This document shows positions 1-64,000 of a DNA stretch of 64,000 bases, piece by piece. The notes beneath the pieces are model-generated. The model did not search any database, was not told the DNA's origin, and worked only from the letters and a program-made list of their open reading frames with translations. Source of the DNA: an uncultured Gemmatimonadales bacterium (GTDB taxonomy: Bacteria > Gemmatimonadota > Gemmatimonadetes > Gemmatimonadales > GWC2-71-9); assembly GCA_963795085.1 (NCBI GenBank), contig CAWCFX010000001.1, positions 192,001 to 256,000 of the forward strand, given 5' to 3'. The position numbers and the translations under genes were made by a program. Every line of letters starts with the position of its first letter. Within the stretch, counting starts at the first letter, position 1.

Positions 1-370
1 GCCCCGGGTCGGGCTTTCGCTGGCCCGCCGGATCGTGGCCGACCGGGACAGCAATGGCCCCTTTGGCTCGATCGAGGGGCTGGACCGGGTGCCCGGGGTG
101 GGGCCTGGCCTGCTTCGGGAGATCGGTCCCCGGGTGTCATTCTCCGGTTCACCGGCCCGCCCCGCCCCTTCGGCAGGCAGCCTCGTGAATCTCAATTCGG
201 CGCCCGCCACCGAATTGGAACGCCTCCCCCTGATCGGGCCCTCGAAAGCCCTGGCCATCGTGACCTGGCGTGAGCGGCACGGTTCTTTCAAGTCCCTCGA
301 CGATCTTGTTCTGGTTCCGGGAGTTAGCCGCCGGATGGCCGAGGCAATCCGCGACCGGGTGGCGTTTTGA
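1..370 (+). CDS. comEA: ComEA-family helix-hairpin-helix DNA-binding protein (5' end outside window)
   Basis: Two HhH units: GPFGSIEGLDRVPGVG and VNLNSAPATELERLPLIGPSKALAIVTWRERHGSFKSLDDLVLVPGV. Directly upstream of pilB. Confidence 0.8.
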   Translation, partial: PRVGLSLARRIVADRDSNGPFGSIEGLDRVPGVGPGLLREIGPRVSFSGSPARPAPSAGSLVNLNSAPATELERLPLIGPSKALAIVTWRERHGSFKSLDDLVLVPGVSRRMAEAIRDRVAF

Positions 371-527
371 GGGGGAGGGCCGGATTGGGGGCCAGTCAGG
401 GACCCACTGACCCGCCGGCCCATCCCAATCGCCGGCCCTCGGCCACTATTGCCGCCATCTCCCCTGACCCCTACTATTGTGTGGTGTAAACCCTTGTCAT
501 TCTTCATTCTCCGGACAATTCGCGACC

Positions 528-2234
528 ATGGCAACCGCAGCAGCCGGCACTGATCGGCTCGGCGATATCCTTATCCGTGAGAACCTGATTACGCGGGAAC
601 AACTCGCGCAGGCGCTGACGGAGCAGAAGGCCACGGGCTTCCGGCTGGGATACGTCCTCGTGAAGCTGGGACTGGTGCAGGAGATCGAAGTTACCAAGGT
701 GCTGGCCCGCCAGTACCGGATGCCGGCGGTGGACCTGTCCCGCTTCGAGGTGGATCCCAAGATCGTCAAGCTGATCCCCGGCGACTTTGCCTCCAAGCAC
801 GTGGTGCTGCCCCTCAAGCGGGAGGGCCGGACCCTGACCGTCGCGATGGCGGAGCCCACCAACTCCGGCCTGATCGAAGACCTGAAGTTCATCACCCGCT
901 ACGACCTGTTCCCCGTCATCGCCGGCGAATACACCCTCCGCGCGCTGATCGAGAAACACTACGAGTCGGGAGACCAGCAGCTGCAGACGCTGCTCAAGGA
1001 CATGGAGGGCCTCGAAGACGTCGAGGTGGTCGAGGAGCAGGAGGACGAAGCGGTCACCCAGGCGCAGATCGACGATGCGCCGGTGGTCAAGCTGATCAAC
1101 GGGCTGCTGACCGACGCGGTGAAGCGGGGGGCCAGCGACATCCACATCGAGCCGTTCGAGCACGAGATCCGGGTCCGCTACCGGATCGACGGGGCGCTGC
1201 TCGAAGTGATGAAGCCGCCGGTCAAGATGAAGGCCGCGCTGACGTCGCGGGTCAAGATCCTTTCCCAGCTGAACATCGCCGAGCGGCGGGTGCCCCAGGA
1301 CGGCCGGCTCAAGCTCAAGATGGGCGCCCGGGTGATCGACTTCCGGGTTTCCACCCTGCCGGTGCTCTTCGGCGAGAAGATCGTCATGCGCATCCTCGAC
1401 AAGGGGAACTTGACGCTCGATCTCACCAAGTTCGGCTTTGAAGCCAAGGCCGAGGCCGATCTCATGCGGGCGATCCTGAACCCGTACGGCATGGTCCTGG
1501 TCACCGGTCCTACCGGCTCCGGCAAGACCACCACGCTGTACTCGGCGCTGTCCCGGATCAACACCATCGAGACCAATATCATGACCGCGGAGGACCCCGT
1601 CGAGTACAACCTGATGGGGATCAACCAGGTCCTGGTGCGCAACGAGATCGGGCTCACCTTCGCGGCCGCCCTCAAGGCGTTCCTGCGGCAGGACCCCAAC
1701 ATCATCATGATCGGCGAGATCCGGGACCTGGAGACGGGCGGCATCGCGATCAAGGCCGCGCTCACCGGCCACCTGGTCCTGTCCACGCTGCACACCAACG
1801 ACGCGCCCAGCACGATCACCCGTATGATCGACATGGGCATCGAGGCGTTCAACGTGGCCAGCGCGGTGAACCTGGTCGTCGCCCAGCGCCTGGTCCGCCG
1901 GATCTGCAAGGACTGCAAGGCGCCCCACACGTACACCGACGTCGAGCTCAAGGCTTTGAGCGACAAGGTCGATGAACTGAAGAAGCTGACCTTCATGAAG
2001 GGCACCGGCTGCGAGACCTGTAGCGGGACCGGGTACAAGGGCCGGGCCGGCCTGTACGAGGTCATGGCGCTGACTCCCGAACTCCGCCGCCTGATCCTCC
2101 GGGGCGCCTCGGTCGCCGAAATGCAGGAACAGGCGGTGGCGGACGGCATGCTGACGCTCCGGATGGACGGCATGGTGAAAGTCGCCAAGGGCGTAACCAC
2201 CCTCGAAGAAGTCATCAAGGAGACGGCCGGATGA
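528..2234 (+). CDS. pilB: Type IV-A pilus assembly ATPase PilB
   Basis: MshEN-like N-terminus RLGDILI..LAQAL..Q..RLG, Walker A GPTGSGKTT, LRQDPNIIMIGEIRD, TLHTND, CxxC/CxxC zinc site. ATG at 528 preferred over TTG at 477. Confidence 0.96.
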   Translation: MATAAAGTDRLGDILIRENLITREQLAQALTEQKATGFRLGYVLVKLGLVQEIEVTKVLARQYRMPAVDLSRFEVDPKIVKLIPGDFASKHVVLPLKREGRTLTVAMAEPTNSGLIEDLKFITRYDLFPVIAGEYTLRALIEKHYESGDQQLQTLLKDMEGLEDVEVVEEQEDEAVTQAQIDDAPVVKLINGLLTDAVKRGASDIHIEPFEHEIRVRYRIDGALLEVMKPPVKMKAALTSRVKILSQLNIAERRVPQDGRLKLKMGARVIDFRVSTLPVLFGEKIVMRILDKGNLTLDLTKFGFEAKAEADLMRAILNPYGMVLVTGPTGSGKTTTLYSALSRINTIETNIMTAEDPVEYNLMGINQVLVRNEIGLTFAAALKAFLRQDPNIIMIGEIRDLETGGIAIKAALTGHLVLSTLHTNDAPSTITRMIDMGIEAFNVASAVNLVVAQRLVRRICKDCKAPHTYTDVELKALSDKVDELKKLTFMKGTGCETCSGTGYKGRAGLYEVMALTPELRRLILRGASVAEMQEQAVADGMLTLRMDGMVKVAKGVTTLEEVIKETAG

Positions 2235-3355
2235 TCAACCTGCGCGCCCTGCTCGAGGAAATGATCGAAAAAGAGGCATCTGACCTCCACATCACCGCCG
2301 GCGAACGACCCAAGATCCGGATCGACGGCGACATCACCAGCGCGTCCGCGGAAGAGGTGCTCACCCCGAAGGACACTCTGTCGCTGGCCTATTCGGTGCT
2401 CACCGAGAACCAGAAGAAGCGGTTCGAGCTGGAAGACGAACTGGACTTTTCCTTCGGCATCCAGAACCTGGCCCGCTTCCGCGGCAACGTGTTCAAGCAG
2501 CGGGGCTGCGTGGCCATGGTGATCCGGATGATCCCGTTCAGCGTCAAGACCTTCCAGGACCTCGGGCTCCCCGCGGTGGTCGCCAAGATGGCCGAGAAGC
2601 CGCGGGGTCTCATGCTGGTGACCGGGCCGACCGGGTCCGGCAAGTCCACCACCCTGGCCGCGATCATCGACAAGATCAACAAGGAGCGGAAGGGCCACAT
2701 CATCACGGTGGAAGACCCCATCGAGTTCATCCACCGCCACCACCAGTGCATCATCAACCAGCGCGAGGTGGGAACCGATACCAAGAGCTTCGGCAACGCG
2801 CTCAAGTACGCGCTCCGGGAAGACCCCGACGTCATCCTGGTCGGCGAAATGCGGGACCTGGAAACCATCCAGGCCACCATAACCATCGCGGAGACCGGCC
2901 ACCTGGCGCTGGCGACGCTGCACACCAATTCGGCGGCCGAGTCCATCAACCGGATCATTGACGTCTTCCCGTCCAACCAGCAGTCCCAGGTGCGGGCCCA
3001 GCTGGCCTTCGTCCTGGAGGGCGTGATTACCCAGACCCTGCTGCAGAAGGCCAAGGGCCGGGGCCGGGCCATGGCGGCCGAGATCATGGTGGCCACCCCG
3101 GCCATCCGGGCGCTCATCCGCGACGACAAGGTGCACCAGATCTACTCGCTGATGCAGTCCGGCAAGAAGCACGGCATGCAGACCATGAACGACGCGCTCT
3201 ACCAGCTGTATGTCAGCCGCGAGGTGACCCAGGAAGAGTGCCTCCGCGCCACCGGCGACCCCAATGAGTTCATGCGGATGATCGGGCAGGTGCCCATGGA
3301 AGAGCAGGACATCGGCGAGATCGACGCCAAGAAAAAGACCGCGATGCGGCGTTAG
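2231..3355 (+). CDS. pilT: Type IV pilus retraction ATPase PilT
   Basis: ASDLHI, GPTGSGKSTT, LREDPDVILVGEMRD, AETGHL, AIRALIRDDK (AIRNLIRE-like). 4-bp overlap with pilB. Confidence 0.96.
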   Translation: MINLRALLEEMIEKEASDLHITAGERPKIRIDGDITSASAEEVLTPKDTLSLAYSVLTENQKKRFELEDELDFSFGIQNLARFRGNVFKQRGCVAMVIRMIPFSVKTFQDLGLPAVVAKMAEKPRGLMLVTGPTGSGKSTTLAAIIDKINKERKGHIITVEDPIEFIHRHHQCIINQREVGTDTKSFGNALKYALREDPDVILVGEMRDLETIQATITIAETGHLALATLHTNSAAESINRIIDVFPSNQQSQVRAQLAFVLEGVITQTLLQKAKGRGRAMAAEIMVATPAIRALIRDDKVHQIYSLMQSGKKHGMQTMNDALYQLYVSREVTQEECLRATGDPNEFMRMIGQVPMEEQDIGEIDAKKKTAMRR

Positions 3356-3360
3356 AAACG

Positions 3361-3476
3361 GAGTACAGAGTACAGAGTACAGAGTGCAGAGTGCAGAGCG
3401 CAGAGTAACTCGGCTGCACTCTGACCCTCCACTCTGAACCCTGCACTCTGCACTCTGCACTCTGCACTCTGCCCTT
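3361..3476. repeat. Inverted heptamer tandem repeats (GAGTRCA)n / (TGCACTC)n between pilT and pilC
   Basis: Left arm GAGTACA x3, GAGTGCA x2, GAGCGCA (3361-3402). Right arm TGCACTC at 3415 and x4 at 3442-3469. The arms are reverse complements. Confidence 0.92.
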
Positions 3477-3493
3477 AGAGGGAGCCAGACACC

Positions 3494-4696
3494 ATGCCCA
3501 TGTACGAGTACACCGCCCGGAACCAGACGACCGGGCAGATCATGAAAGGCACCCAGGAGGCCCCCAGCAAGGAGGAAGTGGTCAAGTTCCTCCGCAAGAA
3601 CAAGCTGGCGGTGGTGACCATCCGGGAGCCCCCCAAGGAGATCAAGCTCAAGTTCGGGGGCGGGATCAAGACCCGGGATATCGTCATCTTCACCCGGCAG
3701 TTCGCCACCATGATCAATGCCGGCCTCCCGCTGGTGCAGTCCCTGGACATCCTGGCCCAGCAGACCGAGAACAAGAAGCTGGCCGATGTCGTCCGCCAGG
3801 TGGTCTATGACGTGGAGAGCGGCAATACCCTGGCCGACGCGTTCCGGAAGCACCCCAAGGCCTACACCGACCTCTACGTCAACATGGTGGCGGCGGGCGA
3901 GGCCGGCGGCATCCTGGACACCATCCTGCTCCGGCTGGCGACCTTCCTGGAAAAGAACGACGCCCTGGTCCGCAAGGTGAAGAGCGCCATGATTTACCCG
4001 GGCGTCATTTTCTCGGTGGCGGCCATCGCGGTGGCGGTGCTGCTGATCTTCGTGATCCCGACCTTCCAGAACATGTTCGCGTCGGTCAACCTGGAGCTGC
4101 CCCTGCCGACCCGGTTCGTGATCGGCGCGTCCCAGTTCCTGATCAACTTCTGGTGGGCGATCATCGCGGTCATCGGCGTCAGTATCTTCGCGCTCACCCG
4201 GTACTACCAGACCGGCCAGGGCAAGAAAAAAATCGACCAGATGATGCTCAATGCCCCGGTCCTGGGCGACCTGCTCCGGAAGTCCGCCGTGTCGCGGTTC
4301 ACCCGGACCCTGGGCACCCTGATCTCCTCCGGCGTGTCGATCCTGGACGGTTTGGAGATTACCGCCAAGACCGCGGGCAACCGGGTCATTCACGACGCGG
4401 TGATGGACTCCCGCCAGTCCATCGCCGGCGGCGAAACCATCGCCGCCCCGCTGGAGCGCTCCAAGGTCTTTCCCCCGATGGTGATCTCCATGATTGCCGT
4501 CGGCGAGCAGACCGGCGGTCTCGACGAGATGCTCACCAAGATCGCCGACTTTTACGACGACGAGGTGGACGTGGCGGTGGGCGCGCTGCTTTCCCTCATG
4601 GAGCCGATCATGATCGTAGTGCTCGGCGTGATTGTCGGCGGCATGGTGGTGGCGATGTACCTGCCGATCTTTGACATGGTCAACGCGGTGCAGTAA
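3494..4696 (+). CDS. pilC: Type IV pilus inner-membrane platform protein PilC (T2SS F family)
   Basis: FTRQFATMINAGLPL, AGEAGGILD, MIAVGEQTGGLDEML, EP..IVVLG..VGGMVVAMYLPIF. RBS AGAGGGAG upstream. Confidence 0.96.
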   Translation: MPMYEYTARNQTTGQIMKGTQEAPSKEEVVKFLRKNKLAVVTIREPPKEIKLKFGGGIKTRDIVIFTRQFATMINAGLPLVQSLDILAQQTENKKLADVVRQVVYDVESGNTLADAFRKHPKAYTDLYVNMVAAGEAGGILDTILLRLATFLEKNDALVRKVKSAMIYPGVIFSVAAIAVAVLLIFVIPTFQNMFASVNLELPLPTRFVIGASQFLINFWWAIIAVIGVSIFALTRYYQTGQGKKKIDQMMLNAPVLGDLLRKSAVSRFTRTLGTLISSGVSILDGLEITAKTAGNRVIHDAVMDSRQSIAGGETIAAPLERSKVFPPMVISMIAVGEQTGGLDEMLTKIADFYDDEVDVAVGALLSLMEPIMIVVLGVIVGGMVVAMYLPIFDMVNAVQ

Positions 4697-4730
4697 GGGC
4701 TGGCGCAGAAGGCCGCCCCGGACTGGTCAA

Positions 4731-4767
4731 AAGGGTCTCCCGGCACACCGGGAGATCCTTCTTTCTT
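4731..4767 (+). terminator. Rho-independent terminator after pilBTC
   Basis: Stem AAGGGTCTCCCGG / CCGGGAGATCCTT with a 4-nt loop, followed by CTTTCTT. Confidence 0.7.
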
Positions 4768-4825
4768 GGGGCCTGCCTCGGCATCGTTCGGCCCTGCCGT
4801 CTTTCCCCCCACCCCAGGAGTTGCC

Positions 4826-6100
4826 ATGGCTATCTCCCGTCGCCAGTTCGCCGGTTCCATGGCTGGGCTGGTCGGCGCCGCCGCGCTGGGACGCCCCCCG
4901 GCACTCGAGCCTCCATCCGATCCCTGCGCTCTCCCTGCGCCCGTCCAGGCCTTGAAGCGGCTGACCGGCGATGTCGTTCCCATATCCGACCATGAGCGGC
5001 GCGATCGGATTGCCAGGGCGCAGCGGCTGATGGCGGAGCAGGGTATCGGTGCCCTGCTGGTCGAGCCGGGAACCAGCATGATGTACTATACCGGCGTCAG
5101 TTGGTGGCCTTCCGAGCGGACCTTCGCCGTCGTGATCCCCGCCGAAGGCGAGCCCGCCTGGGTGTGCCCCGCTTTCGAGGAAGCGCGCGCCCGCGAGCTG
5201 ATTCGCTTCGGAACCGACGTCCGAGTCTGGCATGAGGATGAGAGCCCGTTCCGGCTGATCGCCGGCATTCTCGAGGACCTGGGCGTCGGCCGGGTGGGGA
5301 TCGAGGAACAACTCCGCTTCTTTCTTCAGGAGGGACTGCGCCGGGAAGCGCCCTCGGCCGAACTGGTGAGCGGCACCCCGGTGACCGCCGGCTGCCGGAT
5401 GCACAAGTCGCCCGCCGAGCTGGCCCTCATGCAACGGGCCAGCGACATCACCATCGCCGCATTCCGGGCAGCGTTCGCGACCCTGAAGGAAGGTATGACC
5501 CAGTACGACCTGCAGGACAACATGCTGGCGGCGCTTGAGAGGGTCGGTGGCAAGGATCCCTGGGCTCTGGTGGGCTTCGGAGAGTACTCGGCGTTTCCTC
5601 ACGGCACCATCCAGCCCCAGAAACTGAATGACGGTGATATCGTGCTCCTCGATGCCGGGTGCGCGGTCGAGGGATATCAGTCCGACATCACCCGCACGAC
5701 CGTGTACGGCCGGCCAACGGCCCGGCAAACGGAGATCTGGAATCTGGAACGAACGGCCCAGGACGCCGCCTTTGCGGCCGCCCAGGTGGGAAGGCCCTGC
5801 GAGGCAGTGGATGCCGCCGCCCGGAAGGTGCTCACCGATGCCGGGTTCGGACCCGGCTACAGGCTGCCGGGTCTGCCCCACCGCACCGGCCACGGCATCG
5901 GCATGGACGGGCATGAGTGGACCTACTTCGTCCGGGGCAACACCACGCCGCTGGCCCCGGGCATGTGTTTCAGTGATGAGCCGATGATCGCGATCTACGG
6001 GGAGTTCGGCATCCGGCTGGAGGACTGCCTGTACATCACCGAGCAGGGTCCCCGGTTCTTCTCCGCGCAGAGCGCGGCGATCGACCGCCCGTTCGGTTAA
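4826..6100 (+). CDS. Xaa-Pro peptidase (M24B) with Tat signal peptide
   Basis: SRRQF twin-arginine motif. Metal-ligand motifs DAGC..GYQSDITRT, HRTGHGIG, SDEP, GIRLED. RBS AGGAG. Confidence 0.9.
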   Translation: MAISRRQFAGSMAGLVGAAALGRPPALEPPSDPCALPAPVQALKRLTGDVVPISDHERRDRIARAQRLMAEQGIGALLVEPGTSMMYYTGVSWWPSERTFAVVIPAEGEPAWVCPAFEEARARELIRFGTDVRVWHEDESPFRLIAGILEDLGVGRVGIEEQLRFFLQEGLRREAPSAELVSGTPVTAGCRMHKSPAELALMQRASDITIAAFRAAFATLKEGMTQYDLQDNMLAALERVGGKDPWALVGFGEYSAFPHGTIQPQKLNDGDIVLLDAGCAVEGYQSDITRTTVYGRPTARQTEIWNLERTAQDAAFAAAQVGRPCEAVDAAARKVLTDAGFGPGYRLPGLPHRTGHGIGMDGHEWTYFVRGNTTPLAPGMCFSDEPMIAIYGEFGIRLEDCLYITEQGPRFFSAQSAAIDRPFG

Positions 6101-6385
6101 CTACCGGGCGGCGTTCGAGTCGTCAAATCGCTTTCGGCTGCGCTCCTTCGCCTTGCGGGCTTCTTCTTCCCGGTCCCGCGGCGGCGCTTTGACCTCGAGC
6201 GAGTTGATCAGCCGCCGCGCCGCGGCGGTCACGTCCTCCACCGTCCGGTCGAAGATCGCCTCGTTGGCCCGGGACGGCTTGGTGGTGCCGCTCAGCTTGC
6301 GCACGAACTGGAGCGCCGAGGCCCGGATCTCGTCCTCGGTGGCAGGCGGCTCGAAGTTGGCCAGGGTCCTGATGTTTCGGCACAT
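6101..6385 (-). CDS. DUF2277 family protein
   Basis: Characteristic MCRNIRTLANFEPPATEDEIRASALQFVRKLSG and PPRDREEEA. Confidence 0.85.
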   Translation of the reverse strand: MCRNIRTLANFEPPATEDEIRASALQFVRKLSGTTKPSRANEAIFDRTVEDVTAAARRLINSLEVKAPPRDREEEARKAKERSRKRFDDSNAAR

Positions 6386-6483
6386 GGGTGACACTCCTGA
6401 CTGGGCTGCATCATCTTAATCGGCCGGACCCGCCACGTCACTTTGGCTCTCGCCCCCCGGCGGGAGACACTATCTTTCGAGTC

Positions 6484-7311
6484 ATGATCCTCCACCTGGT
6501 GGACGGCACCTACGAGCTGTTCCGCCACTTCTATGGCGCCCGGCGCTTCAACCAGGGCAAGGACACGCCTTTCGGTGCGGTGGTGGGGGTCCTCCACACC
6601 GTGCTCCAGATGATCGAAGGCGGAGCCGACCATATCGGGGTAGCCACCGATCATATCATCGAGAGTTTCCGAAACCAGTTGTGGCCCGGGTACAAGACTG
6701 GTGCAGGCATCGAGCCGGCGCTCTGGGCCCAGTTCCATCCGCTGGAAGAGGCGCTCGACGCCATGGGAGTGATGGTATGGCCCATGGTCGATCTGGAGGC
6801 GGACGACGCGCTGGCCTCCGCCGCCTGGCTCGGCTCCGCCGATCCCCGAGTCGACAAGATCTCTATCTGGACACCCGACAAGGACCTGGCCCAATGTGTC
6901 CGGGTTGACCGGGTGGTACAGGTGGACCGCCGGAGCGGGAAAATCCTGGATGCCGCCGGCGTCATAGCCAAGTTCGGCGTGGCCCCGGAACTGATTCCCG
7001 ATTTCCTGGCCCTGGTGGGCGATGCCGCAGATGGATTTCCTGGCATCAGCGGGATCGGAAAGATCGGGGCGGCCCGGCTTCTCAATCGGCACGGTCCTAT
7101 AGAACAGTTCCCCGCGGGCGTGCTGGGTGAGGCAAGGGAGCAGGCCCTGCTCTTCAAGCGGCTCGCCACCCTCCGGACCGATGCCGCCGTTTTCATGGAC
7201 GCCGGGGAGATGCGCTGGCTCGGGGCGCGAACGTCCTTCCTGGCAGTGACCGAACGAATGGGTAACCCCGCCCTCTTCCAACGTTGCCTCAAGGCTCATG
7301 GAGCCCTGTGA
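6484..7311 (+). CDS. Stand-alone 5'-3' exonuclease / flap endonuclease (PolI N-terminal-like)
   Basis: LVDGT, FRN..WPGYK, EADDAL, DKDL.Q, LALVGDAADGFPGISGIGKIGAA (H3TH). Confidence 0.9.
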   Translation: MILHLVDGTYELFRHFYGARRFNQGKDTPFGAVVGVLHTVLQMIEGGADHIGVATDHIIESFRNQLWPGYKTGAGIEPALWAQFHPLEEALDAMGVMVWPMVDLEADDALASAAWLGSADPRVDKISIWTPDKDLAQCVRVDRVVQVDRRSGKILDAAGVIAKFGVAPELIPDFLALVGDAADGFPGISGIGKIGAARLLNRHGPIEQFPAGVLGEAREQALLFKRLATLRTDAAVFMDAGEMRWLGARTSFLAVTERMGNPALFQRCLKAHGAL

Positions 7312-7514
7312 CGACGGGCCATGTCGATCTGCATGACCACCACTACGCCGGCTACCAGGGCGGTGCTGGACGATATCCGGCGGGAGACCTGCAGCGCGGA
7401 CATCGGCCAGACAGCTGGGTCACCGCCGACGAGCATGATCGGTTCACCCCTCTGCTCGGCCTGGTACCGGGACACCGCGTGATGGAGGTCGCGACGCCAA
7501 CGAGCGCGGCGTGA
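7308..7514 (+). pseudogene. Frameshifted, truncated N-terminal remnant of a class I SAM-dependent methyltransferase
   Basis: Stitching frames gives VDLHDHHYAGY / AVLDDIRRETCSADIGQ / SWVTADEHDRFTPLLGLVPGHRVMEVA, ending where motif I (GxG) should start. Family assignment is from recall only. Confidence 0.45.
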
Positions 7515-7593
7515 CAACCGCGATATCGAGGGCGACGGCACGGGTGCCGGGACGGCTCGCCTTTCCCTGTGATGCCGGCCGATCGCACTCCGC

Positions 7594-8853
7594 TTAACCG
7601 CAGGCGGCTGCCCGGTCCAGCAACAACTTTCTTTCCTGTCCGTTTTGCGTCATCTCCGCGGCCCGCTGGAACTCCTGCCGGGCCTCTTCGAACCTCCCCA
7701 GTTTGGCCAGAAAGTCTCCCCTCACACTGGGCAGCAGGTGGTAATTCCGGAGTGACGGCTCCTCGACCAGTGGATCCACGATCGCCAACCCTTCCGCCGG
7801 CCCGAATGCCATGGAATAGGCCACCGCCCGGTTCAGCTCCACCACCGGTGATGGAGACATCTGGGCCAGTGCGTCATACAAAGCTGCGATGCGGCTCCAG
7901 TCCGTCGCGTCCGCGGTGCGGGCCACCGCGTGGCAGGCCGCGATTGCCGCCTGCAGGGTGTAGGTGCCGAGTGACCCGCCCAGGTGCTCCGCCCGGGCCA
8001 GGGCCGCGAGGCCCCGCCGAATCAGGAGCTGGTCCCACCGGGCCCGGTTCTGGTCCAGGAGAAGAATGGGCGCTCCATCCGGACCCACCCGCGCCCCCAG
8101 GCGGGAGGCCTGGATTTCCATCAGGGCCACGAGGCCATGGACTTCCGGTTCCTCCGGCGCGAGACCGGCAAGCACTCGGCCCAGCCGAAGTGCCTCTTCG
8201 CACAGCGCGGGACGCACCCAGCTGTCCCCCATGGTGGCGGAATATCCTTCGTTGAAGACCAGGTAGATGACGCCGAGGACGGCGCCGAGCCGGGCATGCA
8301 GCTCGGCGCCGCGGGGGACGTCCACGGAAATGCGGGCCTCGGCCAGGGTGCGCTTGGCCCGCACGATGCGCTGGGCCACCGTGGCTTCCGGCACCAGGAA
8401 GGCGCGGGCGATCTCCCCGGTGGTGAGCCCGCCCAGGAGCCGGAGGGTGAGGGCCACCCGGGCTTCCATCGACAGCACGGGGTGGCAGGCGATGAAGACC
8501 AGCCGCAGCAGGTCGTCGCCCACATGGTCATCCAAGGCGGCGTCGAGGTCAGGGAGTGCCGCTTCCATCCGGGTGCCGATCTCGTGACTGATCAGCGGCT
8601 CGTTGCGTTGCTGCATGCTCCGCCGGCGGAGCTGGTCGATGCCCCGGCGCTTGGCGGTGGTCATGAGCCAGGCGCCGGGATTATCGGGAACCCCGCTCGC
8701 CGGCCACTGCTCCAGCGCGGCCAGGAGGGCGTCCTGGGCCAGGTCTTCGGCCAGCCCAACGTCCCGCACCATCCGCACCAGCCCGGCAATGAGCCGGGGG
8801 GACTCGATTCGCCAGATCGCGTCGATGGCCCGGTTGGCCTCGGCCCGGCTCAT
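7594..8853 (-). CDS. ECF RNA polymerase sigma factor with C-terminal TPR-like extension (ECF42-type)
   Basis: AEDLAQDALLAALEQWP..GVPDNPGAWL, LRLVFIACHP, ALTLRLLGGLTT.EIARAFLV, YLVFNEGY. Adjacent to DGPF genes. Confidence 0.9.
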   Translation of the reverse strand: MSRAEANRAIDAIWRIESPRLIAGLVRMVRDVGLAEDLAQDALLAALEQWPASGVPDNPGAWLMTTAKRRGIDQLRRRSMQQRNEPLISHEIGTRMEAALPDLDAALDDHVGDDLLRLVFIACHPVLSMEARVALTLRLLGGLTTGEIARAFLVPEATVAQRIVRAKRTLAEARISVDVPRGAELHARLGAVLGVIYLVFNEGYSATMGDSWVRPALCEEALRLGRVLAGLAPEEPEVHGLVALMEIQASRLGARVGPDGAPILLLDQNRARWDQLLIRRGLAALARAEHLGGSLGTYTLQAAIAACHAVARTADATDWSRIAALYDALAQMSPSPVVELNRAVAYSMAFGPAEGLAIVDPLVEEPSLRNYHLLPSVRGDFLAKLGRFEEARQEFQRAAEMTQNGQERKLLLDRAAACG

Positions 8854-9218
8854 GCCAGGGTGTCGTCCACGACGAGCTGGCGGGTCGGCCAGATCTCGAC
8901 ATGGCCCAGCCGGCCGCCCGGAAACCGCGCGGCGACCTCCACCGCCTCCGCCATGTCTGCCGCCTCGATGAGATAGAAGCCGGCCACCAGTTCCTTGCTC
9001 TCGGTGAAGGGGCCGTCGGTAAGGGAGACGAGGCCTTTTGGGAACCGCACGGTCACTGCCCGGGACGAGTCCATCAGCGCCTCGGCCTCGATGAAATGCC
9101 CGCTCTGGCGAAGCCGGTCGTTGAGAGCCAGGTGCCCCACGTTCAGCGCGTTCATTTCCCCGGGAGGCAGCGCCGCCATCCGCTCCTCGTCCAGGTAGAT
9201 CAGGCACAGGTACTTCAT
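8850..9218 (-). CDS. YciI/DGPF family protein
   Basis: MKYLCLIY...TDGPFTESKELVAGFYLIEA. RBS GGAGG. Confidence 0.9.
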   Translation of the reverse strand: MKYLCLIYLDEERMAALPPGEMNALNVGHLALNDRLRQSGHFIEAEALMDSSRAVTVRFPKGLVSLTDGPFTESKELVAGFYLIEAADMAEAVEVAARFPGGRLGHVEIWPTRQLVVDDTLA

Positions 9219-9220
9219 CG

Positions 9221-9643
9221 CTACCTCCCGGGTCCGGGCCTGGCCTGCATTTCGGGGAAGCCTCTTGCCGCCGCCTGCACATCGGGCGGAAAGTCGCTCA
9301 TTTCCTGAACCTGGCGGACCTCGATCACTTCGTTGTCTCCGGCCGGACAGCGGGAGGCCCACTCGATCGCCTCTTCCTTCGAGCGCACCTGGATCATCCA
9401 GTACCCGCCCAGCACCTCCCTGGCCTCCGCAAAGGGCCCGTCGGTCACGGCCGGCGTGCCACCCTTGAAGGTGACCCGGGCCCCCATGCTCGGCGGATGG
9501 AGCCCGTCCAGGGCGAGCAACACGCCGGCCCGCTGGAGCTGCTCGTTGTATTTCATCATTTTCTCGACCGCTCCAGCATCGGGGACCGTACCCGGTGCGG
9601 CCGTCTCGTAGCCCCTGGGGATCATGAGCATCATGAATCGCAT
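9221..9643 (-). CDS. YciI/DGPF family protein
   Basis: MRFMMLM...TDGPFAEAREVLGGYWMIQVRSKEEAIEWA.RCP. Confidence 0.9.
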   Translation of the reverse strand: MRFMMLMIPRGYETAAPGTVPDAGAVEKMMKYNEQLQRAGVLLALDGLHPPSMGARVTFKGGTPAVTDGPFAEAREVLGGYWMIQVRSKEEAIEWASRCPAGDNEVIEVRQVQEMSDFPPDVQAAARGFPEMQARPGPGR

Positions 9644-10581
9644 CAGCGTAACTCTTTCGCCATCGGGTCAAATCCGGAGGTCGGCGTCGGGGTGCCGTCC
9701 AGGAACGGAACCAGGATGGGCATCAGGAGGTCAGTCCGGTAGAGAATAGTGAAATGCGTGGTGCCGGGAAGTATCGCCAGCTGATCTTCCGCCGGGCCGG
9801 CCATGCCGCCGTCCGGGCGGGCGCCACCCAGCAGGTGAAACAGTTCGACGGCATGTTCCGGGCGGATCAGATCGGCATCGCCGACCAGGAGGAGCGTAGG
9901 CGCCCTGACGGCCCGCACCTGGGCCTCCGGCAACGGCGGCGTTTCCAGCATGAGATCCCGCATCTTGGCCACCATCCCGGGCCAGCGCGAGGTATCCGGG
10001 GCGAGCCGCATGTATTCTTTTTCCATGGGGCTTCCCCTGAGTCCCACGGCGTTCAGCCCGGGCCACATCGCCACGATTGCGGGATAGGTACCATCCTTGT
10101 TGTAACCAGCGGACGCAACCACCAGTTTACGTACCAGCGCGGGATGGCGGATCGCGACCCGCAGGGCGGTCGCGCCACCCATGCTGTAGCCCAGGAAGTC
10201 GGCCTGCTTCACGCCGAGTGTGGCAACAAGACCGGCGACATCATCGGCGAACTGATCGTAGCTCAGCGGGCGGTCCAGGTCAGGGGTCCGCCCATGACCT
10301 TCCAGCTCAATGGCGATCACCTGCCGGCTCCGGGCCAGGGCGGGGAGGATGGGCCCCAAGGCCTCAATCGACATAAATCCTCCGTGCAGCAGCACCAGGG
10401 GACGCCCGGCACCATGGATCTCGTAGTACATCCTGAGTCCATTAATTGTCTCAAATCCTCTCTTCGCGGCCGTTGAGTCCTGTGCCGCCGCCGGTGCCAC
10501 GAAGCCAAGGAGGACGCCCATCACGAGGGCCGGAATCAGGACTCGGACGCTGTCCAGCCGGTGCAACCGTTGAATTTGCAT
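9643..10581 (-). CDS. Secreted alpha/beta hydrolase
   Basis: Signal peptide ending AAAQ, LVLLHGG, GHGRT, nucleophile GYSMG, PGTTH. Exact start uncertain. Confidence 0.88.
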   Translation of the reverse strand: MQIQRLHRLDSVRVLIPALVMGVLLGFVAPAAAQDSTAAKRGFETINGLRMYYEIHGAGRPLVLLHGGFMSIEALGPILPALARSRQVIAIELEGHGRTPDLDRPLSYDQFADDVAGLVATLGVKQADFLGYSMGGATALRVAIRHPALVRKLVVASAGYNKDGTYPAIVAMWPGLNAVGLRGSPMEKEYMRLAPDTSRWPGMVAKMRDLMLETPPLPEAQVRAVRAPTLLLVGDADLIRPEHAVELFHLLGGARPDGGMAGPAEDQLAILPGTTHFTILYRTDLLMPILVPFLDGTPTPTSGFDPMAKELR

Positions 10582-10633
10582 CTTATCGGCCCTCTCGCCA
10601 TCTGGATTGTTCCTGGGTACAACTTACCCATGC

Positions 10634-10660
10634 GTCGAACCAGCCGGTCAGTTTTCGACA
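10634..10660 (-). promoter_or_regulatory. Putative ECF42-dependent promoter of the hydrolase-DGPF-DGPF-sigma operon
   Basis: Minus strand reads TGTCGA-AAACTGACCGGCTGGTT-CGAC. This matches the ECF42 consensus as I recall it (-35 TGTCGA, -10 CG(A/T)C). Confidence 0.68.
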
Positions 10661-10685
10661 CCGACCTTCCACCCGGTACCTGCCG

Positions 10686-10717
10686 GCCCCCTTGCCCCCT
10701 TGCCCCCTTGCCCCCTT
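10686..10717. repeat. Octamer tandem repeat (GCCCCCTT)x4
   Basis: Four perfect copies in the divergent intergenic region. Confidence 0.85.
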
Positions 10718-10726
10718 TTTCTTCTC

Positions 10727-11914
10727 ATGCTCTCAGCCGACGCGCTCCCCGCAATCCATTCCGCCCTCACCTCGCTGGCCAACCCGGTTGATGGGTGGCT
10801 GCTGTTCGACTTCCGGGGGATCAATCCCATCCACGCCGCCGTTCTGGGCAATGAGATCGTCGGATCGCGCCGCCAGTACGTCCTGCTGACCCGGTCCCAG
10901 GCGCCGGTCGCGCTGGTGCACAAGGTGGACGACGAACTCTGGCGGCACTGGCCCGCTGAATGGAAGAAAATCGTGTGGGTGCGCCGGGAGGAACTGGCGC
11001 TGGAGCTGAAGGCCCTGGTCGGCGGGAAGACCGTCGCCATGGAATATTCCCCGAAGGGCGACGTGCCTTATGGGGACTATATCCCGGCCGGCACTCTCGA
11101 TTTTGTGCGGGCGGTGGGCGCTACCCCGGTATCCTCCGCCGAGCTGGTGACGCGGTATTGCTCCGCCTGGACGACGGCGGACCTGGCCAGCCACCGGCGG
11201 GCGGCGGAGCACATCGCCGGAATGGCCCGGGAGGCGTTCCGCAGAATCGGGGAGCAGGCGGCGACCGGCCAGCCGCTCACCGAGTACGATGTCACCGCCT
11301 GGATTCTCCAGGCCTTCGAGCGCGCCGGGCTGGAAACGCTGAGTGTACCCAGTGTCTCCTACGGCGTTCATGCGGCACGGGCCCACTACGAGGCGCAGCC
11401 CGAGGGATCGGCGCTGCTGGTGCCCGGGCAGCTGCTTCTGCTCGATCTCTGGGCCAGGGAGCCGGGCGGCGTCTTCGCGGACCAGACCTGGATGGCCGCC
11501 ATTGGCCCTCCGTCGCCGCGGGCCGGAGAACTGTGGAGTATCGTCCGGGAGGCCCGCGATGCGGCGATCGACCTGCTGCGGCAACGGCTCGCGAGCGGAA
11601 CCCCGGTGGCCGGCGCCGAGGCGGACCGGGCCGCGCGGGGAGTCATCGAGCAGGCCGGCTACGGGGACCGGATCATCTGCCGGACCGGCCATTCCATCGA
11701 CCGCGTCGGGCTGCACGGATTCGGTCCGACCCTCGACGATACCGAGAGCTTCGACCGGCGCCAGATCCTGCCCGGTTCCGGGTTTTCCATCGAGCCCGGG
11801 ATCTACATCCCGGATGAGATCGGCCTCCGGAGCGAGGTGAACGCCCATGCCCGTTCCGAAGGGCTCGACGTGACACCGAGTGAGTATCAGCGGGACTTGA
11901 TCGTCGCGGGCTGA
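10727..11914 (+). CDS. M24 family metallopeptidase
   Basis: LLDLWA..ADQTW, RTGHSID, GFSIEPGIY, GLRSEVN. Confidence 0.85.
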   Translation: MLSADALPAIHSALTSLANPVDGWLLFDFRGINPIHAAVLGNEIVGSRRQYVLLTRSQAPVALVHKVDDELWRHWPAEWKKIVWVRREELALELKALVGGKTVAMEYSPKGDVPYGDYIPAGTLDFVRAVGATPVSSAELVTRYCSAWTTADLASHRRAAEHIAGMAREAFRRIGEQAATGQPLTEYDVTAWILQAFERAGLETLSVPSVSYGVHAARAHYEAQPEGSALLVPGQLLLLDLWAREPGGVFADQTWMAAIGPPSPRAGELWSIVREARDAAIDLLRQRLASGTPVAGAEADRAARGVIEQAGYGDRIICRTGHSIDRVGLHGFGPTLDDTESFDRRQILPGSGFSIEPGIYIPDEIGLRSEVNAHARSEGLDVTPSEYQRDLIVAG

Positions 11915-11935
11915 TCCAACACCCTGGGGGGAGCC

Positions 11936-13051
11936 ATGAGCGGAGTGCGTATCCTGGTCGGGACCCGGAAAGGTGCGTTCATCCTCACCGCCGACGGGAC
12001 ACGCCGGCAGTGGAGAGTCTCCGGTCCCCATTTCGGCGGATGGGAGGTCTTCCATCTCAAGGGGTCGCCTGCGGATCCGAGCCGGCTCTACGCCTCCCAG
12101 TCCAGCGGCTGGTTCGGCCAGAAGATCCAGGTGTCGCAGGACGGCGGTGAGAGTTGGGATCCCGCCGGCGATGCCTTCGCGTACGATGGTGTCACCGGCA
12201 CCCACATGTGGTATGACGGCACCCAGCATCCCTGGGAGTTCAAGCGGGTCTGGCACCTGGAGCCATCGCTTGCCGATCCGGACACCGTGTATGCCGGGGT
12301 AGAAGATGCGGCGCTCTTCCGGACTACCGACGGGGGCCGGAGCTGGCACGAACTGTCCGGGCTGCGCACTCATGGCTCCGGCCCCCGGTGGCAGCCGGGC
12401 GCGGGCGGCATGTGCCTGCACACTATCCTGCTCGACCCCGCCGATCCCCTGCGCATCTATACGGCCATCTCGGCCGCGGGCGCCTTTCGCAGCGATGACG
12501 GGGGCGTCACCTGGCGGCCGATCAACCGGGGTCTCCACTCCCAGTACATCCCGGATCCGGTCGCGGAGGTCGGCCATTGCGTGCACCGGATCGCGATGCA
12601 TCGCTCGCGGCCCGGGGTGCTCTTCATGCAGAAACACTGGGACGTGTTGCGGAGTGATGACGCCGGCGACAACTGGCGGGAGGTGAGCGGGGACCTGCCC
12701 AGCGATTTCGGGTTTCCCATCGAAGTGCACGCCCACGAGCCCGACACGGTGTACGTGGTGCCGATTACCAGCGACTCGGAGCACTTCCCGCCGGAAGGGA
12801 AACTCCGGGTGTACCGGAGCCGCACAGGGGGCCACCAGTGGGAGCCGCTGACCCGGGGGCTGCCCCAGCAGGACTGCTACGTCAACGTGCTCCGCGACGC
12901 GATGGCGGTGGATGGACTGGATCCCTGCGGGATTTACTTCGGCACCACCGGCGGCCAGGTGTACGGGTCTCCCGACGGCGGCGACACCTGGACGCCGATC
13001 GTACGGGACCTGCCTGCGGTGCTGTCGGTCGAGGTCCAGACCCTGGCATGA
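11936..13051 (+). CDS. BNR/Asp-box beta-propeller protein (sialidase-like fold)
   Basis: Repeated S/T-x-D-G-G-x-S/T-W boxes; N-terminal [10 protein letters not shown]. Confidence 0.88.
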
Positions 13052-13055
13052 ATCC

Positions 13056-13352
13056 GTGATTGTCCTCGTGCTTCCCGCGCATCTCCGGACGCTGGCCCGG
13101 GTTACCGGCGATGTCCGCCTCGAGGTGGATGGGCGGCCAACCCTGGGCTCAGTGCTCGACGCGCTGGAGTCCCGGTATCCGGTCCTGCGGGGAGCCATTC
13201 GCGATCACGGAACCCTCAAACGCCGGGACTTCGTACGGTTCTTTGCCGCCGGGGAGGACATCTCGCTCACGCCCCTGGATACGCCGCTTCCGGACTCCGT
13301 CGCGCGCGGCGAGGAACCCTTCATGATCGTCGGGGCCATCGCCGGGGGCTGA
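13056..13352 (+). CDS. MoaD/ThiS family ubiquitin-like protein
   Basis: GTG start just after the propeller stop. Beta-grasp pattern LPAHLR..LDALE.RYP.L and C-terminal AIAGG. Confidence 0.85.
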   Translation: MIVLVLPAHLRTLARVTGDVRLEVDGRPTLGSVLDALESRYPVLRGAIRDHGTLKRRDFVRFFAAGEDISLTPLDTPLPDSVARGEEPFMIVGAIAGG

Positions 13353-13424
13353 CCCATCTAATCCCGACTCCGCAGCGCCGCCCGCCCTCGTGCCAGTCGG
13401 AGCACAGCAGGTTACTGTTGATCC

Positions 13425-15101
13425 ATGACCAACACCACCGCTTCCTTCACCGACCTCGGCATTTCCGCCTCGCTGGTGGAGGGTTTGGCGTCCCTGGGCT
13501 ACGAAGAACCCACCCCGATCCAGCGGGAAGCGATCCCGCCGCTCCTGGCGGGGAAAGATCTCGTGGGCCAGGCAGCCACTGGCACCGGCAAGACGGCGGC
13601 GTTCGCGTTGCCGCTGCTCCAGCGCCTCTCTCCGGGCGAGGCTCCGCCCTCCGCGCCATCCATCCTCGTCCTGGTGCCGACCCGGGAACTGGCCATGCAG
13701 GTCGCTGAGGCCTTTCACCGCTATGGCCGGCCGATCGGCGCGCGGGTGGTTCCGATCTACGGTGGCCAGGAGTTCAGCCAGCAGATCCGGGCTCTGCGGC
13801 GCGGGGTGCACGTCGTCGTCGCAACGCCGGGCCGGGCTATCGACCACCTGCGCCGCCGCACGCTGGTGTTCGATACGGTCACCTCGGTGGTGCTCGATGA
13901 GGCCGACGAAATGCTGGACATGGGGTTCGCGGAGGATATCGAGGCGCTGCTCGGCGCGGTGCCCGCCAGCCGGCAGACCGCGCTCTTCTCCGCCACCATG
14001 CCGCCCCGCATCCAGGGCATCGCCGAACGGCACCTTCGCGATCCGCACCGCATCACCATCGCCCGGGAGACGACGGCCGCCGGCGAGTTACCCCGGGTGC
14101 GCCAGACGGCCTACCTGGTCTCCCGGGCCCACAAGGTCGCGGCACTGGGCCGGATCCTCGACCTCGAGGCCGCCGCCCTGGCGCTGGTGTTCTGCCGGAC
14201 CCGCACCGAAGTGGATTCCCTGGCCGAAACGCTCTCCGGACACGGCTACCGTGCCGAGGCGCTGCATGGCGGAATGAGCCAGGAGCAGCGGGACCGGGTG
14301 ATGAAGCGCACCCGGGCCGGCGGGGTGGACCTGCTCATCGCCACCGATGTCGCCGCTCGCGGGCTCGACATCGAGCAACTGAGCCATGTCATCAATTTCA
14401 ATGTCCCGGAGTCCGCGGCGGCCTATGTGCACCGCATCGGGCGGACCGGCCGGGCGGGCCGGGAAGGGGTAGCCATCACCCTGGTGGAGCCCCGGGAACA
14501 CCGGATGCTCCGGACCATCGAGCAGGTCACCCGGGCCCGCATCGACGTAGCCCAGGTCCCTTCGCTGCCGGACGTCCGGGCGAAGCGCCTCGACCTGACC
14601 CGGGCGATGCTCCGCGAGCGGATCGCCGCCGGCGGTCACGATCATTACCGCGTCGTGGTCGAGGCCCTGGCCGATGAGTTCGACCTCATGGATATCGGCG
14701 CGGCCGCGGTGCAGCTGATCCACGAGGCCTCGACCGGCGGAAAGGAGGAGACCGAGATACCCATCGAGCCGCTGCCGACAGGGAAAAAGGCGGGCCAGGC
14801 TGGAAAACCGGCGAGGGCCAGGGCCAGGGCCAGGCCGCCGGGGGCGGGTCTATCCAGTGTGTTCATCGGTGCGGGCAAGAAGGATAACATGCGCCCAACA
14901 GACATCGTGGGCGCCATCGCCAATGAAGCGGGGATCGACGCCCGGACCATCGGGACCATCGAGATCGGGGACCGGTTCTCCCTCGTGGAGCTGCCGGAAG
15001 AGGTGACCGACCAGGTGATTGCCGCGCTCCGGGCAACCAAGGTGAAGGGCAAGAAGCTGACGGTCCGCCGGGACAAGGCCAAGACCCGGCGCCCGGGCTA
15101 G
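13425..15101 (+). CDS. deaD: DEAD-box RNA helicase with C-terminal DbpA RNA-binding domain
   Basis: Q motif PTPIQ, ATGTGKT, PTRELA, DEAD, SAT, ARGLD, HRIGRTGRAG, DIVGAIANEAGI. Confidence 0.9.
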   Translation: MTNTTASFTDLGISASLVEGLASLGYEEPTPIQREAIPPLLAGKDLVGQAATGTGKTAAFALPLLQRLSPGEAPPSAPSILVLVPTRELAMQVAEAFHRYGRPIGARVVPIYGGQEFSQQIRALRRGVHVVVATPGRAIDHLRRRTLVFDTVTSVVLDEADEMLDMGFAEDIEALLGAVPASRQTALFSATMPPRIQGIAERHLRDPHRITIARETTAAGELPRVRQTAYLVSRAHKVAALGRILDLEAAALALVFCRTRTEVDSLAETLSGHGYRAEALHGGMSQEQRDRVMKRTRAGGVDLLIATDVAARGLDIEQLSHVINFNVPESAAAYVHRIGRTGRAGREGVAITLVEPREHRMLRTIEQVTRARIDVAQVPSLPDVRAKRLDLTRAMLRERIAAGGHDHYRVVVEALADEFDLMDIGAAAVQLIHEASTGGKEETEIPIEPLPTGKKAGQAGKPARARARARPPGAGLSSVFIGAGKKDNMRPTDIVGAIANEAGIDARTIGTIEIGDRFSLVELPEEVTDQVIAALRATKVKGKKLTVRRDKAKTRRPG

Positions 15102-16993
15102 CCGCCGCTCTCGCCCGCCAGGGTTTCCAGCTCTTCCCACCGCCGTTCCACCGCCGCCAATTCCTCGCCCAGGGATTCCAGCCGGAGCTTGGCCTGGGCA
15201 GCGGCGGCGCCGTCCCGGAGAACGGCCGGATCGGCCAGGGACGCGTAGAGCCCGCCCCGCTCCTGCTCCAGGGCGTGGATCCGATCCGGCAGGCCGGCCA
15301 GCTCCTTCTTTTCCTTGATGGAGAGCTTTCTCCTGGCGGCCGGCCTGGCGATGGCGGCCGCCCTGGGCGGCGGCTTTACCGGGGCGGGGGTCGGCCGGGT
15401 CCGGGCCCGCTGACGGGCCCAGTCGCTGTAGCCGCCGGCATATTCTCCCACCCACCCGTGGCCTTCCATTACCAGCGTGCTCGTCACCACGTTGTCGAGG
15501 AATGTCCGGTCATGGCTCACCACCAGCAGCGTTCCCGAGTACTCCAGCAGCAGATCCTCCAGCAGGTCGAGAGTCTCGATGTCCAGGTCGTTGGTGGGCT
15601 CGTCCATCGCGAGGACATTAAATGACCTGGTAAAGAGCCGGGCCAGGAGCAGCCGGTTCCGCTCCCCGCCGGAGAGGGCTCGCACCGGGGTCCGCGCCCG
15701 CTCCGGGGGAAAGAGAAAATCCTGGAGATATCCCAGCACGTGCTTCCGGTTCTCGCCGATATCCACGAACTCGGCCCCGCCCGCAATGCTCTCCTGCACA
15801 GTCCGGTTCGGGTCCAGTTGCTCCCGCAGCTGGTCGAAATAGGCGATCTCGATTCCGGTGCCCGGGCGAACCACGCCGCTGTCGGGTGGGATCTCCCCGA
15901 GCAGCAGGCGAAGGAGGGTCGTCTTGCCGGACCCGTTGGGCCCGATGATGCCGATCCGGTCCCCCCGTGCCACGGTGGTGGTCAGCTCCCGCACGATGGG
16001 CCGCTCTCCGTGTGCAAAGCTGGCCTCTCGTGCTTCCACCACGATGCGGCCGCCGCGTTCCGCTTCCTGGGCCGTGAGGCGCACGGTGCCTTCCCGCTCC
16101 CGCCGGGCCGCCCGTTCCCGCCGCATCGCTTCCAGGGAGCGGACCCGGCCTTCGTTGCGGGTGCGCCGGGCCTTGATGCCCTGCCGGATCCACGCCTCTT
16201 CCCGCGCCAGCTGCTTGTCGAACTCGGCCCACTCCCGTTCTTCGGCCGCGAGCGCGGCATCCTTCCGCTCGAGGTAGGCGGTGTAGTCCACGCCCCAGTC
16301 CATCAGCCGGCCCCGGTCCAGCTCGACGATCCGGGTCGCCAGCCGGCTCAGGAAGGTCCGGTCGTGGGTAACGAAGCAGAGAGCGCCTTTGCGGCCGCGA
16401 AGAAAATCCTCCATCCATTCGATCGCGTCCACGTCGAGATGGTTCGTCGGTTCGTCCAGCAGGAGCACGTCGGGATCCCGCACCAGGGCCCGGGCGAGGA
16501 GCGCCTGCCGCTTACGGCCGCCGGAGAGCCGGACGAACGGCGCCTCCTGGTCCAGTCCCAGGTGAGAAATCACTGTCTCGACCTGGCTCTGGAACTGCCA
16601 GGCGCCGGCCACATCCAGCTCGTGGTGCAGGCGGCCGAGGTCGCGGAGGGCGTTGGCATCTCCGTTCCCGACCCGCACACCGGCCTCGTGGTAGCGGGCC
16701 AGCAGGGTGCCGGTATCGCCGAGCCCCGCGGCCACCACGTCGAAGACGCTGCCGGGGACCTCGCCGGGGATCTCCTGCTCCAGCCGGGCCACCGTGACCC
16801 CGCCCTGCCGCACGATCTCCCCGCGGTCGGGGTTAAGGGAACCGTCGAGCAGCTTCATGACCGTGCTCTTGCCGGCGCCGTTCCGGCCCAGCAGGCAGAC
16901 CCGCTCCCCCCGGTCGATCCCGAAGGACGCGCCCTCCAGAATTGGCGGGCCGCCAAAGGCGATGGTCAGATCCCGCATGCCCAGCAAAGCCAT
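15098..16993 (-). CDS. uup: ABC-F family ATPase Uup
   Basis: Two ABC domains (GRNGAGKS, GPNGSGKT, LSGG, DEPTN), linker WIRQGIKARRTRNEGRVR, C-terminal coiled coil, no TM segments. Confidence 0.92.
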   Translation of the reverse strand: MALLGMRDLTIAFGGPPILEGASFGIDRGERVCLLGRNGAGKSTVMKLLDGSLNPDRGEIVRQGGVTVARLEQEIPGEVPGSVFDVVAAGLGDTGTLLARYHEAGVRVGNGDANALRDLGRLHHELDVAGAWQFQSQVETVISHLGLDQEAPFVRLSGGRKRQALLARALVRDPDVLLLDEPTNHLDVDAIEWMEDFLRGRKGALCFVTHDRTFLSRLATRIVELDRGRLMDWGVDYTAYLERKDAALAAEEREWAEFDKQLAREEAWIRQGIKARRTRNEGRVRSLEAMRRERAARREREGTVRLTAQEAERGGRIVVEAREASFAHGERPIVRELTTTVARGDRIGIIGPNGSGKTTLLRLLLGEIPPDSGVVRPGTGIEIAYFDQLREQLDPNRTVQESIAGGAEFVDIGENRKHVLGYLQDFLFPPERARTPVRALSGGERNRLLLARLFTRSFNVLAMDEPTNDLDIETLDLLEDLLLEYSGTLLVVSHDRTFLDNVVTSTLVMEGHGWVGEYAGGYSDWARQRARTRPTPAPVKPPPRAAAIARPAARRKLSIKEKKELAGLPDRIHALEQERGGLYASLADPAVLRDGAAAAQAKLRLESLGEELAAVERRWEELETLAGESGG

Positions 16994-17094
16994 TTCTATT
17001 CCCTCTGTAGTAGACGTGCACCTCGCGCAGGTAGAATAGACGGCTCCGGGCATGCAGGAAACCCGACCCCCATCTCCGGCGTACGGCTTCCTCT

Positions 17095-18816
17095 ATGGAT
17101 ATAACATCGCGTCTTCCCGCCGCCTTGGTGGCCCTGCTGCTCGTTACCGCGCCGGCGATCGCCCAGTCGGCGCCTTTCCTCAATATCAATCCGTCCTGGG
17201 CGCCCGATGGTACGCAACTGGTCTTCGAGAGCCGGAGGCACGGCAATCCCCAACTCTACATCGTCCGTGCTGATCGCACCGGTGAACGCCGGCTGACCCG
17301 AAACGGCGGCAGCGACACCCACCCGGCATGGTCTCCCGATGGCGAGTGGATTGTCTTCGACTCAAATCGGGACGGAGTCTGGAACCTCTATCTCATCCGT
17401 CCTGACGGCACCGGTGAACGGCGGCTCACCTATCCCGGCACCAGTCTGGCAAGCGCCGTTGCGCGCCACCCCCAATGGTCGCCCGATGGCCGATCCATTG
17501 TGTTCGACAGTAACCGGGACGGCAACGACGAGCTCTACCGGATGGACTGGAACGGCGGCAGCCTCGTCCGGCTTACCCGGTCTCCCGCCGGCGACGGCCA
17601 CGGTGCCTTCTCCCCCGATGGGCGAACCATTGTTTTTGGCTCCGATCGCGGGGGTTCGGCGGACGTCTGGATCATGGATGCCGATGGCAACAATCCGCGC
17701 AGGCTTACCAGTGAACCGGCAATGGAGTCGGGGGGAAAGTTCTCTCCCGGGGGCCGGCTGATTGCCTTCTTCTCGGTGCTGAACGGCGAGGGCGGTCTCT
17801 ACGTGATGAACCCCGACGGTTCCGGCCGGCATCGGCTCACTCAGGCCACGGATATCGTGTACGAGCTGGCCTGGTCCCCCAATGGCCAGGAGATCGCGTT
17901 CTATTCCGACCGGACCGGTCAGTTCGAACTCTATGTGATGCCGGCAGGAGGAGGCGAAGCCCGCCAGTTGACAGCCTCGCGGTATGAGAATGCCTGGCCG
18001 GCATGGGCTGACGATGGCCAATCGGTCGTATTCGCTTCCAACCGGGAGGGCGGCGACTGGGAGATCTATCTCACCGCGGCCGGCGATTCCTCCACGCGGC
18101 GGTTGACCTACAGCCCCGGGCGCGATGCCCATCCGGTGTTTGGCCGGGATGGCCGAATCTACTTCCAATCGCCACGGAGCGACTCGGCGCCGGGCGAGGT
18201 GGACCTGTTTGTCATGAATCCGGACGGAAGCCAGCAGCGCCGGCTGGTCAGCAGCCCGGGGTTTGACGGCGTTCCTTCAATCTCGCCGGATGGCAGATGG
18301 ATCGCCTTTCAGCGGGGAACCCGGACCAGCGACGGTTATCGTTGGGAGCTGATCCTGGCCGATACCATCGGCGGCCAGGAGCGCAAGCTGACCAGCGCCA
18401 CCTGGAGCAGCCAGGTGCCGACCTGGACGCCTGACGGGAAGAACGTCATTTTTCATGCCGACTCGAGCGGCCGCAACGGGATCTATATCCTGAACCTGGC
18501 CAGCGGCCGGACCCGGCTGATATATGAGAACCTGGCCCAGAGCGAAACACCGTCTCTCTCCCCCAATGGCCGGTTCATCGCCTTCGTCTCCACCAGGGAC
18601 GGCCCGCGGGACCTCTACCGGATGAACACCAACGGCACCGGCGTTGTCCGCCTCACCGATGGCCAGGATGTGCAGTCCCAGCCCAGTTGGTCCAGCGACA
18701 GCTCGCAGATCCTCTTTTCCGGACTGGCGACCGGGGTATCCGAGGTGTACCTGATACAATCCGACGGCACCGGGCTGGTCCGCATTACCCAGGGAACCGA
18801 GGGATGGAGACCGTAG
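17095..18816 (+). CDS. Secreted TolB-like PD40-repeat double beta-propeller protein
   Basis: Signal peptide and about 12 repeats of P.WSPDG..I.F.S.R.G...(L/I)Y. Confidence 0.88.
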   Translation: MDITSRLPAALVALLLVTAPAIAQSAPFLNINPSWAPDGTQLVFESRRHGNPQLYIVRADRTGERRLTRNGGSDTHPAWSPDGEWIVFDSNRDGVWNLYLIRPDGTGERRLTYPGTSLASAVARHPQWSPDGRSIVFDSNRDGNDELYRMDWNGGSLVRLTRSPAGDGHGAFSPDGRTIVFGSDRGGSADVWIMDADGNNPRRLTSEPAMESGGKFSPGGRLIAFFSVLNGEGGLYVMNPDGSGRHRLTQATDIVYELAWSPNGQEIAFYSDRTGQFELYVMPAGGGEARQLTASRYENAWPAWADDGQSVVFASNREGGDWEIYLTAAGDSSTRRLTYSPGRDAHPVFGRDGRIYFQSPRSDSAPGEVDLFVMNPDGSQQRRLVSSPGFDGVPSISPDGRWIAFQRGTRTSDGYRWELILADTIGGQERKLTSATWSSQVPTWTPDGKNVIFHADSSGRNGIYILNLASGRTRLIYENLAQSETPSLSPNGRFIAFVSTRDGPRDLYRMNTNGTGVVRLTDGQDVQSQPSWSSDSSQILFSGLATGVSEVYLIQSDGTGLVRITQGTEGWRP

Positions 18817-18894
18817 AGAAGCCCGGAACTGCCGGGCACCGGCCTCGTCCCCCGGCCGGAGAGCCGTTCTTCGCAGTTCCCATTACCTCCCAGC

Positions 18895-19068
18895 ATGGTC
18901 GCCCTGATGCTGGCATTGGTGTTAGCTCCGCAGCAGGCTGATACCCTCACCTTGCGGCAGGCTCTCGACCTGGCCCGCACCGGTTGGCGCCAGGTCGAGT
19001 TGCCCGGTTCACTCACCGCCGAGGGTCGCGCCGGGGTCGGCATTGCCGGCACGATTCCCCGATGGTAG
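18895..19068 (+). pseudogene. N-terminal remnant of a TolC/CzcC-like outer-membrane efflux protein
   Basis: Manual translation [30 protein letters not shown]...[16 protein letters not shown]. Signal peptide and LTL.QAL..A pattern; truncated at 57 aa. Confidence 0.6.
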
Positions 19069-19538
19069 GAATCCTGCTGATTCTCTACTCGGACTTTGAA
19101 TCGGCCCGCCTCACGGCACTCCTCTTTCTCACACTGCCGTTCGCCCTGGTGGGCGGCATCCTGGGCGCCCTGGTCAATGGCGCGGTGTTGTCACTGGGCG
19201 CGCTGGTGGGACTGGTGACCGTCCTGGGCATCGCGGCCCGCAATGGCATCATGCTGGTCAGCCATTACCGGCACCTGGAACAGGAGGAAGGCATGGCCTT
19301 CGGGCCCGAACTGGTGCTCCAGGGCGCCCGGGAACGCCTGCTTCCCATCATCATGACCGCGCTGGTCACCGCCCTCGCGCTGGTTCCGCTGATCATATTC
19401 GGCAACAAGCCCGGCCATGAAATCGAGCACCCGATGGCCGTGGTCATCTTCGGGGGCCTGGTTTCCTCAACGGTGCTCAATCTGTTCCTGATGCCGGCAC
19501 TGTATCTCCGCTTTGGAAAGGGCCGGGAAACGAACTGA
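19062..19538 (+). pseudogene. C-terminal remnant of a CusA/CzcA heavy-metal RND transporter
   Basis: [46 protein letters not shown]. Only the last ~160 aa of a normally >1000-aa protein. Confidence 0.85.
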
Positions 19539-19573
19539 AATGCCACCAATAGAGAACCCGGAGGATGACTCCG

Positions 19574-19622
19574 GGCACTCTGCACTCTGCACTCTGCACT
19601 CTGCCCTCTGCACTCTGCCCTC
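19574..19622. repeat. Heptamer tandem repeat (TGCMCTC)x7
   Basis: Same unit as the right arm at 3442-3469; lies between convergent genes. Confidence 0.88.
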
Positions 19623-19623
19623 T

Positions 19624-20280
19624 CTACTCTATCACCACGTACCGCTCCAGCCTCGCCACTTCCTTCTCGTTCACGTATTTTCCGATCTCGCGCCGGAACC
19701 GCGCGATGTTGTCGTAGGGCCGGTACTCCTTGAACTCGCGCAGCATCCGGTTGCCCACGCCGGGGATGGTCAGGATATCGGCATCGGTGGCGGTGTTCAG
19801 GTTGACCGGTACGAAGACGTATCCGCTGAGCCGGTCCAGCTCCTTATCGTCCACGTACTTGCCAATCTCCCGCCGGAACTGCGCCAACCCGCGGTAGGGG
19901 CGGTACTCCTCGAATTCGTGCAGCATCCGGTTCCCCACCCCGGGGATCAGCAGGATCTCTTCTTTCGAAGCCGTGTTCAGGTTGATATGCACGAACATCC
20001 GCCCATACAATTCCCGGCGCTGGTCGGCGCTGAGGGTCTGGGCCAGGAAGGTGTTCAGGTCGGTCATGCCCAGGAAAGGACGCCGCTCGACGATACCCCT
20101 GGCCAGCGCCGGGGTCAGGTGGGGCAGGGCGGCGAGGTCCTGTTCGGTGGCAATATTGGGATCCACCATCCCGGGCTGGCGGCCGACCTGGGCGTGGACC
20201 ACGGCGCTGGCGCCGCCCAGGAACAGGGCAGCCAGGAGCAGGGCAAAGCGGGTCGCGCGGCATGCGGACAATGTGGTCAT
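19624..20280 (-). CDS. Secreted protein with three helix-hairpin-helix (ComEA-like) repeats
   Basis: Signal peptide ending VHAQ. Repeats DPNIATEQDLAALPHL, NLNTASKEEILLIPGVG and NLNTATDADILTIPGVG. Confidence 0.8.
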   Translation of the reverse strand: MTTLSACRATRFALLLAALFLGGASAVVHAQVGRQPGMVDPNIATEQDLAALPHLTPALARGIVERRPFLGMTDLNTFLAQTLSADQRRELYGRMFVHINLNTASKEEILLIPGVGNRMLHEFEEYRPYRGLAQFRREIGKYVDDKELDRLSGYVFVPVNLNTATDADILTIPGVGNRMLREFKEYRPYDNIARFRREIGKYVNEKEVARLERYVVIE

Positions 20281-20297
20281 GATTCCTCGGGGTGAAC

Positions 20298-20741
20298 TCA
20301 GTGGACGTCCTCGCGAAACCGCGAAGACGTGTATAACAGGCCGATGGCGCCGAGCAGGATCATGGTGCCGGGCGCCAGGGCCGGTGTGGCGCCGGACATG
20401 GCCTCACGGAACAGCGCCCACCCGCGGATACCGGGCAGGCTCTCGACCTCGAACTCGACATTGCCCCGGTAGTGCTGCAGGGCCCCCACCGCCCCGCTGG
20501 CCAGGGAAATAAACATCAGGATCCGCAGCGTGAGGAGACTGGCCCGGTTGCCGCTCCCCCGGTGCCATGCCAGGGCGGCCAGGCTCAGGGCGATGATGCC
20601 CAGGGGTGCCAGCTGCCAGAAGTCCTCGGTATGACCCAGCAGCAACAGCTCGGCCCCGGTTCCCAGCATCCCGATGGTCAAAAGCCACAGAAGTGCCAGC
20701 CTGATTCCCCTAAGGTTTTCCCGCAGGCGGTCGGTGGACAT
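20298..20741 (-). CDS. Hypothetical membrane protein (about 4 TM)
   Basis: Hydrophobic segments, ELLLLGHTE and GATPALAPG motifs. Co-oriented with the HhH gene. Confidence 0.7.
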   Translation of the reverse strand: MSTDRLRENLRGIRLALLWLLTIGMLGTGAELLLLGHTEDFWQLAPLGIIALSLAALAWHRGSGNRASLLTLRILMFISLASGAVGALQHYRGNVEFEVESLPGIRGWALFREAMSGATPALAPGTMILLGAIGLLYTSSRFREDVH

Positions 20742-20881
20742 GGGGAAACCCTAACGGATGACAGTGGATACGACAATCCGGGTCATTGCCCGGCTGCCTC
20801 GCTCTACGCATAATAGACCAGGAGTGCTGAACCCTGCTTCCCGCCGGAGTGCTGCCCGGATGGAAGTGCCAAGGAGATCAT

Positions 20882-22888
20882 GTGTCCGCTGGCGTGAACC
20901 GGTGGTTTCTGGCGCTTGCCCTTGCAGGCGCGATATTACAATCGCAGCACGCGCAGGCCCAGGAAGCGGATTCCATGATCCAGGACCTGGTCGGGCTCGA
21001 TCTCGAGCAATTGGGCCAGATCAGGATCACTTCGGTATCCCGGCGACCGGAATCCATCGCCCAGGCCACCGCGGCCGTCACGGTCATCTCCCATGACGAG
21101 ATCCGCCGTTCCGGGGCCAGCAACCTGGCCGAAGTGCTCCAACTTGTTCCCGGCTTGCAGGTCGCGCGGGTCAGCACCCGGGAATGGGCCATCACCGCCC
21201 GCGGTTTCACCGAGTCCTCCCCCAACAAGCTCCTGGTCCTGATCGATGGCCGCGCGATTTACTCGCATCTGTTCGCCGGCGTGTTCTGGGAACTGCAGGA
21301 AATCCCGTTGGAACAGATCGACCGGATCGAGGTCATCCTGGGCCCGGGCGCCACGCTCTGGGGCTCCAACGCGGTGAACGGCGTCATCAATGTGACCACC
21401 CGGACGGCCACCCAGACCCTGGGCGCCCGAGTCGGGGTCCGGGCTGGAACCAACGACCGCCTCAAGGCCGGAGGCCGCTACGGCGTTCCGCTCGGGTCCC
21501 GCGGTGGAGTCCGCGTCTACCTCCAGCATGACAACCGGGGCCCCAGCCATCTCCCTGATGGAGGCCGGGGGCGGGACCGGTGGCGCCAGACCCAGGCCGG
21601 GTTCCGTCTCGATCTCGGGAGCACCGGCACCAGTTCGTACACCGTACAGGGGGATATTTACACCGGTACCGGCGGCCAGCGGGCGGTTCGGTTTTCTCCC
21701 GGCCCGCCGTACAGCGAAGTCGTCAACGATGAGCTGACAGTCAACGGCGGGAATCTGCTGGCCCGGTACATCCGGCGGATCGGCGGCGCCTCGGAGTTGC
21801 GGTTACAGACCTACTATGACCGTTCCTTCCGCCGGGTATCGGCGTCCTTCGGGTCGGTGGCGGTGAGCGTCTTCGATGTGGAGGCGCAGTACACCTGGGC
21901 CCTGGCCGCCCGCCACCAGCTGATGTGGGGCGCCGGGTATCGCATCAACACGGACAGTCTCAGCGGCACCTTTACGCTGATGCTGAACCCGCGGTCCCGC
22001 ACCACCCACCTGCTGACCGCCTTTGCGCAGGACGAGATTGCCCTGGCCCGGGACCGCTGGTACCTGACCCTCGGCGCGAAACTGGAACACAACGCGTATT
22101 CGGGAATCGAAATGCAGCCCAACCTCCGGCTGCGCTGGAGCCCTAACCCGCATCACACGGTCTGGTCGGCGGTGTCCCGGTCGGTCCGGACTCCTTCGCG
22201 CATCGATACCGACCTCCGGGCGGTCTCCAGCGTGGCCCCGGGTATGCCCCCGACTGTGGTCGAGTTTTTTGGCAATCCGGATTTCGAGCCCGAGGCGCTG
22301 ATCGCCTATGAAGTGGGGTATCGCGGCCGCCTGAGCCGCAAGGTCAGCGCGGACCTGGCGCTGTACTACAACGACTATGACCGGTTGAGGACCATCCTGC
22401 CCCTCCCGGCGCGGTCCGACACCGGCGGCTTCACCTCGGTTCCCATCATCCTTCGCAACGACGGCGAGGGGCATTCCCACGGAGGGACCGCGGTCGTCAG
22501 CTGGCAGCCCCATCACCGTGTCCTGGTCCGCGGCAGCTACACCCACCTCCAGAGCGACGTGGCCCTGTCGGACGGCGCCCCGTCCGGCGCGGCGAACACC
22601 ATCACCCCGGGGCTCAATCCCCGGCACATGGCGCGGCTGGCGGGATCGTTCACGCTGCCCGGCGGACTGTACCTGGACCTGGCGCTTCGGTTCATGGGTG
22701 AACTTCCCTCACCTCCGATCCAAGACTACCTGGAAGCCGATGCCCGTCTGGCCTGGGCCTTTCGTCCCAACGGCACCCTTGCCCTCATCGGCCGCAACCT
22801 GGTTGCCGCCCAGCATGCCGAGTTTCCCAGCGCTCTGAACCGCGAGATTCAGCGGAGTGCGCACCTTCAATTCGAGTGGCTGTTTTGA
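20882..22888 (+). CDS. TonB-dependent receptor
   Basis: Plug motifs LVLIDGR and IDRIEVILGPGATLWGSNAVNGVINV; C-terminal EWLF. GTG start after AAGGAG. Confidence 0.9.
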   Translation: MSAGVNRWFLALALAGAILQSQHAQAQEADSMIQDLVGLDLEQLGQIRITSVSRRPESIAQATAAVTVISHDEIRRSGASNLAEVLQLVPGLQVARVSTREWAITARGFTESSPNKLLVLIDGRAIYSHLFAGVFWELQEIPLEQIDRIEVILGPGATLWGSNAVNGVINVTTRTATQTLGARVGVRAGTNDRLKAGGRYGVPLGSRGGVRVYLQHDNRGPSHLPDGGRGRDRWRQTQAGFRLDLGSTGTSSYTVQGDIYTGTGGQRAVRFSPGPPYSEVVNDELTVNGGNLLARYIRRIGGASELRLQTYYDRSFRRVSASFGSVAVSVFDVEAQYTWALAARHQLMWGAGYRINTDSLSGTFTLMLNPRSRTTHLLTAFAQDEIALARDRWYLTLGAKLEHNAYSGIEMQPNLRLRWSPNPHHTVWSAVSRSVRTPSRIDTDLRAVSSVAPGMPPTVVEFFGNPDFEPEALIAYEVGYRGRLSRKVSADLALYYNDYDRLRTILPLPARSDTGGFTSVPIILRNDGEGHSHGGTAVVSWQPHHRVLVRGSYTHLQSDVALSDGAPSGAANTITPGLNPRHMARLAGSFTLPGGLYLDLALRFMGELPSPPIQDYLEADARLAWAFRPNGTLALIGRNLVAAQHAEFPSALNREIQRSAHLQFEWLF

Positions 22889-23457
22889 GCCGGGCCGTTC
22901 CCCCGCAGACATGGCGGCGCCTCGGGTGGCTCCTGGTGGCCATCCTGGTTGGCGCGCCCGGCCTCGCCGCCCAGGACCGGACCCCGCTGGAGTACCAGGT
23001 GAAGGCCGCGTACCTCCTCAATTTCACCCGGTACGTACAGTGGCCGGCTCACCTGGCTCCGTCCGAGAGCCTGCCGGTATCGATCTGCGTACTCGGCCAG
23101 GATCCTTTCGGCCCCGACCTGGACGCCGCGGTGCTGGGCAAGACCAGCCACGGCCACCCGGTGCTGGTGCGCCGGGTGGATTCGGTCCAGGGCGCTTCCG
23201 GCTGCCATATCGTTTTCGTCACCCGGGAGACCTGGCGAGATCGGCGGGAAACCATCCTCACGCTGACCTCCCGCGGTGTCCTGACCGTGGGGGATTCCGA
23301 GGAGTTCGCCCGGGGAGGCGGCGTCATCGGCTTCGTCCTGACCAATGAAACCGTGCGGTTTGTCGTCAACCTCAAGGCCCGGGAACGGTCCGGCCTGGTG
23401 ATCAGCTCCCGGGTGCTGGCGCTGGCGACCGGCCTGTTCGAGGCGGACGGGCCATGA
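22876..23457 (+). CDS. yfiR: YfiR family periplasmic protein (DUF4154)
   Basis: EYQVKAAYLLNFTRYVQWP, ICVLGQDPFG, VLTVGD, VRFVVNL, L.ISSRVL.LA. Confidence 0.9.
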   Translation: MAVLSRAVPPQTWRRLGWLLVAILVGAPGLAAQDRTPLEYQVKAAYLLNFTRYVQWPAHLAPSESLPVSICVLGQDPFGPDLDAAVLGKTSHGHPVLVRRVDSVQGASGCHIVFVTRETWRDRRETILTLTSRGVLTVGDSEEFARGGGVIGFVLTNETVRFVVNLKARERSGLVISSRVLALATGLFEADGP

Positions 23458-25715
23458 GCCGTCGATTCCGCGACCTGCCCATTCGGCGGCGGGTCAACGT
23501 CCTCATCATGGCGGCCAGCGCCATCGGCCTGGTGTTCGCCGCGCTGGGCGTCCTGGTCTATGACCTGAAGACCCTCAAGCCGCGGGCCTTGAGCGATGCC
23601 ACCTCGCAGGCCGATATCGTCCGGGTCAATTCGACCGCGGCGCTCATGTTCGGGGATACTCTCGCCGCGGGAGAAAACCTGAGGACCCTGGCCGCTCGGC
23701 CCGAAATATCCGCAGCCGCGATTTTCGATGCCGACGGCGAGATATTCGCCTCCTATGTCCGCGCCGGGGACGGGGCCCTGGAGTTTACCCGCCGTCCCGA
23801 TGCCGGGGCCCGGTTTGCCGGCAACAGCCTGGTCCTGACCCGGCCGATTCACTCGGATGACCAGCAGCTCGGCTGGCTGACGCTTCAGTACGACCTGCCC
23901 TCCGTGGCCGAACGCCTGCCCCAGTACGGACTCCTGGCCAGCGTGCTCATGCTGGCCCTGCTGGTGGCGTCGGTGCTGCTCTCCCGTTTCATCATGCGCA
24001 GCATTACCGCGCCGATTCTTCACCTGGAGGAGGCCAGCCGCGCGATCTCCGAGCGCAAAGGCATCGCGATCCGCGCGGTGAAGCGGGGCGAGGACGAAAT
24101 CGGACGGCTCACCGACGCGTTTAACGAGATGCTGGGAGCCCTGGAGCAACGCGAAGCCGACCTGCGGGACAGCACCCGGCAGCTGGTGGAGGCCATGGTG
24201 GCTGCCCGGATGTCCGCCTGGTCGTTCGACCCCGCAAACGAAATTCTTTCCTGGGGCGGGCAGGAGGAGCGGCTGTTCGGCAAAGACTGTGTCCCGCCGG
24301 ACCAAACCCTGGGCGCCTTCCTCGATCTGGTCCATCCGGCCGACCGGGAAGCGCTCGAAACGGCCCTAGGCGCCGCCGCCGGGGCCCGGCAATCGTTCAT
24401 CACCGACTTCCGGATCATTGCCCCCGACGGCAGGCTGCGCTGGTTCTCCATTAACGGCGGGAGCAGCGCCGATGACCTCGGCCCCGACACGAGGGTAATT
24501 GGACTGGTCATGGACATCACCGAACGGCGCCATCTGGAGGAACAGCTGGTTCAGTCCCAGAAGATGGAAGCGATCGGGCGGCTGGCCGGCGGAATCGCCC
24601 ATGATTTCAACAACCTGCTGACCGGCATCCTCGGCTATGCCCGCTTTGCCATCTCCGACCTGCCGGAAGGCCATCGCGCCCGGGCCGACGTGCTGGAAAT
24701 CGAACGGGCCGGAACCCGCGCGGCCGCGTTGACCAGCCAGCTCCTGTCTTACGCCCGCCGCCAGATGATCGCGCCGCGGGTGACCGACCTCAATGACCTC
24801 GTCCGCGGAATGGACTCCCTGCTTCGCCGCCTGATCGGCGAGGACATCACCCTGGAGACCCGTTGCATGGCAGACCTCTGGTCCGCCCGGATCGACCCGA
24901 CCCAGTTCGAGCAGGTGATCCTGAATCTCACGGTGAACGCGCGCGACGCCATGCCCCATGGCGGCCGGCTGACCATCGAGACCGGGAACCGGGTGCTGGG
25001 GGCCCAGGATGGTCCGTCCCATCCCGAAGTCACCCCCGGCCAGTACGTGCTGCTCACCGTGCGCGATACCGGCAGCGGCATGGATGCCGCCACCCAGGCG
25101 CGGATCTTCGAACCGTTCTTTACCACGAAGGAACAGGGAAAGGGGACCGGGCTGGGACTTGCCGTGGCCTACGGAATCATTGCCCAGGCCGGCGGCCACA
25201 TCCTGGTCTCCAGCGAAACGGGGCAGGGAACGGTGTTCACGGTACTGCTCCCCCGGGCCTCGGAATCCATTCCGGTGGACCCGGTCAGCGAAGCCGAGAC
25301 GACGGTGGCCCCGACGGGAGATGAAACAGTGCTGGTCGTCGAGGATGAACCCCTGGTACGGAAGCTGGCCGTCCGGGTGCTGACAGCCCAGGGCTACACG
25401 GTCATGGAAGCCGCCGACGGGCCAGGGGCGTTGGCCCTGGCTCGGGCCCACCACGGGCCAATCCACCTGCTGTTGACCGATGTCATCATGCCGGGGATGA
25501 GCGGGAAGGAAGTCGCGGCCGCGCTGGCCGGATTGCATCCTGACCTCAAGGTGATCTACATGTCGGGATATGCCGAGCACACCGTGGTGCAGCGGGGCGT
25601 GATCGACGACGGCATTGCGTTCCTCCCCAAGCCATTTGACCCGGGAAGCCTGGCCCGCACGGTCCGGGATGTCCTGGACCGCCGGTTCTCAGCGTCCCGC
25701 CGGCCCGGTGGGTGA
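23454..25715 (+). CDS. Membrane hybrid sensor histidine kinase (periplasmic sensor-HAMP-PAS-HisKA-HATPase-REC)
   Basis: Two TM segments, DEIGRLTDAFNEM, AHDFNNLL, NARDAM, GTGLGL, receiver LLTDVIMP. Confidence 0.92.
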   Translation: MSRRFRDLPIRRRVNVLIMAASAIGLVFAALGVLVYDLKTLKPRALSDATSQADIVRVNSTAALMFGDTLAAGENLRTLAARPEISAAAIFDADGEIFASYVRAGDGALEFTRRPDAGARFAGNSLVLTRPIHSDDQQLGWLTLQYDLPSVAERLPQYGLLASVLMLALLVASVLLSRFIMRSITAPILHLEEASRAISERKGIAIRAVKRGEDEIGRLTDAFNEMLGALEQREADLRDSTRQLVEAMVAARMSAWSFDPANEILSWGGQEERLFGKDCVPPDQTLGAFLDLVHPADREALETALGAAAGARQSFITDFRIIAPDGRLRWFSINGGSSADDLGPDTRVIGLVMDITERRHLEEQLVQSQKMEAIGRLAGGIAHDFNNLLTGILGYARFAISDLPEGHRARADVLEIERAGTRAAALTSQLLSYARRQMIAPRVTDLNDLVRGMDSLLRRLIGEDITLETRCMADLWSARIDPTQFEQVILNLTVNARDAMPHGGRLTIETGNRVLGAQDGPSHPEVTPGQYVLLTVRDTGSGMDAATQARIFEPFFTTKEQGKGTGLGLAVAYGIIAQAGGHILVSSETGQGTVFTVLLPRASESIPVDPVSEAETTVAPTGDETVLVVEDEPLVRKLAVRVLTAQGYTVMEAADGPGALALARAHHGPIHLLLTDVIMPGMSGKEVAAALAGLHPDLKVIYMSGYAEHTVVQRGVIDDGIAFLPKPFDPGSLARTVRDVLDRRFSASRRPGG

Positions 25716-28700
25716 GCCGCCTTCCTGCGGCCGCAAGGCCCGGGAGACCGTCTCCAGCAGCACCGCCGGCGGTACCGGCTTCTGCAGGAAGGGCTGATCC
25801 TCGCCCAGCCGGCCCCGCCCGATCACCGTTTCCCGCGGGTACCCCGACATCCATACGATGGGAACATCGGGGTGCTTCTCCGCCATCCGGATCGCCAGCT
25901 CGGCCCCGCCCATCACCGGCATCACCACGTCGCTCACCACCAGGTCGATCCCCCGTCCCAGTTCCTCGAGCTTCTCGAGGGCATCGGCGCCGTGAACCGC
26001 CTGGTACACCTCGTACCCCCGGTTGGCCAGAGTGCGGACAATGACTTCCCGGACCATGGCCTCGTCGTCCACCACCAGGAGCCGGCCGCGGAACCCCTCC
26101 CGCGCGGGGAATGGCGCGGGGGGCGCATCCGTTTCGAGGGGCGCGCTGGTGAACGGCAGGAGCACATGAAACGTGGATCCGGCGCTCGGCTCGCTTTCGG
26201 CCCAGATGTGGCCCTTGCTCTGGCTCAGTATGCCATCCACCGTGGCCAGACCCAGGCCAGTCCCTTCGCCCACCGGCTTGGTGGTGAAAAAGGCGTCGAA
26301 GATACGGTCGAGGTCTTCAGCCCGGATGCCCACCCCGGAATCCTGCACCGTCAGCTCGGCATAGTGTCCCGGCTGGACCGGCGCGCGGGCGGTGCTGTCC
26401 AGCTCCCGGCCCCGGACCGACCGGGTGCCCGTCCGCACCACGACCCGCCCGCCCTCAGGCATGGCATCCCGGGCGTTGATGACCAGGTTCATCATGACCT
26501 GCAGCAACTGGGTCCGGTCCACCTTGACCCACAGTGCATCAGGGCCGAGGTCCAGCTGCATCTCCAGGTTGCTGCCGATCAGGCGTTGGAGCATGGGCCG
26601 GGTTTCCGCGACCGCGGTATTCAGGTCGATGGTTTCCGGCACCAGGACCTGCTGTCGGCTGAAGGCAAGCAACTGGTGGGTCAGGCTGGCCATCCGCTCG
26701 GTCGTGTTGGAGATCTCGGCCAGGTCGTTCCTGGATTCCTCGCTCAGGCCCGGGTCGCGGGCCACGAAATCCAGCAGGCCGCTCAGCGCGTGCAGCTGGT
26801 TGTTGAAGTCGTGGGCCAGGCCGCCCGCCAACTGCCCGATGGCCTCCATCTTGGCGGACTGCCGGAGCCGTTCTTCCACCTGCCGCCGCTCGTTGATGTC
26901 GAGCGTCAGGCCGCTCAGCTGGATTACCCGGCCCGCCGCATCGGCCACCGACCGGCCGATGGACAACAGCCACCGGACGCCGTGGGCCGGGTGGATGATC
27001 CGGTACTCCAGCGACAGGTCTCCTCCCTTCTCCATCGCGTAGCGGAGCGCCGAATCGGTGCGGGCCCGGTCATCCGGGTGGATCAGGGCGATCCAGGCTT
27101 CGTACGAGACCTGGTCGGCAGGAGGAGAACCATGCAGAGCGCAGCATTGCTCCGACCAGACAGCCTGGCCCCGTTCGACATCGAAATCCCATGTCCCGGC
27201 CGCCGCCGCGCGAAGCGCCATCCGAAGCCGTTCGTCGTGCTCCTTGACGGTCTCTTCGGTTCGCTTCCTCTCGTCGATGTCCACCGAAGCCCCTACCCAT
27301 TGCAGCACCCGGCCGGCGCTGTCGGTAACCGGCACGACCCGGCTCAGGAACCAGCGATAGGCCCCATCCCGGCGCCGCATTCGGAACTCAAACTCGCACG
27401 GCTGCCCGGCTTCAATGGCCCGCGCAAAGGCGGCGAGGACGGCATCGCGGTCCTCCGGGTGCAGGCCGTGGCCCGAACCGGCCAGCGGCTGGTATTCATC
27501 CAGGGAGAGCCCGGTGTATTCGGTAAATGTCTGGTTGACGAAAGTGAGCTGCCCATCCGGCCCGGTCGACCAGACCATACCGGGGATCGCGTCGCCCAGC
27601 GAACGGTGGAACGCCGCCGATTGCTCGGCGGAATGCTCCGCCTTGCGCAAAGAGGTGATGTCGCTGCTGACTGACAGCACCGAGACGACTGCGCCGGTCG
27701 AGTCCCGTTCCGGGAGGAAACGGGCATGATAGAGACGAATGCCGTTGGGGGCGGGGTATTCGAAATCCAGTTCCGTGCCCTGGCCGGTGTCAAAGACTCG
27801 CTGGATGGCCCCGTTCCACATCCGCGCGAATTCCGGGCGTTCGCCGATCTCGGTGCTCCTCCGCCCGATGTAGGCTGAAGCGGGACGGCCGGTGACATGC
27901 CGAACGGACTCGCTGATGAAAATGTGGCGGTGTTCCCGGTCGTACCGCGCGATCACGTCGGGAATGCTGGCGAGCACCGCGGCGAGCCGCTGTTCCCGGT
28001 CGCGCAACGCGGCGGTCGATCGGCGCAGGTCGGAGACGTCGGTGAAGGTCCCGATCCATTCGGCATTCCCGGTCCCCGGGACCGGCACCCCGCGGACGGC
28101 CAGATGGCAATAGTCCCCCGCCTGGGTCCGCACCCGGTACTCGCTGGCGAAGGGTTCGCCCCGCTGGATGCCCCGCATGTAGGGTTCCCGGGCGGCCTCC
28201 TGGTCCTCCGGGTGCACCGCCGCGAGCCAGCCCCAGTCCCGCGTTTCCTCGATGGTCTGCCCGGTAAGGCCGCACCACCAGGCCACCCCTTCGCCATCCC
28301 GGCCATCGGTGTAGGCGGTCCAGACCGCATCGCTGGTCGCCATGGCGAGTGATCGAAAGCGGGCCTCGCTGGCTCGCAGCGCATCCTCGGCTTCCATCCG
28401 GTGGGTGATATCGGCGGAGAACCCGAGGAAGCGCTCCGGCTCCCCCGTCGGGCCCCGGATCACCTCGCCCCGGCTGCTGATCCACCGGTAGAGACCGCCG
28501 TCGCCCCGCACGCGATACTCGATGATGAACTTGCGCTCGCCCCGGATGGCCTGCGCCGCTGCTGCTTCTACCCGCGCCAGGTCCTCCGGGTGAACCCGCG
28601 CCATGAACTCGGCGCTGCTTCCTTGCACCAGCCCCCACAGGGGCATGGCGTTCGGAGAACACGAGGTGATGCCGGTGGCCAGGTCCATGTCCCAGGAGAC

Positions 28701-28778
28701 GATCTGGGCCGCGTTGATCGCGTTCCGGAGCTGTTGCTCACTGGCGGTCTGGCCGGGCTGAGGGTCGGTCCGTGTCAT
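25689..28778 (-). CDS. Cytoplasmic multi-PAS hybrid histidine kinase
   Basis: About five PAS/PAC units (HPED repeats), AHDFNNQL, GTGLGL, C-terminal receiver VVSDVVMP. Confidence 0.92.
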   Translation of the reverse strand: MTRTDPQPGQTASEQQLRNAINAAQIVSWDMDLATGITSCSPNAMPLWGLVQGSSAEFMARVHPEDLARVEAAAAQAIRGERKFIIEYRVRGDGGLYRWISSRGEVIRGPTGEPERFLGFSADITHRMEAEDALRASEARFRSLAMATSDAVWTAYTDGRDGEGVAWWCGLTGQTIEETRDWGWLAAVHPEDQEAAREPYMRGIQRGEPFASEYRVRTQAGDYCHLAVRGVPVPGTGNAEWIGTFTDVSDLRRSTAALRDREQRLAAVLASIPDVIARYDREHRHIFISESVRHVTGRPASAYIGRRSTEIGERPEFARMWNGAIQRVFDTGQGTELDFEYPAPNGIRLYHARFLPERDSTGAVVSVLSVSSDITSLRKAEHSAEQSAAFHRSLGDAIPGMVWSTGPDGQLTFVNQTFTEYTGLSLDEYQPLAGSGHGLHPEDRDAVLAAFARAIEAGQPCEFEFRMRRRDGAYRWFLSRVVPVTDSAGRVLQWVGASVDIDERKRTEETVKEHDERLRMALRAAAAGTWDFDVERGQAVWSEQCCALHGSPPADQVSYEAWIALIHPDDRARTDSALRYAMEKGGDLSLEYRIIHPAHGVRWLLSIGRSVADAAGRVIQLSGLTLDINERRQVEERLRQSAKMEAIGQLAGGLAHDFNNQLHALSGLLDFVARDPGLSEESRNDLAEISNTTERMASLTHQLLAFSRQQVLVPETIDLNTAVAETRPMLQRLIGSNLEMQLDLGPDALWVKVDRTQLLQVMMNLVINARDAMPEGGRVVVRTGTRSVRGRELDSTARAPVQPGHYAELTVQDSGVGIRAEDLDRIFDAFFTTKPVGEGTGLGLATVDGILSQSKGHIWAESEPSAGSTFHVLLPFTSAPLETDAPPAPFPAREGFRGRLLVVDDEAMVREVIVRTLANRGYEVYQAVHGADALEKLEELGRGIDLVVSDVVMPVMGGAELAIRMAEKHPDVPIVWMSGYPRETVIGRGRLGEDQPFLQKPVPPAVLLETVSRALRPQEGGSPTGPAGR

Positions 28779-28839
28779 GGTCTAGGGAGGAGATGCCTGG
28801 AAAAATTCGCCGGGCCGCGACTCGGCGCAACTGTGGCGC

Positions 28840-29769
28840 TCATTCGGTGACCGCCGTCACGCCGGGCCCCAGCCTGACACCCCGGTCAATCCTCACCCGG
28901 ATCACCTGGCCCGGGTGGGGGACTGCATTCCCCTCCGGGAGCCGCATGGTGACCCGCGCGGGGCCGATCAGTCCGATGACGTCCCGGTGGTTGCCCATGT
29001 CCACGGTGCGCTCTACCCGGAAATCCTCCCCCTCCGGTGCGGAAACCGGCCGGAGCCCGCCCGGCGGCACCGCGATCGTCCCCGCGCCGCAGGACACGAT
29101 GGTATAGCCCAGCAGTTCGGCCGTAGCCGCATCTCCCGGGGACCGGTACACGTCCCCGCTGGGGCCCCGCGCCAGCACCCGCCCCGCTACCAGCACGACC
29201 AGTTCTTCAGCCAGCCGGAAAGCCTCCTCCCGGTCATGGGTCACCAGGATTGTCGTGGTGGCGAAAGTTCGAAGCAGGTGGGGCAGTTCTTCCAGCAGCC
29301 GTCCCCGGCTTCCGCGGTCGAGGCCGGCCAGCGGTTCGTCCAGCAAAGTGACGGGAGCCCGCAGGCAGAGGGCGCGAGCCAGGTTGACCCGCTGGGCCTC
29401 GCCCGCCGAGAGCGCCCGGGCCCGCCGCTCAAGCAGGTGGACAATCCCGAACCCTTCCGCCGCTTCATGGATTCGGTCCCGTCTCTCCACTTCTGCAACG
29501 CGCCGGAGCAGCAGGCCCAGTTCGAGATTCTGGTGCACCGACCCGCGGATGAAGACCGGCCGTTGAAACGAAAAGGCGACGTGGGCCGGAGAAACCTTCC
29601 CCGCGCCCGGGGTCTCCAGCCCCGCGATCAGCCTGAGCAGGGTGGTCTTGCCCGACCCGTTGGGACCAAAGAGCGCGGTGGTGCTGCCGTGGGCGAAGGC
29701 GAGCCCGGGGATATCGAGAACGGCCCGCTCGCCCCGGCTGAACCGCACCCCGTCCAGGCGTACCTCCAT
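28840..29769 (-). CDS. tupC: Tungstate-type ABC transporter ATP-binding protein
   Basis: GPNGSGKT, LSAGE, LLDEP, VTHD. Third gene of the operon. Confidence 0.8.
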   Translation of the reverse strand: MEVRLDGVRFSRGERAVLDIPGLAFAHGSTTALFGPNGSGKTTLLRLIAGLETPGAGKVSPAHVAFSFQRPVFIRGSVHQNLELGLLLRRVAEVERRDRIHEAAEGFGIVHLLERRARALSAGEAQRVNLARALCLRAPVTLLDEPLAGLDRGSRGRLLEELPHLLRTFATTTILVTHDREEAFRLAEELVVLVAGRVLARGPSGDVYRSPGDAATAELLGYTIVSCGAGTIAVPPGGLRPVSAPEGEDFRVERTVDMGNHRDVIGLIGPARVTMRLPEGNAVPHPGQVIRVRIDRGVRLGPGVTAVTE

Positions 29770-30413
29770 CAGGTGTCCCGCCGCTGCTGCACCAGGGTCA
29801 GCACCAGGGTGATGGCGAAGGCCAGGAGCAGAAGCACCATCCCCAACTCCAGCGCGGTGTCCGTCTCCCCCCGGCTGGTGACCGTCACGATGGCCGTCGT
29901 CAGGACCCGGGTTTCGCCGCGCAGGTTGCCGCCGACCGTCATGGAGGCGCCCACCTCCGAGACCACCGCCCCGAAGGCCGCCATGATTGCCGCCAGCAAC
30001 CCCAGCCGCGCCTCCCGGCAAAGAAGCCAGAGCCGGCGTACCCGGCCGGCGCCGAGGACCTTGAGAAGGTCGGGGATTTCGGGGGGCAGCGACTGGATGG
30101 ATGCCGCGGTTACTCCGGCGATGAGTGGCGTCGCGATGACGAACTGCGCGAGCATCATCGCCCACTTGGTATAGATAAGCTCCAGGCCGCCGAGGGGACC
30201 GCTGCGCACCAGCAGCAGCCACACCACCAATCCCACCACGACCGGTGGCATACCCATCCCGGTGTTGAGTGCGCCGAGCAGCAGGGTACGGCCCCGGAAC
30301 CGGCTCCGCGCCAGCGCATACCCGAGCGGAACGCCGACCAGCAGCGCGGCAACCGTCGCCACTCCGGAAACCAGGAGGGTACGCCAGGTAATCGCTGCCA
30401 GCTCGCCGCTCAT
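29769..30413 (-). CDS. tupB: Tungstate ABC transporter permease
   Basis: NTGMGMPPVVVGL, SEVGASMTVGGN, TRVLTTAIV. Confidence 0.85.
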   Translation of the reverse strand: MSGELAAITWRTLLVSGVATVAALLVGVPLGYALARSRFRGRTLLLGALNTGMGMPPVVVGLVVWLLLVRSGPLGGLELIYTKWAMMLAQFVIATPLIAGVTAASIQSLPPEIPDLLKVLGAGRVRRLWLLCREARLGLLAAIMAAFGAVVSEVGASMTVGGNLRGETRVLTTAIVTVTSRGETDTALELGMVLLLLAFAITLVLTLVQQRRDT

Positions 30414-30417
30414 CGGC

Positions 30418-31275
30418 TTACCTGTCCAGGGCCGGAAACAGCCGGGTCGTGTCGCGGCCCAGCACGGGGTGGAACAGCGGCCTCCCGGTCCGCTCCAGGC
30501 CGAACCGGCCGATCGCAGCCTGGGCCTCTTTCGATATGAAGTAGTCGGCCAGCGCCTCCGCCTGCCGTGAGCGAGTCCCGGGGTGACGGGCCGGGTTGAC
30601 CACGTAGATGTGGTACATGTTGAGGAGGGCGGGGTCGCCTTCATAGACCACCGTCAGCAGCCGCGCCGCGCGATGGGAAAGAAAGGTGCCCCGGTCGACC
30701 AGGGTATAGGCGCCCTGCTGGGCCGCGATGTCCAGGGTGGCACCCATGCCCTGGCCGCTCTCGCTCCGCGGCACCGAGTCCGGCGTGATGCCGGCCAGTC
30801 GCCACAGTGCGAGCTCCCGGGCATGGGTGCCCGAGGCATCACCCCGCGAGATAAACCGGTGGCCGCGGGCCAGCGCGCGCATGGCGCAGACCAGGTCGGT
30901 GCAACCGCGGACTCGGGCGGGGTCGTCGGCGGGACCGGCCAGGACAAAATCGTTGTACATGACCAGCCGGCCGCCGACCAGGTCTCCGCTGGCGACCAGC
31001 TCCCGTTCCTGCGACGGCGCATGCACCAGCACCGCGTCCACGTCGCCCTCCCGCGCCATGGCCAGCGCCGCCCCGGTGCCGACCGCAATGACCTTGACCC
31101 GGGTGCCGGTCGTCTGCTCAAAGCGGGGAAGCAGGCTGTCGAGAAGGCCGGAGTCGTGGGTACTCGTCGTGGTGGCGAGCAGGACCGCGTCCGAGTGCCG
31201 GGCCACGGCGTGGCCCGCCAACGCGGCACCGATGGTGAGCGTAAGGATCGCTGGAAGGCGTAGGAACATTATCAT
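30418..31275 (-). CDS. tupA: Tungstate ABC transporter substrate-binding protein
   Basis: TupA signature ATTTSTHDSGLL, AVGTGAAL, FISRGDASGTH, GQGMG, DRGT. Confidence 0.88.
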   Translation of the reverse strand: MIMFLRLPAILTLTIGAALAGHAVARHSDAVLLATTTSTHDSGLLDSLLPRFEQTTGTRVKVIAVGTGAALAMAREGDVDAVLVHAPSQERELVASGDLVGGRLVMYNDFVLAGPADDPARVRGCTDLVCAMRALARGHRFISRGDASGTHARELALWRLAGITPDSVPRSESGQGMGATLDIAAQQGAYTLVDRGTFLSHRAARLLTVVYEGDPALLNMYHIYVVNPARHPGTRSRQAEALADYFISKEAQAAIGRFGLERTGRPLFHPVLGRDTTRLFPALDR

Positions 31276-31303
31276 TCAATCTAATTCAATGCGGAGCGTG
31301 GCT

Positions 31304-31786
31304 ATGCGATTGCACTGGCTGGGGTTCACCCTGCTCGCCGCCACGGCGGGCCACGCCCAGAGCCCGGATTCCAGCGCGGACGCCTCCTTTCGCGCGGTGC
31401 AGTCTCGCGGCCGCCTGGTCATGGGGGTGGACCAGTACTCGTCGAGTCACCGGTTCGATGCGCTGCCCGACGGCGGGCGCATCGTATTGCAACGCGAGGT
31501 TGACGATACCGCGGACATCAGCCGGATCCGGGCCCATCTCACGGTGGTCGCGGCCGCCTTTGCCGAAGGCGATTTCCGGCTCCCCGGGCTGGTGCACGAT
31601 ACCGAGGTGCCGGGCACCCGGGTAATGGCCGCGCGTCGAGCCGCGATCCGATACCGGTTCCGGGAACTTCCCCGGGGTGGGGAAGTCCAGATCGAAACCG
31701 ATGACCCGGACGCCGTGAAGGCCATCCACGACTTCCTCGCCTTCCAGCGCAGCGACCATCGGGCAGAGGGAAGCCATCAACACTGA
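31304..31786 (+). CDS. Secreted hypothetical protein
   Basis: Signal peptide MRLHW..GHAQ, motifs MGVDQY..HRF..LPDGG.I and AIHDFLAFQRSDH. Divergent from tupA. Confidence 0.72.
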   Translation: MRLHWLGFTLLAATAGHAQSPDSSADASFRAVQSRGRLVMGVDQYSSSHRFDALPDGGRIVLQREVDDTADISRIRAHLTVVAAAFAEGDFRLPGLVHDTEVPGTRVMAARRAAIRYRFRELPRGGEVQIETDDPDAVKAIHDFLAFQRSDHRAEGSHQH

Positions 31787-31870
31787 GCTGCGGCGGGATG
31801 AAACGGGACGTCGGCCGGTTCCGTCCGGGGTCTATATTCCCCTTCCCCAAGGCTCCCCTCTGGAGGCCGC

Positions 31871-32410
31871 ATGCCCCGTTTGCCCCTCACGCTGGTCGTG
31901 GCGATCCTGTGCCTTCCCGTCCCGGAGGCGGCCGGCCAGGCAACCCCTGCGTCCCCGCCGCCGTGCACCGCCGCCGAATACCGGCAGTTTGACTTCTGGG
32001 AAGGCCGCTGGGACGTCTACGACTCCACCGGACAGCAGCAGATCGGCACCAACCGCCTCGAGAAGGTCTACGGCGGCTGCGTGCTCCAGGAGCACTGGGT
32101 CGCCCTTGGGCCGCAGCAGCAGACCGGGTCCAGCTTCAATACCTACCACCCCGGTTCGAAGAAATGGTATCAGACATGGGTGGACGACACCGGAGGTTTT
32201 CTGCTGCTCAGCGGCGGCCTGGTGAAGGACACCATGGTGCTCACCGGCGAAATGCTGACGCCACGCGGGCTGGTCCACCACCGGATCTCCTGGAGCCGGA
32301 TCAACGGTGACCCCGACCAGGTCCGGCAGTACTGGGAGACCTCCACCGATGGCGGACAGACCTGGACCGTAGGGTTCAATGGCCTGTACCGCCGGCACCG
32401 GGGAGGATAA
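31871..32410 (+). CDS. Secreted hypothetical protein (DUF1579-like beta protein)
   Basis: Signal peptide, C...EYRQFDFWEGRW, W.QTWVD, S.DGG.TW. RBS GGAGG. Confidence 0.72.
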   Translation: MPRLPLTLVVAILCLPVPEAAGQATPASPPPCTAAEYRQFDFWEGRWDVYDSTGQQQIGTNRLEKVYGGCVLQEHWVALGPQQQTGSSFNTYHPGSKKWYQTWVDDTGGFLLLSGGLVKDTMVLTGEMLTPRGLVHHRISWSRINGDPDQVRQYWETSTDGGQTWTVGFNGLYRRHRGG

Positions 32411-33450
32411 TGCTGGCCGTCTCCGCGCTGCCCCTCCCGGCGGGCTCCGATCACGAAACGCTCCTCCTGGGTGAGGATGCCTCGGCGGGATACCGGGGTA
32501 TCCTCGCGGTGCACAGCACCCGGCTGGGCCCCGCGGTGGGCGGGACCCGGCTCTGGAGCTACGCCACCCTTGAAGACGCAGTTACCGATGTTCTCCGCCT
32601 GGCCCGGGGAATGACCTACAAGAACGCGGCGGCCGGTCTTCCGCTGGGGGGCGGCAAGTCGGTGATCCTCCGGCCGGAGGGGCCGCTCGACCGGGAGAAG
32701 GTTTTCCAGGCCCATGGCCGGTTCATCGAGCGTCAGGGGGGGCGGTACGTCACGGCCGAAGATGTCGGTTCGACCCCGGCGGACATGGCCATCGTACGCC
32801 GGGAGACCCGGCACGTCGCCGGACTGGAAGGCTTGTCGGGCGATCCTTCCCCCTTCACCGCCCGGGGCGTGTTCCGCGCGATCGAAGGCGCCGCGGCCTA
32901 CCGCTGGGGTTCCAGCGACCTGGCCGGCCGGCGGTTCGGGCTCCAGGGCTGCGGCAATGTCGGTTACCAGCTGGCCCTTCAGCTTAAACAGGCCGGCGCG
33001 GATCTCGTCGTGGCCGATGTCGACCCCGCGCGGTCGGAACGGCTGGTCCGGGAGGTCGCCGCGGTGGCGGTGGACCCTCGCCGCGTCCACGCTGAAATCC
33101 TCGACGGGTTCGTCCCCTGTGCGCTGGGGGGCACTCTCAACGCCCAGACGATTCCCCAGCTTCGCTGCGAGATCGTCGTCGGCGCGGCCAACAACCAGTT
33201 GCTGGCCGCGGAGGACGCCGAGCGGCTTCGGGCCCGCGGCATCCTCTATGTACCCGACTATATCGCCAATGCCGGCGGGGTGATCAACGGCAGCCGGGAG
33301 ATACTGGGATGGCCCGAGCAGCAGGCCTGGGCTCGGCTGGAAAGGATCCGTGAAACGGTCCTCGAACTCTGCGCCGCCGCCGACCGGGATCAGGTGACCA
33401 CCGCCGCTGCCGCCGACCGCCTGGCCCTGAGCCGGCTCAGCACAGGGTGA
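32410..33450 (+). CDS. Glu/Leu/Phe/Val dehydrogenase (leucine dehydrogenase-like)
   Basis: GPAVGGTR, GMTYKNA, GGGKSV, TAEDVG, QGCGNVG, PDYIANAGG. Confidence 0.92.
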   Translation: MLAVSALPLPAGSDHETLLLGEDASAGYRGILAVHSTRLGPAVGGTRLWSYATLEDAVTDVLRLARGMTYKNAAAGLPLGGGKSVILRPEGPLDREKVFQAHGRFIERQGGRYVTAEDVGSTPADMAIVRRETRHVAGLEGLSGDPSPFTARGVFRAIEGAAAYRWGSSDLAGRRFGLQGCGNVGYQLALQLKQAGADLVVADVDPARSERLVREVAAVAVDPRRVHAEILDGFVPCALGGTLNAQTIPQLRCEIVVGAANNQLLAAEDAERLRARGILYVPDYIANAGGVINGSREILGWPEQQAWARLERIRETVLELCAAADRDQVTTAAAADRLALSRLSTG

Positions 33451-33664
33451 AACGCCACGACACCCGCCTCGTTGAGTGGACGAAACGGGTGCCGGGGTCC
33501 TGCGCGAAGGTTCGTGAAGTCACGCCGACTCCACGCCGGTAATCTGCCGCCCCGTCTCCAGTTCTTCTAGCACGCGGTCCCGTGCTGGTACGATCAGGAT
33601 GTTCCAGGTGGAAGGCTTGCCCCAGGCGGCCTCCGCCCATACCGTCCGATTCCCCTGGACAGGA

Positions 33665-34813
33665 ATGCCGGCCTTGACTGCACACGCCCTCCCGCCCTTC
33701 CGGCTGGAAACCTATTTCGCGCGGTGGGAGTTTAACGCCCGGTATCATCTCAGTGCCTCCGATGCCCAGGCCCTGCCGCTCGCCGCCCTGCTGGACCTGG
33801 CCAGCCCCGAGGACCGCGCGGCGTGGGAGGCGCTCCCGCTGGGCTACACCGAGACCCGAGGCGGACCCGGGCTCCTCGAAGCCATCGCATCCACGTATGA
33901 AAGCATCTCGCCGGCGGAACTGCTCTGCTTCGCCGGGGCCGAGGAAGCGATCTACTCGGCCATGCACACGATCCTGCGGCCCGGCGACCATACCATCACG
34001 ATCATCCCCAACTACCAGTCGCTCGAATCGGTCCCCCTGACGCTGGGGGAGGTCACCGGGATTCCCCTCGACCCGGAGTCGAACTGGGACCTGGACCTGG
34101 ACCGCGTGCGCGATGCCATCCGGCCTTCGACTCGTCTTCTATGCATCAATTTCCCGCACAATCCGACCGGCAAGGTGATTGCCCGGTCCGCCCTCGACGG
34201 CCTGGTGGCGCTGGCCCGGGAACATGGCTTCTATCTCTTCAGCGACGAGGTCTATCGCGGGGTGGAGCGGGATCCCGCCCGCCGGCTGCCCCAGGTCGCC
34301 GACCTGTACGAGAAGGGACTCTCGCTGGGCGTGATGTCCAAGGCCTATGGGCTCCCGGGCCTGCGGATCGGCTGGGTGGCGTGCCAGGATGCCGCCGTGC
34401 TGCAGCGAATGGAGGAGGTCAAGCACTATCTCTCGATCTGCAACTCGGCCCCGAGCGAGTGGCTCGCCATGATTGCCCTCAAGGCGGCGGACCAGATCCT
34501 CCAGCGCAACCGCGGCCTGATCAAAGCCAACTTGCATCTCCTGGACGCCTTTTTTGCCCGGCACACGGACCGATTCGAATGGCGGCTGCCCGACGGCGGC
34601 TGCATCGGCTATCCCCGCTACCTCGGCCCCGAGGGCGTTGAGCGGTTCACGCAGTCGCTGGTGGAGACCGCCGGCGTGCTGCTGCTCCCGGCCTCGATAT
34701 TTCAGTCGGCCCTGGGCCCCACGCCAACGGACCGGTTTCGCATCGGGTACGGACGCTCGGGCCTGGCGGAGGGCCTCGCGGCGCTGGAGACATTCCTGGC
34801 GCGCGAGGGCTAG
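33665..34813 (+). CDS. PLP-dependent aminotransferase class I/II
   Basis: NFPHNPTG, SDEVY, SKAYGLPGLRIGW (PLP lysine). Confidence 0.9.
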   Translation: MPALTAHALPPFRLETYFARWEFNARYHLSASDAQALPLAALLDLASPEDRAAWEALPLGYTETRGGPGLLEAIASTYESISPAELLCFAGAEEAIYSAMHTILRPGDHTITIIPNYQSLESVPLTLGEVTGIPLDPESNWDLDLDRVRDAIRPSTRLLCINFPHNPTGKVIARSALDGLVALAREHGFYLFSDEVYRGVERDPARRLPQVADLYEKGLSLGVMSKAYGLPGLRIGWVACQDAAVLQRMEEVKHYLSICNSAPSEWLAMIALKAADQILQRNRGLIKANLHLLDAFFARHTDRFEWRLPDGGCIGYPRYLGPEGVERFTQSLVETAGVLLLPASIFQSALGPTPTDRFRIGYGRSGLAEGLAALETFLAREG

Positions 34814-34948
34814 CGGTTCCGCCTCCCGGGCCGGGTGATCCGCCGGTCTCCAGGTCCGATCTGTTCTCCACTCTTCCGATCGCACACCACCCGCATTCGC
34901 TGAGGAGCCGAACGCGGGTGGTGGGCCGCCTGTTTCCGTTCGGCCACC

Positions 34949-35524
34949 CTACGGCTGCCTGCCTCCGCCGCGGGGAGTCGAGTCGGCCGGTGTCAGCACG
35001 ATCCCGGTGCGAATGTGCTCTCCCTCGTGGAGCACCAATCCACACGCCAGTCCCTGGCCGGCCGGGCTGGTGGCGCGCAGGTCATAGACGCCCGGGGTGA
35101 GCCCGCTGAACTTGAAGACTCCGTTGCGATTCGGCTGCGCCCGGGCCACCAGGGTTCCGCGGGCGCCACAGGCCGGCGCCGGCGGAGTGCTGTCGGGTGG
35201 AATGCTGTCACCCCGGAACAGCCCGGCGGGCAAGGTCGCCACCGTGCCGGTCAGCCCGGTGGAATCGGGCGGCACGGAATCGGGCGGCACGGAATCGGTC
35301 GGGATCGAGTCGGGCGGGATCGACCCCACGTGGTAGGCCAGGATCCTGCCCTGGAGGACCCGCTGGGAATCTGGCGTCGAGAGGACGCCGCTGATGGACC
35401 CGGTGACCACCGAGTCGGCCTTGAGGCCGGCGCCGCTGAATTCGGCCGGTTGGGAGGACTGGTCGCACGCGCCGAGCAGAAGGAGTCCGGCGACGGTGGC
35501 CAGCGCTGTGGAAGGTCGTAGCAT
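34949..35524 (-). CDS. Lipoprotein with prealbumin/carboxypeptidase-regulatory-like fold and PPDS repeats
   Basis: Lipobox LLGAC; IPPDS-IPTDS-VPPDS-VPPDS 15-bp repeats; G.F.FSGL.PG.YDL. Confidence 0.68.
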   Translation of the reverse strand: MLRPSTALATVAGLLLLGACDQSSQPAEFSGAGLKADSVVTGSISGVLSTPDSQRVLQGRILAYHVGSIPPDSIPTDSVPPDSVPPDSTGLTGTVATLPAGLFRGDSIPPDSTPPAPACGARGTLVARAQPNRNGVFKFSGLTPGVYDLRATSPAGQGLACGLVLHEGEHIRTGIVLTPADSTPRGGGRQP

Positions 35525-35728
35525 GGCAAGGCTCCGGGTAAAGGAATCGGTCAGTATCGGAACGACCCGGACTCGCGGGTGCCCGTCACATCGTCATCCT
35601 GAACCATTCCGCCGCGGCGCGGCACGTACCACTCCGGCGCTTCCATCCTATACGCTGTTCCGCTTCTGGATTACGGTTGACCGGCCACTCGCACGGCCAG
35701 CGATCATCCGCGATTCTCCATCCCCGCG

Positions 35729-37594
35729 TTGAAGAACATGCGACAGATGCACGGTCCAAATTCGATGTTGGCCTCCAGTGCGTGGGGCGTCCTGCTGGTC
35801 CTGGCCGCCTGCCAGGGCAGGCCGGCTCTCACGGCCGACGTCGTGGAGTTCCGCGGCGGGCCGGATCACCTCGGCCGCTTCGAGTCACCCGTGAGTCTCG
35901 CGTACGGCGGCATCGCCTGGCGCACCGCGACCGATGGACCGGTCCGCTCCTCCCCCGCCGTCACCTCTCGCCTGGTGCTCACCGGCAGCGCCGACGGCCA
36001 CCTCTATGCGATGGACCGCCGGACCGGGCTGGTCCAGTGGAAAGCCGCCGCCGATGCCGCCGTGAATTCGTCACCCGCCGTGGCGGGGAACACGGTGTAC
36101 TTCGCCAGCCTCCGGGGAACGGTGTACGCGGTCTCGCTGGACGATGGCGGGCTTCGGTGGTCGATGCGGACCGGCCCGGCCCTGCCGCCAGCCTGGGCGG
36201 GAGCATCGGGGCTCGATTATTACATCTCCTCTCCCGTCATAGCCGGGGAGGACGTCCTCGTCGGTGCACCAGACGGGATACTGTACGCCCTGGCCCGGGA
36301 CAACGGGGCCGTGCGCTGGCGGGGCCGGACCGAGGGGCGGATTCACTCATCGCCCGCGGTTCGAAACGGCCTGGTCTTTGTCGGCAGCTTTGACGGCAGT
36401 GTCTACGCCTTCGACCTGGTGACGGGAGCCCGGCGCTGGCGCTACGATACGGAAGGACGCTCCCTGGATTCCGAGCCCTTTGGTTTTGACCGGCGGTCCA
36501 TCGTCTCGTCTCCCGCCGTCACTGACAGCACGGTCTTTATCGGGAGCCGTGATGGTTTCTTCTATGCCCTCGACGCGGCATCGGGGACGCTGCGGTGGCG
36601 GGTAGATCACCAGGCGTCCTGGAGCATCGCATCCCCCGCCGTGGGAGAGGGGGTGGTCTACGATGCCAGTTCGGACGCCAGGTTCATTCACGCCCTGGAT
36701 GCCCGCACCGGCGAACCCCGATGGCGACTCGCGATGCCAGGCTCGGTCTGGTCCTCCGCCGCCATTGCGGGCGGATTGCTCTTCGTCGGCGACGGGTCCG
36801 GCGCGATCCACGCCATCGACCGGCAGTCCGGGTCAGCGCTCTGGTCATTCCGCACCGGGGGAGCGGTCCAGTCTTCTCCCGCCGTCGCCGGCGGACTGCT
36901 TGTTGTCGGCAGCGGCGATGGCGCGGTGTACGCACTACGTGTGGGGGACGCCGAGGGCCTCACCCGCGCGGTGTACTGGGACTCCATCCTGGCGAGCGCC
37001 TCGCGGCGATCCGACCACCGGTTGATCCGCGATGGTCTCACGGCCCGCGGCTATGCCTCGCTCGCCGCCGCCGGGCTGGGGTCCTGGATGGAAGACCGGA
37101 TCCGGGACGGGAATCCCAGCGTGGTCGTGCTCGCCCTGGATCAGCTCCCCCCGGCGCTGGCAGCTCCGGGCGGGCCGCTTCGGCGGTACCTGGACGCAGG
37201 GGGCAAGGTTGTAGCCCCGGGCGACCCGCCGTTCATCTGGCCGACATCGCCGTCCGGCGACCGGGAGTATGCGGGGATCCGGCGAGCGACGACCACTGGC
37301 CTTCTCGGAGTCGAGTTTGGAGCGGCGCAGTTCGATCGCTATGGAGCCCGGCCAACCGCGCTGGGCCGGCAGTGGGGACTCGAGGGCTGGTGGCTGGCTT
37401 CCTGGTCCATCCAGGCGCCGCCAGGCGGTTCGGTCCTGGCGCTGAATGAAGCCGGGCTCGCCGCCGCGTGGGTCCGGGGCTATGGCGGCCCTCCCGGAAG
37501 CGGGTTCATCCAGTTGAACCGGTCTGAATGGACCGTGCCCGATCTCGGCATGCTCGCCGCCGTGGCGGAGTTTCGTCCCGATTCGTCACCGTGA
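35729..37594 (+). CDS. PQQ-like (BamB-type) beta-propeller lipoprotein
   Basis: Lipobox LAAC and repeated SSPAV....V.VGS.DG..YA.D...G...W. Start uncertain. Confidence 0.85.
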   Translation: MKNMRQMHGPNSMLASSAWGVLLVLAACQGRPALTADVVEFRGGPDHLGRFESPVSLAYGGIAWRTATDGPVRSSPAVTSRLVLTGSADGHLYAMDRRTGLVQWKAAADAAVNSSPAVAGNTVYFASLRGTVYAVSLDDGGLRWSMRTGPALPPAWAGASGLDYYISSPVIAGEDVLVGAPDGILYALARDNGAVRWRGRTEGRIHSSPAVRNGLVFVGSFDGSVYAFDLVTGARRWRYDTEGRSLDSEPFGFDRRSIVSSPAVTDSTVFIGSRDGFFYALDAASGTLRWRVDHQASWSIASPAVGEGVVYDASSDARFIHALDARTGEPRWRLAMPGSVWSSAAIAGGLLFVGDGSGAIHAIDRQSGSALWSFRTGGAVQSSPAVAGGLLVVGSGDGAVYALRVGDAEGLTRAVYWDSILASASRRSDHRLIRDGLTARGYASLAAAGLGSWMEDRIRDGNPSVVVLALDQLPPALAAPGGPLRRYLDAGGKVVAPGDPPFIWPTSPSGDREYAGIRRATTTGLLGVEFGAAQFDRYGARPTALGRQWGLEGWWLASWSIQAPPGGSVLALNEAGLAAAWVRGYGGPPGSGFIQLNRSEWTVPDLGMLAAVAEFRPDSSP

Positions 37595-37685
37595 TGACGC
37601 CGGGGTGCGGCCTTTCGCCGGACAGCTGGTGCTTCACCGTTCGGTCCCAGGACTGGTCGGCAAACTTTGCAGTGTCAGGAACACC

Positions 37686-38480
37686 ATGCACGGCTGGCGG
37701 GAACGACCCAGGGCGCGGGCGGCGGGCATCGTCCTGGCCATGGCCATGGCCTGTGGCCAGTCCAGCGGCCCCTCGGCAAACTCGATTTCCCGGGTGCTTT
37801 TCCTGGGGAACAGCCTCACCTATAGCAACGACCTTCCCGAAATGGTGCGCGTACTCGCGTTGGCGGCGGGCACGCGCTGGGATATCACGGCTGTCGTGGT
37901 CCCGGGAGTGGGCCTCGAGGACCATTTTCGGTCCGCGACGGTCCAGCGGCTTTTGACCGAGAAGCACTGGGATATCGTCGTGCTGCAGCAGGGTCCCACG
38001 ACCCTGGCATCGAGCCGCGCCCACCTGCGCACCTGGACCGCCGAGTTTGGTGCCCTGATCGAACGAGCCGGGGGACGGCCCGCCCTGTATGAGGTGTGGC
38101 CCGATTCCAACTGGTCAGGGGCTCGCTTCCTGGCTGACTTCGACCGAGTGCGGGATTCCTACGCCCTCGCGGCCCAGGATGTCGCCGGCATCTTCCTGCC
38201 GGCGGGCGAAGCCTGGCGGATGGCATGGGAGACCGACCCGCGCCTCCCGCTCTACGGCGGCGACAGTTTCCACCCCAGCGCGATGGGGACATATCTGGCC
38301 GCGCTGACCATCGTAGGACGATTGGCGAACCGGTCGGTGGAGGGCCTCCCGGGCAGCCTCCGCGCCTCGGATGGCCGGATGCTGGTCCAGATCTCGGCGG
38401 CCCAGGCCCTGGCTCTCCAGAAAGCCGCCGACCGGGCGATCCAGTCCTTTCGCGACTATGAAGCGGTGGACCAGCCATGA
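37686..38480 (+). CDS. SGNH/GDSL-like hydrolase lipoprotein
   Basis: Lipobox AMAC, VLFLGNSLT, WDIVVLQ, DSFHPS. Confidence 0.8.
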   Translation: MHGWRERPRARAAGIVLAMAMACGQSSGPSANSISRVLFLGNSLTYSNDLPEMVRVLALAAGTRWDITAVVVPGVGLEDHFRSATVQRLLTEKHWDIVVLQQGPTTLASSRAHLRTWTAEFGALIERAGGRPALYEVWPDSNWSGARFLADFDRVRDSYALAAQDVAGIFLPAGEAWRMAWETDPRLPLYGGDSFHPSAMGTYLAALTIVGRLANRSVEGLPGSLRASDGRMLVQISAAQALALQKAADRAIQSFRDYEAVDQP

Positions 38481-39286
38481 GCCTGGCGGAACCGGGCCGG
38501 CGTCGTACCCACGGCCCGCTTGAAACACCGGGTGAAATGGCTCTGGTCGAAGAACCCGGCCAACATCCCGATATGCGAGATCGACTCATCGGAATACATC
38601 AGTTGCTCCCGGGCCCATTGAATGCGCCGGGTGCGTACGAAGGAACTGATGCTGGTCCCGTAGCGGCGGGCAAACGCCCGGGCCATGTAGGCAGGATGCA
38701 CGCCGAGGTCTGTCGCGAGCGAAGCCAGCGAGACCGGCCCCGCGAAATTCTCCTCCAGCCGATCCCGCAGCATCGTCAGCCAGGATGCGGATCGTTCGTC
38801 CCCCGGATCCGGTTCCCGTGCCAGGCCGGCGATCAGCTCGTACACCAGGCCCTCAATGGCCATGGGGCGTACCTCGTCGTCGATGCGGGATTCCTGGCGG
38901 AGCGCGGCGGCAATGGGGCCGATCCGTGCGCCCTGGGCGAACCGGACCGACCGGAGCACCGGAGTGTGGTAGCCGATGGCGTCCAGCTTGGCCGGGTCCA
39001 GGGTCACGAAGAGGCAGCGGCATCCGCCCGCTCCGACCTGGTCGGCATGGACGACATCACGGGGCAGCACCAGCAGGGTCCGGGGTTCGAGGTCGCCGGC
39101 ACGGCTCCCGTGCACCTGCTCCAGGGCCCCCTCCAGGCCAAAGACCAGGCTGGTCCGCGCATGGGTGTGGGCCCCGGTCCGGAAGCCCGGCGCATAGCTC
39201 GACTCGGTCAGCAGGAAATCGCCGGCCTCGACCTGGGCGTGCAGGGCGCCGTGGGTGACGGTGGGGCCGTGTGGGGTCTGGATCAT
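38456..39286 (-). CDS. AraC family transcriptional regulator
   Basis: Cupin H-x-H N-terminus; HTH motifs LGVHP.Y.AR.F and GFFDQSHFTR.FK...G.TP. Confidence 0.9.
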   Translation of the reverse strand: MIQTPHGPTVTHGALHAQVEAGDFLLTESSYAPGFRTGAHTHARTSLVFGLEGALEQVHGSRAGDLEPRTLLVLPRDVVHADQVGAGGCRCLFVTLDPAKLDAIGYHTPVLRSVRFAQGARIGPIAAALRQESRIDDEVRPMAIEGLVYELIAGLAREPDPGDERSASWLTMLRDRLEENFAGPVSLASLATDLGVHPAYMARAFARRYGTSISSFVRTRRIQWAREQLMYSDESISHIGMLAGFFDQSHFTRCFKRAVGTTPARFRQAHGWSTAS

Positions 39287-39513
39287 ACAACCTCGTGGGA
39301 AGACAGGAAGAGAACCGTCGCGGTCGCTGGTTCCGGATGTTCCCCATGGAGACGAACCGCCGAGCCGAACACGCACGGGAATCGGGCCGAATCGCCGGCG
39401 GTCGTCGGCCCGTACTGTGGTCTGCCGGGCACTCCGGACGTCAGACCTGGAGCGGCTGACGGTTCGACCCCATCCATTGTGAGGGCGCGTTGGTAGCTCA
39501 ACCGGTCATCGAA

Positions 39514-40242
39514 ATGGCGGTCAAACGCATCCTGGTCATCCACCGCGACCGGGAACTGGCCCAGAGTCTTCGCCAGAATCTCGAGCGCGATGGCCACGAA
39601 GTGTCCATCGAGCCCGAAGGAGCGTGGGGGGTGGCCCAGGCCCGGAAATTCAATCCCGACCTGGTCATCACCGATCTGCAGCTTCTGGAGGCGGCGGAAC
39701 AAAACCTCCTGCGGCAGCTGCGCTCGGAGCGCGACGATGTTCCCGTCCTGGTGTTATCCCCCCGGGCCGAGGAAGCGACTCGGCTGCGGGGATTCCGGCT
39801 GGGGGTGGATGATTTCCTGGTTCAGCCGGTCAGCGTCTCGGAGCTCTACCGCCGGATCGAAGCGCTCCTGCGCCGGCCCGGCCGGGTCGGCACGGCGCTT
39901 CCCCCAGCCGCCGATTCTGTCGTTCGGTTCGGCGAGGTTGAAATTCACGCCGGGCGCCGCATGGTCCTGTTGGCCGGTACGCCGGTTCCCGTTCGTCTCA
40001 AGGAGTTCGACCTCCTGATGACGCTGGTCGCCCGGAAGGGCAGGGTTGCCAGCCGAGCCGAGTTGCTGCGCGAGGTCTGGGGATACCGCACCTGGGTGGC
40101 GACCCGGACGGTGGATACCCACATCGCGGAACTTCGGCGGAAGCTGGAGAAGGACCCGGCCCATCCGGCGCACATCCTGACCGTACGCAAGGTTGGCTAC
40201 CGGCTCGACCGGGATCCGGGCGATGGATCTTGGCATGGATGA
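39514..40242 (+). CDS. OmpR/PhoB-family response regulator with atypical receiver
   Basis: Winged helix KEFDLL, ELLREVWG, TRTVDTHIAELRRKLE, TVRKVGY. Receiver has HRD at the acidic pocket and QP instead of KP. Confidence 0.88.
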   Translation: MAVKRILVIHRDRELAQSLRQNLERDGHEVSIEPEGAWGVAQARKFNPDLVITDLQLLEAAEQNLLRQLRSERDDVPVLVLSPRAEEATRLRGFRLGVDDFLVQPVSVSELYRRIEALLRRPGRVGTALPPAADSVVRFGEVEIHAGRRMVLLAGTPVPVRLKEFDLLMTLVARKGRVASRAELLREVWGYRTWVATRTVDTHIAELRRKLEKDPAHPAHILTVRKVGYRLDRDPGDGSWHG

Positions 40243-40391
40243 AACCTTTCTGGAACAAAACGCCGCCACCTGACATATCTCTCACCGTTTCCGTACCCCG
40301 GCCTGACATTCTGATTCGTCTATTGGAGAAGCGCCCCGAAAAGTTCGCGCGGCGTTTCTGCAGTTCCAGCCATTCGACAGGGGAGGTCGGT

Positions 40392-43300
40392 ATGCGCGTG
40401 TGTGGTCCAGTTGGCTTCGTTCGCCGGGCGCGGGAGTTCGCGCTGGCGGCGGTTGCGCTGGCAGTGAGCGCGGGTGCGCTCCTGGCCCAGGGCACCGGTA
40501 AGATCGAGGGGCGGGTCCGCGATCAAGCGGGCGCACCCATCGCCAATGCCCAGGTCACCATCGTCGGGAGCACGTTTGGTGCCCTGACGAACAACCAGGG
40601 ATACTACTTCTTCAACAACGTGCCGGTGGGTACGGCCAGTATTCGCGCCGCGTTCGTGGGTTACAAGTCGGCCGAGGCGCAGGGTGTGCGCGTCCTGGCT
40701 GGCCAGACCGTGACCCAGGACATCCAGCTCGAGCAGACGCCGTTCCAGGTCGACGAGATCACCGTGACGGCGGCCGCCACCCCGCTGGTGCCGCGCGACG
40801 AGGTCACCACCCGTCAGCGGCTGCAGGGCGACTACGTAGAAGCCCTGCCGGCGGACCGGATCAACAACATCCTTGCTCTGCAGCCGGGCGTCGTCGCGAG
40901 CCCGGGCGGGGGTGCGTTGTCCATTCGCGGTGGCCGTACCGAACAGGCCGCGACGTACGTGGACGGCGTCCCGGTCACCCCGGGGTACCGGGGCACCGGC
41001 TTCGGCTCGTCGGTAGGAAACGGCAACGGCGCCAATGGCCCGAACTCGGGGGTATCCATCGGCACCAACGCCTTCGAGCAGGCCTCGGTGACCACCGGCG
41101 CCTCCTCGGCCGAGTTCGGCAATGCCCAGTCCGGCATCATCAACATCGAAACCCGGACCGGAGGAAATTCCTTCCGCGGCAATGTGCAGTACGAAACCGA
41201 TGAGCCCTTTGGAGTCGGTCACAGCCTGGGCTTCAACCGGCTCGCAGCCAGCCTGGGAGGACCCACAGGTCTCAAGAACCTGACGTTCTTCCTTTCCGGC
41301 GTCCTGGAAGGCCGGCAGTCCCAGGCGGTCGGGTATGATGCCATCAATAGTCCACTGTTTCTCCCCGTCGGGATCGACACGACGGTTGCGGTGCCCAGCG
41401 CCATCAACGATCCCACTGCCGACACCACGTTCGTGGACGTCCAGGCCTATGCGATTGCGCGGGGCAAGTGCGACATCTTCTCAGGGAGCAGCAACAGCGA
41501 CATCGCCGACAATTACGGGGTAGAGTGCGCCGGCATCCGGGTGCCGGGAACCGCCTCGACCGTCTATCAGACGTCGGCCAAGCTCAACTATACCTTTGGG
41601 ACCGGCAGCCGGATCTTCCTGGCCTGGCAGGGCAGCCGGAACCACGGCCGGAACGGCGGCGGGTTCAATAACCCGCAGAACATCGGCGGTTTCCGGGTCA
41701 ACAACAGCAACTTCACTTTGGGGTGGACCCAGAACCTGAGTCGGTCCGCCGACCGGGCCCTGGCCCTGGACGCATATCTCTCTTACCAGATGGACCGGCA
41801 GCTGGGCAGCCTGCTCTCCCGGCAGTCCGAGCTGGATACCCGCGACCCGTTCGGCGGGTTCATCCTGGGCGGCCTCGATTTCCTGTGGGATTTCGACAAT
41901 TTCCCGCTCAATGAAGAGCTCATCAACAATTTCCGGAACAACATCCCGGGCAGCCGGCGCTCGCCGCTGGACCTCGAGAATACCAGCCAGTATTCATTGA
42001 TCAATTTGTATCGGAACAGTGCGTACGGGCTGGACGGGGGCTCGGAAACCGGCGGACCGGCGGGGGTCCTTACCATGTACCGGGAGAACCGGCTCCGCGG
42101 CAAGGCCAACCTCGACTGGCAGTTCGACCGCTATAACCGGCTCAAGCTGGGTGGTGAGTTCACCCGGTTTGATATCGGGAGTTATGCCCACGGACTGGCG
42201 ACGCAGGGCTTCTCGGAAGCCTTCATTGAGAAGCCGGTCTCGTACGACGTCTTCCTCGAGGACCGGCTGGACCTGGGCGACGTGGTCGTGGTGGGCGGCC
42301 TGCGGTACGACTTCTATGACTCCCGCGCGGCCCGGCCCTACGTGCTGGATACCGTGTCGAGTAACGCCACCTTCGGCCAGTACAGCTATTTCCCGACACC
42401 CAACAGCTACGGCTCGGGCGGAGTGATGTTCAACGGGCAGCCGCTGACGAAGTACGTGGATGACCCGACCCACGACTACCTGAGCCCCCACATCCAGGTG
42501 TCGTTCCCGGTCACCGACCGGACCAACTTCCGGCTCTCCTACGCCCACCAGGTGCAGGCCCCGGACTTCAACCTGATCCTGGGCGGCATCAACACCGACC
42601 TGCGGGTCACCAACACCAACCACGTGTACGGTTCCGACCTCGACTTCGGCAAGACCATCACCTTCGAGTTCGGCATCCGGCACGCCTTCAGCGACGACAT
42701 GGTGCTGGACATCTCGGCGTACAACAAGGACATCCTGTCCGACGCCGCGGGACGGCTGGTCTCGTTCCCGGACCCGGCCCGGCTGGGCGAGAACGTGGAC
42801 ATCCGGATCTTCACCAACGCCGACTTCGGCAACGCCCGGGGCATCGATCTCCGGCTGGACCGGCGGATCGGGCGGTTCTTCAACGGGGTCCTGAGCTACA
42901 CCTTCCAGGACGCCAAGAACACCGGGTCGGACCCGTTCACGTTCATCAACTTCGGCTCCCGGATCATCAACCAGATCTCGGGCGGCAACCAGCCGCCCCC
43001 GCAGAGCATTTTTCCGACGGCTAACAGCCGGCCGCACAACCTGGCGGGTTCCTTCGCGCTCACCGTTCCGAGCGACTGGAAGGAAGGCTCCACGATGGGG
43101 TCCATCCTCCGCGGGGTCGGCATTACGGCGCTGTTCCGCTACTCCAGTGGCACCGCCTACACCAAGTGCCCGGCGGAAACCGGCAACGAGGCCGTCATCT
43201 CGGGCGTTGTCTGCAATCGGGAGTTCGAGGGCGACTTCTTCGGCGCCCGACGGCCCGCCTTCAAGCAGCTGGACATGAAGTTCACCAAGGGCTTCGGCCT

Positions 43301-43742
43301 GGGTGGACTGGACATCACCGCGTACCTCGATGCCCGGAATATCCTGAACTTCAAGAACATCCTGAACGTCTTCGCCACCACCAATGACGTGGTGAACGAG
43401 CGCCTTCGGGCGCAGGAGAACGGGGAGGACAGCGTCGGCTTTGCCGAGGAGGGGGCCATTAACGGGGTCCGGCAGAGCGACGGGTCCCTGGACCTCCGTT
43501 TCGGCGGCGCAGTCGCCTCAGGCTGCGGGAACTGGGTCAATACCCAGTCCACGCCGACCGCGCCGAGCTGCGTGTACCTGATCCGGGCGGAAGAGCGCTA
43601 CGGCAACGGGGACCACATCTTTACCCTGGATGAGCAGCTCCGGGTCTCGGACGCGAACTACTTCGGCCCGTTCGGAGGGGGCATCAACGCCTTTACCGGC
43701 GAACCGCGCCGGTTGCGGCTGGGCCTGGAGGTGAACTTCTAG
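40392..43742 (+). CDS. Large TonB-dependent receptor (Oar-like) with N-terminal carboxypeptidase-regulatory-like domain
   Basis: GKIEGRVRD..GAPIANAQV, SIRGGR plug, AEFGNAQSGIIN, GLRYD, C-terminal LGLEVNF. RBS GGAGG. Confidence 0.9.
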   Translation: MRVCGPVGFVRRAREFALAAVALAVSAGALLAQGTGKIEGRVRDQAGAPIANAQVTIVGSTFGALTNNQGYYFFNNVPVGTASIRAAFVGYKSAEAQGVRVLAGQTVTQDIQLEQTPFQVDEITVTAAATPLVPRDEVTTRQRLQGDYVEALPADRINNILALQPGVVASPGGGALSIRGGRTEQAATYVDGVPVTPGYRGTGFGSSVGNGNGANGPNSGVSIGTNAFEQASVTTGASSAEFGNAQSGIINIETRTGGNSFRGNVQYETDEPFGVGHSLGFNRLAASLGGPTGLKNLTFFLSGVLEGRQSQAVGYDAINSPLFLPVGIDTTVAVPSAINDPTADTTFVDVQAYAIARGKCDIFSGSSNSDIADNYGVECAGIRVPGTASTVYQTSAKLNYTFGTGSRIFLAWQGSRNHGRNGGGFNNPQNIGGFRVNNSNFTLGWTQNLSRSADRALALDAYLSYQMDRQLGSLLSRQSELDTRDPFGGFILGGLDFLWDFDNFPLNEELINNFRNNIPGSRRSPLDLENTSQYSLINLYRNSAYGLDGGSETGGPAGVLTMYRENRLRGKANLDWQFDRYNRLKLGGEFTRFDIGSYAHGLATQGFSEAFIEKPVSYDVFLEDRLDLGDVVVVGGLRYDFYDSRAARPYVLDTVSSNATFGQYSYFPTPNSYGSGGVMFNGQPLTKYVDDPTHDYLSPHIQVSFPVTDRTNFRLSYAHQVQAPDFNLILGGINTDLRVTNTNHVYGSDLDFGKTITFEFGIRHAFSDDMVLDISAYNKDILSDAAGRLVSFPDPARLGENVDIRIFTNADFGNARGIDLRLDRRIGRFFNGVLSYTFQDAKNTGSDPFTFINFGSRIINQISGGNQPPPQSIFPTANSRPHNLAGSFALTVPSDWKEGSTMGSILRGVGITALFRYSSGTAYTKCPAETGNEAVISGVVCNREFEGDFFGARRPAFKQLDMKFTKGFGLGGLDITAYLDARNILNFKNILNVFATTNDVVNERLRAQENGEDSVGFAEEGAINGVRQSDGSLDLRFGGAVASGCGNWVNTQSTPTAPSCVYLIRAEERYGNGDHIFTLDEQLRVSDANYFGPFGGGINAFTGEPRRLRLGLEVNF

Positions 43743-43761
43743 CCAGCCTGCGGTGCGGCTG

Positions 43762-43805
43762 GGGGCTGGGGAGACCGGGTACAGGTCTCTCCAGCCCCTT
43801 GTCGT
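43762..43805 (+). terminator. Stem-loop after the TonB receptor gene
   Basis: GGGGCTGGGGAGACC / GGTCTCTCCAGCCCC followed by TTGTCGTTT. Confidence 0.55.
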
Positions 43806-43890
43806 TTCCGCCCCGGTGTCAGGGGCGGAGAGATGGACGTCTCTTATGCACGTCCGATACATGCGTCCCAGCAAGGAAGGCCGACTCCCT

Positions 43891-45318
43891 ATGGTGCATC
43901 TCGCGAAGTACCTGCTCGCCCTGAGCCTGGTCGCTCCCCCGCTCGTGAAGCCCGCAGGCGTGGAGGGGGTCAAGGTGCACACGGTCCGGTTCTACGACGC
44001 CGGGTCCGGCCTCACCCAGGTCCGGGCCTTTATCCAGATCCCCCTCGAGGCCCTCACCCCGACCGAAACATCGGAGAGCGGGATCATCGCCTACACCATC
44101 AGTATCGGGCTCCGGGACTCGGCTGGCGGGATGCTGTCGGAACTGGCATGGCCCAGCCAGCAGGTATCGGCGGCGGTACTTGGCCCCGGGGTCACCAGCA
44201 TCAACAGCATCGAGTTCGTGGTCCGGCCGGGGCGGTATCGGCTGGAAGTGAGCGTCCGGGACTCCGTGAGCGGCCTTCGGCTGGGCGCCGGGGCGGACCT
44301 GGTGGGCTTTCCGGGACAGCCGGCCGCTTCCGACCTGGTCCTCAGCCCCGGCATGCGGGGTCTTGGCGCTGATTCGTCCACCCAGGGGACAGAGTGGCGC
44401 ACCGGGTCGTTGCTGGTGACCTCGGCCGCCGAGCTGGTCCTGACGCCGGTGCGAAGCCGGGCGTTCTACCTGCTCGAGGCCTACAGCACGGCCGGCGACA
44501 GCGGCGCGATGTCCGTCGCCATTCGGGATTCCATGGGCCGGACCGTGGTGACGACCGCACCGGTGCCGGTGCGGGTCGGCCCCGGCGGCGGAGTGCTCCG
44601 CGGTCAGCTGGACATGGAAGGGCTGCCGGCGGGACGCTACTCGCTCGATGTCACCGTTCGGCTGGGGGGCGGTATCATCGAGCGGACCGGCTCCTTCGTC
44701 ATGACGGATATCGCGAGCACGCTGGCCCGCCACGCCGCCGAACTGCGCATGCTGGCCGCCACCGATTCCGGGTACTTCAGCCTCATGGACGAAAGCCAGC
44801 TGGACGCGGCATTCGAACCGCTCGGCTACATCGCTGGTGCGGGAGAGCTCCGGGCGTTCCGGCACGGCTCGATCGGGGCGAAGCGGCAGTTTCTCATCGA
44901 CTTCTGGCGGAAACGCGACCAGGACCCCGCCCAACCCGGGAATCAACTCCGGCAGGAGTTCTATGGAAAGATCGCCTACGCCGACAGCACGTTCCGCGAG
45001 CGTGGCGCACGGAGCCAGTCCGGCTGGAAAACCGACCGGGGCAGAATCTACATCCGCCTCGGCGGACCCGACGAGGTCCTGGACCGGGTCCGGGCCGGCC
45101 GGGCGCCTTCCTACCAGGTATGGCGGTTCAACCGTGGCAAGGCTCTCTATTACGTCTTCAGTGACCGGTCCGGCCTTGGGGCATACAAGCTGATGACGAC
45201 CAACGACCTCCTCGAGGCCGGCTCTCCGGACTGGAGAGACATCCTGGGAGCTGATGCCGTCCGGGACATTGGCCTTTTCCTAGGAATGGATTTCTTCGGG
45301 CGCGGGATGTCTCAATAG
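43891..45318 (+). CDS. GWxTD domain-containing protein
   Basis: FW.KRD.DP..P.N, GWKTDRGRIYIRLGGPD. N-terminal signal-like segment. Confidence 0.9.
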   Translation: MVHLAKYLLALSLVAPPLVKPAGVEGVKVHTVRFYDAGSGLTQVRAFIQIPLEALTPTETSESGIIAYTISIGLRDSAGGMLSELAWPSQQVSAAVLGPGVTSINSIEFVVRPGRYRLEVSVRDSVSGLRLGAGADLVGFPGQPAASDLVLSPGMRGLGADSSTQGTEWRTGSLLVTSAAELVLTPVRSRAFYLLEAYSTAGDSGAMSVAIRDSMGRTVVTTAPVPVRVGPGGGVLRGQLDMEGLPAGRYSLDVTVRLGGGIIERTGSFVMTDIASTLARHAAELRMLAATDSGYFSLMDESQLDAAFEPLGYIAGAGELRAFRHGSIGAKRQFLIDFWRKRDQDPAQPGNQLRQEFYGKIAYADSTFRERGARSQSGWKTDRGRIYIRLGGPDEVLDRVRAGRAPSYQVWRFNRGKALYYVFSDRSGLGAYKLMTTNDLLEAGSPDWRDILGADAVRDIGLFLGMDFFGRGMSQ

Positions 45319-45322
45319 AAGG

Positions 45323-45592
45323 GCGTGCCTGGACGACGCCACTCCTTCCACCAGCCCAGTTGGGGTTCCGAGAAACCGCGCCGGACCCGGCGCTCGCCCT
45401 GGCCTGCTTCCCGGAGCGGGCCGGACCGCTCCTTCCACAGCCGCCGGTTCCCGCGCGGTCCCGGGCCGGCTCCTGAGACATCCTACGCTCGCGCCGGGCG
45501 AGGCCTTCTCTCACACCTTTTCCCAGGCCGGGGACTTCGCCTATCACTGCGAGCCGCACCCCTTCATGACGGCGGCGGTGTCGGTGCAGTAG
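45323..45592 (+). pseudogene. Degenerate cupredoxin (plastocyanin/amicyanin-like) remnant
   Basis: Frame from 45482 reads PTLAPGEAFSHTFSQAGDFAYHCEPHPFMTAAVSVQ*, with type-1 Cu ligands C-x2-H-x2-M. I found no start codon in this frame between the upstream gene's stop and 45482. Confidence 0.68.
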
Positions 45593-45757
45593 CGCGGGGT
45601 TCGCTTAGTATTAATGGATGACCGGCTCACTCACCCTCCAGGGGTCCCCTGTCCGTTCGCAAGTCTTGCAACGCAGGGGCGCCCGTGGCCTGGTCTCTCA
45701 CACCGTCCTGAGACGTGAAAGGCCAGCGCCATGCCGGCGGTTCAAGGAATGGAACGG

Positions 45758-46432
45758 ATGAAGGAGTACCACATCGCGGTGCCCCGTACCGCCCGCTATG
45801 TGACCCTGGGTGATCCGGCGGCCGCTTCCCACGCCTGGTTTGCGCTGCACGGGTACGGCCAGCTGGCCTCGACGTTTGCGAGTTACCTGGCCACGCTCGA
45901 CACCGGCAACCGCCTCGTCGTGGTTCCCGAGGGACTGTCGCGGTTTTACCTGGACAGCGGCCGGGGAGCCATCGGCGCCAGCTGGATGACGAAAGAGGAC
46001 CGGGAGCACGAGATCGCCGACTACGTGGGCTACCTCGATCAGGTGTATCACGAGGCGGTGGGGCGGGTGTCCGGGCACCCGCGATGCTACCTGCTGGGGT
46101 TTTCGCAGGGGGTGGCCACCGCGACGCGATGGCTGGCCCGGGGGACCGCGCGCTTCGACGGGTTCTGCGCCTGGGCCGGGACGCTGGCTCCCGAGGTGTC
46201 CCTGGACGGGCCGCACCGCGCGCTGGCGGGGCGGCGCATTGCGGTGGTCGCCGGGCATCGCGACGAATACCTGACCAGTGACTGGCTGGCCCTGGAGAGC
46301 CGCCGCCTGGACGCCGCGGGGGGCAAGGTCCGCCAGTTCCCGTTTCACGGGGGCCACCGCATGGACCGCACCGTGCTCGCGGAAGTCGCCGCCTTTTTTG
46401 AAACGCCGGAAGGTCCGCCGCCGGCCGGCTAG
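45758..46432 (+). CDS. Phospholipase/carboxylesterase (alpha/beta hydrolase)
   Basis: LHGYG, GFSQG nucleophile, DEY, GGH. Confidence 0.85.
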   Translation: MKEYHIAVPRTARYVTLGDPAAASHAWFALHGYGQLASTFASYLATLDTGNRLVVVPEGLSRFYLDSGRGAIGASWMTKEDREHEIADYVGYLDQVYHEAVGRVSGHPRCYLLGFSQGVATATRWLARGTARFDGFCAWAGTLAPEVSLDGPHRALAGRRIAVVAGHRDEYLTSDWLALESRRLDAAGGKVRQFPFHGGHRMDRTVLAEVAAFFETPEGPPPAG

Positions 46433-46839
46433 CGGTCCTTGTCCCTGTAGCGGAGCAGGTCTCTCCGCTCTTTCTTTCCCGGTTTCCCTTTGTCAAAGGA
46501 AAAGGCGACCTTCGCCGACTTCATCTGGGCGGCCAGGGTTTCCCGGGCCTGCCGGCTTTCGGCTGTCTCCTCGTACAGAAGAGCCGCGCTGCTGGCCGGC
46601 CCCCGCCGGTTGCTGAGCGTCCTGACGGTGACCACGTGCTGATAGGGACCCAGGCGAACCTGGAGCCGGTCGCCGGGAGCCAGCCGCCGCGACCGCTTGG
46701 CCCGTTCCCCGTTGACCAGGACCTTGCCGCCGTCAATCGCCGACGCGGCCAGCCCCCGGGTCTTGAAGAACCGGGCCGCCCACAGCCACTTGTCCAGCCG
46801 AAAATCCCCGTCCGGTTCGTCGCTCACCGTTCGCTCCAC
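46429..46839 (-). CDS. hslR: Ribosome-associated heat shock protein Hsp15 (S4 domain)
   Basis: RLDKWLWAARFFKTR, GKV.VNG, RRGPAS.A..LYEET, GKPGKKERR. Confidence 0.92.
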   Translation of the reverse strand: MERTVSDEPDGDFRLDKWLWAARFFKTRGLAASAIDGGKVLVNGERAKRSRRLAPGDRLQVRLGPYQHVVTVRTLSNRRGPASSAALLYEETAESRQARETLAAQMKSAKVAFSFDKGKPGKKERRDLLRYRDKDR

Positions 46840-46848
46840 GCTGTCACC

Positions 46849-47406
46849 TCAGTACACCTCCCCGTTCATGTCCGCGTACAATTTCAGCACCGTCCGCGCC
46901 TCGTCCCGGAGAATCCCGGTTACGATCTCCACCCCTCTCCGCTCCAGGTAGCGATAGCTCTCCGGAAACACCGGCCCCTCGTCAAATCGGATCGCCTCGA
47001 CATCTTCCCGGGTCGCCCCCACCACCAGCCGGGTGACCCCGCTCCAGTGCGTGGCGCCCAGGCACATGGCGCAGGGCGCGCAGGAAGTGACCAGCTCGTA
47101 TCCCGCGCCCGGCTCTCCCTCGAGGGTGAAGGACTCCAGCGCGGATTCCGCCAGCATGATCGCCACCACTTCGGCGTGGAGGACCGAGTTTCGCATCGGC
47201 AGCACCAGGTTCACCCCGCCGGCCACCAGTCTCCCGGTTTCCTGCTCGAAGACCGCCGCCCCGAAGGGTCCTCCGGTCCGGCTCACGACGTTCTGCCGCG
47301 CCAGCGCGATGGCGAGGGCCATGCGCTGCTCCATGTCCTGGTAGCGGCCCGGTGGCGCGATTTCTTCCACCCAGGCGGGAACCTCCAGCAGAAGCCGCGT
47401 GGTCAT
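46849..47406 (-). CDS. Nucleoside/nucleobase deaminase (CMP/dCMP deaminase zinc-binding family)
   Basis: GGPFGA, HAE, PCAMC. Confidence 0.88.
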   Translation of the reverse strand: MTTRLLLEVPAWVEEIAPPGRYQDMEQRMALAIALARQNVVSRTGGPFGAAVFEQETGRLVAGGVNLVLPMRNSVLHAEVVAIMLAESALESFTLEGEPGAGYELVTSCAPCAMCLGATHWSGVTRLVVGATREDVEAIRFDEGPVFPESYRYLERRGVEIVTGILRDEARTVLKLYADMNGEVY

Positions 47407-47496
47407 CGATTCTCCTGTCGGTGCTGGAACATAGGGGATCGGTGGTCGGGAAATGGAGGGTCGGAGATTAACCGGCACCGTCACAACCCCGCGTGC

Positions 47497-47512
47497 TGTG
47501 AATTAGATCACA
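47497..47512. promoter_or_regulatory. CRP-type operator
   Basis: Perfect TGTGA-ATTAGA-TCACA in an AT-rich divergent intergenic region. Confidence 0.6.
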
Positions 47513-47641
47513 TCAGGCACTATCACTCGGCCCTATACTCGCTCCCTGTCTCCGGCTGGCCCAGTGGGGCAGCCTAAATCGTGGATTGAGATCCACCGCT
47601 ATTCCTTATATATGCCGCAAGGCTTGAATCGAGGTTCAACT

Positions 47642-48430
47642 ATGCACAAGAAACTCCTGATTGCCGCATGTTCGATGGCGGCCGCCCTTGTCCTATTGCC
47701 GGATACCGCGGCCGCACAAGTCGCGGATTCCGCAAAGAAAGATACCGCGACGGCGGCCGCGCCGATGCCGGCCGCGACTCCGGCTCCTGCCGTGAACGCC
47801 GCGGCGTCGAGCAAGGCCGCGATCAGCGATTCCGCTATTATCGCGATGCTGCAGCTGGGCCATACCCAGCAGATCGCGGCGGCTGAACTGGCCATCTCGC
47901 GGTCCGGGTCGGACCGGGTCAAGCGGTTCGCCGAGGAATTGAAAACCGATCATGGCACCGCCCTGGCCAAACTGCAGGAGTTCGCGGGGCGGATGCAGGC
48001 GCGCGAGAAGGGTATGTCGAGCGGTATCCCGGGGGATTCGGCCCGTACCGGCCGGGATAACAACGTCACCGGCCGTCGGGATTCGATGCCCAGGGACAGT
48101 GCCCGGGTCGCGGGCCAGCCGCCGCGGCACGACCAGATGGTGCACAAGCCGGGGACGCCGGATTCGGCGGTCGTGACGGCCCCCGCCGGCGCGAAGCCGG
48201 AGGTTACCCTGGACAACGTGTCCTCGCTCTCCGGCCACGAGTTCGATCACGGGTTCGTCCGGCTCCAGGCGGAGCACCACGAAACCGAGATCAACCACCT
48301 CCGGAATGATGTCATTCCGATGATCAAGAATTCCGATCTCAAGGCGCTGGTGCAGGCGGAACTTACGGTGCTGGGCAAGCACCTGCGCGACGCCCGGGAG
48401 CTGGAGGCGTTCCTGAAAACGACCAACTAG
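47642..48430 (+). CDS. Secreted DUF4142 (ferritin-like) domain protein
   Basis: Signal peptide, VKRFAEEL..DH, LSGHEFDHGF, LGKHL..A..L, with a long low-complexity insert. Confidence 0.8.
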   Translation: MHKKLLIAACSMAAALVLLPDTAAAQVADSAKKDTATAAAPMPAATPAPAVNAAASSKAAISDSAIIAMLQLGHTQQIAAAELAISRSGSDRVKRFAEELKTDHGTALAKLQEFAGRMQAREKGMSSGIPGDSARTGRDNNVTGRRDSMPRDSARVAGQPPRHDQMVHKPGTPDSAVVTAPAGAKPEVTLDNVSSLSGHEFDHGFVRLQAEHHETEINHLRNDVIPMIKNSDLKALVQAELTVLGKHLRDARELEAFLKTTN

Positions 48431-48768
48431 GACGGTTGCTGCCGGTCCAGGAGGCGCCCGGAAACGGGCGCCTCCTGTGCTATCCGGGTGCGTGGGGCCG
48501 CCGGTGTCCCGACCAACCTCAGCTTGTCGGTCCGGCTCATCCGCTTGATCGCGGCCTCCCGCCTGAGGGCGGCGGACCGGTCTCCCGCCGGCTCGGCATA
48601 CACCAGGACGACCGGGAGGCGCGCGCGGGTATAGGCGGCGCCTTTCCCGGTGTTGTGGGCCGCGATGCGGGCCTCCAGGTCGGTGGTGATCCCCGCGTAC
48701 AGGGTGCCGTCCCGGCAGCGCGCCAGGTACACGAACCAGTCCCGGCCGCTTTCTGGCTCAATGGTCAT
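48427..48768 (-). CDS. GIY-YIG nuclease family protein (UPF0213/YhbQ-like)
   Basis: WFVYLARCRDGTLYAGITTDL..R...HN.GKGA.YTR.R.PV, ALRRE..IK. Confidence 0.9.
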   Translation of the reverse strand: MTIEPESGRDWFVYLARCRDGTLYAGITTDLEARIAAHNTGKGAAYTRARLPVVLVYAEPAGDRSAALRREAAIKRMSRTDKLRLVGTPAAPRTRIAQEAPVSGRLLDRQQPS

Positions 48769-48814
48769 GGGTCATTATCTTAAGTGATCACCCGTCTCCA
48801 GCCCTAGAGGCCGC

Positions 48815-50473
48815 ATGGAAATACGCCGGAAGGCCCGGCGCACCTTCCCCGGCCAGCGAGTCCTGCTGGCCTGGCTGTTCGCTCTTCGCATCCTGCTGGC
48901 GGTCGGCGGCGTGGTGGCCGCCCTCCTCACCCGCAACCTGGGCGGGCCCGAAGCCGCGCTGATCATCATGACGGCGGCGCTCCTGGCCTTTATCATCACG
49001 CCCTACGCCTATTGGCTGGTCTGGATGAAGGAGCGGCAGCCGGGGCTGATCTTCTTCGGCCTCCAGGTGCTGGTGGACCTGTACCTCATTACCGCCATTG
49101 TCCACTACACCAGCGGCGCCCAGAGCGCGTTCACCTTTCTCTTCGTCCTGCTGATCGCGGCCTACACCACGCTGCTCTCCTTCCGGGGGGCGCTGGTCGT
49201 GGTCATCCTGGCGACCGTGGGCTATTTCGGCGACACCTACTACCTCCATCGCGATACGATCGGCGTGGCGTTCTGGGGCCAGCTGATCCTCTTCGGCTCG
49301 GTGTTCGCCATGATGGCGCCCATGGTGGCGCGCCTCCGGGAAGCCAGCGAAGAGCACGCATCCCTGGAGACCGAGTTGCGGCGGGTGCGGCTGGAGGCCG
49401 ATGACATTCTCCGGAACATCCGGTCCGGGGTGATCACGGTGGACGGGGCGGGACGGCTGGCGTTCATCAACCCGATGGCGGCGCGGCTGCTGGAAATCGA
49501 AAGCGAGCAGCTGACCGGCATGCCGGTGCTGGACCTGCTGAAACTGCGGTCTCCCGAACTCTGGGCCGCCATCGTGGCCGCGATCCGGCACGGCCGCAAG
49601 GTGAACCGGGCCGAAGGGATGGTCCAGCTGGCGGACGGCCGCATGTTTCCCATCGGCCTCAGCACCACCACGTTCGAGGACCAGGACCAGCAGCCGCCGT
49701 CGGTCACGGCTATCTTTACCGATATCTCGGACAGCAAGCGGATTCAGGAACTCCACCTTCGTGCCGAAAGACTGGAAGCGGTCGCGGCGCTCTCCGCGTC
49801 CCTGGCCCACGAGATCCGCAACCCCCTGGCCTCGATCCGGAGTTCGGTGGAGCAACTCGCCCGCTCCGCCCGGGCCGACGACGACGAGCGGTTCCTGGCC
49901 AGTCTCATCGTCCGGGAGAGCGACCGGCTGAGCCGGCTGCTGAGCGAATTTCTCGACTTCTCCCGGGTCCGGGTGACCCGCTTCGACCCGGTGGACCTGC
50001 ATGGGGTGGTCCTGGCGGCGGCCCGTCTGGTGCGGGAACACCCCGACGCGAAGATCGAAACCGAGATCGACGTTCGAGGCGGCCGGGCCATGATGGACGG
50101 CGACGAGGACCTCCTGCACCGGGTGGTGGCCAACCTGCTGCTGAATGCGGTGCAGGCGGCCAACGGCAAGGTCAAGGTGGTCGCCGTGACCGGCCCGGCC
50201 CACATGAGCGATCTCCCGGTCGGCTGTGTCATGGACAATCCGGTGCGGCTGGAGATCCGCGACAATGGCCCCGGCATTCCCGAGGAAGTCCGGGAGCGGA
50301 TCTTCGAGCCCTTCGTCACCGGCAGGACTGGTGGAACCGGGCTGGGTCTGGCCATAGTTCAGCGTGCCGTCGAGGCCCACCGGGGATTGGTGCTGGTGGA
50401 GTCGGCCCCCGGCCATGGCACTACGTTCACCATCTTCTTTCCGGCCCGGTGGTCGGCTGAGGAAGCGGCATGA
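48815..50473 (+). CDS. pilS: PilS-like sensor histidine kinase
   Basis: About six N-terminal TM segments, PAS, AHEIRNPL, GTGLGL. Coupled to an NtrC-type regulator upstream of the pilin. Confidence 0.8.
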   Translation: MEIRRKARRTFPGQRVLLAWLFALRILLAVGGVVAALLTRNLGGPEAALIIMTAALLAFIITPYAYWLVWMKERQPGLIFFGLQVLVDLYLITAIVHYTSGAQSAFTFLFVLLIAAYTTLLSFRGALVVVILATVGYFGDTYYLHRDTIGVAFWGQLILFGSVFAMMAPMVARLREASEEHASLETELRRVRLEADDILRNIRSGVITVDGAGRLAFINPMAARLLEIESEQLTGMPVLDLLKLRSPELWAAIVAAIRHGRKVNRAEGMVQLADGRMFPIGLSTTTFEDQDQQPPSVTAIFTDISDSKRIQELHLRAERLEAVAALSASLAHEIRNPLASIRSSVEQLARSARADDDERFLASLIVRESDRLSRLLSEFLDFSRVRVTRFDPVDLHGVVLAAARLVREHPDAKIETEIDVRGGRAMMDGDEDLLHRVVANLLLNAVQAANGKVKVVAVTGPAHMSDLPVGCVMDNPVRLEIRDNGPGIPEEVRERIFEPFVTGRTGGTGLGLAIVQRAVEAHRGLVLVESAPGHGTTFTIFFPARWSAEEAA

Positions 50474-51852
50474 GTCAGAAACCAACGGTCCTCATCATCG
50501 ACGACGAGTCGGGCATCCTCGATACCCTGCGGATCCTGCTCAAGAAGGAAGGCTTCGAGGTCACCACCGCCCAGGGCGGCAAGGCCGGGCTGGACCAGAT
50601 CCGGGCCGGCACCCACGATATCATCCTGACCGATGTCCGGATGCCCCAGGTGAGCGGCTTGGACATCCTGCAGGCGGCGCGGGAGCAGGACCCGATGACC
50701 CCGGTCATCCTGATGACGGCCCAGGCCTCGCTCCAGACCGCCATCGGCGCCGTGAATGCCGGCGCTTTCTATTATATCCAGAAGCCCTTCGCCAACGACG
50801 AGCTGGTCGCCATTCTCCGGCGCGCCTGCGACTACCGCGCCGTCAAGGTCGAGAACAAGCACCTCAAGACCGAAATCCGCCGCAAGGACAGGAACGGCGT
50901 CGCCCGGCCCATCGGGAAGTCGCGGCGGTTCATGGACACCCTCAGGCTGGCCGAGCAGGTCGCCCCCACCGATTCGACCGTGCTGATCCAGGGCGAAAGC
51001 GGGACCGGCAAGGAAGTCATCGCCAACTACATCCACAATCTTTCCAACCGGACCGGCGGACCCTTCCTGTCCATCAACTGCGGCGCCCTGCCGGAGAACC
51101 TGCTGGAAAGCGAGTTGTTCGGCCACGTGAAGGGGTCGTTCACGGGGGCGGTCCGGGACAAGCAGGGCCTGTTCGCCGCCGCCCGCGGCGGCAGCTTCTT
51201 CCTCGACGAAGTGGGCGAGATGACGCCGGCCCTGCAGATCAAGCTGCTCCGGGTGCTCCAGGAACGGGAGGCGATCCCGGTCGGCGCCACCGAGGCCATT
51301 CCCGTCGATGTGCGGATCATCGCCGCCACCAACCGCGACCTGGAAGAGGAGTGCCGCCGCGGGGCCTTTCGCTCCGATCTCTTCTACCGGCTGAACGTGA
51401 TCCCGCTCCAGTTGCCCCCGCTCAGGGACCGGCGGGAGGATGTTCTTCCCCTCATGGAGACGTTCCTCCAGACCCTGGCCCAGGACCACGGAATGGAGCC
51501 CAAGGCGCTGTCCTCCGAGGCGCTCGACGCCGTGATGGTGTACGACTGGCCGGGCAATGTCCGGGAACTGGAGAATGCCCTGGAACACGCCGTGGTGCTC
51601 ACCAAGGGGCCCGTCATCGAGCCGTCCGCGCTCCCCGAGCGCATCACCAAGCGGCGCAAGGAGCCGCTGGTGGCGGAGCGGTCCTTCCAGAATCCCACCC
51701 TCGATGTCATCGAGCGCGCCTACATCATGTGGGTGCTCCAGGTAGAAGGCGGAAACAAGACCCGCGCCGCCGAGATCCTCGGCATCGACCCCTCCACCCT
51801 GTACCGGAAACTGAGCCGGTACGAGGAGGTGAAGGAGCCGGTGGGGAATTGA
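50470..51852 (+). CDS. pilR: PilR-like sigma-54-dependent response regulator
   Basis: Receiver (IDDE, TDVRMP, KP), GESGTGKE, ELFGHVKGSFTGA, FLDEV, WPGNVREL, Fis-type HTH. Confidence 0.85.
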   Translation: MSQKPTVLIIDDESGILDTLRILLKKEGFEVTTAQGGKAGLDQIRAGTHDIILTDVRMPQVSGLDILQAAREQDPMTPVILMTAQASLQTAIGAVNAGAFYYIQKPFANDELVAILRRACDYRAVKVENKHLKTEIRRKDRNGVARPIGKSRRFMDTLRLAEQVAPTDSTVLIQGESGTGKEVIANYIHNLSNRTGGPFLSINCGALPENLLESELFGHVKGSFTGAVRDKQGLFAAARGGSFFLDEVGEMTPALQIKLLRVLQEREAIPVGATEAIPVDVRIIAATNRDLEEECRRGAFRSDLFYRLNVIPLQLPPLRDRREDVLPLMETFLQTLAQDHGMEPKALSSEALDAVMVYDWPGNVRELENALEHAVVLTKGPVIEPSALPERITKRRKEPLVAERSFQNPTLDVIERAYIMWVLQVEGGNKTRAAEILGIDPSTLYRKLSRYEEVKEPVGN

Positions 51853-52127
51853 GGGAATGTTGGAATTGAGGGAATGTTGGAATTGAGGGAATTGAGGGAA
51901 TGTTGGAATTGAGGGAATGTTGGAATTGAGGGAATGTTGGAATTGAGGGAATTGAGGGAATGTTGGAATTGAGGGAATTGATCAGTTCAATTCCCGGATT
52001 CCTCAATTCCCCCATTCCCTCAATTCCCGGATTCCCTCAATTCCCGGATTCCCTCAATTCCCCCATTCCCTCAATTCCCGGATTCCCTCAATTCCCGGCT
52101 TCCCTCAATTCCCCCATTCCCTCAATT
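51845..52127. repeat. Inverted 17-bp tandem repeat arrays between pilR and pilA
   Basis: Left arm has about 10 GGAATTGAG interleaved with GGAATGTT. Right arm has about 9 CTCAATTCC interleaved with CGGATTCC or CCCATTCC. Centre near 51980. Confidence 0.95.
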
Positions 52128-52241
52128 ATTACCCCTTCTTGCAAAAAACCCTTAAACCCGGCCTCCCGCTCTCGGCGTTTTTTGACGCCGCCGTGCCCTA
52201 ACCCACTATGTAGCAACCCTTTACGGCCTCGCAAAGTGCAA

Positions 52242-52258
52242 CTGGCATACCTGTTGCC
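52242..52258 (+). promoter_or_regulatory. Sigma-54 (-24/-12) promoter of pilA
   Basis: CTGGCATACCTGTTGCC: GG at 52244-52245 and GC at 52256-52257 with the canonical 10-nt gap, 70 bp upstream of the ATG. Confidence 0.85.
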
Positions 52259-52327
52259 TTAACTGAGCCCGGTGGACATCCATCTGGCGATGGCGGCGCG
52301 ACAAACAACTCAAGGGGAGGCTGTACC

Positions 52328-52735
52328 ATGAATCGCAAGGGTTTCACTCTGATCGAGCTTCTGATCGTCGTGGTCATCATCGGCATCCTGGCCGCGATCG
52401 CGATCCCGAAGTTCGCCAATACCAAGCAGAAGGCGATCGTCGCTTCCATGAAGACGGACCTCAAGAACCTGGTCACCGCTCAGGAAGCCTACTTCTCGGA
52501 CAACAACGCGTACGCCCCGGCAGCGGGTGCGGCGCAGGCGGCGGGCGTGGTGGCCTTCCAGCCGACCACGGGTAACGCACTGGTGCTCTCCAACGCCAGC
52601 GCGACGGGCTTCACCGGTGTCATGACCAACCCGGCCGTGACCTCGACCCCGAGCACCTGCGGCGTCTTCGTTGGACCGGCTGGTAACGCCCCCAACGCGG
52701 CCGTGACTCAGGAAGGTGCCCCGGCCTGCTGGTAA
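52328..52735 (+). CDS. pilA: Type IVa major pilin
   Basis: MNRKG|FTLIELLIVVVIIGILAAIAIPKF class III signal and a C-terminal Cys pair. Has its own RBS, promoter and terminator. Confidence 0.92.
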   Translation: MNRKGFTLIELLIVVVIIGILAAIAIPKFANTKQKAIVASMKTDLKNLVTAQEAYFSDNNAYAPAAGAAQAAGVVAFQPTTGNALVLSNASATGFTGVMTNPAVTSTPSTCGVFVGPAGNAPNAAVTQEGAPACW

Positions 52736-52751
52736 CCCCAGGACGGTAGCA

Positions 52752-52790
52752 AAGGGCGGCGGGAGTTTCCCGCCGCCCTTTTGCTTTTTC
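52752..52790 (+). terminator. Rho-independent terminator of pilA
   Basis: 13-bp perfect stem AAGGGCGGCGGGA / TCCCGCCGCCCTT, then TTGCTTTTT. Confidence 0.85.
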
Positions 52791-52974
52791 TGGCTCCGGA
52801 CTTGCCACTACTAATAATCAGGCAGGAACGGTGGTCCGATTTCAGGCCGAATAATCCAGCCGTTCCCGCTCCCGGTGACAACCCGAACTACGAGGCTAAC
52901 TCGCGCTCTCCCCGCAACTTCCGCGGTGTGGGTGCGATCATTGGCCCCCTCTTCCACCCTGGCCTGGCCGGCAT

Positions 52975-54243
52975 ATGCACCTGCTCTCGCTGACTGATGA
53001 TAGTGCGCTTCGCGAGGAATTGCGCGGGACGCTGGGCGACGAAGCATGCGAGTTCCGGAGCCCCTCCGCGTCGGCCCAGGAGCTGGAGCAGGCCATCATC
53101 CGGAGCCCCGAGGCCATCCTGCTCGATCTCGCCGGGGCGGCCGAAGCGGGAACCGCATTTTTACGGTCCTTTGCCGAGCGGGGCGAAAACATCCCGGTCC
53201 TGGTCATCTGCGGCGCCGATCAGCGCGAGGCCGGTCTCCGGGCGCTCAAGTCCGGCGCGGCCGATTACCTGATGCGGCCGGTGTCCATGGATGAGCTGGG
53301 CGCTCGGCTGGCCCGCGCCCAGGAGGCCGCCCATCTGCGCCGGGAAACCGCGGCGCTCCGGGTCTCGCTGGAGCGCAATTCCGCCCGTACGGCGTTCGTG
53401 GCGGAGAGCGAGATCATGGTGGGGATCCGGGATTCCGTCGCCGCGCTGGCCGGCGGCCACGAGCCGCTCCTCATGGTCGGCGAGCGGGGGACCGGGAAGA
53501 AGACCCTGGCCGAGTTCATCCACCGGCTCGACGGCCACCGGCGCACCCCGCCCGGCATTCTGTCCTGCCATGCCCTCGGTTCGGGACTGCTCGACTCCGC
53601 CGCCTGGCAGGCGGCGCGCGACTCCGGCACCGCCATTCTCGAAGGCATCGAGAACCTCCCCCGCCCCGAGCAGGAGCGGTTGGCCGCGAGCCTGGGGACC
53701 AACGGCGCGAAACGTCCCGTGCGGGTCATCGCGATCGCCCGTACCCACCTGGACGACCCGGACCAGCGGGGCACCGTGTCTCCCCAGTTGTTCGAGCGGT
53801 TCGCGTCCTCCATGTTCGTGCTGCCGCCGTTGCGGGAGCGCGCGCCGGACATCCCGGCGCTGCTCGCCCACTTCGCGCAGCGCACCGCGCAGCGCCTGGG
53901 CCGGCCGGTCAGCGTTTCACCCCGGGCCCTGGCCATGCTGGCGGTGTATTCCTGGCCGGGCAACGTGGCCGAACTGGAGAGCGCCGTGGAACGGGCCGCC
54001 CTGCTGGGCGGCAGCGGCCGGCTGGAATACGCCGATTTCGGCTTGGTGCCGGGTCTCGCCAGCCCGGGCGAAACACCAGGCGGCGCCCTGGAACTCAAGC
54101 CCCAGGTCGAGGCCTTCGAGCGCCAGGTGATCCTCCAGGCCCTCTCCGCCGCCAAGGGAAACCGGCAGGCGGCCGCTCGGCTCCTGGGCATCAGTCTCCG
54201 GACCCTCTTCTACAAGATCAAGAGGTATGGGGTGGAGGGTTGA
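52975..54243 (+). CDS. Degenerate NtrC-like regulator (REC-AAA-HTH) lacking the GAFTGA loop
   Basis: GERGTGKK, LPPLRER, WPGNVAELES and HTH GNRQAAARLLGISLRTL present. No GAFTGA; Walker B reads ILEGI. Confidence 0.82.
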   Translation: MHLLSLTDDSALREELRGTLGDEACEFRSPSASAQELEQAIIRSPEAILLDLAGAAEAGTAFLRSFAERGENIPVLVICGADQREAGLRALKSGAADYLMRPVSMDELGARLARAQEAAHLRRETAALRVSLERNSARTAFVAESEIMVGIRDSVAALAGGHEPLLMVGERGTGKKTLAEFIHRLDGHRRTPPGILSCHALGSGLLDSAAWQAARDSGTAILEGIENLPRPEQERLAASLGTNGAKRPVRVIAIARTHLDDPDQRGTVSPQLFERFASSMFVLPPLRERAPDIPALLAHFAQRTAQRLGRPVSVSPRALAMLAVYSWPGNVAELESAVERAALLGGSGRLEYADFGLVPGLASPGETPGGALELKPQVEAFERQVILQALSAAKGNRQAAARLLGISLRTLFYKIKRYGVEG

Positions 54244-54244
54244 G

Positions 54245-54960
54245 GTTGGCTGGCGTTACTTGGATTTGAGTCTGCCCGAACCAACAAAGCACGAAAAGAA
54301 ACACAAAAGAAGAAACTTTCCTCGTAGTAACTTCATCTTCCCAAGACTTTTGGTTGTTCTGTCTTCTCGTTTCGTGATTTGTGGTCCGGCGGTTCTGGCT
54401 GGCGTCACTCTGATTTGAGCCTGCCCGAGCACGAAAGCACGAAGGACAAATAGAAACAGCAAAAAAGACTATCGCGTGTGATAGTCTTTCCTTTTTTCTG
54501 CTATTTGGTCGTTTGGTCGTTTGGTCGTTTGGCTGTTGGCTCGCGTCACTTGGATTTGAGCCTGCCCGGAACTACAAAGCACGAAAAAAACAAACAAAGA
54601 AGAAACTCTCCTCGTCTTGGCTTCGCTCCCAAGGCGTTGATTCTTCTTGTTTCTTCCTTTCGTGATTTGTTGTCCGGCAGTTGGTGCTGGCGTCACTCAG
54701 ATTCGAGCCTGCCCGGGACAACAAAGCACGAAAAATACAAAAAGAATAAATCTCCTCGTCGTAACTTTATCCTCCCAAGACGTTGCTTTTCCTGTTTTTC
54801 TTTATTTCGTGATTTGTTGTCCGGCGGTTTTGGCTGGCTCTTCGGCTGTTCGGCGGTTCGGCCTTTGTCAATCGGATTTGAGCCTGCCCGGACCAACAAA
54901 GCACGAAAGAACAAAAATAAAGCTTTTCTTTTCTGTCATTTCGTCGTTTGGCTGTTAACG
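54245..54960. repeat. Array of five ~150-bp AT-rich imperfect palindromic units
   Basis: Core GATTTGAGCCTGCCCGRA-N-ACAAAGCACGAAA at 54263, 54412, 54553, 54700 and 54875. Complementary arm TTTCGTGATTTGTKGTCCGGC at 54370, 54658 and 54805. Confidence 0.9.
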
Positions 54961-54979
54961 CTGTTTTGGATTCCTTTTT

Positions 54980-56140
54980 CTATTGGCAGCCATTCACCCC
55001 CGGATTTCGATCCCTCGGATCCCGGCCCGGCAGCGTCCCGTCCAGCCGCAGCGCGTAGCTGTCCTGCACGTTGTTCCCCTCATAGCGAATGGACTGCAGG
55101 ATCATCGCGGCGCGGGTCCTGGTGCTGTTCAGGCTGTACCAGTTGTTGGTGGACTCGGTATAGACCGGCCCGCAGCGTACCAGCTGGACCGCGATCCCCT
55201 TCTCATAGACCACGCCGAGCATATGCTCGCCGCGGGGATGCATCCCGTTTTCGTCGAAGAAGACGGCCTTCACCTGGGTGGCCGTCCCACTGGCCCGTAC
55301 CGAGAACTTCCGCCCGGCCCAGGCCACGTTCCCGTTGAGGCTCACCGGGTTCGGGTCGCCCAGGGTGTTGTAGTCCACCCGCTTCGGGCCGGCGGAATCC
55401 CAGGCGATCTCGGTGGGCAGGGCCACCAGCGCCTTCCAGTCGTAGAGCGCGGGGCCGGCCGGCGCCAGCAGGGTGAAGACCGCCTGGGCCAGGATCTCGT
55501 GCGGCTTGCGGGTGGAGACCGGCGCCTGGGCTGCGCCGGCCGCGCATTGCGTGCTGTAGAGCGCCAGCTGGTTCGGCTGCAGTGCCGGGAGCTCCTCGCC
55601 GTGGGATAGGACATAGCCTTCATTGGGACGGCCCGGGCGGCCGGCCTGGATGGACAGGAAGCCGGGCGACAGGTTGGCCCCCCTGAGCCGGTACCAGCTG
55701 GTGCTGCCCGCGCCGCCCCGGATCGGGCACCGGGCCAGTTCGGCGCCCAGGCCGGCCTGCTTCAGCGCCGCCACCACCGGCGCCTCGCCGATCGGCGCCC
55801 CGGTGTTCCGGAAAAAGATGTTGAGGACCATGGTCCGGGCCCCGGTCGCCATCACCGTGAAGCTCCGGCCGCCGACCGTCGCGGTGCCGGTCCGGGTGAA
55901 ACACCCGCCATCGGGGAGGCAGCTCTGCAGCGCTGCCACCGGCAGCGGCGCCCAGCGGATGGCCGGGAGTTTCTCGAGCCCGTCCCAGTCGGCGGGAAGA
56001 CTCATCGCGAGGTAAGCCCTGGCGATACCGGCCAACTCACTCTCCGGCGTAGGGCCGGCGTGGAAGGCGGAGAGCCCGATCGCGGCAGCGGCGGCGGCGA
56101 TTGCCCCGATGGCAAACCTGGTTCGCATGGCTGTTCTCAC
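54980..56140 (-). CDS. Secreted hypothetical protein with internal two-fold duplication
   Basis: Signal peptide, high-GC3 codon usage. Halves share DW..L..LP..I.W, G....GR.F.V.A.G, L.RC and WY.L. Confidence 0.75.
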   Translation of the reverse strand: MRTAMRTRFAIGAIAAAAAAIGLSAFHAGPTPESELAGIARAYLAMSLPADWDGLEKLPAIRWAPLPVAALQSCLPDGGCFTRTGTATVGGRSFTVMATGARTMVLNIFFRNTGAPIGEAPVVAALKQAGLGAELARCPIRGGAGSTSWYRLRGANLSPGFLSIQAGRPGRPNEGYVLSHGEELPALQPNQLALYSTQCAAGAAQAPVSTRKPHEILAQAVFTLLAPAGPALYDWKALVALPTEIAWDSAGPKRVDYNTLGDPNPVSLNGNVAWAGRKFSVRASGTATQVKAVFFDENGMHPRGEHMLGVVYEKGIAVQLVRCGPVYTESTNNWYSLNSTRTRAAMILQSIRYEGNNVQDSYALRLDGTLPGRDPRDRNPGVNGCQ

Positions 56141-56167
56141 GTAAGGGTTTATCGTCTGCCCGCCGCT

Positions 56168-56605
56168 TCAGTCTTTCAGCAGGTATTTGAACTCCCACGC
56201 ACACCCTTCCTCCCGAAGCAGCCGCGCCGAACACTCCACCCGGAGCGTGGCGCCGCCGGGAACCGTGAAGCTGCCGCGATGGGTGCCCTGGAAGGGGATC
56301 TTCACGTCCTGGCCGTTCACCACCCCTCCCTGGCCGTCCCGGACCCAGACCCGGGCGCTGTCGGCGCCGAGGGTGTCCCGGCCCATGCAGCTGTTGCGGA
56401 CGCGGACGTGGAGTTCCTTGTCCCGCCTGGTGTGGTTGGCGTACACGTCCTCGGTACGGCCGCACTGGGTCACGTCCCCCTCAGTCACCAGGGCGGAGGC
56501 TCCCTCAGCGCCCGTCCCGGCTTCCGGCCGGTCGTCATCCTCCTGGCAGGCGGCGAGGAGGAGCAGGAGAAGGAGCGCGGGGCGGCAGGACAGAAGGCGG
56601 AACAT
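56168..56605 (-). CDS. Hypothetical lipoprotein
   Basis: MFRLLSCRPALLLLLLLAAC lipobox and four further Cys. Confidence 0.68.
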   Translation of the reverse strand: MFRLLSCRPALLLLLLLAACQEDDDRPEAGTGAEGASALVTEGDVTQCGRTEDVYANHTRRDKELHVRVRNSCMGRDTLGADSARVWVRDGQGGVVNGQDVKIPFQGTHRGSFTVPGGATLRVECSARLLREEGCAWEFKYLLKD

Positions 56606-56716
56606 GGGACCATTATGCACGGGAGGCCGGGCGGGCGCCAGTTTGCCGAATCGAAGAGGCGCATCGCGCCGACTTACTACTCGCTCTCCTTTTCCATCCA
56701 CGGCCTTGGCGATAGA

Positions 56717-56870
56717 ATGGCCGAGGGCAGGCTTCAGCCTGTCCATGACGCCAGGGCCGGATTCAGCCTGGTCGAAATCCTGGCGTCCTCGCCGTCATTG
56801 CGATGCTGGCCAGCGGCGTGACGCCGATGGTGTTTCGCAAGCTGGGCAATGCACAGGTGCGTCACGCGGG
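56717..56870 (+). pseudogene. Frameshifted, truncated prepilin/pseudopilin (GspG-like) N-terminus
   Basis: MAEGRLQPVHDARAG|FSLVEILA, then one base missing near 56785, then VLAVIAMLASGVTPMVFRKLGNAQV in another frame. No recognisable pilin body follows. Confidence 0.7.
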
Positions 56871-57082
56871 ACCTGTTCGCACTCACCTGCCTCGGCTGTC
56901 CAATACCATGGCCAGTTTCCGGCACAGAAACCCGCTTCTCTGTCCTCTCCAGCGGACACCGGCACCCGACCTTCGGCATCCTCCACTGACCCCACGCACC
57001 CCGGATCCCCCGGTTCCGCGTCACTCCCCGAACACTTCAGCTTCGGACCTGATCACCCCGACGCGGACCCTGACCACCACTC

Positions 57083-57590
57083 GTCCGGGTACTTCCCGGG
57101 ACCGGTCCGCCACTTACCACTGCTTCGGCGAGTACCTACCCGCGTGGGGCGGCCGCTGTTCAACGTCGGTCCAGTACTTACCGAGGCTGGTCGGGCACTT
57201 TCCTGCGCTGGTCAGAGGCTGCTCAAGGCAGGTCCAGTACTCTCCCCCGTCCACCCAGCACTTCACCTTCTCCGGCAACTACTTACCCCGGCTCGGCGAG
57301 TACTTGCCGCCCGCCGTCCGGCACCTGGGCGGGGCTCGTGCGGCTCTTACCAGGCGCTCGTCCGGCTCCTGGCAGGCGCACGTCCGGCTCTTGCCAGGCC
57401 TCGTCGGTCGCTGCCCCCGGTCGCGCCAGGGCCGTGGCCGCACCGGCCGGCACTGACCAGCGTCGGGCAACCACGAACCACCTCTCGTCATCCACCTCAC
57501 TTCGTTGGTACAGCTCTGGTCTTCGCTCGTCCCGGACTTGTCCACGTCCCGCAGGGGCTCGATGAGCACGCGGAAACGCTGGCATGCCGT
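57083..57590. repeat. Degenerate 21-bp-periodic tandem array (about 24 units)
   Basis: A mostly ACT/GCT/TCT-type anchor recurs at 57091, 57112, 57134, 57155, 57176, 57197, 57218, 57239, 57260, 57281, 57302, 57323, 57345, 57367, 57389, 57410 and onward to 57578. Consensus is approximately SGTCCRGYACTTRCCNNNGYY. Confidence 0.8.
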
Positions 57591-57724
57591 CTGCCCACTG
57601 TCCCCTCCGACCGCAGCGTCGTCGAGCGTGCGCGGACACTGCGGTCCTTCGCTGCACGTACATGCGGGACCCGGGCGCGGCTCGACCCCCCGCGGTCTCA
57701 ACAAGGCAGTTGATTGGAGGTGGT

Positions 57725-58408
57725 ATGAACACCGCGACGCGGGTGACGCTGGCGATGGCCATGCGGGTGCGCGAGCTGCTGGTCGCCAACCCGTTCGGCT
57801 ACCCGGCGGGCGACGACGTCATCGCCCGGCTGGTCATCAAGGTAGGGAGAGCGGAGGCGCTGCTCACGCAGCAGGAATCCGGCATGCAGGCCTCGCGCAG
57901 GAGCACGCTGTACCGCCGGGAGTTGCGCCGGGCGATCACGCGGGTCACGCTGAGGCACCTGGTCAGGATCGCCCGGCCGCTGGCACTGACTCATCCCGGC
58001 GTGGCCGGCGGGATCCGGCAGCCGGCGCTCGGCCGGAGCGAGGAGTCTTTCCTGGCCCGGGTCCAGACGATCGTGCAGGACGTCGAGGCCAACCGGGAAC
58101 TGTTCCTCCTGGTCGGGCTGTCGGATGCGGCGCTCGCCGAGCTGAAGCAGCAGCTCGCGAGCTACCGGCAGTCGATGAAGGATGCCTATGGCGGCCGGCG
58201 CGCGCATACCGGCGCCCAGGCCGAGCTGCGGTCGCTCTCCCGGGAGCTGGTGCTGATGGTGCAGCAGCTGGACGGGATCGTGGGCTACCAGTTCCAGGAC
58301 CGGCCCGAACTGCTGGGCGCGTGGAAGAGTGCGCGGAACGTGGCCTGGCCGGTGTCGAAGCCGGCGGTGCCGGAGGCCGGGCTCAAGCTGGAGAAACCGG
58401 CGGCATGA
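57725..58408 (+). CDS. Hypothetical alpha-helical protein (227 aa)
   Basis: GGAGG RBS at 57716-57720 before ATG 57725; genome-typical codon usage; amphipathic helical pattern; no signal peptide or catalytic motif recognised. Confidence 0.8.
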   Translation: MNTATRVTLAMAMRVRELLVANPFGYPAGDDVIARLVIKVGRAEALLTQQESGMQASRRSTLYRRELRRAITRVTLRHLVRIARPLALTHPGVAGGIRQPALGRSEESFLARVQTIVQDVEANRELFLLVGLSDAALAELKQQLASYRQSMKDAYGGRRAHTGAQAELRSLSRELVLMVQQLDGIVGYQFQDRPELLGAWKSARNVAWPVSKPAVPEAGLKLEKPAA

Positions 58409-58533
58409 AGGGGGACAACGGAGGCAGGGTGGAATAGGGGGGCAGGCACCGCTGGGGTCCTCCGGGGGAGCCTGACCCCTTCCGTTCCCGCCGTCCCCCG
58501 CTATTCTAGGAAACCTCCTTCCTGGAGTTCTCC

Positions 58534-59625
58534 GTGTTCCGACCGGCGATCCCCGGCGCCTTCGTGATCGGCGCGCTCACCGCCAGCATCGGCCTCGTTC
58601 ACGCCCAGTCGAGCGCACCCGCGCCACTCCGGGTGCAACGCGCCGAAATCATGGACCGCCGCGGCTTCGAGCGGCCCATGGTGGCCTACACGCTGTTCGT
58701 GCCGGCGGGGTGGCGCGGGGAAGGCGAGATCGAATACGCTCCGCCCGGCGGCTGCGGCCCGGACCAGCGGATCAACTGGCGGGCGTCCGATCCCGCCGGC
58801 GTGGCCGCCATCCAGGTCGTCCCCGAGGAAAAGTGGTCGGCCAGTAATTTTCAGCAGCCGGACAACTGCCTCCACGCCCAGGTGGGCGACACCCGGTCCT
58901 ACCTGCAGTGGTGGGTCCAGCGTAACCGGCCGGGCGCGCGGGTGCTGGACTACCGGCCCCGTCCCGATCTCGCGGAGCCCTTCAAGAAAATCGCCCAGTC
59001 GGGAAACGGGATCCGGAGCTGGGGCGACGCCGGTGAAATGCTCATTGCCTACCAGCACAATGGGCGCCCGGTCCGGGAGGCGATCTCCAGCGCCAATTTC
59101 TTCATCCACACCCAGATGTCGGGCATGGAGATGCTCCAGGGCGTGAGCGCGCCGGGCTTCGCCATGCGGATGCCGGAGGGCGCGCTGGACTTCAAGGCCG
59201 CCGAGGCGATCCGGCAATCCATCCGGTCGGCGCCGGAGTGGCAGGCCCGGATGAACCGGGTCATGGCCGAGCGCGGCCAGATCGCGATCGACCACAACCG
59301 CCGGATGGGCGAGATCAACCGGCAGGGCGCGGCGGACCGTTCCGCCATCATCGCCAACACCAGCCGGGAGATCAACGAGATCCAGATGGGCACCTGGCAG
59401 AGCCGCAACGAAAGCATGGACCGCCAGCAGCGCGAAACCATCGAAGGCATTCGGGGGGTGGAGACCTACACCGATCCGCACCACGGCGGCACCGTCCAGC
59501 TTTCCAACCAGTTCCAGCACGCCTGGCAGCTCCGGGACGGCAGCTACCTGCTGACCGACGATCCCAATTTCGATCCGGCGCGGACCCTGAACCTGCCGGG
59601 ACAGCGGCTGAAACCGGCCCCGTAA
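58534..59625 (+). CDS. Secreted hypothetical protein
   Basis: GGAG RBS, signal peptide ending VHAQ, Gln/Arg/Met-rich helical segment, C-terminal IRGVETY.DP..G..V.L motif. Confidence 0.78.
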   Translation: MFRPAIPGAFVIGALTASIGLVHAQSSAPAPLRVQRAEIMDRRGFERPMVAYTLFVPAGWRGEGEIEYAPPGGCGPDQRINWRASDPAGVAAIQVVPEEKWSASNFQQPDNCLHAQVGDTRSYLQWWVQRNRPGARVLDYRPRPDLAEPFKKIAQSGNGIRSWGDAGEMLIAYQHNGRPVREAISSANFFIHTQMSGMEMLQGVSAPGFAMRMPEGALDFKAAEAIRQSIRSAPEWQARMNRVMAERGQIAIDHNRRMGEINRQGAADRSAIIANTSREINEIQMGTWQSRNESMDRQQRETIEGIRGVETYTDPHHGGTVQLSNQFQHAWQLRDGSYLLTDDPNFDPARTLNLPGQRLKPAP

Positions 59626-59699
59626 AGCGAGCCGGGGCATTTTCCGCTCCCGGCACACGTTCACCGCACGACCCTGCTCACTCTTTTGAAATGGCTCCC

Positions 59700-60302
59700 A
59701 TGCGCACATTCCTGCTTGCTTCACTTCTCGCCACGTCGGTGGCCGCCGGCGCCCACGCCCAGGACGGTTTCGGCAACCAGCCTCCCCGGCCCCAGCCGGC
59801 GCCCCAGCAGTCCGGGTACGGCCAGCAGCCGATGGGCCAGGGCGGCGGCGACGCCGCCGAGGGCCAGGACTTCGGCGTGGCACCGACGGCGCAACTGCAT
59901 ACCGGCGCGATGCACGGGCCGACGCCGACCACGATTCCCGGCGGTCTCGTCATCACCACCAGCGCCCTGACCGCCATGCTGGCCAACCAGCAGGCCCGTC
60001 CGCTGCTTCTCGACGTGCTCGGCGGCCCGGAGATCATCCCGGGTGCACTTGCTGCGGTTCCGGCGGCCCAGCCGGGGACGTTCTCCGACGATACCCAGAA
60101 GGGCTTCGGCCAGTTCCTGCAGCAGCAGACCCAGGGCAACATGCAGACCCCGATCGTGCTCTACTGCCTGAGCAACCAGTGCTGGATGTCGTACAACGCG
60201 GCGCTGCGGGCCATCAACATGGGCTACAAGAACGTCCTCTGGTATCGCGGCGGCATTGAAGCGTGGAAAGCCGGCGGCCAGCAGGTGCAGAAGCGGCAAT
60301 AG
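59700..60302 (+). CDS. Secreted rhodanese-like protein (related to the PQQ-catabolism-associated CXXCW family)
   Basis: H.PTP.TIPG, LLDVL, IVLYCLSNQCWMSYNAALRA..MGY.NV.WYRGGIEAW. Confidence 0.82.
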   Translation: MRTFLLASLLATSVAAGAHAQDGFGNQPPRPQPAPQQSGYGQQPMGQGGGDAAEGQDFGVAPTAQLHTGAMHGPTPTTIPGGLVITTSALTAMLANQQARPLLLDVLGGPEIIPGALAAVPAAQPGTFSDDTQKGFGQFLQQQTQGNMQTPIVLYCLSNQCWMSYNAALRAINMGYKNVLWYRGGIEAWKAGGQQVQKRQ

Positions 60303-60486
60303 ACGGACGGTGCCCGGTCCCCGCCATCGGCGGGGATCCGGGACCACCGCGCCGGCTCGTCGTCCCCCATCCCTTCGCATTTTTCTACCCCACCCCTGCG
60401 TTCGTTTTTCTCCCCCGCCCCTGCCCGCGCGGTGTATGGTGTCGCCGGTGATGTTCGCTGGCTTTCACATCTCAGGGGAGTTCTCG

Positions 60487-60837
60487 ATGACCCGCCGGGG
60501 CAGTTCGCTGGTAGAAGTGCTGGTCGCCCTGACCATCCTGAGCGTCGGCGTGCTCGGGCTGGTGGGGACCAGCACCGCGGTGACCCGCATGCTGGGCCAG
60601 GGCCGCTGGTCCACGGTGACGATGAGCCATGCCGAAGAGCGGCTCGAGCTGCTCCGCGCTGCCGCCCCCGACTCGGCGGGGTGCCTGGCGCTGGCCGGCG
60701 GCTCCGCCACCCACGCCGGCGGTCTGCAGGAGACCTGGAGCGTGGTGCCCGGCGTCCGCTCGACCGCCATCGAAATCGTCCTGGCGAGGGGGCCGGCCGG
60801 GAGCGATACGCTCACCGCGGTGGTTCCATGCCTGTAA
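60487..60837 (+). CDS. Minor pilin, PilV-like
   Basis: MTRRG|SSLVEVLVALTILSVGVLGL with Glu at +5; first gene of the minor-pilin operon. Confidence 0.82.
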   Translation: MTRRGSSLVEVLVALTILSVGVLGLVGTSTAVTRMLGQGRWSTVTMSHAEERLELLRAAAPDSAGCLALAGGSATHAGGLQETWSVVPGVRSTAIEIVLARGPAGSDTLTAVVPCL

Positions 60838-61682
60838 GCCCGCGGGCCAGGCGGCGGGCCACCGGGTTCAGCCTGGTCGAGCTTCTGGTGGCACTCGTGG
60901 TCGGCGTGCTGGTGGCGGGGATCGGCCTGCGGCTCCTGCTGCGGCAGCACTGGAGCGGCATGGCGCACGGCGATATCGCGGCGTTGCAGGGCTCGCTCCG
61001 GGCGGGCATGCTCTTTCTCTCGACCGAGCTCAGGGAACTCGGCGGCACGCCGGGCTCGGCGGATGTCCTGGCCTTCGCCCCCGAGTCCCTGACCTATCGC
61101 GCCATGCGAAGCACCGGCCTCAGCTGCCAGCGCTCCGCCAACCTGGTGCTCCTCGACAGCGCTTCTCTGGCGGGCTACCGGGCCATCCAGGCGGGCCGGG
61201 ACAGCCTGCTGGTGCACCGGGAGAACCAGGCCGCCACCCCGGCCGACGATGCCTGGCTGGGGCTGCCGGTGATCTCGGTGGGAGCGGCCGCGTGCGGGGC
61301 ATCGCCGGCGCTGGCAATCACGACCGTGCTGGACACCGTCTCCTCCCGTCCGGCGGCCTTCGCCCCGCTGGCTCCGGTCCGCAGCTACGAGGTCATGCAG
61401 GTCAAGCTGTACCAGTCCGCCGGCGACTACTGGCTCGGCGCCCGGTCGGTCTCCGCCGGCGAGACGATCCAGCCGGTGATCGGGCCGCTCTCGTCAGCCG
61501 GCCTCCAGCTTACCTACTTCGACTCGGCCGGGAGCCCGGCGGCCACCGCCGAAACGATCCGGCGCATCGGGATTACCCTGCGGGCGATGAGTGGCTCACC
61601 GGTCCGGCCGCTGGGCGGCGGAGGTCCGGCGGTTCGCCGCGTGGACAGCCTCCTGACCACGGTCACCCTGCGCAACTGGTGA
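60828..61682 (+). CDS. Minor pilin, PilW-like
   Basis: ATG|FSLVELLVALVVG prepilin site; C-terminal GLQLTYFD..G, IRRIGITL, VTLRN. Confidence 0.85.
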   Translation: MPVSPRARRRATGFSLVELLVALVVGVLVAGIGLRLLLRQHWSGMAHGDIAALQGSLRAGMLFLSTELRELGGTPGSADVLAFAPESLTYRAMRSTGLSCQRSANLVLLDSASLAGYRAIQAGRDSLLVHRENQAATPADDAWLGLPVISVGAAACGASPALAITTVLDTVSSRPAAFAPLAPVRSYEVMQVKLYQSAGDYWLGARSVSAGETIQPVIGPLSSAGLQLTYFDSAGSPAATAETIRRIGITLRAMSGSPVRPLGGGGPAVRRVDSLLTTVTLRNW

Positions 61683-61686
61683 CGAC

Positions 61687-62851
61687 ATGGTCGCCCACCG
61701 CACGCAACCGCACCCATCCCGCCGTCGGGGGAGCGCACAGGAGGGATATGCTCTTCCGCTCATGCTCGCCGTCCTCGCGGTGGGCAGCATTCTCGCCGCC
61801 GCGGGGTTTCTCCTGGCCCGGCTGGAAGTCCAGTCGGGGCAGAATGCCCTGAGCTCCGCCCGGGCGTTCCTGGCCGCCGAATCGGGACTGGCGGAAATCA
61901 CCGCATGGTGGGACCCGGCGGGCCACAACCAGCTGGCCGTGGGCGCCACCGTGACCCTGCCAACCCGCACCCTGCCGCGCGGAGGCTACGTCGGAACAAT
62001 CACGCGGCTCAGCGCCGCCCTCTTCATGGTGGAATCTTCGGGCTGGTACCAGCCCGCGGCGAATCTCCCTCCGGCCCGGCGGGCGCTCCGGGCCGTGGTC
62101 CGGCTGGACCAGGTGATGAACGCCCCCCGGGCGGCTCTGACCGTGATTGACACCGTCGCGTGGGATGGTGTCTCCCTGGTCGAAGGCCAGGATACGATTC
62201 CGCCCGGGTGGAGTAGTCTGTGCCAGGCCGATACCGCGGTAGCCGGACTGGCCCGCGCGCCCGGCACCGCGCTGTCCCCACCGCCCTGCCCGGGGTGCAC
62301 GTCGGGGTGCTCCTTCCACCCTGGTGGACTCCACCCTCGGCGCGGTGACACTGACGGGGGCCGGGACCGGCGGGTATGCCGCGCTGTCGGGTCGGGCCAT
62401 GATCAGGGTGAGCGGAACGGTTGGCCCGGTGGGGCCCCGGGTGGGCGGGTTGCCTGCGTCCTGCGTTTCGGGCGACTCACTCAACTGGGGAGAGCCCCAG
62501 CGAAGCGGTCCATTCGCCGCCTGTGCCGGCTACGCGCCGCTCATCCACTCGCCGGGAGACCTGGTCCTCACCGGCGGCCGAGGCCAGGGAACTCTGCTGG
62601 TGGACGGCGACCTGGTCCTTGGAGGCGGGTTCGAATTCCTGGGGTCGGCCGTTGTCCTGGGCACCTTTCGAAACGGGCCCGGTGGTGGCCGGATGGTCGG
62701 CTCCCTGCTGGCCCGTTCTGTCCGCCTGGACCCCTCCCTCCCCGCCTCCCCGGTTTCGCTGCACTACTCGGCCTGTGTCTTGCCTTTTACCGACCGTGGT
62801 TCTTCGCTGGCCTTGCCCCTGTCGCACCGTCACTGGGCTCAAAGTTTCTGA
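61687..62851 (+). pseudogene. Minor pilin, PilX-like, split by a +1 frameshift (real or assembly error)
   Basis: EG|YALPL lacking E5 and ARAFLAAESGL are PilX hallmarks. Removing one G from GGGG at 62304-62307 joins it to ORF 62324-62851 (GQGTLLVDGDL..GGFEF.G). Confidence 0.75.
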
Positions 62852-63247
62852 AACCAGCCTCGCAGGGGCCCTGGCGCCCCATCCGTCCCGGGCGCTGTCT
62901 TGCGAAATGCTGGGAAAACTGCACCGTGCTGCCGAGAAGGCCCCGATCCGGGGGATTCGGCCGGGCTCCGGGGTTGAGGGGTAAGCCAGCAGGACGGCGC
63001 ATTCGACCGGCGAAGCGAGGGTTTTGCTCGTGCACTCTGCTTCAGGTATTGCGAGGTGCAGGGCGAGAAGGTGGAGAAACGGAGCATGAGCTAATGTGAG
63101 CGCACACTCACGGACTGGGCGAGATTTTTCGGCATGGAGTCCGCAGGGCTGCAGGGCCTCGGAAGACTTTCCAACTAGGTTTATCTGAAACCTGTAAGTA
63201 ATTAGACAGAAACAGCTTGTTAGCGCTCACCTCAAGCAAGTTTGAGC

Positions 63248-63276
63248 TTGACAAAAAAACGGGCGTGTGGTAGCGT
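63248..63276 (+). promoter_or_regulatory. Sigma-70-type promoter upstream of pilM
   Basis: TTGACA, 17-nt spacer, TAGCGT with extended TG. Confidence 0.65.
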
Positions 63277-63311
63277 AGCCTACCCAACTATCCATAAACC
63301 TGCGGAATCGT

Positions 63312-64000
63312 ATGGCTCTCTTCGGTCGGAAACGGACCACAATTGGCCTGGATATCGGTAGCGGGCTTATCAAGCTCGTGGCGATTTCGCATGGCTCCGG
63401 CGAACCGGTCCTGACCAAGGTCGCGCTGACGACCGTGGTGGACGATGCGATCGTCGAGGGCGAGGTCATGGATACCGGTATCGTGGCGGAAGCGATCCGG
63501 GGCCTGATGCAGTCGGCCGGGATCAAGACCAAGAATGTCGTCATCGCGGTCGGCGGCCGCGATGTGATCATCAAGAAGATCGCGATGGAGCGGGTCAAGG
63601 AGGCCGAGGCGCGGCAGCTGATCCGCTGGGAGGCGGAGCAGCACGTGCCCTTCGATATGGAGAACGTGGAGCTGGATTTCCAGATCCTCGACCCCGAGGG
63701 CGATGGCCTCCAGATGAACGTGCTCCTGGTGGCGGCCAAGCGGGAGCTGGTGGAGAACAAGCTGGCGCTGCTGTCCCAGGCGGGCCTCAACGCCTCGATT
63801 ATCGACGTGGATGCCTTCGCGCTCCACAATGCCTTTCAGCTGAATCATCCCGATGCGATGCACGGCGTCGTCGGCCTGGTGAACCTGGGGCACGAGACCA
63901 CCAACATCAACATCATGGAAGATGGCGTCCCGGTCCTGACCCGGGACCTGCCGCTGGGCACTCGCCGGTTCCGTGAGGATCTCCAGCGCGAGCGGGGCCT
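63312..64000 (+). CDS. pilM: Type IV pilus assembly protein PilM (runs off the window end)
   Basis: Manual translation MALFGRKRTTIGLDIGSGLIK..., EAEQHVPFD, VLLVAAKRE, IIDVDAFALHNAF, LVNLGHETT. Absent from the ORF track because there is no stop in the window. Confidence 0.93.
   Translation, partial: MALFGRKRTTIGLDIGSGLIKLVAISHGSGEPVLTKVALTTVVDDAIVEGEVMDTGIVAEAIRGLMQSAGIKTKNVVIAVGGRDVIIKKIAMERVKEAEARQLIRWEAEQHVPFDMENVELDFQILDPEGDGLQMNVLLVAAKRELVENKLALLSQAGLNASIIDVDAFALHNAFQLNHPDAMHGVVGLVNLGHETTNINIMEDGVPVLTRDLPLGTRRFREDLQRERG

Follow-up and report, generated by a model that had tools for sequence, protein, structure and literature searches.

The AT-rich array of five related units described here, found in a 64,000-nt stretch of Gemmatimonadales DNA (the window, i.e. 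the whole stretch analysed), is a confirmed feature. Its units are probably gene-less, tandemly duplicated, MITE-like members of a word-repeat palindromic family, of which cassettes carrying a GxxExxY gene would be the complete form. Taken together, the evidence points to fast-evolving, lineage-specific repeat DNA and not to a conserved RNA gene. The exact form of the family is private to this genome, while the wider class riddles both the genome and its order.

Results

Architecture of the array

Five units of ~147 bp occupy the entire 736-bp gap that separates two convergent genes (54245-54979), from the TGA of a regulator gene on the + strand (54241-54243) to the stop codon of a gene on the - strand (54980-54982). 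The upstream gene (52975..54243, +) encodes an NtrC-type response regulator with a receiver, a degenerate AAA+ domain and a Fis-type HTH, and without the GAFTGA motif. The downstream neighbour (54980..56140, -) encodes a 386-aa protein for which no Pfam or NCBIfam family was found. The G+C content is 0.445-0.49 over 54200-54999, compared with 0.715-0.74 immediately upstream and 0.655-0.755 downstream, in agreement with the first-pass annotation of this DNA, which had placed it far below the flanks. The 16-nt start of the conserved core has exactly five matches in the 3.89-Mb genome, every one inside the array (54263, 54412, 54553, 54700 and 54875, all +), and these exact matches bear out the spacings of 149, 141, 147 and 175 given in that annotation. 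Tandem Repeats Finder reports a period of 147 nt over 54246-54838 (4.1 copies, 68% matches), and the five units are recovered by nhmmer with E values of 3e-18 to 3e-15. Short contigs of a public soil DNA run, which may be the source sample, match 54188-54410 and 54569-54899 with 0-1 differences, so that the array is not an assembly artefact; the three DNA runs compared with the array show no joints, and the confirmation extends to parts of the sequence only.

Unit 1 (54245..54395, +) begins 2 nt past the regulator TGA and consists of a box and core, an A-rich run, a TCCTCGT...TCCCAAG middle, a T-rich run and an inverted 3' core. Its core (54263..54298, +) comprises GATTYGAG, the GC foot CCTGCCCG and the A-rich word ACAAAGCACGAAA; its inverted 3' core (54370..54390, +) is the 21-nt TTTCGTGATTTGTGGTCCGGC, with equivalents on the same strand at 54658-54678 in unit 3 (54535..54681, +) and 54805-54825 in unit 4 (54682..54856, +). 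As had been noticed from the letters alone, the middle and the 3' element TTTCGTGATTTGTKGTCCGGC are common to these three units, and the element and the word part of the core are reverse complements of each other save for one constant G-opposite-A position, identical each time. Both cores are almost invariant among the three. In unit 4, arms of 35 nt are 80% complementary; a short run of GGCTGTTC-type octamers (54836-54862) comes after this unit.

The interiors of the other two units differ, again as annotated: only the 5' module is kept, and octamer runs lie at the ends. In unit 2 (54396..54534, +) the 5' module and an A-rich run lead to a 10-bp palindrome of its own (54464-54489), placed between A and T runs, and then to a T-arm formed by 3.6 perfect copies of TTTGGTCG (54504-54532, Tandem Repeats Finder), without an inverted 3' core. 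Unit 5 (54857..54979, +) combines a diverged box and an intact core with a short A-rich then T-rich interior and an octamer-like T-arm, and runs up to the stop codon of the convergent gene. The motif that "usually" precedes the core is of the GGCTGGCGTCAC type in four of the five units and diverged in unit 5; AGCACGAA x2 also occurs within the array.

All five units are A-rich then T-rich, with the same polarity. They are 63-82% alike across 90 nt, with a 5' module (~50 nt) far better conserved than the interiors, and are old tandem duplicates; duplication of whole units and slippage of words are both visible. Gene cassettes are absent between the units, the only ORFs spanning the array run along the T-rich strand, and ORF inspection of the units (109-175 bp) found no cargo gene within them. 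A CRISPR array was considered and rejected: what would be the "spacers" in units 1, 3 and 4 share homology with one another, and CRISPR-DR22 matches reach 16-18 bits against a cut-off of 50.

A dispersed word family

Copies elsewhere in the genome, for which the first-pass annotation had advised a search, do exist. By BLAST the whole 716-bp array has matches at 17 places in its own genome, and an nhmmer profile of the five 5' modules finds additional copies elsewhere, at many of the loci where the word is clustered. The 10-mer word and its complement (<=1 mismatch) yield 253 matches versus 207 for a reversed control, and they form 32 clusters of at least two matches, many of which alternate an A-arm and a T-arm; the real signal is this clustering, rather than the total word count. 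At the loci inspected, the grammar is a GC foot (CCCTGCC-like), an A-rich word, a variable filler, a T-rich word and the inverted foot, often repeated in tandem 2-6 times, and the arms at C6:826.6k and 829.1k show a 14-nt period. Four word families together account for well over a hundred clusters in this genome.

The order of the arms obeys a purine-first rule. The A-arm precedes the T-arm in all eight two-hit clusters that hold both strands, and among 25 mixed clusters of a second, G-rich word family 22 are purine-first, one is pyrimidine-first and two are complex. Since a palindrome that is purine-left on one strand is purine-left on both, the rule amounts to one bit of information per element. 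Such an arrangement may prevent any pyrimidine-rich, Rho-attracting stretch from being unpaired in a transcript, whichever the direction of transcription. With opposite-strand arms built of a short word, many loci and purine-first order, the array fits the class of word-repeat palindromic intergenic elements.

Subfamilies are distinguished by the box that lies outside the foot. The window-type box is present in eight copies at two loci, namely the five units and three copies at C1:9.1-10.4k. In another subfamily, at about ten loci, the distance between a GAYNRT hexamer and the foot is exactly 12 nt, with a spacer of varying sequence (35 matches at 12 nt versus 3-17 at the other spacings among the 6-19 tested). 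This box looks like a functional signal and may be a promoter element of the -10 type, or else a site of recognition or cleavage. At some loci a hexamer box stands on each side, facing the hairpin, in the manner of terminal inverted repeats. A sigma-54 (-24/-12) reading of the box was rejected by eye, the GG-to-GC spacing being unfit.

The family is enriched in convergent gaps. Across 31 clusters (C1:177842, which consists of two overlapping same-strand matches, was left out of the count), the neighbouring genes are convergent at 12, tandem at 14 and apparently divergent at 5, compared with a genome-wide background of 369 convergent pairs out of 2614 (14%); the gene calls behind these counts are crude, made from ORF length and GC3, and cover ~78% of the genome.

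Pairing within the units

The units had been described as self-complementary, but inverted cores are present in only three of the five. Folded as RNA on the + strand, only unit 3, the best-folding unit, clearly beats its shuffles (z -5.8), units 2 and 4 do so weakly (z -2.2 and z -2.5), and units 1 and 5 fold no better than shuffles (z +0.3 and z +0.65). The further proposal of long bulged hairpins with covariation is not supported, as the differences between units 1, 3 and 4 yield mismatches without compensation and none of 39 family units is specifically paired. For these 39 cleanly delimited units, we compared the 5' half of each interior with the reverse complement of the 3' halves from its own or other loci. 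The own partner scored 0.21 versus 0.26 across loci, and was the best in 0/39. Because the own partner is never the best, the long A-rich and T-rich stretches pair by composition only, and the specifically inverted portion is the foot plus word, ~20 nt. A count of G-T versus A-C mismatches (158 vs 138), made with unit definitions that merged neighbours and included loops, is uninformative.

Cargo genes framed by the same words

The genome holds four PDDEXK_3 (GxxExxY) genes, six PF05635 hits and three Y1-transposase loci. All four PDDEXK_3 genes score above the Pfam cut-off; catalytic motifs were examined in the copy at C1:823.9k. In this cassette (C1:823.84-824.48k), an intact gene is enclosed by two arms: an A-arm of the window's word type, beginning directly after the upstream stop codon, and a T-arm. 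On TIGR04256 the gene reaches 141 bits (cut-off 35), and its GxxExxY, D and ExK motifs are present; a sequence search for solved structures of the protein found none. The 18-mer GAACTACAAAGCACGAAA, which has four occurrences in the genome, is common to the core of unit 3 and the left arm of the cassette. The GC foot and box of the window units are absent from the cassette, so that the shared word is the sole basis for deriving the window subfamily from it.

The association extends beyond this genome, and GxxExxY genes, which the first-pass annotation had named among the neighbours to look for, are framed by the same word here and in other genera. Among 29 loci of other genomes, picked for a 14-mer of the word alone, four (L040, L043, L044 and L051) have a PDDEXK_3 gene in the space between the arms or adjoining them; the Pfam scan covered the 30 ORFs, out of 106 candidates, that occupied such positions. 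Across five genomes that are multi-copy for the word, five of nine PDDEXK_3 genes have that word type in their flanks; they fall in four of the five genomes (not G191), at loci that include L080, L081 and L083. The same arm word thus frames a cargo gene in this genome and in relatives, and the window units are gene-less.

Other words accompany other cargo. The flanks of four PF05635 (four-helix-bundle, IVP) genes are mirror arrays of G-rich words; the words beside three of them form 51, 55 and 25 clusters in the genome, and the fourth forms 20 clusters that are mostly single hits. In a sample of 61 genomes from the order, inverted arms frame 28 of 30 PF05635 loci and 15 of 30 PF13366 loci, "framed" meaning inverted arms within <=300 nt on both sides with a local alignment score of >=14. 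The framed arms are purine-rich first in 20 cases versus 1 for IVP and in 9 versus 1 for PDDEXK_3. By eye, CACGAAAG, CACGGAG or CGCAGAG-type words make up the arms of nuclease genes, and other, mostly G-rich words make up those of four-helix genes. Words of the C[AG]C[AG][AG]A type, a pattern chosen post hoc, occur by eye in 12-13 of 15 PDDEXK_3 arms versus ~2 of 28 IVP arms. We treat such cargo-specific word themes as a lead only.

Distribution and turnover at the site

BLAST of the array against 40 relatives gave no match, and neither the exact window-type core nor the commoner foot-plus-word core has a match in the collections of species-representative genomes (genome_contigs) and metagenomes (metagenome_contigs), searches in which exact patterns overlook diverged copies. 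The 14-mer CACGAAAGCACGAA is present in 28 of 301 genomes of the order, a count that includes G000 and the unpublished G128, and is multi-copy in G000 (32), G044 (45), G288 (20), G080 (17) and G150 (15), which belong to two families and scattered genera. In four same-genus genomes the 10-mer word is not enriched over the control; these bins come from short reads, are fragmented and 64-94% complete, and may have failed to assemble such repeats.

The site itself turns over. Orthologues of the regulator are present in three same-genus genomes at 58-71% identity. In one congener, a G-rich decamer array directly adjoins the regulator stop and is followed by a putative four-helix-bundle (IVP) gene, so assigned by eye from its sequence, and then by the complementary array; in another only arm remnants remain behind the regulator, and in the third the sequence there is unrelated. 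In all three, prepilin-type genes come next in the same direction, and there is no convergent gene as in the window. The downstream gene was not found in four same-genus genomes, and its orthologues in six other genera have different neighbours. A pair of filled and empty sites with a target duplication, i.e. a direct mobility event, was not seen.

Discussion

Proposed origin of the array

Based on the above data, we propose that the units belong to a family in which the left side of each copy consists of a short GC-rich foot plus an A-rich word and the right side, in the full form, of their reverse complement, with a filler between the arms that is A-rich and then T-rich. The cargo of complete members would be a GxxExxY PD-(D/E)XK nuclease where the words are of the CACGAAAG type, and a four-helix-bundle protein of the 23S-rRNA-IVS type where they are G-rich. 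The gene-less copies would be non-autonomous, MITE-like derivatives whose spread or maintenance may be helped in trans by the GxxExxY nuclease, the probable route being a cut at the hairpin or word and then copying in the course of repair. When transcribed by read-through from flanking genes, the copies would fold only locally, at the foot and word. The better-conserved 5' module could mean function (a promoter, processing or binding site) and not mere common descent. Conservation of this module, together with the fixed-distance box of sister subfamilies, is not explained by drift alone, so that we keep in play a candidate functional signal, which might serve for recognition or cutting, as a promoter or in processing.

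A bolder version of this scheme, possible but tentative, would make the units the non-autonomous half of an undescribed nuclease-plus-hairpin mobile system. In such a system the GxxExxY protein would recognise arms of its own word type (CACGAAAG-like here) and cut at a fixed distance from the foot of the hairpin, with the element being copied as the break is repaired. In this way copies with and without cargo could reach the first bases after stop codons, where insertions would, through their purine-first polarity, do no harm to transcription in either direction.

Alternative readings

The units might instead be multi-copy small regulatory RNA genes on the + strand, expressed from a box signal of their own or processed from the 3' UTR of the regulator, with the C/U-rich middle (UCCUCGU ... 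CCUCCCAAG) as an anti-Shine-Dalgarno seed. Conservation among units 1, 3 and 4 is highest in the 5' module and in the TCCTCGT/TCCCAAG middle, and five units of one polarity start just behind the stop of a co-oriented regulator gene. The hexamer of the related subfamily, with A at position 2, T at position 6 and its fixed distance from the foot, is -10-like, and tandem homologous sRNAs with CCUCC loops exist in Rhodobacter (CcsR1-4). This reading found no positive support. The Rfam/Infernal check that the first-pass annotation had called for gave no Rfam 15 family at its gathering score, and the seven matches obtained with permissive filters (E <=10) include none near threshold (best 22.6 bits versus a cut-off of 55). 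A scan of 53800-55400 for sigma-70-type promoters returned 0 matches, and by eye no -35-like element precedes the hexamers, which at some loci stand on both sides of the hairpin, like terminal inverted repeats. Compensatory changes are absent, and two of the five units fold no better than shuffles. The middle motif has three matches in the genome, all within the array, the window-type box is confined to its eight copies, and core-like sequence was not found outside the genome (40 relatives, two collections). We consider sRNA genes, and the seed role of their middle, unlikely.

Little probability attaches to a cis-acting terminator or insulator, exapted from repeats, in which A-rich-then-T-rich hairpins would halt polymerase arriving from either side or be cut by RNase III. 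It would suit an array that spans a convergent gap from stop codon to stop codon, a purine-first rule that is identical from both directions of transcription, and the excess of clusters in convergent gaps (12/31). The palindrome of unit 2, which an A run precedes and a T run follows, is terminator-like on both strands. However, it makes up two of the three terminator-like sites in total, a number not above that in shuffles (2.5 +/- 1.4), and has only 3 GC pairs. Moreover, 19 of the 31 clusters lie outside convergent gaps, the five apparently divergent ones among them, and five units exceed what termination requires. At C1:1228.3k an array comes after what is by eye a canonical terminator with GC stem and T-tract, and is therefore not needed for termination there.

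REP/REPIN elements mobilised on single-stranded hairpins by a RAYT (Y1 HUH transposase) would likewise be dispersed and palindromic. REPs bear a GTAG motif at a fixed distance from the hairpin, which the short motif at a fixed distance from the foot in one subfamily recalls. Y1_Tnp homologues are present at three loci, one of them, with an in-frame TGA, ~0.9 kb from a single family copy (C4:547963). Yet none of the three is flanked by the window family: their flanks contain other repeats, and the C4 copy is adjoined by its own different tandem repeats and GC hairpins. The units are ~150 bp and not 20-40 bp long, and the genes between arms of the window's word type are GxxExxY genes and not Y1, which makes this reading very improbable. 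The first-pass suggestion of non-autonomous elements with an enzyme acting in trans is favoured by the dispersal, by the lack of the family in the four same-genus genomes and by the GxxExxY framing, but the enzyme is not a RAYT.

Lastly, an array of binding sites for a DNA-binding protein (the adjacent Fis-HTH regulator or a nucleoid protein), with the ~30 loci as regulon or loading sites, would accord with ~50-nt conserved 5' modules at regular spacing beside a regulator gene, and with paired tandem-repeat sites of Geobacter metallireducens that their authors interpreted as global-regulator sites (PMC2700814), but is highly unlikely: the sites lie at gene 3' ends and not at promoters, the conserved part is much longer than usual operators, congener regulator orthologues have other elements or none behind them, and the window-type box recurs at one other locus only.

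If the reading as gene-less members of a word-repeat family is true, the array is not a regulator of the pilin/regulator locus, but one visible product of an intergenic repeat system that shapes much of the intergenic DNA of this soil lineage. Gene-less hairpins would be linked to a small, uncharacterised nuclease family common in many phyla, and GxxExxY proteins would gain a concrete candidate substrate. Annotators would have reason to suspect repeat debris behind AT-rich, "sRNA-like" arrays in such genomes. The array would matter more as a handle on a nuclease-hairpin partnership than in itself.

Comparison with known systems

The CcsR1-4 or "cuckoo" RNAs of Rhodobacter are tandem homologous sRNAs with CCUCC loops. 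They have in common with the window array similar units of ~100-150 nt in a row behind a small gene and C/U-rich apical motifs; unlike them, the window units are without an Rfam match or conserved structure and are members of a dispersed repeat family. Intervening sequences of 23S rRNA contain an internal S23p, or four-helix-bundle, ORF and are excised from the rRNA by RNase III. Here too a small ORF is bracketed by pairable inverted arms, and sister elements in this genome carry the same family, PF05635, as their cargo; in contrast, intervening sequences sit inside rRNA, whereas the window units are gene-less and lie between protein genes. REP, BIME and REPIN elements with their RAYT transposases, and MITEs such as Correia/NEMIS, are short, dispersed, non-coding palindromic intergenic repeats. 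With these the window family shares a lineage-specific, clustered distribution, often after genes, and a protein-coding relative or partner elsewhere. The partner differs, being a PD-(D/E)XK GxxExxY protein inside the arms as opposed to a Y1 or DDE transposase, and arms built of reiterated words set the family apart from REPs and MITEs.

The closest systems described in the literature come from Geobacter and from Xanthomonas with Nostoc. In titles and the beginnings of abstracts, our literature search found no paper that ties GxxExxY, PF13366/PDDEXK_3 or PF05635 genes to flanking repeats. Classes 2 and 3 of G. metallireducens (BMC Microbiol 2009, PMC2700814) are likewise opposite-strand pairs of sites, each with 3-5 tandem words of 7-9 nt; the distance within a pair varies, and the loci number in the tens. 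Unlike for the window family, the available part of that report describes no cargo gene, whole-unit tandem arrays or purine-first rule. In Xanthomonas campestris and X. axonopodis, convergent pairs of GGGAATC heptamer repeats, with related repeats in Nostoc, have been reported (PLoS One 2015, PMC4692102). As far as the accessible text of that paper goes, both those repeats and ours consist of tandem short words facing their own complement, are intergenic, occur at many loci and lie near stop codons. The words themselves are A-rich in the window and G-quadruplex-forming in Xanthomonas, and the window arms carry a non-repetitive GC foot and a box, unlike the Xanthomonas repeats. Whole hairpin units in tandem and complete relatives with a cargo gene, neither of which is mentioned for Xanthomonas in that text, further characterise the window family. 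The array belongs to a kind of intergenic repeat already known, as a new variant.

The response regulator gene and its downstream neighbourhood

The response regulator encoded immediately before the hairpin array (window 52975-54243) carries a Walker A motif. Its sequence contains no GAFTGA motif and gives no clear match to Walker B, and sigma-54 activator profiles match it in two separate stretches only; the regulator may therefore act independently of sigma-54. In three congeners with orthologues of this regulator (loci L075, L076 and L077), co-oriented prepilin-type genes lie 3' of its gene, whereas in the present genome (window 54244-56140) the array comes next, and beyond it lies a convergently oriented gene whose 386-aa product belongs to no known family. 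This convergent gene was found in only 7 of 61 genomes of the taxonomic family, the present genome among them. At L077 and L076, the TAG stop codon of the regulator gene either directly adjoins the first word of an inserted element or shares bases with it, so that the element may, judging from this junction, supply or replace the stop.

Mirror elements and other repeat arrays in the same genome

A second mirror element separates the pilR-like gene from the pilin gene (window 51844-52127). Its first half is an array of a 17-nt G-rich word (51844-51981), which faces its complement (51987-52127) across 5 nt, and this arrangement accounts for the swing in GC skew over the element. The same word forms 51 clusters across the genome and also frames a four-helix-bundle gene on contig C6 (19.7-20.0k).

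On contig C1 (9050-10450), a small gene, whose predicted protein has a start resembling a signal peptide, lies between direct repeats some 200 bp long. Every one of these repeats contains a T-rich arm and a box of the type that precedes the core in the window array, and interleaved with them are arrays of G-rich decamers together with the complementary C-rich arrays. Two word families are nested at C6:837650-838250, where the loop of an A-word/T-word hairpin contains a C-rich array of another family, the G-rich partner of which sits outside the hairpin.

A Y1 (IS200/RAYT-like) gene on contig C4 (546400-547300) is split by an in-frame TGA. The gene stands between a 24-nt tandem array and GC-rich hairpins, and together with these repeats it is a separate, REP-like system. 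At C6:826.6-829.5k, a single 689-aa gene is flanked on both sides by arrays of near-identical units of the same palindromic family as the window array, and these two arrays resemble the ends of a composite element.

Follow-up and report, generated by a model that had tools for sequence, protein, structure and literature searches.

What is the function of a 21-bp periodicity, equal to two turns of the DNA helix, that runs through apparently gene-free DNA directly upstream of a gene for a small helical protein? This question is raised by a locus in a window of 64,000 nucleotides (contig CAWCFX010000001.1 of assembly GCA_963795085.1, positions 192,001 to 256,000) from an uncultured Gemmatimonadales bacterium. 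The initial annotation of the locus proposed that the repeat array and the protein formed a two-part module, in which the array was either a phased binding platform (iteron/centromere-like) or a repetitive leader/ncRNA. The features of the locus are listed below from left to right, with positions counted from the first letter of the window.

56711..56744, no strand assigned: REP-like hairpin element at the far-left edge, with three other genome copies of 91-100% identity and a conserved stem-loop pair in the alignment
56758..56859, plus strand: frameshifted 5' fragment (relic) of a gspG-type pseudopilin gene, marking a rearranged left flank
57083..57548, plus strand: degenerate direct-repeat array, 22 units of 21/22 bp, non-coding, pyrimidine-rich on the sense strand of the gene
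57580..57594, plus strand: predicted sigma-54-type promoter (-24 GG / -12 GC, TGGCAT-N5-CTGC), 31 bp past the last unit, with a predicted start near 57605
57606..57724, plus strand: predicted 5' leader of ~120 nt with conserved stem-loops and the Shine-Dalgarno sequence GGAGG at 57716-57720
57725..58408, plus strand: gene for a 227-aa basic all-helical protein (pI 10.7) of a large uncharacterised family

Profile-plus-chain segmentation of the array yielded spacings of 21 bp (16 times), 22 bp (five times) and 20 bp (once), which reproduced the example units and the 22-bp units of the initial annotation but placed the end of the array 177 nt before the ATG rather than at about 135 bp from it. 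The base autocorrelation at lag 21 was 0.427 for positions 57083-57600 (z 7.4 against 200 dinucleotide-preserving shuffles), followed by lags 63 (z 5.4), 42 (z 5.2) and 22 (z 4.2). The expected peak was also significant against shuffles in the wider segment 56900-57700 (z 6.1 at lag 21), while the ORF at 57725-58408 reached merely z 2.3. The chain score of the array was 276.9, compared with 62 ± 19 (maximum 117) for 60 shuffles with identical fitting. Among the units, the columns kept best were G2, C4, C10 and C15 plus T11/T12, of which C10 was found in 22/22 units. Given that Tandem Repeats Finder detected 57315-57405 alone within the array, the array is truly degenerate. The earlier impression that its period is conserved better than its sequence was correct. 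The GC skew along the array ranged from -0.14 to -0.24, and G+C was 0.66-0.71 over 56800-57700, without an AT-rich unwinding region.

The ORF downstream is a real gene, with the Shine-Dalgarno sequence listed above and a GC3 of ~0.9. Its product was predicted by AlphaFold2 to be all-helical (mean pLDDT 87), in agreement with the initial reading of the ORF. It is not the orphan that it had been taken for, as it belongs to a family of 5,088 representative clusters at 50% identity, in which all named or located members are from Gemmatimonadota. The family is basic (median pI of 9.55 over 174 members; 10.66 for the protein of the window) and contains a conserved GRRxHTG motif. The 227-aa protein matched no model of Pfam, NCBIfam or PADLOC and had no informative relative in ESM Atlas, Foldseek (PDB, BFVD) or VIA-align, and the longer family members contained no additional Pfam domain. 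The best structural match was the ligand-binding domain of McpS, a chemoreceptor sensor bundle (Z 10.6, rmsd 4.1 over 180 residues, 13% identity), whose Foldseek E-value of 0.08 is below the informative level for helical bundles and whose Z score lies within the noise range of bundles. McpS/TorS-like helical bimodular sensor domains are periplasmic and ligand-binding and consist of two stacked four-helix bundles on two long helices; by inspection, no signal peptide or membrane segment was seen in the sequence of the 227-aa protein. The homodimer prediction for this protein scored 0.00, which is below the mark.

The family has five copies in this genome, all of them chromosomal, and these paralogues share the array and the gene in the midst of unrelated neighbours. 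Among the family loci, the order of array, sigma-54-type promoter, leader and gene is conserved. Windows with a period of 21, 22, 42 or 43 bp were found within 600 nt upstream of the promoter at 44 of 45 loci. In a re-count, periodicity was present upstream of the promoter at 38/39 loci (440/726 windows), compared with 3/35 loci (4/665 windows) in the control downstream of the gene and 3/24 loci (5/456 windows) in the control 2.4-3 kb upstream. Array and protein gene thus form a conserved two-part module, as had been proposed, and the flanks of the homologues retain the 21-bp periodicity even where the sequence of the units is different. Soil Gemmatimonadota contain many occurrences of this unit of array, promoter and gene.

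Among the loci compared, whose proteins have diverged to 27-57% identity, the arrays consist of 10-30 units over 200-500 bp and start ~30-90 bp upstream of the -24 element. They also have a polarity: GC skew was negative in 37/44 arrays and AT skew in 38/44, and the phased conserved 3-mers were pyrimidine-rich on the sense strand (TCC in 8 arrays vs. GGA in 0; CCC in 9 vs. GGG in 0). No motif universal to all arrays was found, the best phased 3-mer being present in just 9/44. A conserved AT-rich TTATGCAT-like motif pair, with its copies 20-21 bp apart, was located between array and promoter at 12/45 loci by pattern, and at more loci by eye; it is absent from the copy in the window. The first TTATGCAT-like copy is at -51, -52, -70 to -73, -94 or -112 from the promoter, which is a 4-bp band modulo 21. 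For these 12 related loci, the spacing is suggestive of pairs that keep one helical face relative to the promoter. The TTATGCAT-like motif is common to paralogues of one genome despite their differing distal arrays. The sequences of the units are replaced completely, while period, polarity and position persist. Between close pairs of loci, the promoter and leader were 92-99% identical, and the arrays were 59-82% identical or could not be aligned and differed by indels of 21 and 42 bp. For the pairs with arrays of 59-82% identity, that of promoter and leader was 97-99%. The arrays are therefore the fastest-evolving part of the locus, and they change by whole units.

The sigma-54-type promoter pattern was present within 260 nt before the ATG at 45/45 loci, and at -123 to -148 in 40/45, while 0.055 per window was expected from the genome-wide rate; it should be noted that the pattern was written after examples had been inspected and that the 45 loci are related MAG sequences rather than independent samples. 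The genome contains a match to the RpoN DNA-binding domain (G000:C2:375987, 215 bits) and twelve full-length Sigma54_activat matches (152-248 bits), and a PilR-like activator is encoded inside the window. The pilA gene, which lies in the window too, likewise has a near-consensus sigma-54 promoter with a repeat array in front of it. Transcription of the 227-aa protein gene would presumably start from the promoter at 57580-57594. In the consensus fold of 18 leaders, 10 of the 15 predicted pairs still pair despite changes on both sides, and the leader matched no Rfam family.

The module sits between pilS-pilR-pilA and the minor-pilin genes, flanked by a lipoprotein gene (56168-56608) and a gene for a 363-aa protein (58534-59625), and it adjoins the gspG-like 5' fragment; its insertion into the pilus region is plausible. 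Aligned with the beginning of an intact gspG-like gene at G000:C1:860114, the fragment shows 81% identity across 103 nt and a 1-nt gap; no homology was found past these 103 nt, and Pfam was silent on the 30-aa piece. In part, the fragment overlaps the region of the REP-like hairpin, which probably lies outside the module. Small shares of the 64,000-nucleotide stretch were found in four DNA runs only, and no RNA run was listed as containing it. No regulator gene was recurrent within 3 kb of 46 loci, at which the recurrent neighbours were a second helical gene downstream (7 loci), which by eye looks like a distant paralogue, and an unrelated nuclease-like family (6 loci). About seven similar 21/22-bp arrays are found in the genome without such a gene or promoter alongside, one of them an inverted copy, 66% identical, of a gene-linked array. 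Thus, arrays can persist or spread without the gene. In addition, the genome is rich in tandem arrays between genes, whose periods are 8, 17 and 22 bp. Most of the other weak 21-periodic matches fall inside annotated-looking ORFs, and one 21-periodic segment (C1:648715-649150), which neighbours a different sigma-54-type promoter, proved to be a true heptad-repeat gene.

Twenty-one bp is also the length of seven codons, and the array could in principle be a decayed heptad-repeat CDS, such as the tail of the pilin-like ORF from 56729, or else an RNA that is transcribed from the repeats and acts, for instance, as a protein sponge. Both versions appear scarcely credible. Two plus-strand frames are open throughout the array of the window, which is attributed to the purine-poor strand, while the minus strand has stops in all three frames. 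With a GC of 0.78-0.87 at one codon phase, the analyses of six-frame translation, GC by codon phase and base use per phase revealed a weak coding-like signal only, which arises because 21 is a multiple of 3. Conservation of columns with a period of 3 was detected at p<0.05 in just 1/45 arrays. Spacings other than 21 bp made up 135 of 735 (22 bp: 80; 20 bp: 41; other: 14), and those that break the frame were present in 28/45 arrays; every frame is broken by the 22-bp units. A heptad-repeat CDS is ruled out by the absent period-3 conservation, the frame-breaking units and the lack of a consistent frame, and the earlier suggestion that the constraint acts at the level of nucleic acid rather than codons is borne out by the first two of these. 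The prepilin-like start upstream of the array might have pointed to a pilin with a heptad tail, but it belongs to the frameshifted 103-nt relic, whose homology stops short of the array. The leader or ncRNA that had been suggested is contradicted by the position of the predicted promoter, which lies between array and gene at 45/45 loci and so places the array ahead of the predicted start of transcription. Rfam contained no known RNA family for 54000-59000, apart from one sub-threshold chance match away from the array. A protein-sponge RNA of the CsrB/RsmZ type was rejected, given that no csrA gene or CsrA match was found in the 93%-complete genome and that there was no Rfam match. The non-coding array is probably cis-regulatory DNA, namely the upstream region of the predicted sigma-54-type promoter.

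As judged from sequence and its conservation, the array is likely to be a helically phased, multi-site platform of the enhancer type for sigma-54 activation. The best reading therefore retains the phased platform of the initial annotation and discards its iteron- or centromere-like character, as there is no Rep or partition gene nearby, the copies are five and chromosomal, and the product is a helical bundle. The 21/22-bp units would line up similar short sites along a single face of the DNA. These sites could together form a platform on which a DNA-binding regulator docks, be it a bEBP (sigma-54 activator) or an accessory protein; this regulator would oligomerise in helical register and contact the promoter-bound sigma-54 polymerase. 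Slippage of whole two-turn units would alter how many sites there are but leave the face that they present to the promoter unchanged. The length of two helical turns per unit would explain the fast drift of unit sequence and copy number under a fixed period. That the promoter is used, that a protein binds the array and what kind of protein it is are inferences. Because no motif is common to all arrays, one shared sequence-specific activator cannot explain the distal units. The array of the window ends 31 bp from the promoter, a distance too short for the proximal units to loop, which argues against the platform. Known sigma-54 enhancers have 2-5 sites, in contrast to the 10-30 units found here.

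The binder could instead be the encoded protein itself, with one protomer or dimer of the basic helical protein on each unit of its own array, in an autoregulatory or architectural filament, and with each paralogue reading its own units. Array and gene occur together at five places with different neighbours, as self-recognition would predict, although a gene and its own enhancer would be co-inherited just as well, and arrays without the gene exist. Given that the distal units are paralogue-specific, while the proximal AT-rich motif is common to the paralogues of one genome, the gene product is the only paralogue-specific protein at hand. The basic character of the family and its GRRxHTG motif are also consistent with binding to DNA, but high arginine is common in 70% G+C genomes, and no DNA-binding fold or family was recognised, the best match being the sensor bundle in the noise range. 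We consider self-recognition unlikely. Its full form is equally doubtful: the basic helical protein would then bind DNA in a new way, polymerising on its paralogue-specific 21-bp array along one face of the helix beside the sigma-54 promoter, and would provide each paralogue with a private feedback or architectural switch. Arrays and proteins would co-diversify in that case, which would explain why the distal units differ while the paralogues have the proximal motif and the promoter in common. It is quite unlikely that the array acts as structural DNA without site-specific binding, in which summed small bends or a phase-preserving spacer would aid or tune the looping that brings a distal activator to the sigma-54 promoter. 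IHF or curved DNA helps activator looping at other promoters, intrinsic curvature of the DNA can take over the role of IHF at sigma-54 promoters, and the conservation of period and polarity but not of sequence would fit such a role. In a wedge-model calculation, predicted curvature exceeded that of composition-matched shuffles (z below -2) in 14/43 arrays, and z was below 0 in 30/43. The array of the window (z -0.2) and 29/43 arrays overall were not predicted to be curved, so intrinsic curvature was rejected as a general explanation. Moreover, near-invariant columns such as C10 resemble base-specific contacts, and with units of both 21 and 22 bp in one array, a planar bend would be twisted out of its plane. 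Finally, a functionless, slippage-prone minisatellite might simply hitch-hike in a genome full of intergenic tandem arrays, 21/22-bp arrays without the gene among them, and the rapid evolution of the arrays by whole units is what slippage would produce. This reading is distinctly improbable, given that the arrays keep the same place and polarity at 44/45 loci despite the divergence of the proteins, against 3/35 and 3/24 in the controls, and that phase is kept over ~20 units near sequence saturation, where neutral indels should have destroyed it.

Sigma-54 promoters are the bacterial model of enhancer-dependent transcription, and the enhancers described hold a handful of activator sites. In the literature searched, which consisted mostly of abstracts, we found no description of this promoter design, in which a long phased array lies upstream of a sigma-54-type promoter, nor of tandem repeats in Gemmatimonadota. 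Each gene of a large uncharacterised family is preceded by a 200-500-bp array in two-helical-turn register whose sequence has been replaced repeatedly. If the array is a binding platform, these loci offer a natural system in which to study how the output of bacterial enhancers depends on the number and helical phase of their sites, and how slippage shapes the evolution of such enhancers. Should the encoded protein turn out to be the binder, it would represent a new DNA-binding fold. When genomes of Gemmatimonadota and comparable soil bacteria are annotated, a cryptic 21-bp period in "gene-free" DNA can be taken as a pointer to a sigma-54 promoter just downstream.

The known systems to which the module can be compared include the sigma-54 enhancers, such as the NtrC sites at E. 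coli glnAp2 and the PspF sites at pspA. Similar to these, the module has tandem similar sites on one helical face upstream of a -24/-12 promoter, in a genome with rpoN and many activators. In contrast to these, its 10-30 units span 200-500 bp and come as near as 30-90 bp to the promoter, the module has no linked activator gene, and the sequence of the units differs between paralogues of one genome, so that one activator with one motif does not explain the arrays. The Nla28 promoters of Myxococcus xanthus, a further example, contain 2-5 imperfect tandem 8-bp repeats (half-sites) up to ~25 bp apart (PMC9765219).

The module also shares features with plasmid iterons and partition centromeres. Iterons associated with a rep gene, such as those of R6K, pPS10, F and RK2, are 3-7 direct repeats of ~19-22 bp. 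Like the array, they keep helical register and directly precede the promoter of a neighbouring gene; unlike iterons, the module has neither a Rep-type (winged-helix) protein nor an AT-rich unwinding region, and it has 10-30 units, five chromosomal copies and a sigma-54-type promoter. An iteron-type origin was rejected on the basis of the adjacent helical-bundle protein without Pfam or NCBIfam match, the G+C of 0.66-0.71 and the five chromosomal copies. Partition centromeres, such as parC of R1 and tubC, are phased short direct repeats that are coated cooperatively by a small protein, and they resemble the module in that such an array lies next to an operon promoter with a small protein encoded downstream. 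The module differs in its single 227-aa helical-bundle gene, the absence of a partition NTPase or ribbon-helix-helix adaptor and its multiple chromosomal copies. A parC/parS-like centromere was rejected, given that the neighbours differ at the five copies and that no partition-type flanking family is recurrent in the 46 loci. With the short-unit arrays of its own genome, the module has in common that it is tandem, intergenic, fast-evolving and abundant. In contrast to those arrays, its unit is 21/22 bp instead of 5-11 bp and degenerate instead of near-perfect, and it is tied to one gene family and one type of promoter.

The degenerate 21/22-bp direct repeats upstream of the gene for the 227-aa protein (the array) were confirmed to be a real periodic feature. 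The array, a sigma-54-type promoter, a leader and the gene, which together are termed the module, have the following positions and left flank in the window.

56711-56744: REP-like hairpin element (stem, CTTCAG-type loop, stem), just upstream of the gspG relic
56758-56859: gspG-type pseudopilin relic, a frameshifted 5' fragment with an 81% match to G000:C1:860114 of the source genome (G000)
57083-57548, plus strand: the array
57580-57594: sigma-54-type -24/-12 promoter TGGCAT-N5-CTGC, 31 bp beyond the last array unit
57606-57724: predicted leader of about 120 nt with stem-loops, between promoter and ATG
57716-57720: GGAGG, upstream of the ATG at 57725
57725-58408, plus strand: gene for the 227-aa protein

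Base autocorrelation of 57083-57600 gave self-matches at 42.7% of positions at lag 21 (z 7.4 against 200 dinucleotide-preserving shuffles), and the next-strongest lags were 63 (z 5.4), 42 (z 5.2) and 22 (z 4.2); the neighbouring ORF gave just the multiples of three typical of genes (lag 21, z 2.3). Profile-and-chain segmentation resolved 22 units with spacings of 21 bp (16 times), 22 bp (five) and 20 bp (one), in which columns G2, C4, C10 and C15 were retained in 91-100% of units and columns 11-12 were T. The chain score was 276.9, compared to 62 +/- 19 (maximum 117) in 60 identically fitted shuffles. Both the alignment of units in rows of 21 and the lag-21 peak over shuffled sequence anticipated by the initial annotation were thus recovered. 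The array is cryptic because Tandem Repeats Finder picked up just 57315-57405.

The array is non-coding. Two plus-strand frames are open across it because this purine-poor strand (GC skew -0.14 to -0.24) is depleted of stop codons, and all three minus-strand frames contain stops. The best codon-phase GC in the array was 0.78-0.87, compared to 0.90-0.98 for neighbouring genes. Among 45 related arrays, period-3 column conservation (p<0.05) was found in one, and the 735 unit spacings (600 of 21 bp, 80 of 22 bp, 41 of 20 bp and 14 others) included frame-breaking ones in 28 arrays. These two results rule out a coding sequence and agree with the earlier suggestion that the constraint acts on nucleic acid rather than on codons. 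A long ORF from a prepilin-like start at 56729 was also rejected, as that start belongs to the relic and homology halts at 56859, and so was a sponge RNA, given the negative Rfam result and the lack of a CsrA match in the genome, which is 93% complete.

Periodicity of 21, 22, 42 or 43 bp was found just upstream of the gene in all four other paralogues of the source genome, whose neighbours are unrelated, and in two relatives. Among 46 full or near-full loci collected from genome contigs, 43 had 300 nt or more of upstream sequence, and in 34 of these a period of 21, 42 or 43 was the strongest, compared to 4 of 42 regions examined downstream of the gene; in 44 of 45 loci, the 600 nt preceding the promoter contained periodic windows. 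A re-count included control regions.

Re-count of periodic windows around family genes
Upstream of the promoter: 38 of 39 loci; 440 of 726 windows
Downstream of the gene (control): 3 of 35 loci; 4 of 665 windows
2.4-3 kb upstream (control): 3 of 24 loci; 5 of 456 windows

Because periodic windows are concentrated upstream of the promoter and rare in the controls, homologue flanks do carry the 21-bp periodicity. The array is part of a conserved unit of array, sigma-54 promoter, leader and gene in a large uncharacterised Gemmatimonadota family.

The 227-aa product had no match in Pfam, NCBIfam or PADLOC. Its description as an orphan did not hold: at a cutoff of E <= 0.001, an exhaustive profile search returned 5,088 representative clusters, of which 477 reached E <= 1e-30; the 63 family loci found in genome contigs all belong to Gemmatimonadota MAGs, frequently with several in the same genome; and the source genome contains two fragment loci in addition to five full-length paralogues (29-61% identical). 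A word-indexed protein search gave 38 clusters, the few named members of which were all Gemmatimonadetes/Gemmatimonadales. The family is patchy, since a single-protein query matched just 2 of 40 sampled relatives. AlphaFold2 predicted a confident all-helical bundle (pLDDT 87) with two helices of about 60 residues each, for which the best structural match, the McpS sensor domain (Z 10.6, 13% identity), is inside the noise range for helical bundles. Family members are basic (median pI 9.55 for 174 members; 10.66 for the window protein) and share a WxSARNVAWP tail and a conserved GRRxHTG motif. Seven loci belonging to one subfamily (L056, L057, L058, L060, L065, L069 and L073) have a second helical ORF of about 220-260 aa, located about 210-370 nt beyond the family gene; it is Pfam-negative and by eye looks like a distant paralogue.

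The source genome encodes RpoN and twelve full-length sigma-54 activators. All 45 loci examined had the promoter pattern no more than 260 nt before the ATG, and 40 had it at -123 to -148, compared to 0.055 occurrences expected per window at the genome-wide rate; these counts are not independent trials, because the pattern was composed after examples had been inspected and the loci are mutually related. A large subgroup has two or three AT-rich TTATGCAT-like motifs between array and promoter, spaced 20-21 bp apart (a pair was detected by a simple pattern in 12 of 45 loci). They are common to paralogues of one genome despite differing distal arrays, are absent both from the window copy and from the two paralogues closest to it, and resemble either an IHF-like bend site or proximal sites for an activator. 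The first copy is at -51, -52, -70 to -73, -94 or -112 relative to the promoter, and all positions therefore fall inside a 4-bp band modulo 21, which, for 12 related loci, is suggestive of a 21-bp register coupled to the helical face of the promoter. The 5' leaders are conserved, and a consensus fold of 18 of them kept 10 of 15 predicted pairs via two-sided changes; no Rfam family matched. The window leader and its counterparts in L021-L048 thus appear structured, with compensatory changes, and in a second subfamily (L055-L075) the leader is likewise conserved but distinct, and contains UUCG-type loops.

The module is located within a type IV pilus region.

48815-50470: PilS-like kinase gene
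50470-51849: PilR-like activator gene
51845-52127: 17-bp repeats in two inverted blocks, just after the PilS/PilR-like pair and before the pilA sigma-54 promoter
52243-52257: near-consensus sigma-54 promoter TGGCAT-N5-TTGC, upstream of pilA
52328-52732: pilin gene (pilA)
52975-54243: second activator-like gene, preceding the module
from 60487: minor pilin genes, after the module

The repeats at 51845-52127, about eight copies of a 17-bp unit followed by about eight inverted counterparts, form a giant inverted repeat, and the region upstream of pilA is a second predicted repeat-array and sigma-54-promoter design, parallel to the module. The second activator-like product combines a receiver, an AAA-lid and a Fis-type HTH domain; it matches the Sigma54_activat model solely over the first 69 positions (31 bits) and may therefore have a degenerate ATPase core. 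Between its gene and a 386-aa minus-strand gene, 54246-54838 has a G+C of 0.45-0.48, compared to about 0.70, and consists of a 147-bp repeat in about four copies (68% matches). Insertion of the module into the pilus region is plausible given the gspG relic and the differing neighbours of the paralogues, although no empty site was detected. Aligned with its intact counterpart, the relic covers the initial 103 nt of the mature part at 81% identity; the alignment includes a one-base gap, and homology does not extend further. A sigma-70-like promoter match (56691-56718) lies near the relic, and the REP-like hairpin occurs at three other places in the genome, intergenic sites including L002, L003 and L004.

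Unit sequences are unrelated among paralogues and among most loci, and no phased 3-mer is common to more than 9 of 44 arrays. In close locus pairs, promoter and leader are 92-99% identical and arrays 59-82% identical or unalignable, with differences that include 21- and 42-bp indels. Polarity is retained: of 44 arrays, 37 have more C than G on the sense strand and 38 more T than A, and conserved phased 3-mers are pyrimidine-rich there (TCC in eight arrays and GGA in none; CCC in nine and GGG in none).

About seven degenerate 21/22/43-bp arrays in the source genome are orphans, adjoined by neither a family gene nor the sigma-54 pattern, among them the following.

C1:876583-877128
C1:1345756-1346394 (1345756-1346345 is a 66%-identical inverted copy of the array before the paralogue at C4:7042)
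C1:426931-427686
C1:531500-532050
C2:14911-15498 (22-bp units)
C3:379429-380142

The C2 array directly adjoins an integrase-like ORF (C2:15534-16520), whose N-terminus, read by eye, looks like an integron integrase. Dozens of approximately 100-nt repeats, about 500-600 bp apart, occupy two contig ends (C2:1-11400 and C1:1381000-1390345), and a smaller cluster (C1:621000-625250, locus L020) adjoins the paralogue at C1:628063; all these repeats resemble attC sites in gene-cassette arrays. The paralogous module at C6:744903 lies between two arrays, each with 18-21 copies of an 8-bp unit (L008 376-522 and 2140-2430), and the far side includes an inverted run; the genome has a great many 8-bp arrays of this kind.

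The best-supported reading, which we consider probable, assigns the array to the sigma-54 promoter as its upstream control region. Sites in a row on one DNA face, spaced two helical turns apart, would serve as a multi-site platform for a putative regulator, and whole-unit slippage would alter their number and leave their phase unchanged, which would explain why the period is conserved and the sequence is not. Against it count the lack of a motif common to the arrays, the far smaller size of known enhancers, the near abutment of the window array on its promoter and the orphan arrays. Binding of the basic protein to its own array would fit the paralogue-specific distal units and the joint travel of array and gene; it is unlikely, however, as the protein lacks any DNA-binding signature.

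Purely structural DNA, bound at no specific site, is a slightly less plausible alternative: a curvature model supports it in just 14 of 43 arrays, which do not include the window copy. A functionless minisatellite is also improbable, being hard to reconcile with place, phase and polarity conserved in 44 of 45 loci.

As a control region, the array would belong to the sigma-54 enhancer regions, as a variant of which our literature search on phased arrays upstream of sigma-54 promoters found no description; to our knowledge, known enhancers of this type are far shorter. Nla28 promoters have 2-5 tandem half-sites of 8 bp (PMC9765219), whereas the window array has 22 units of 21/22 bp.
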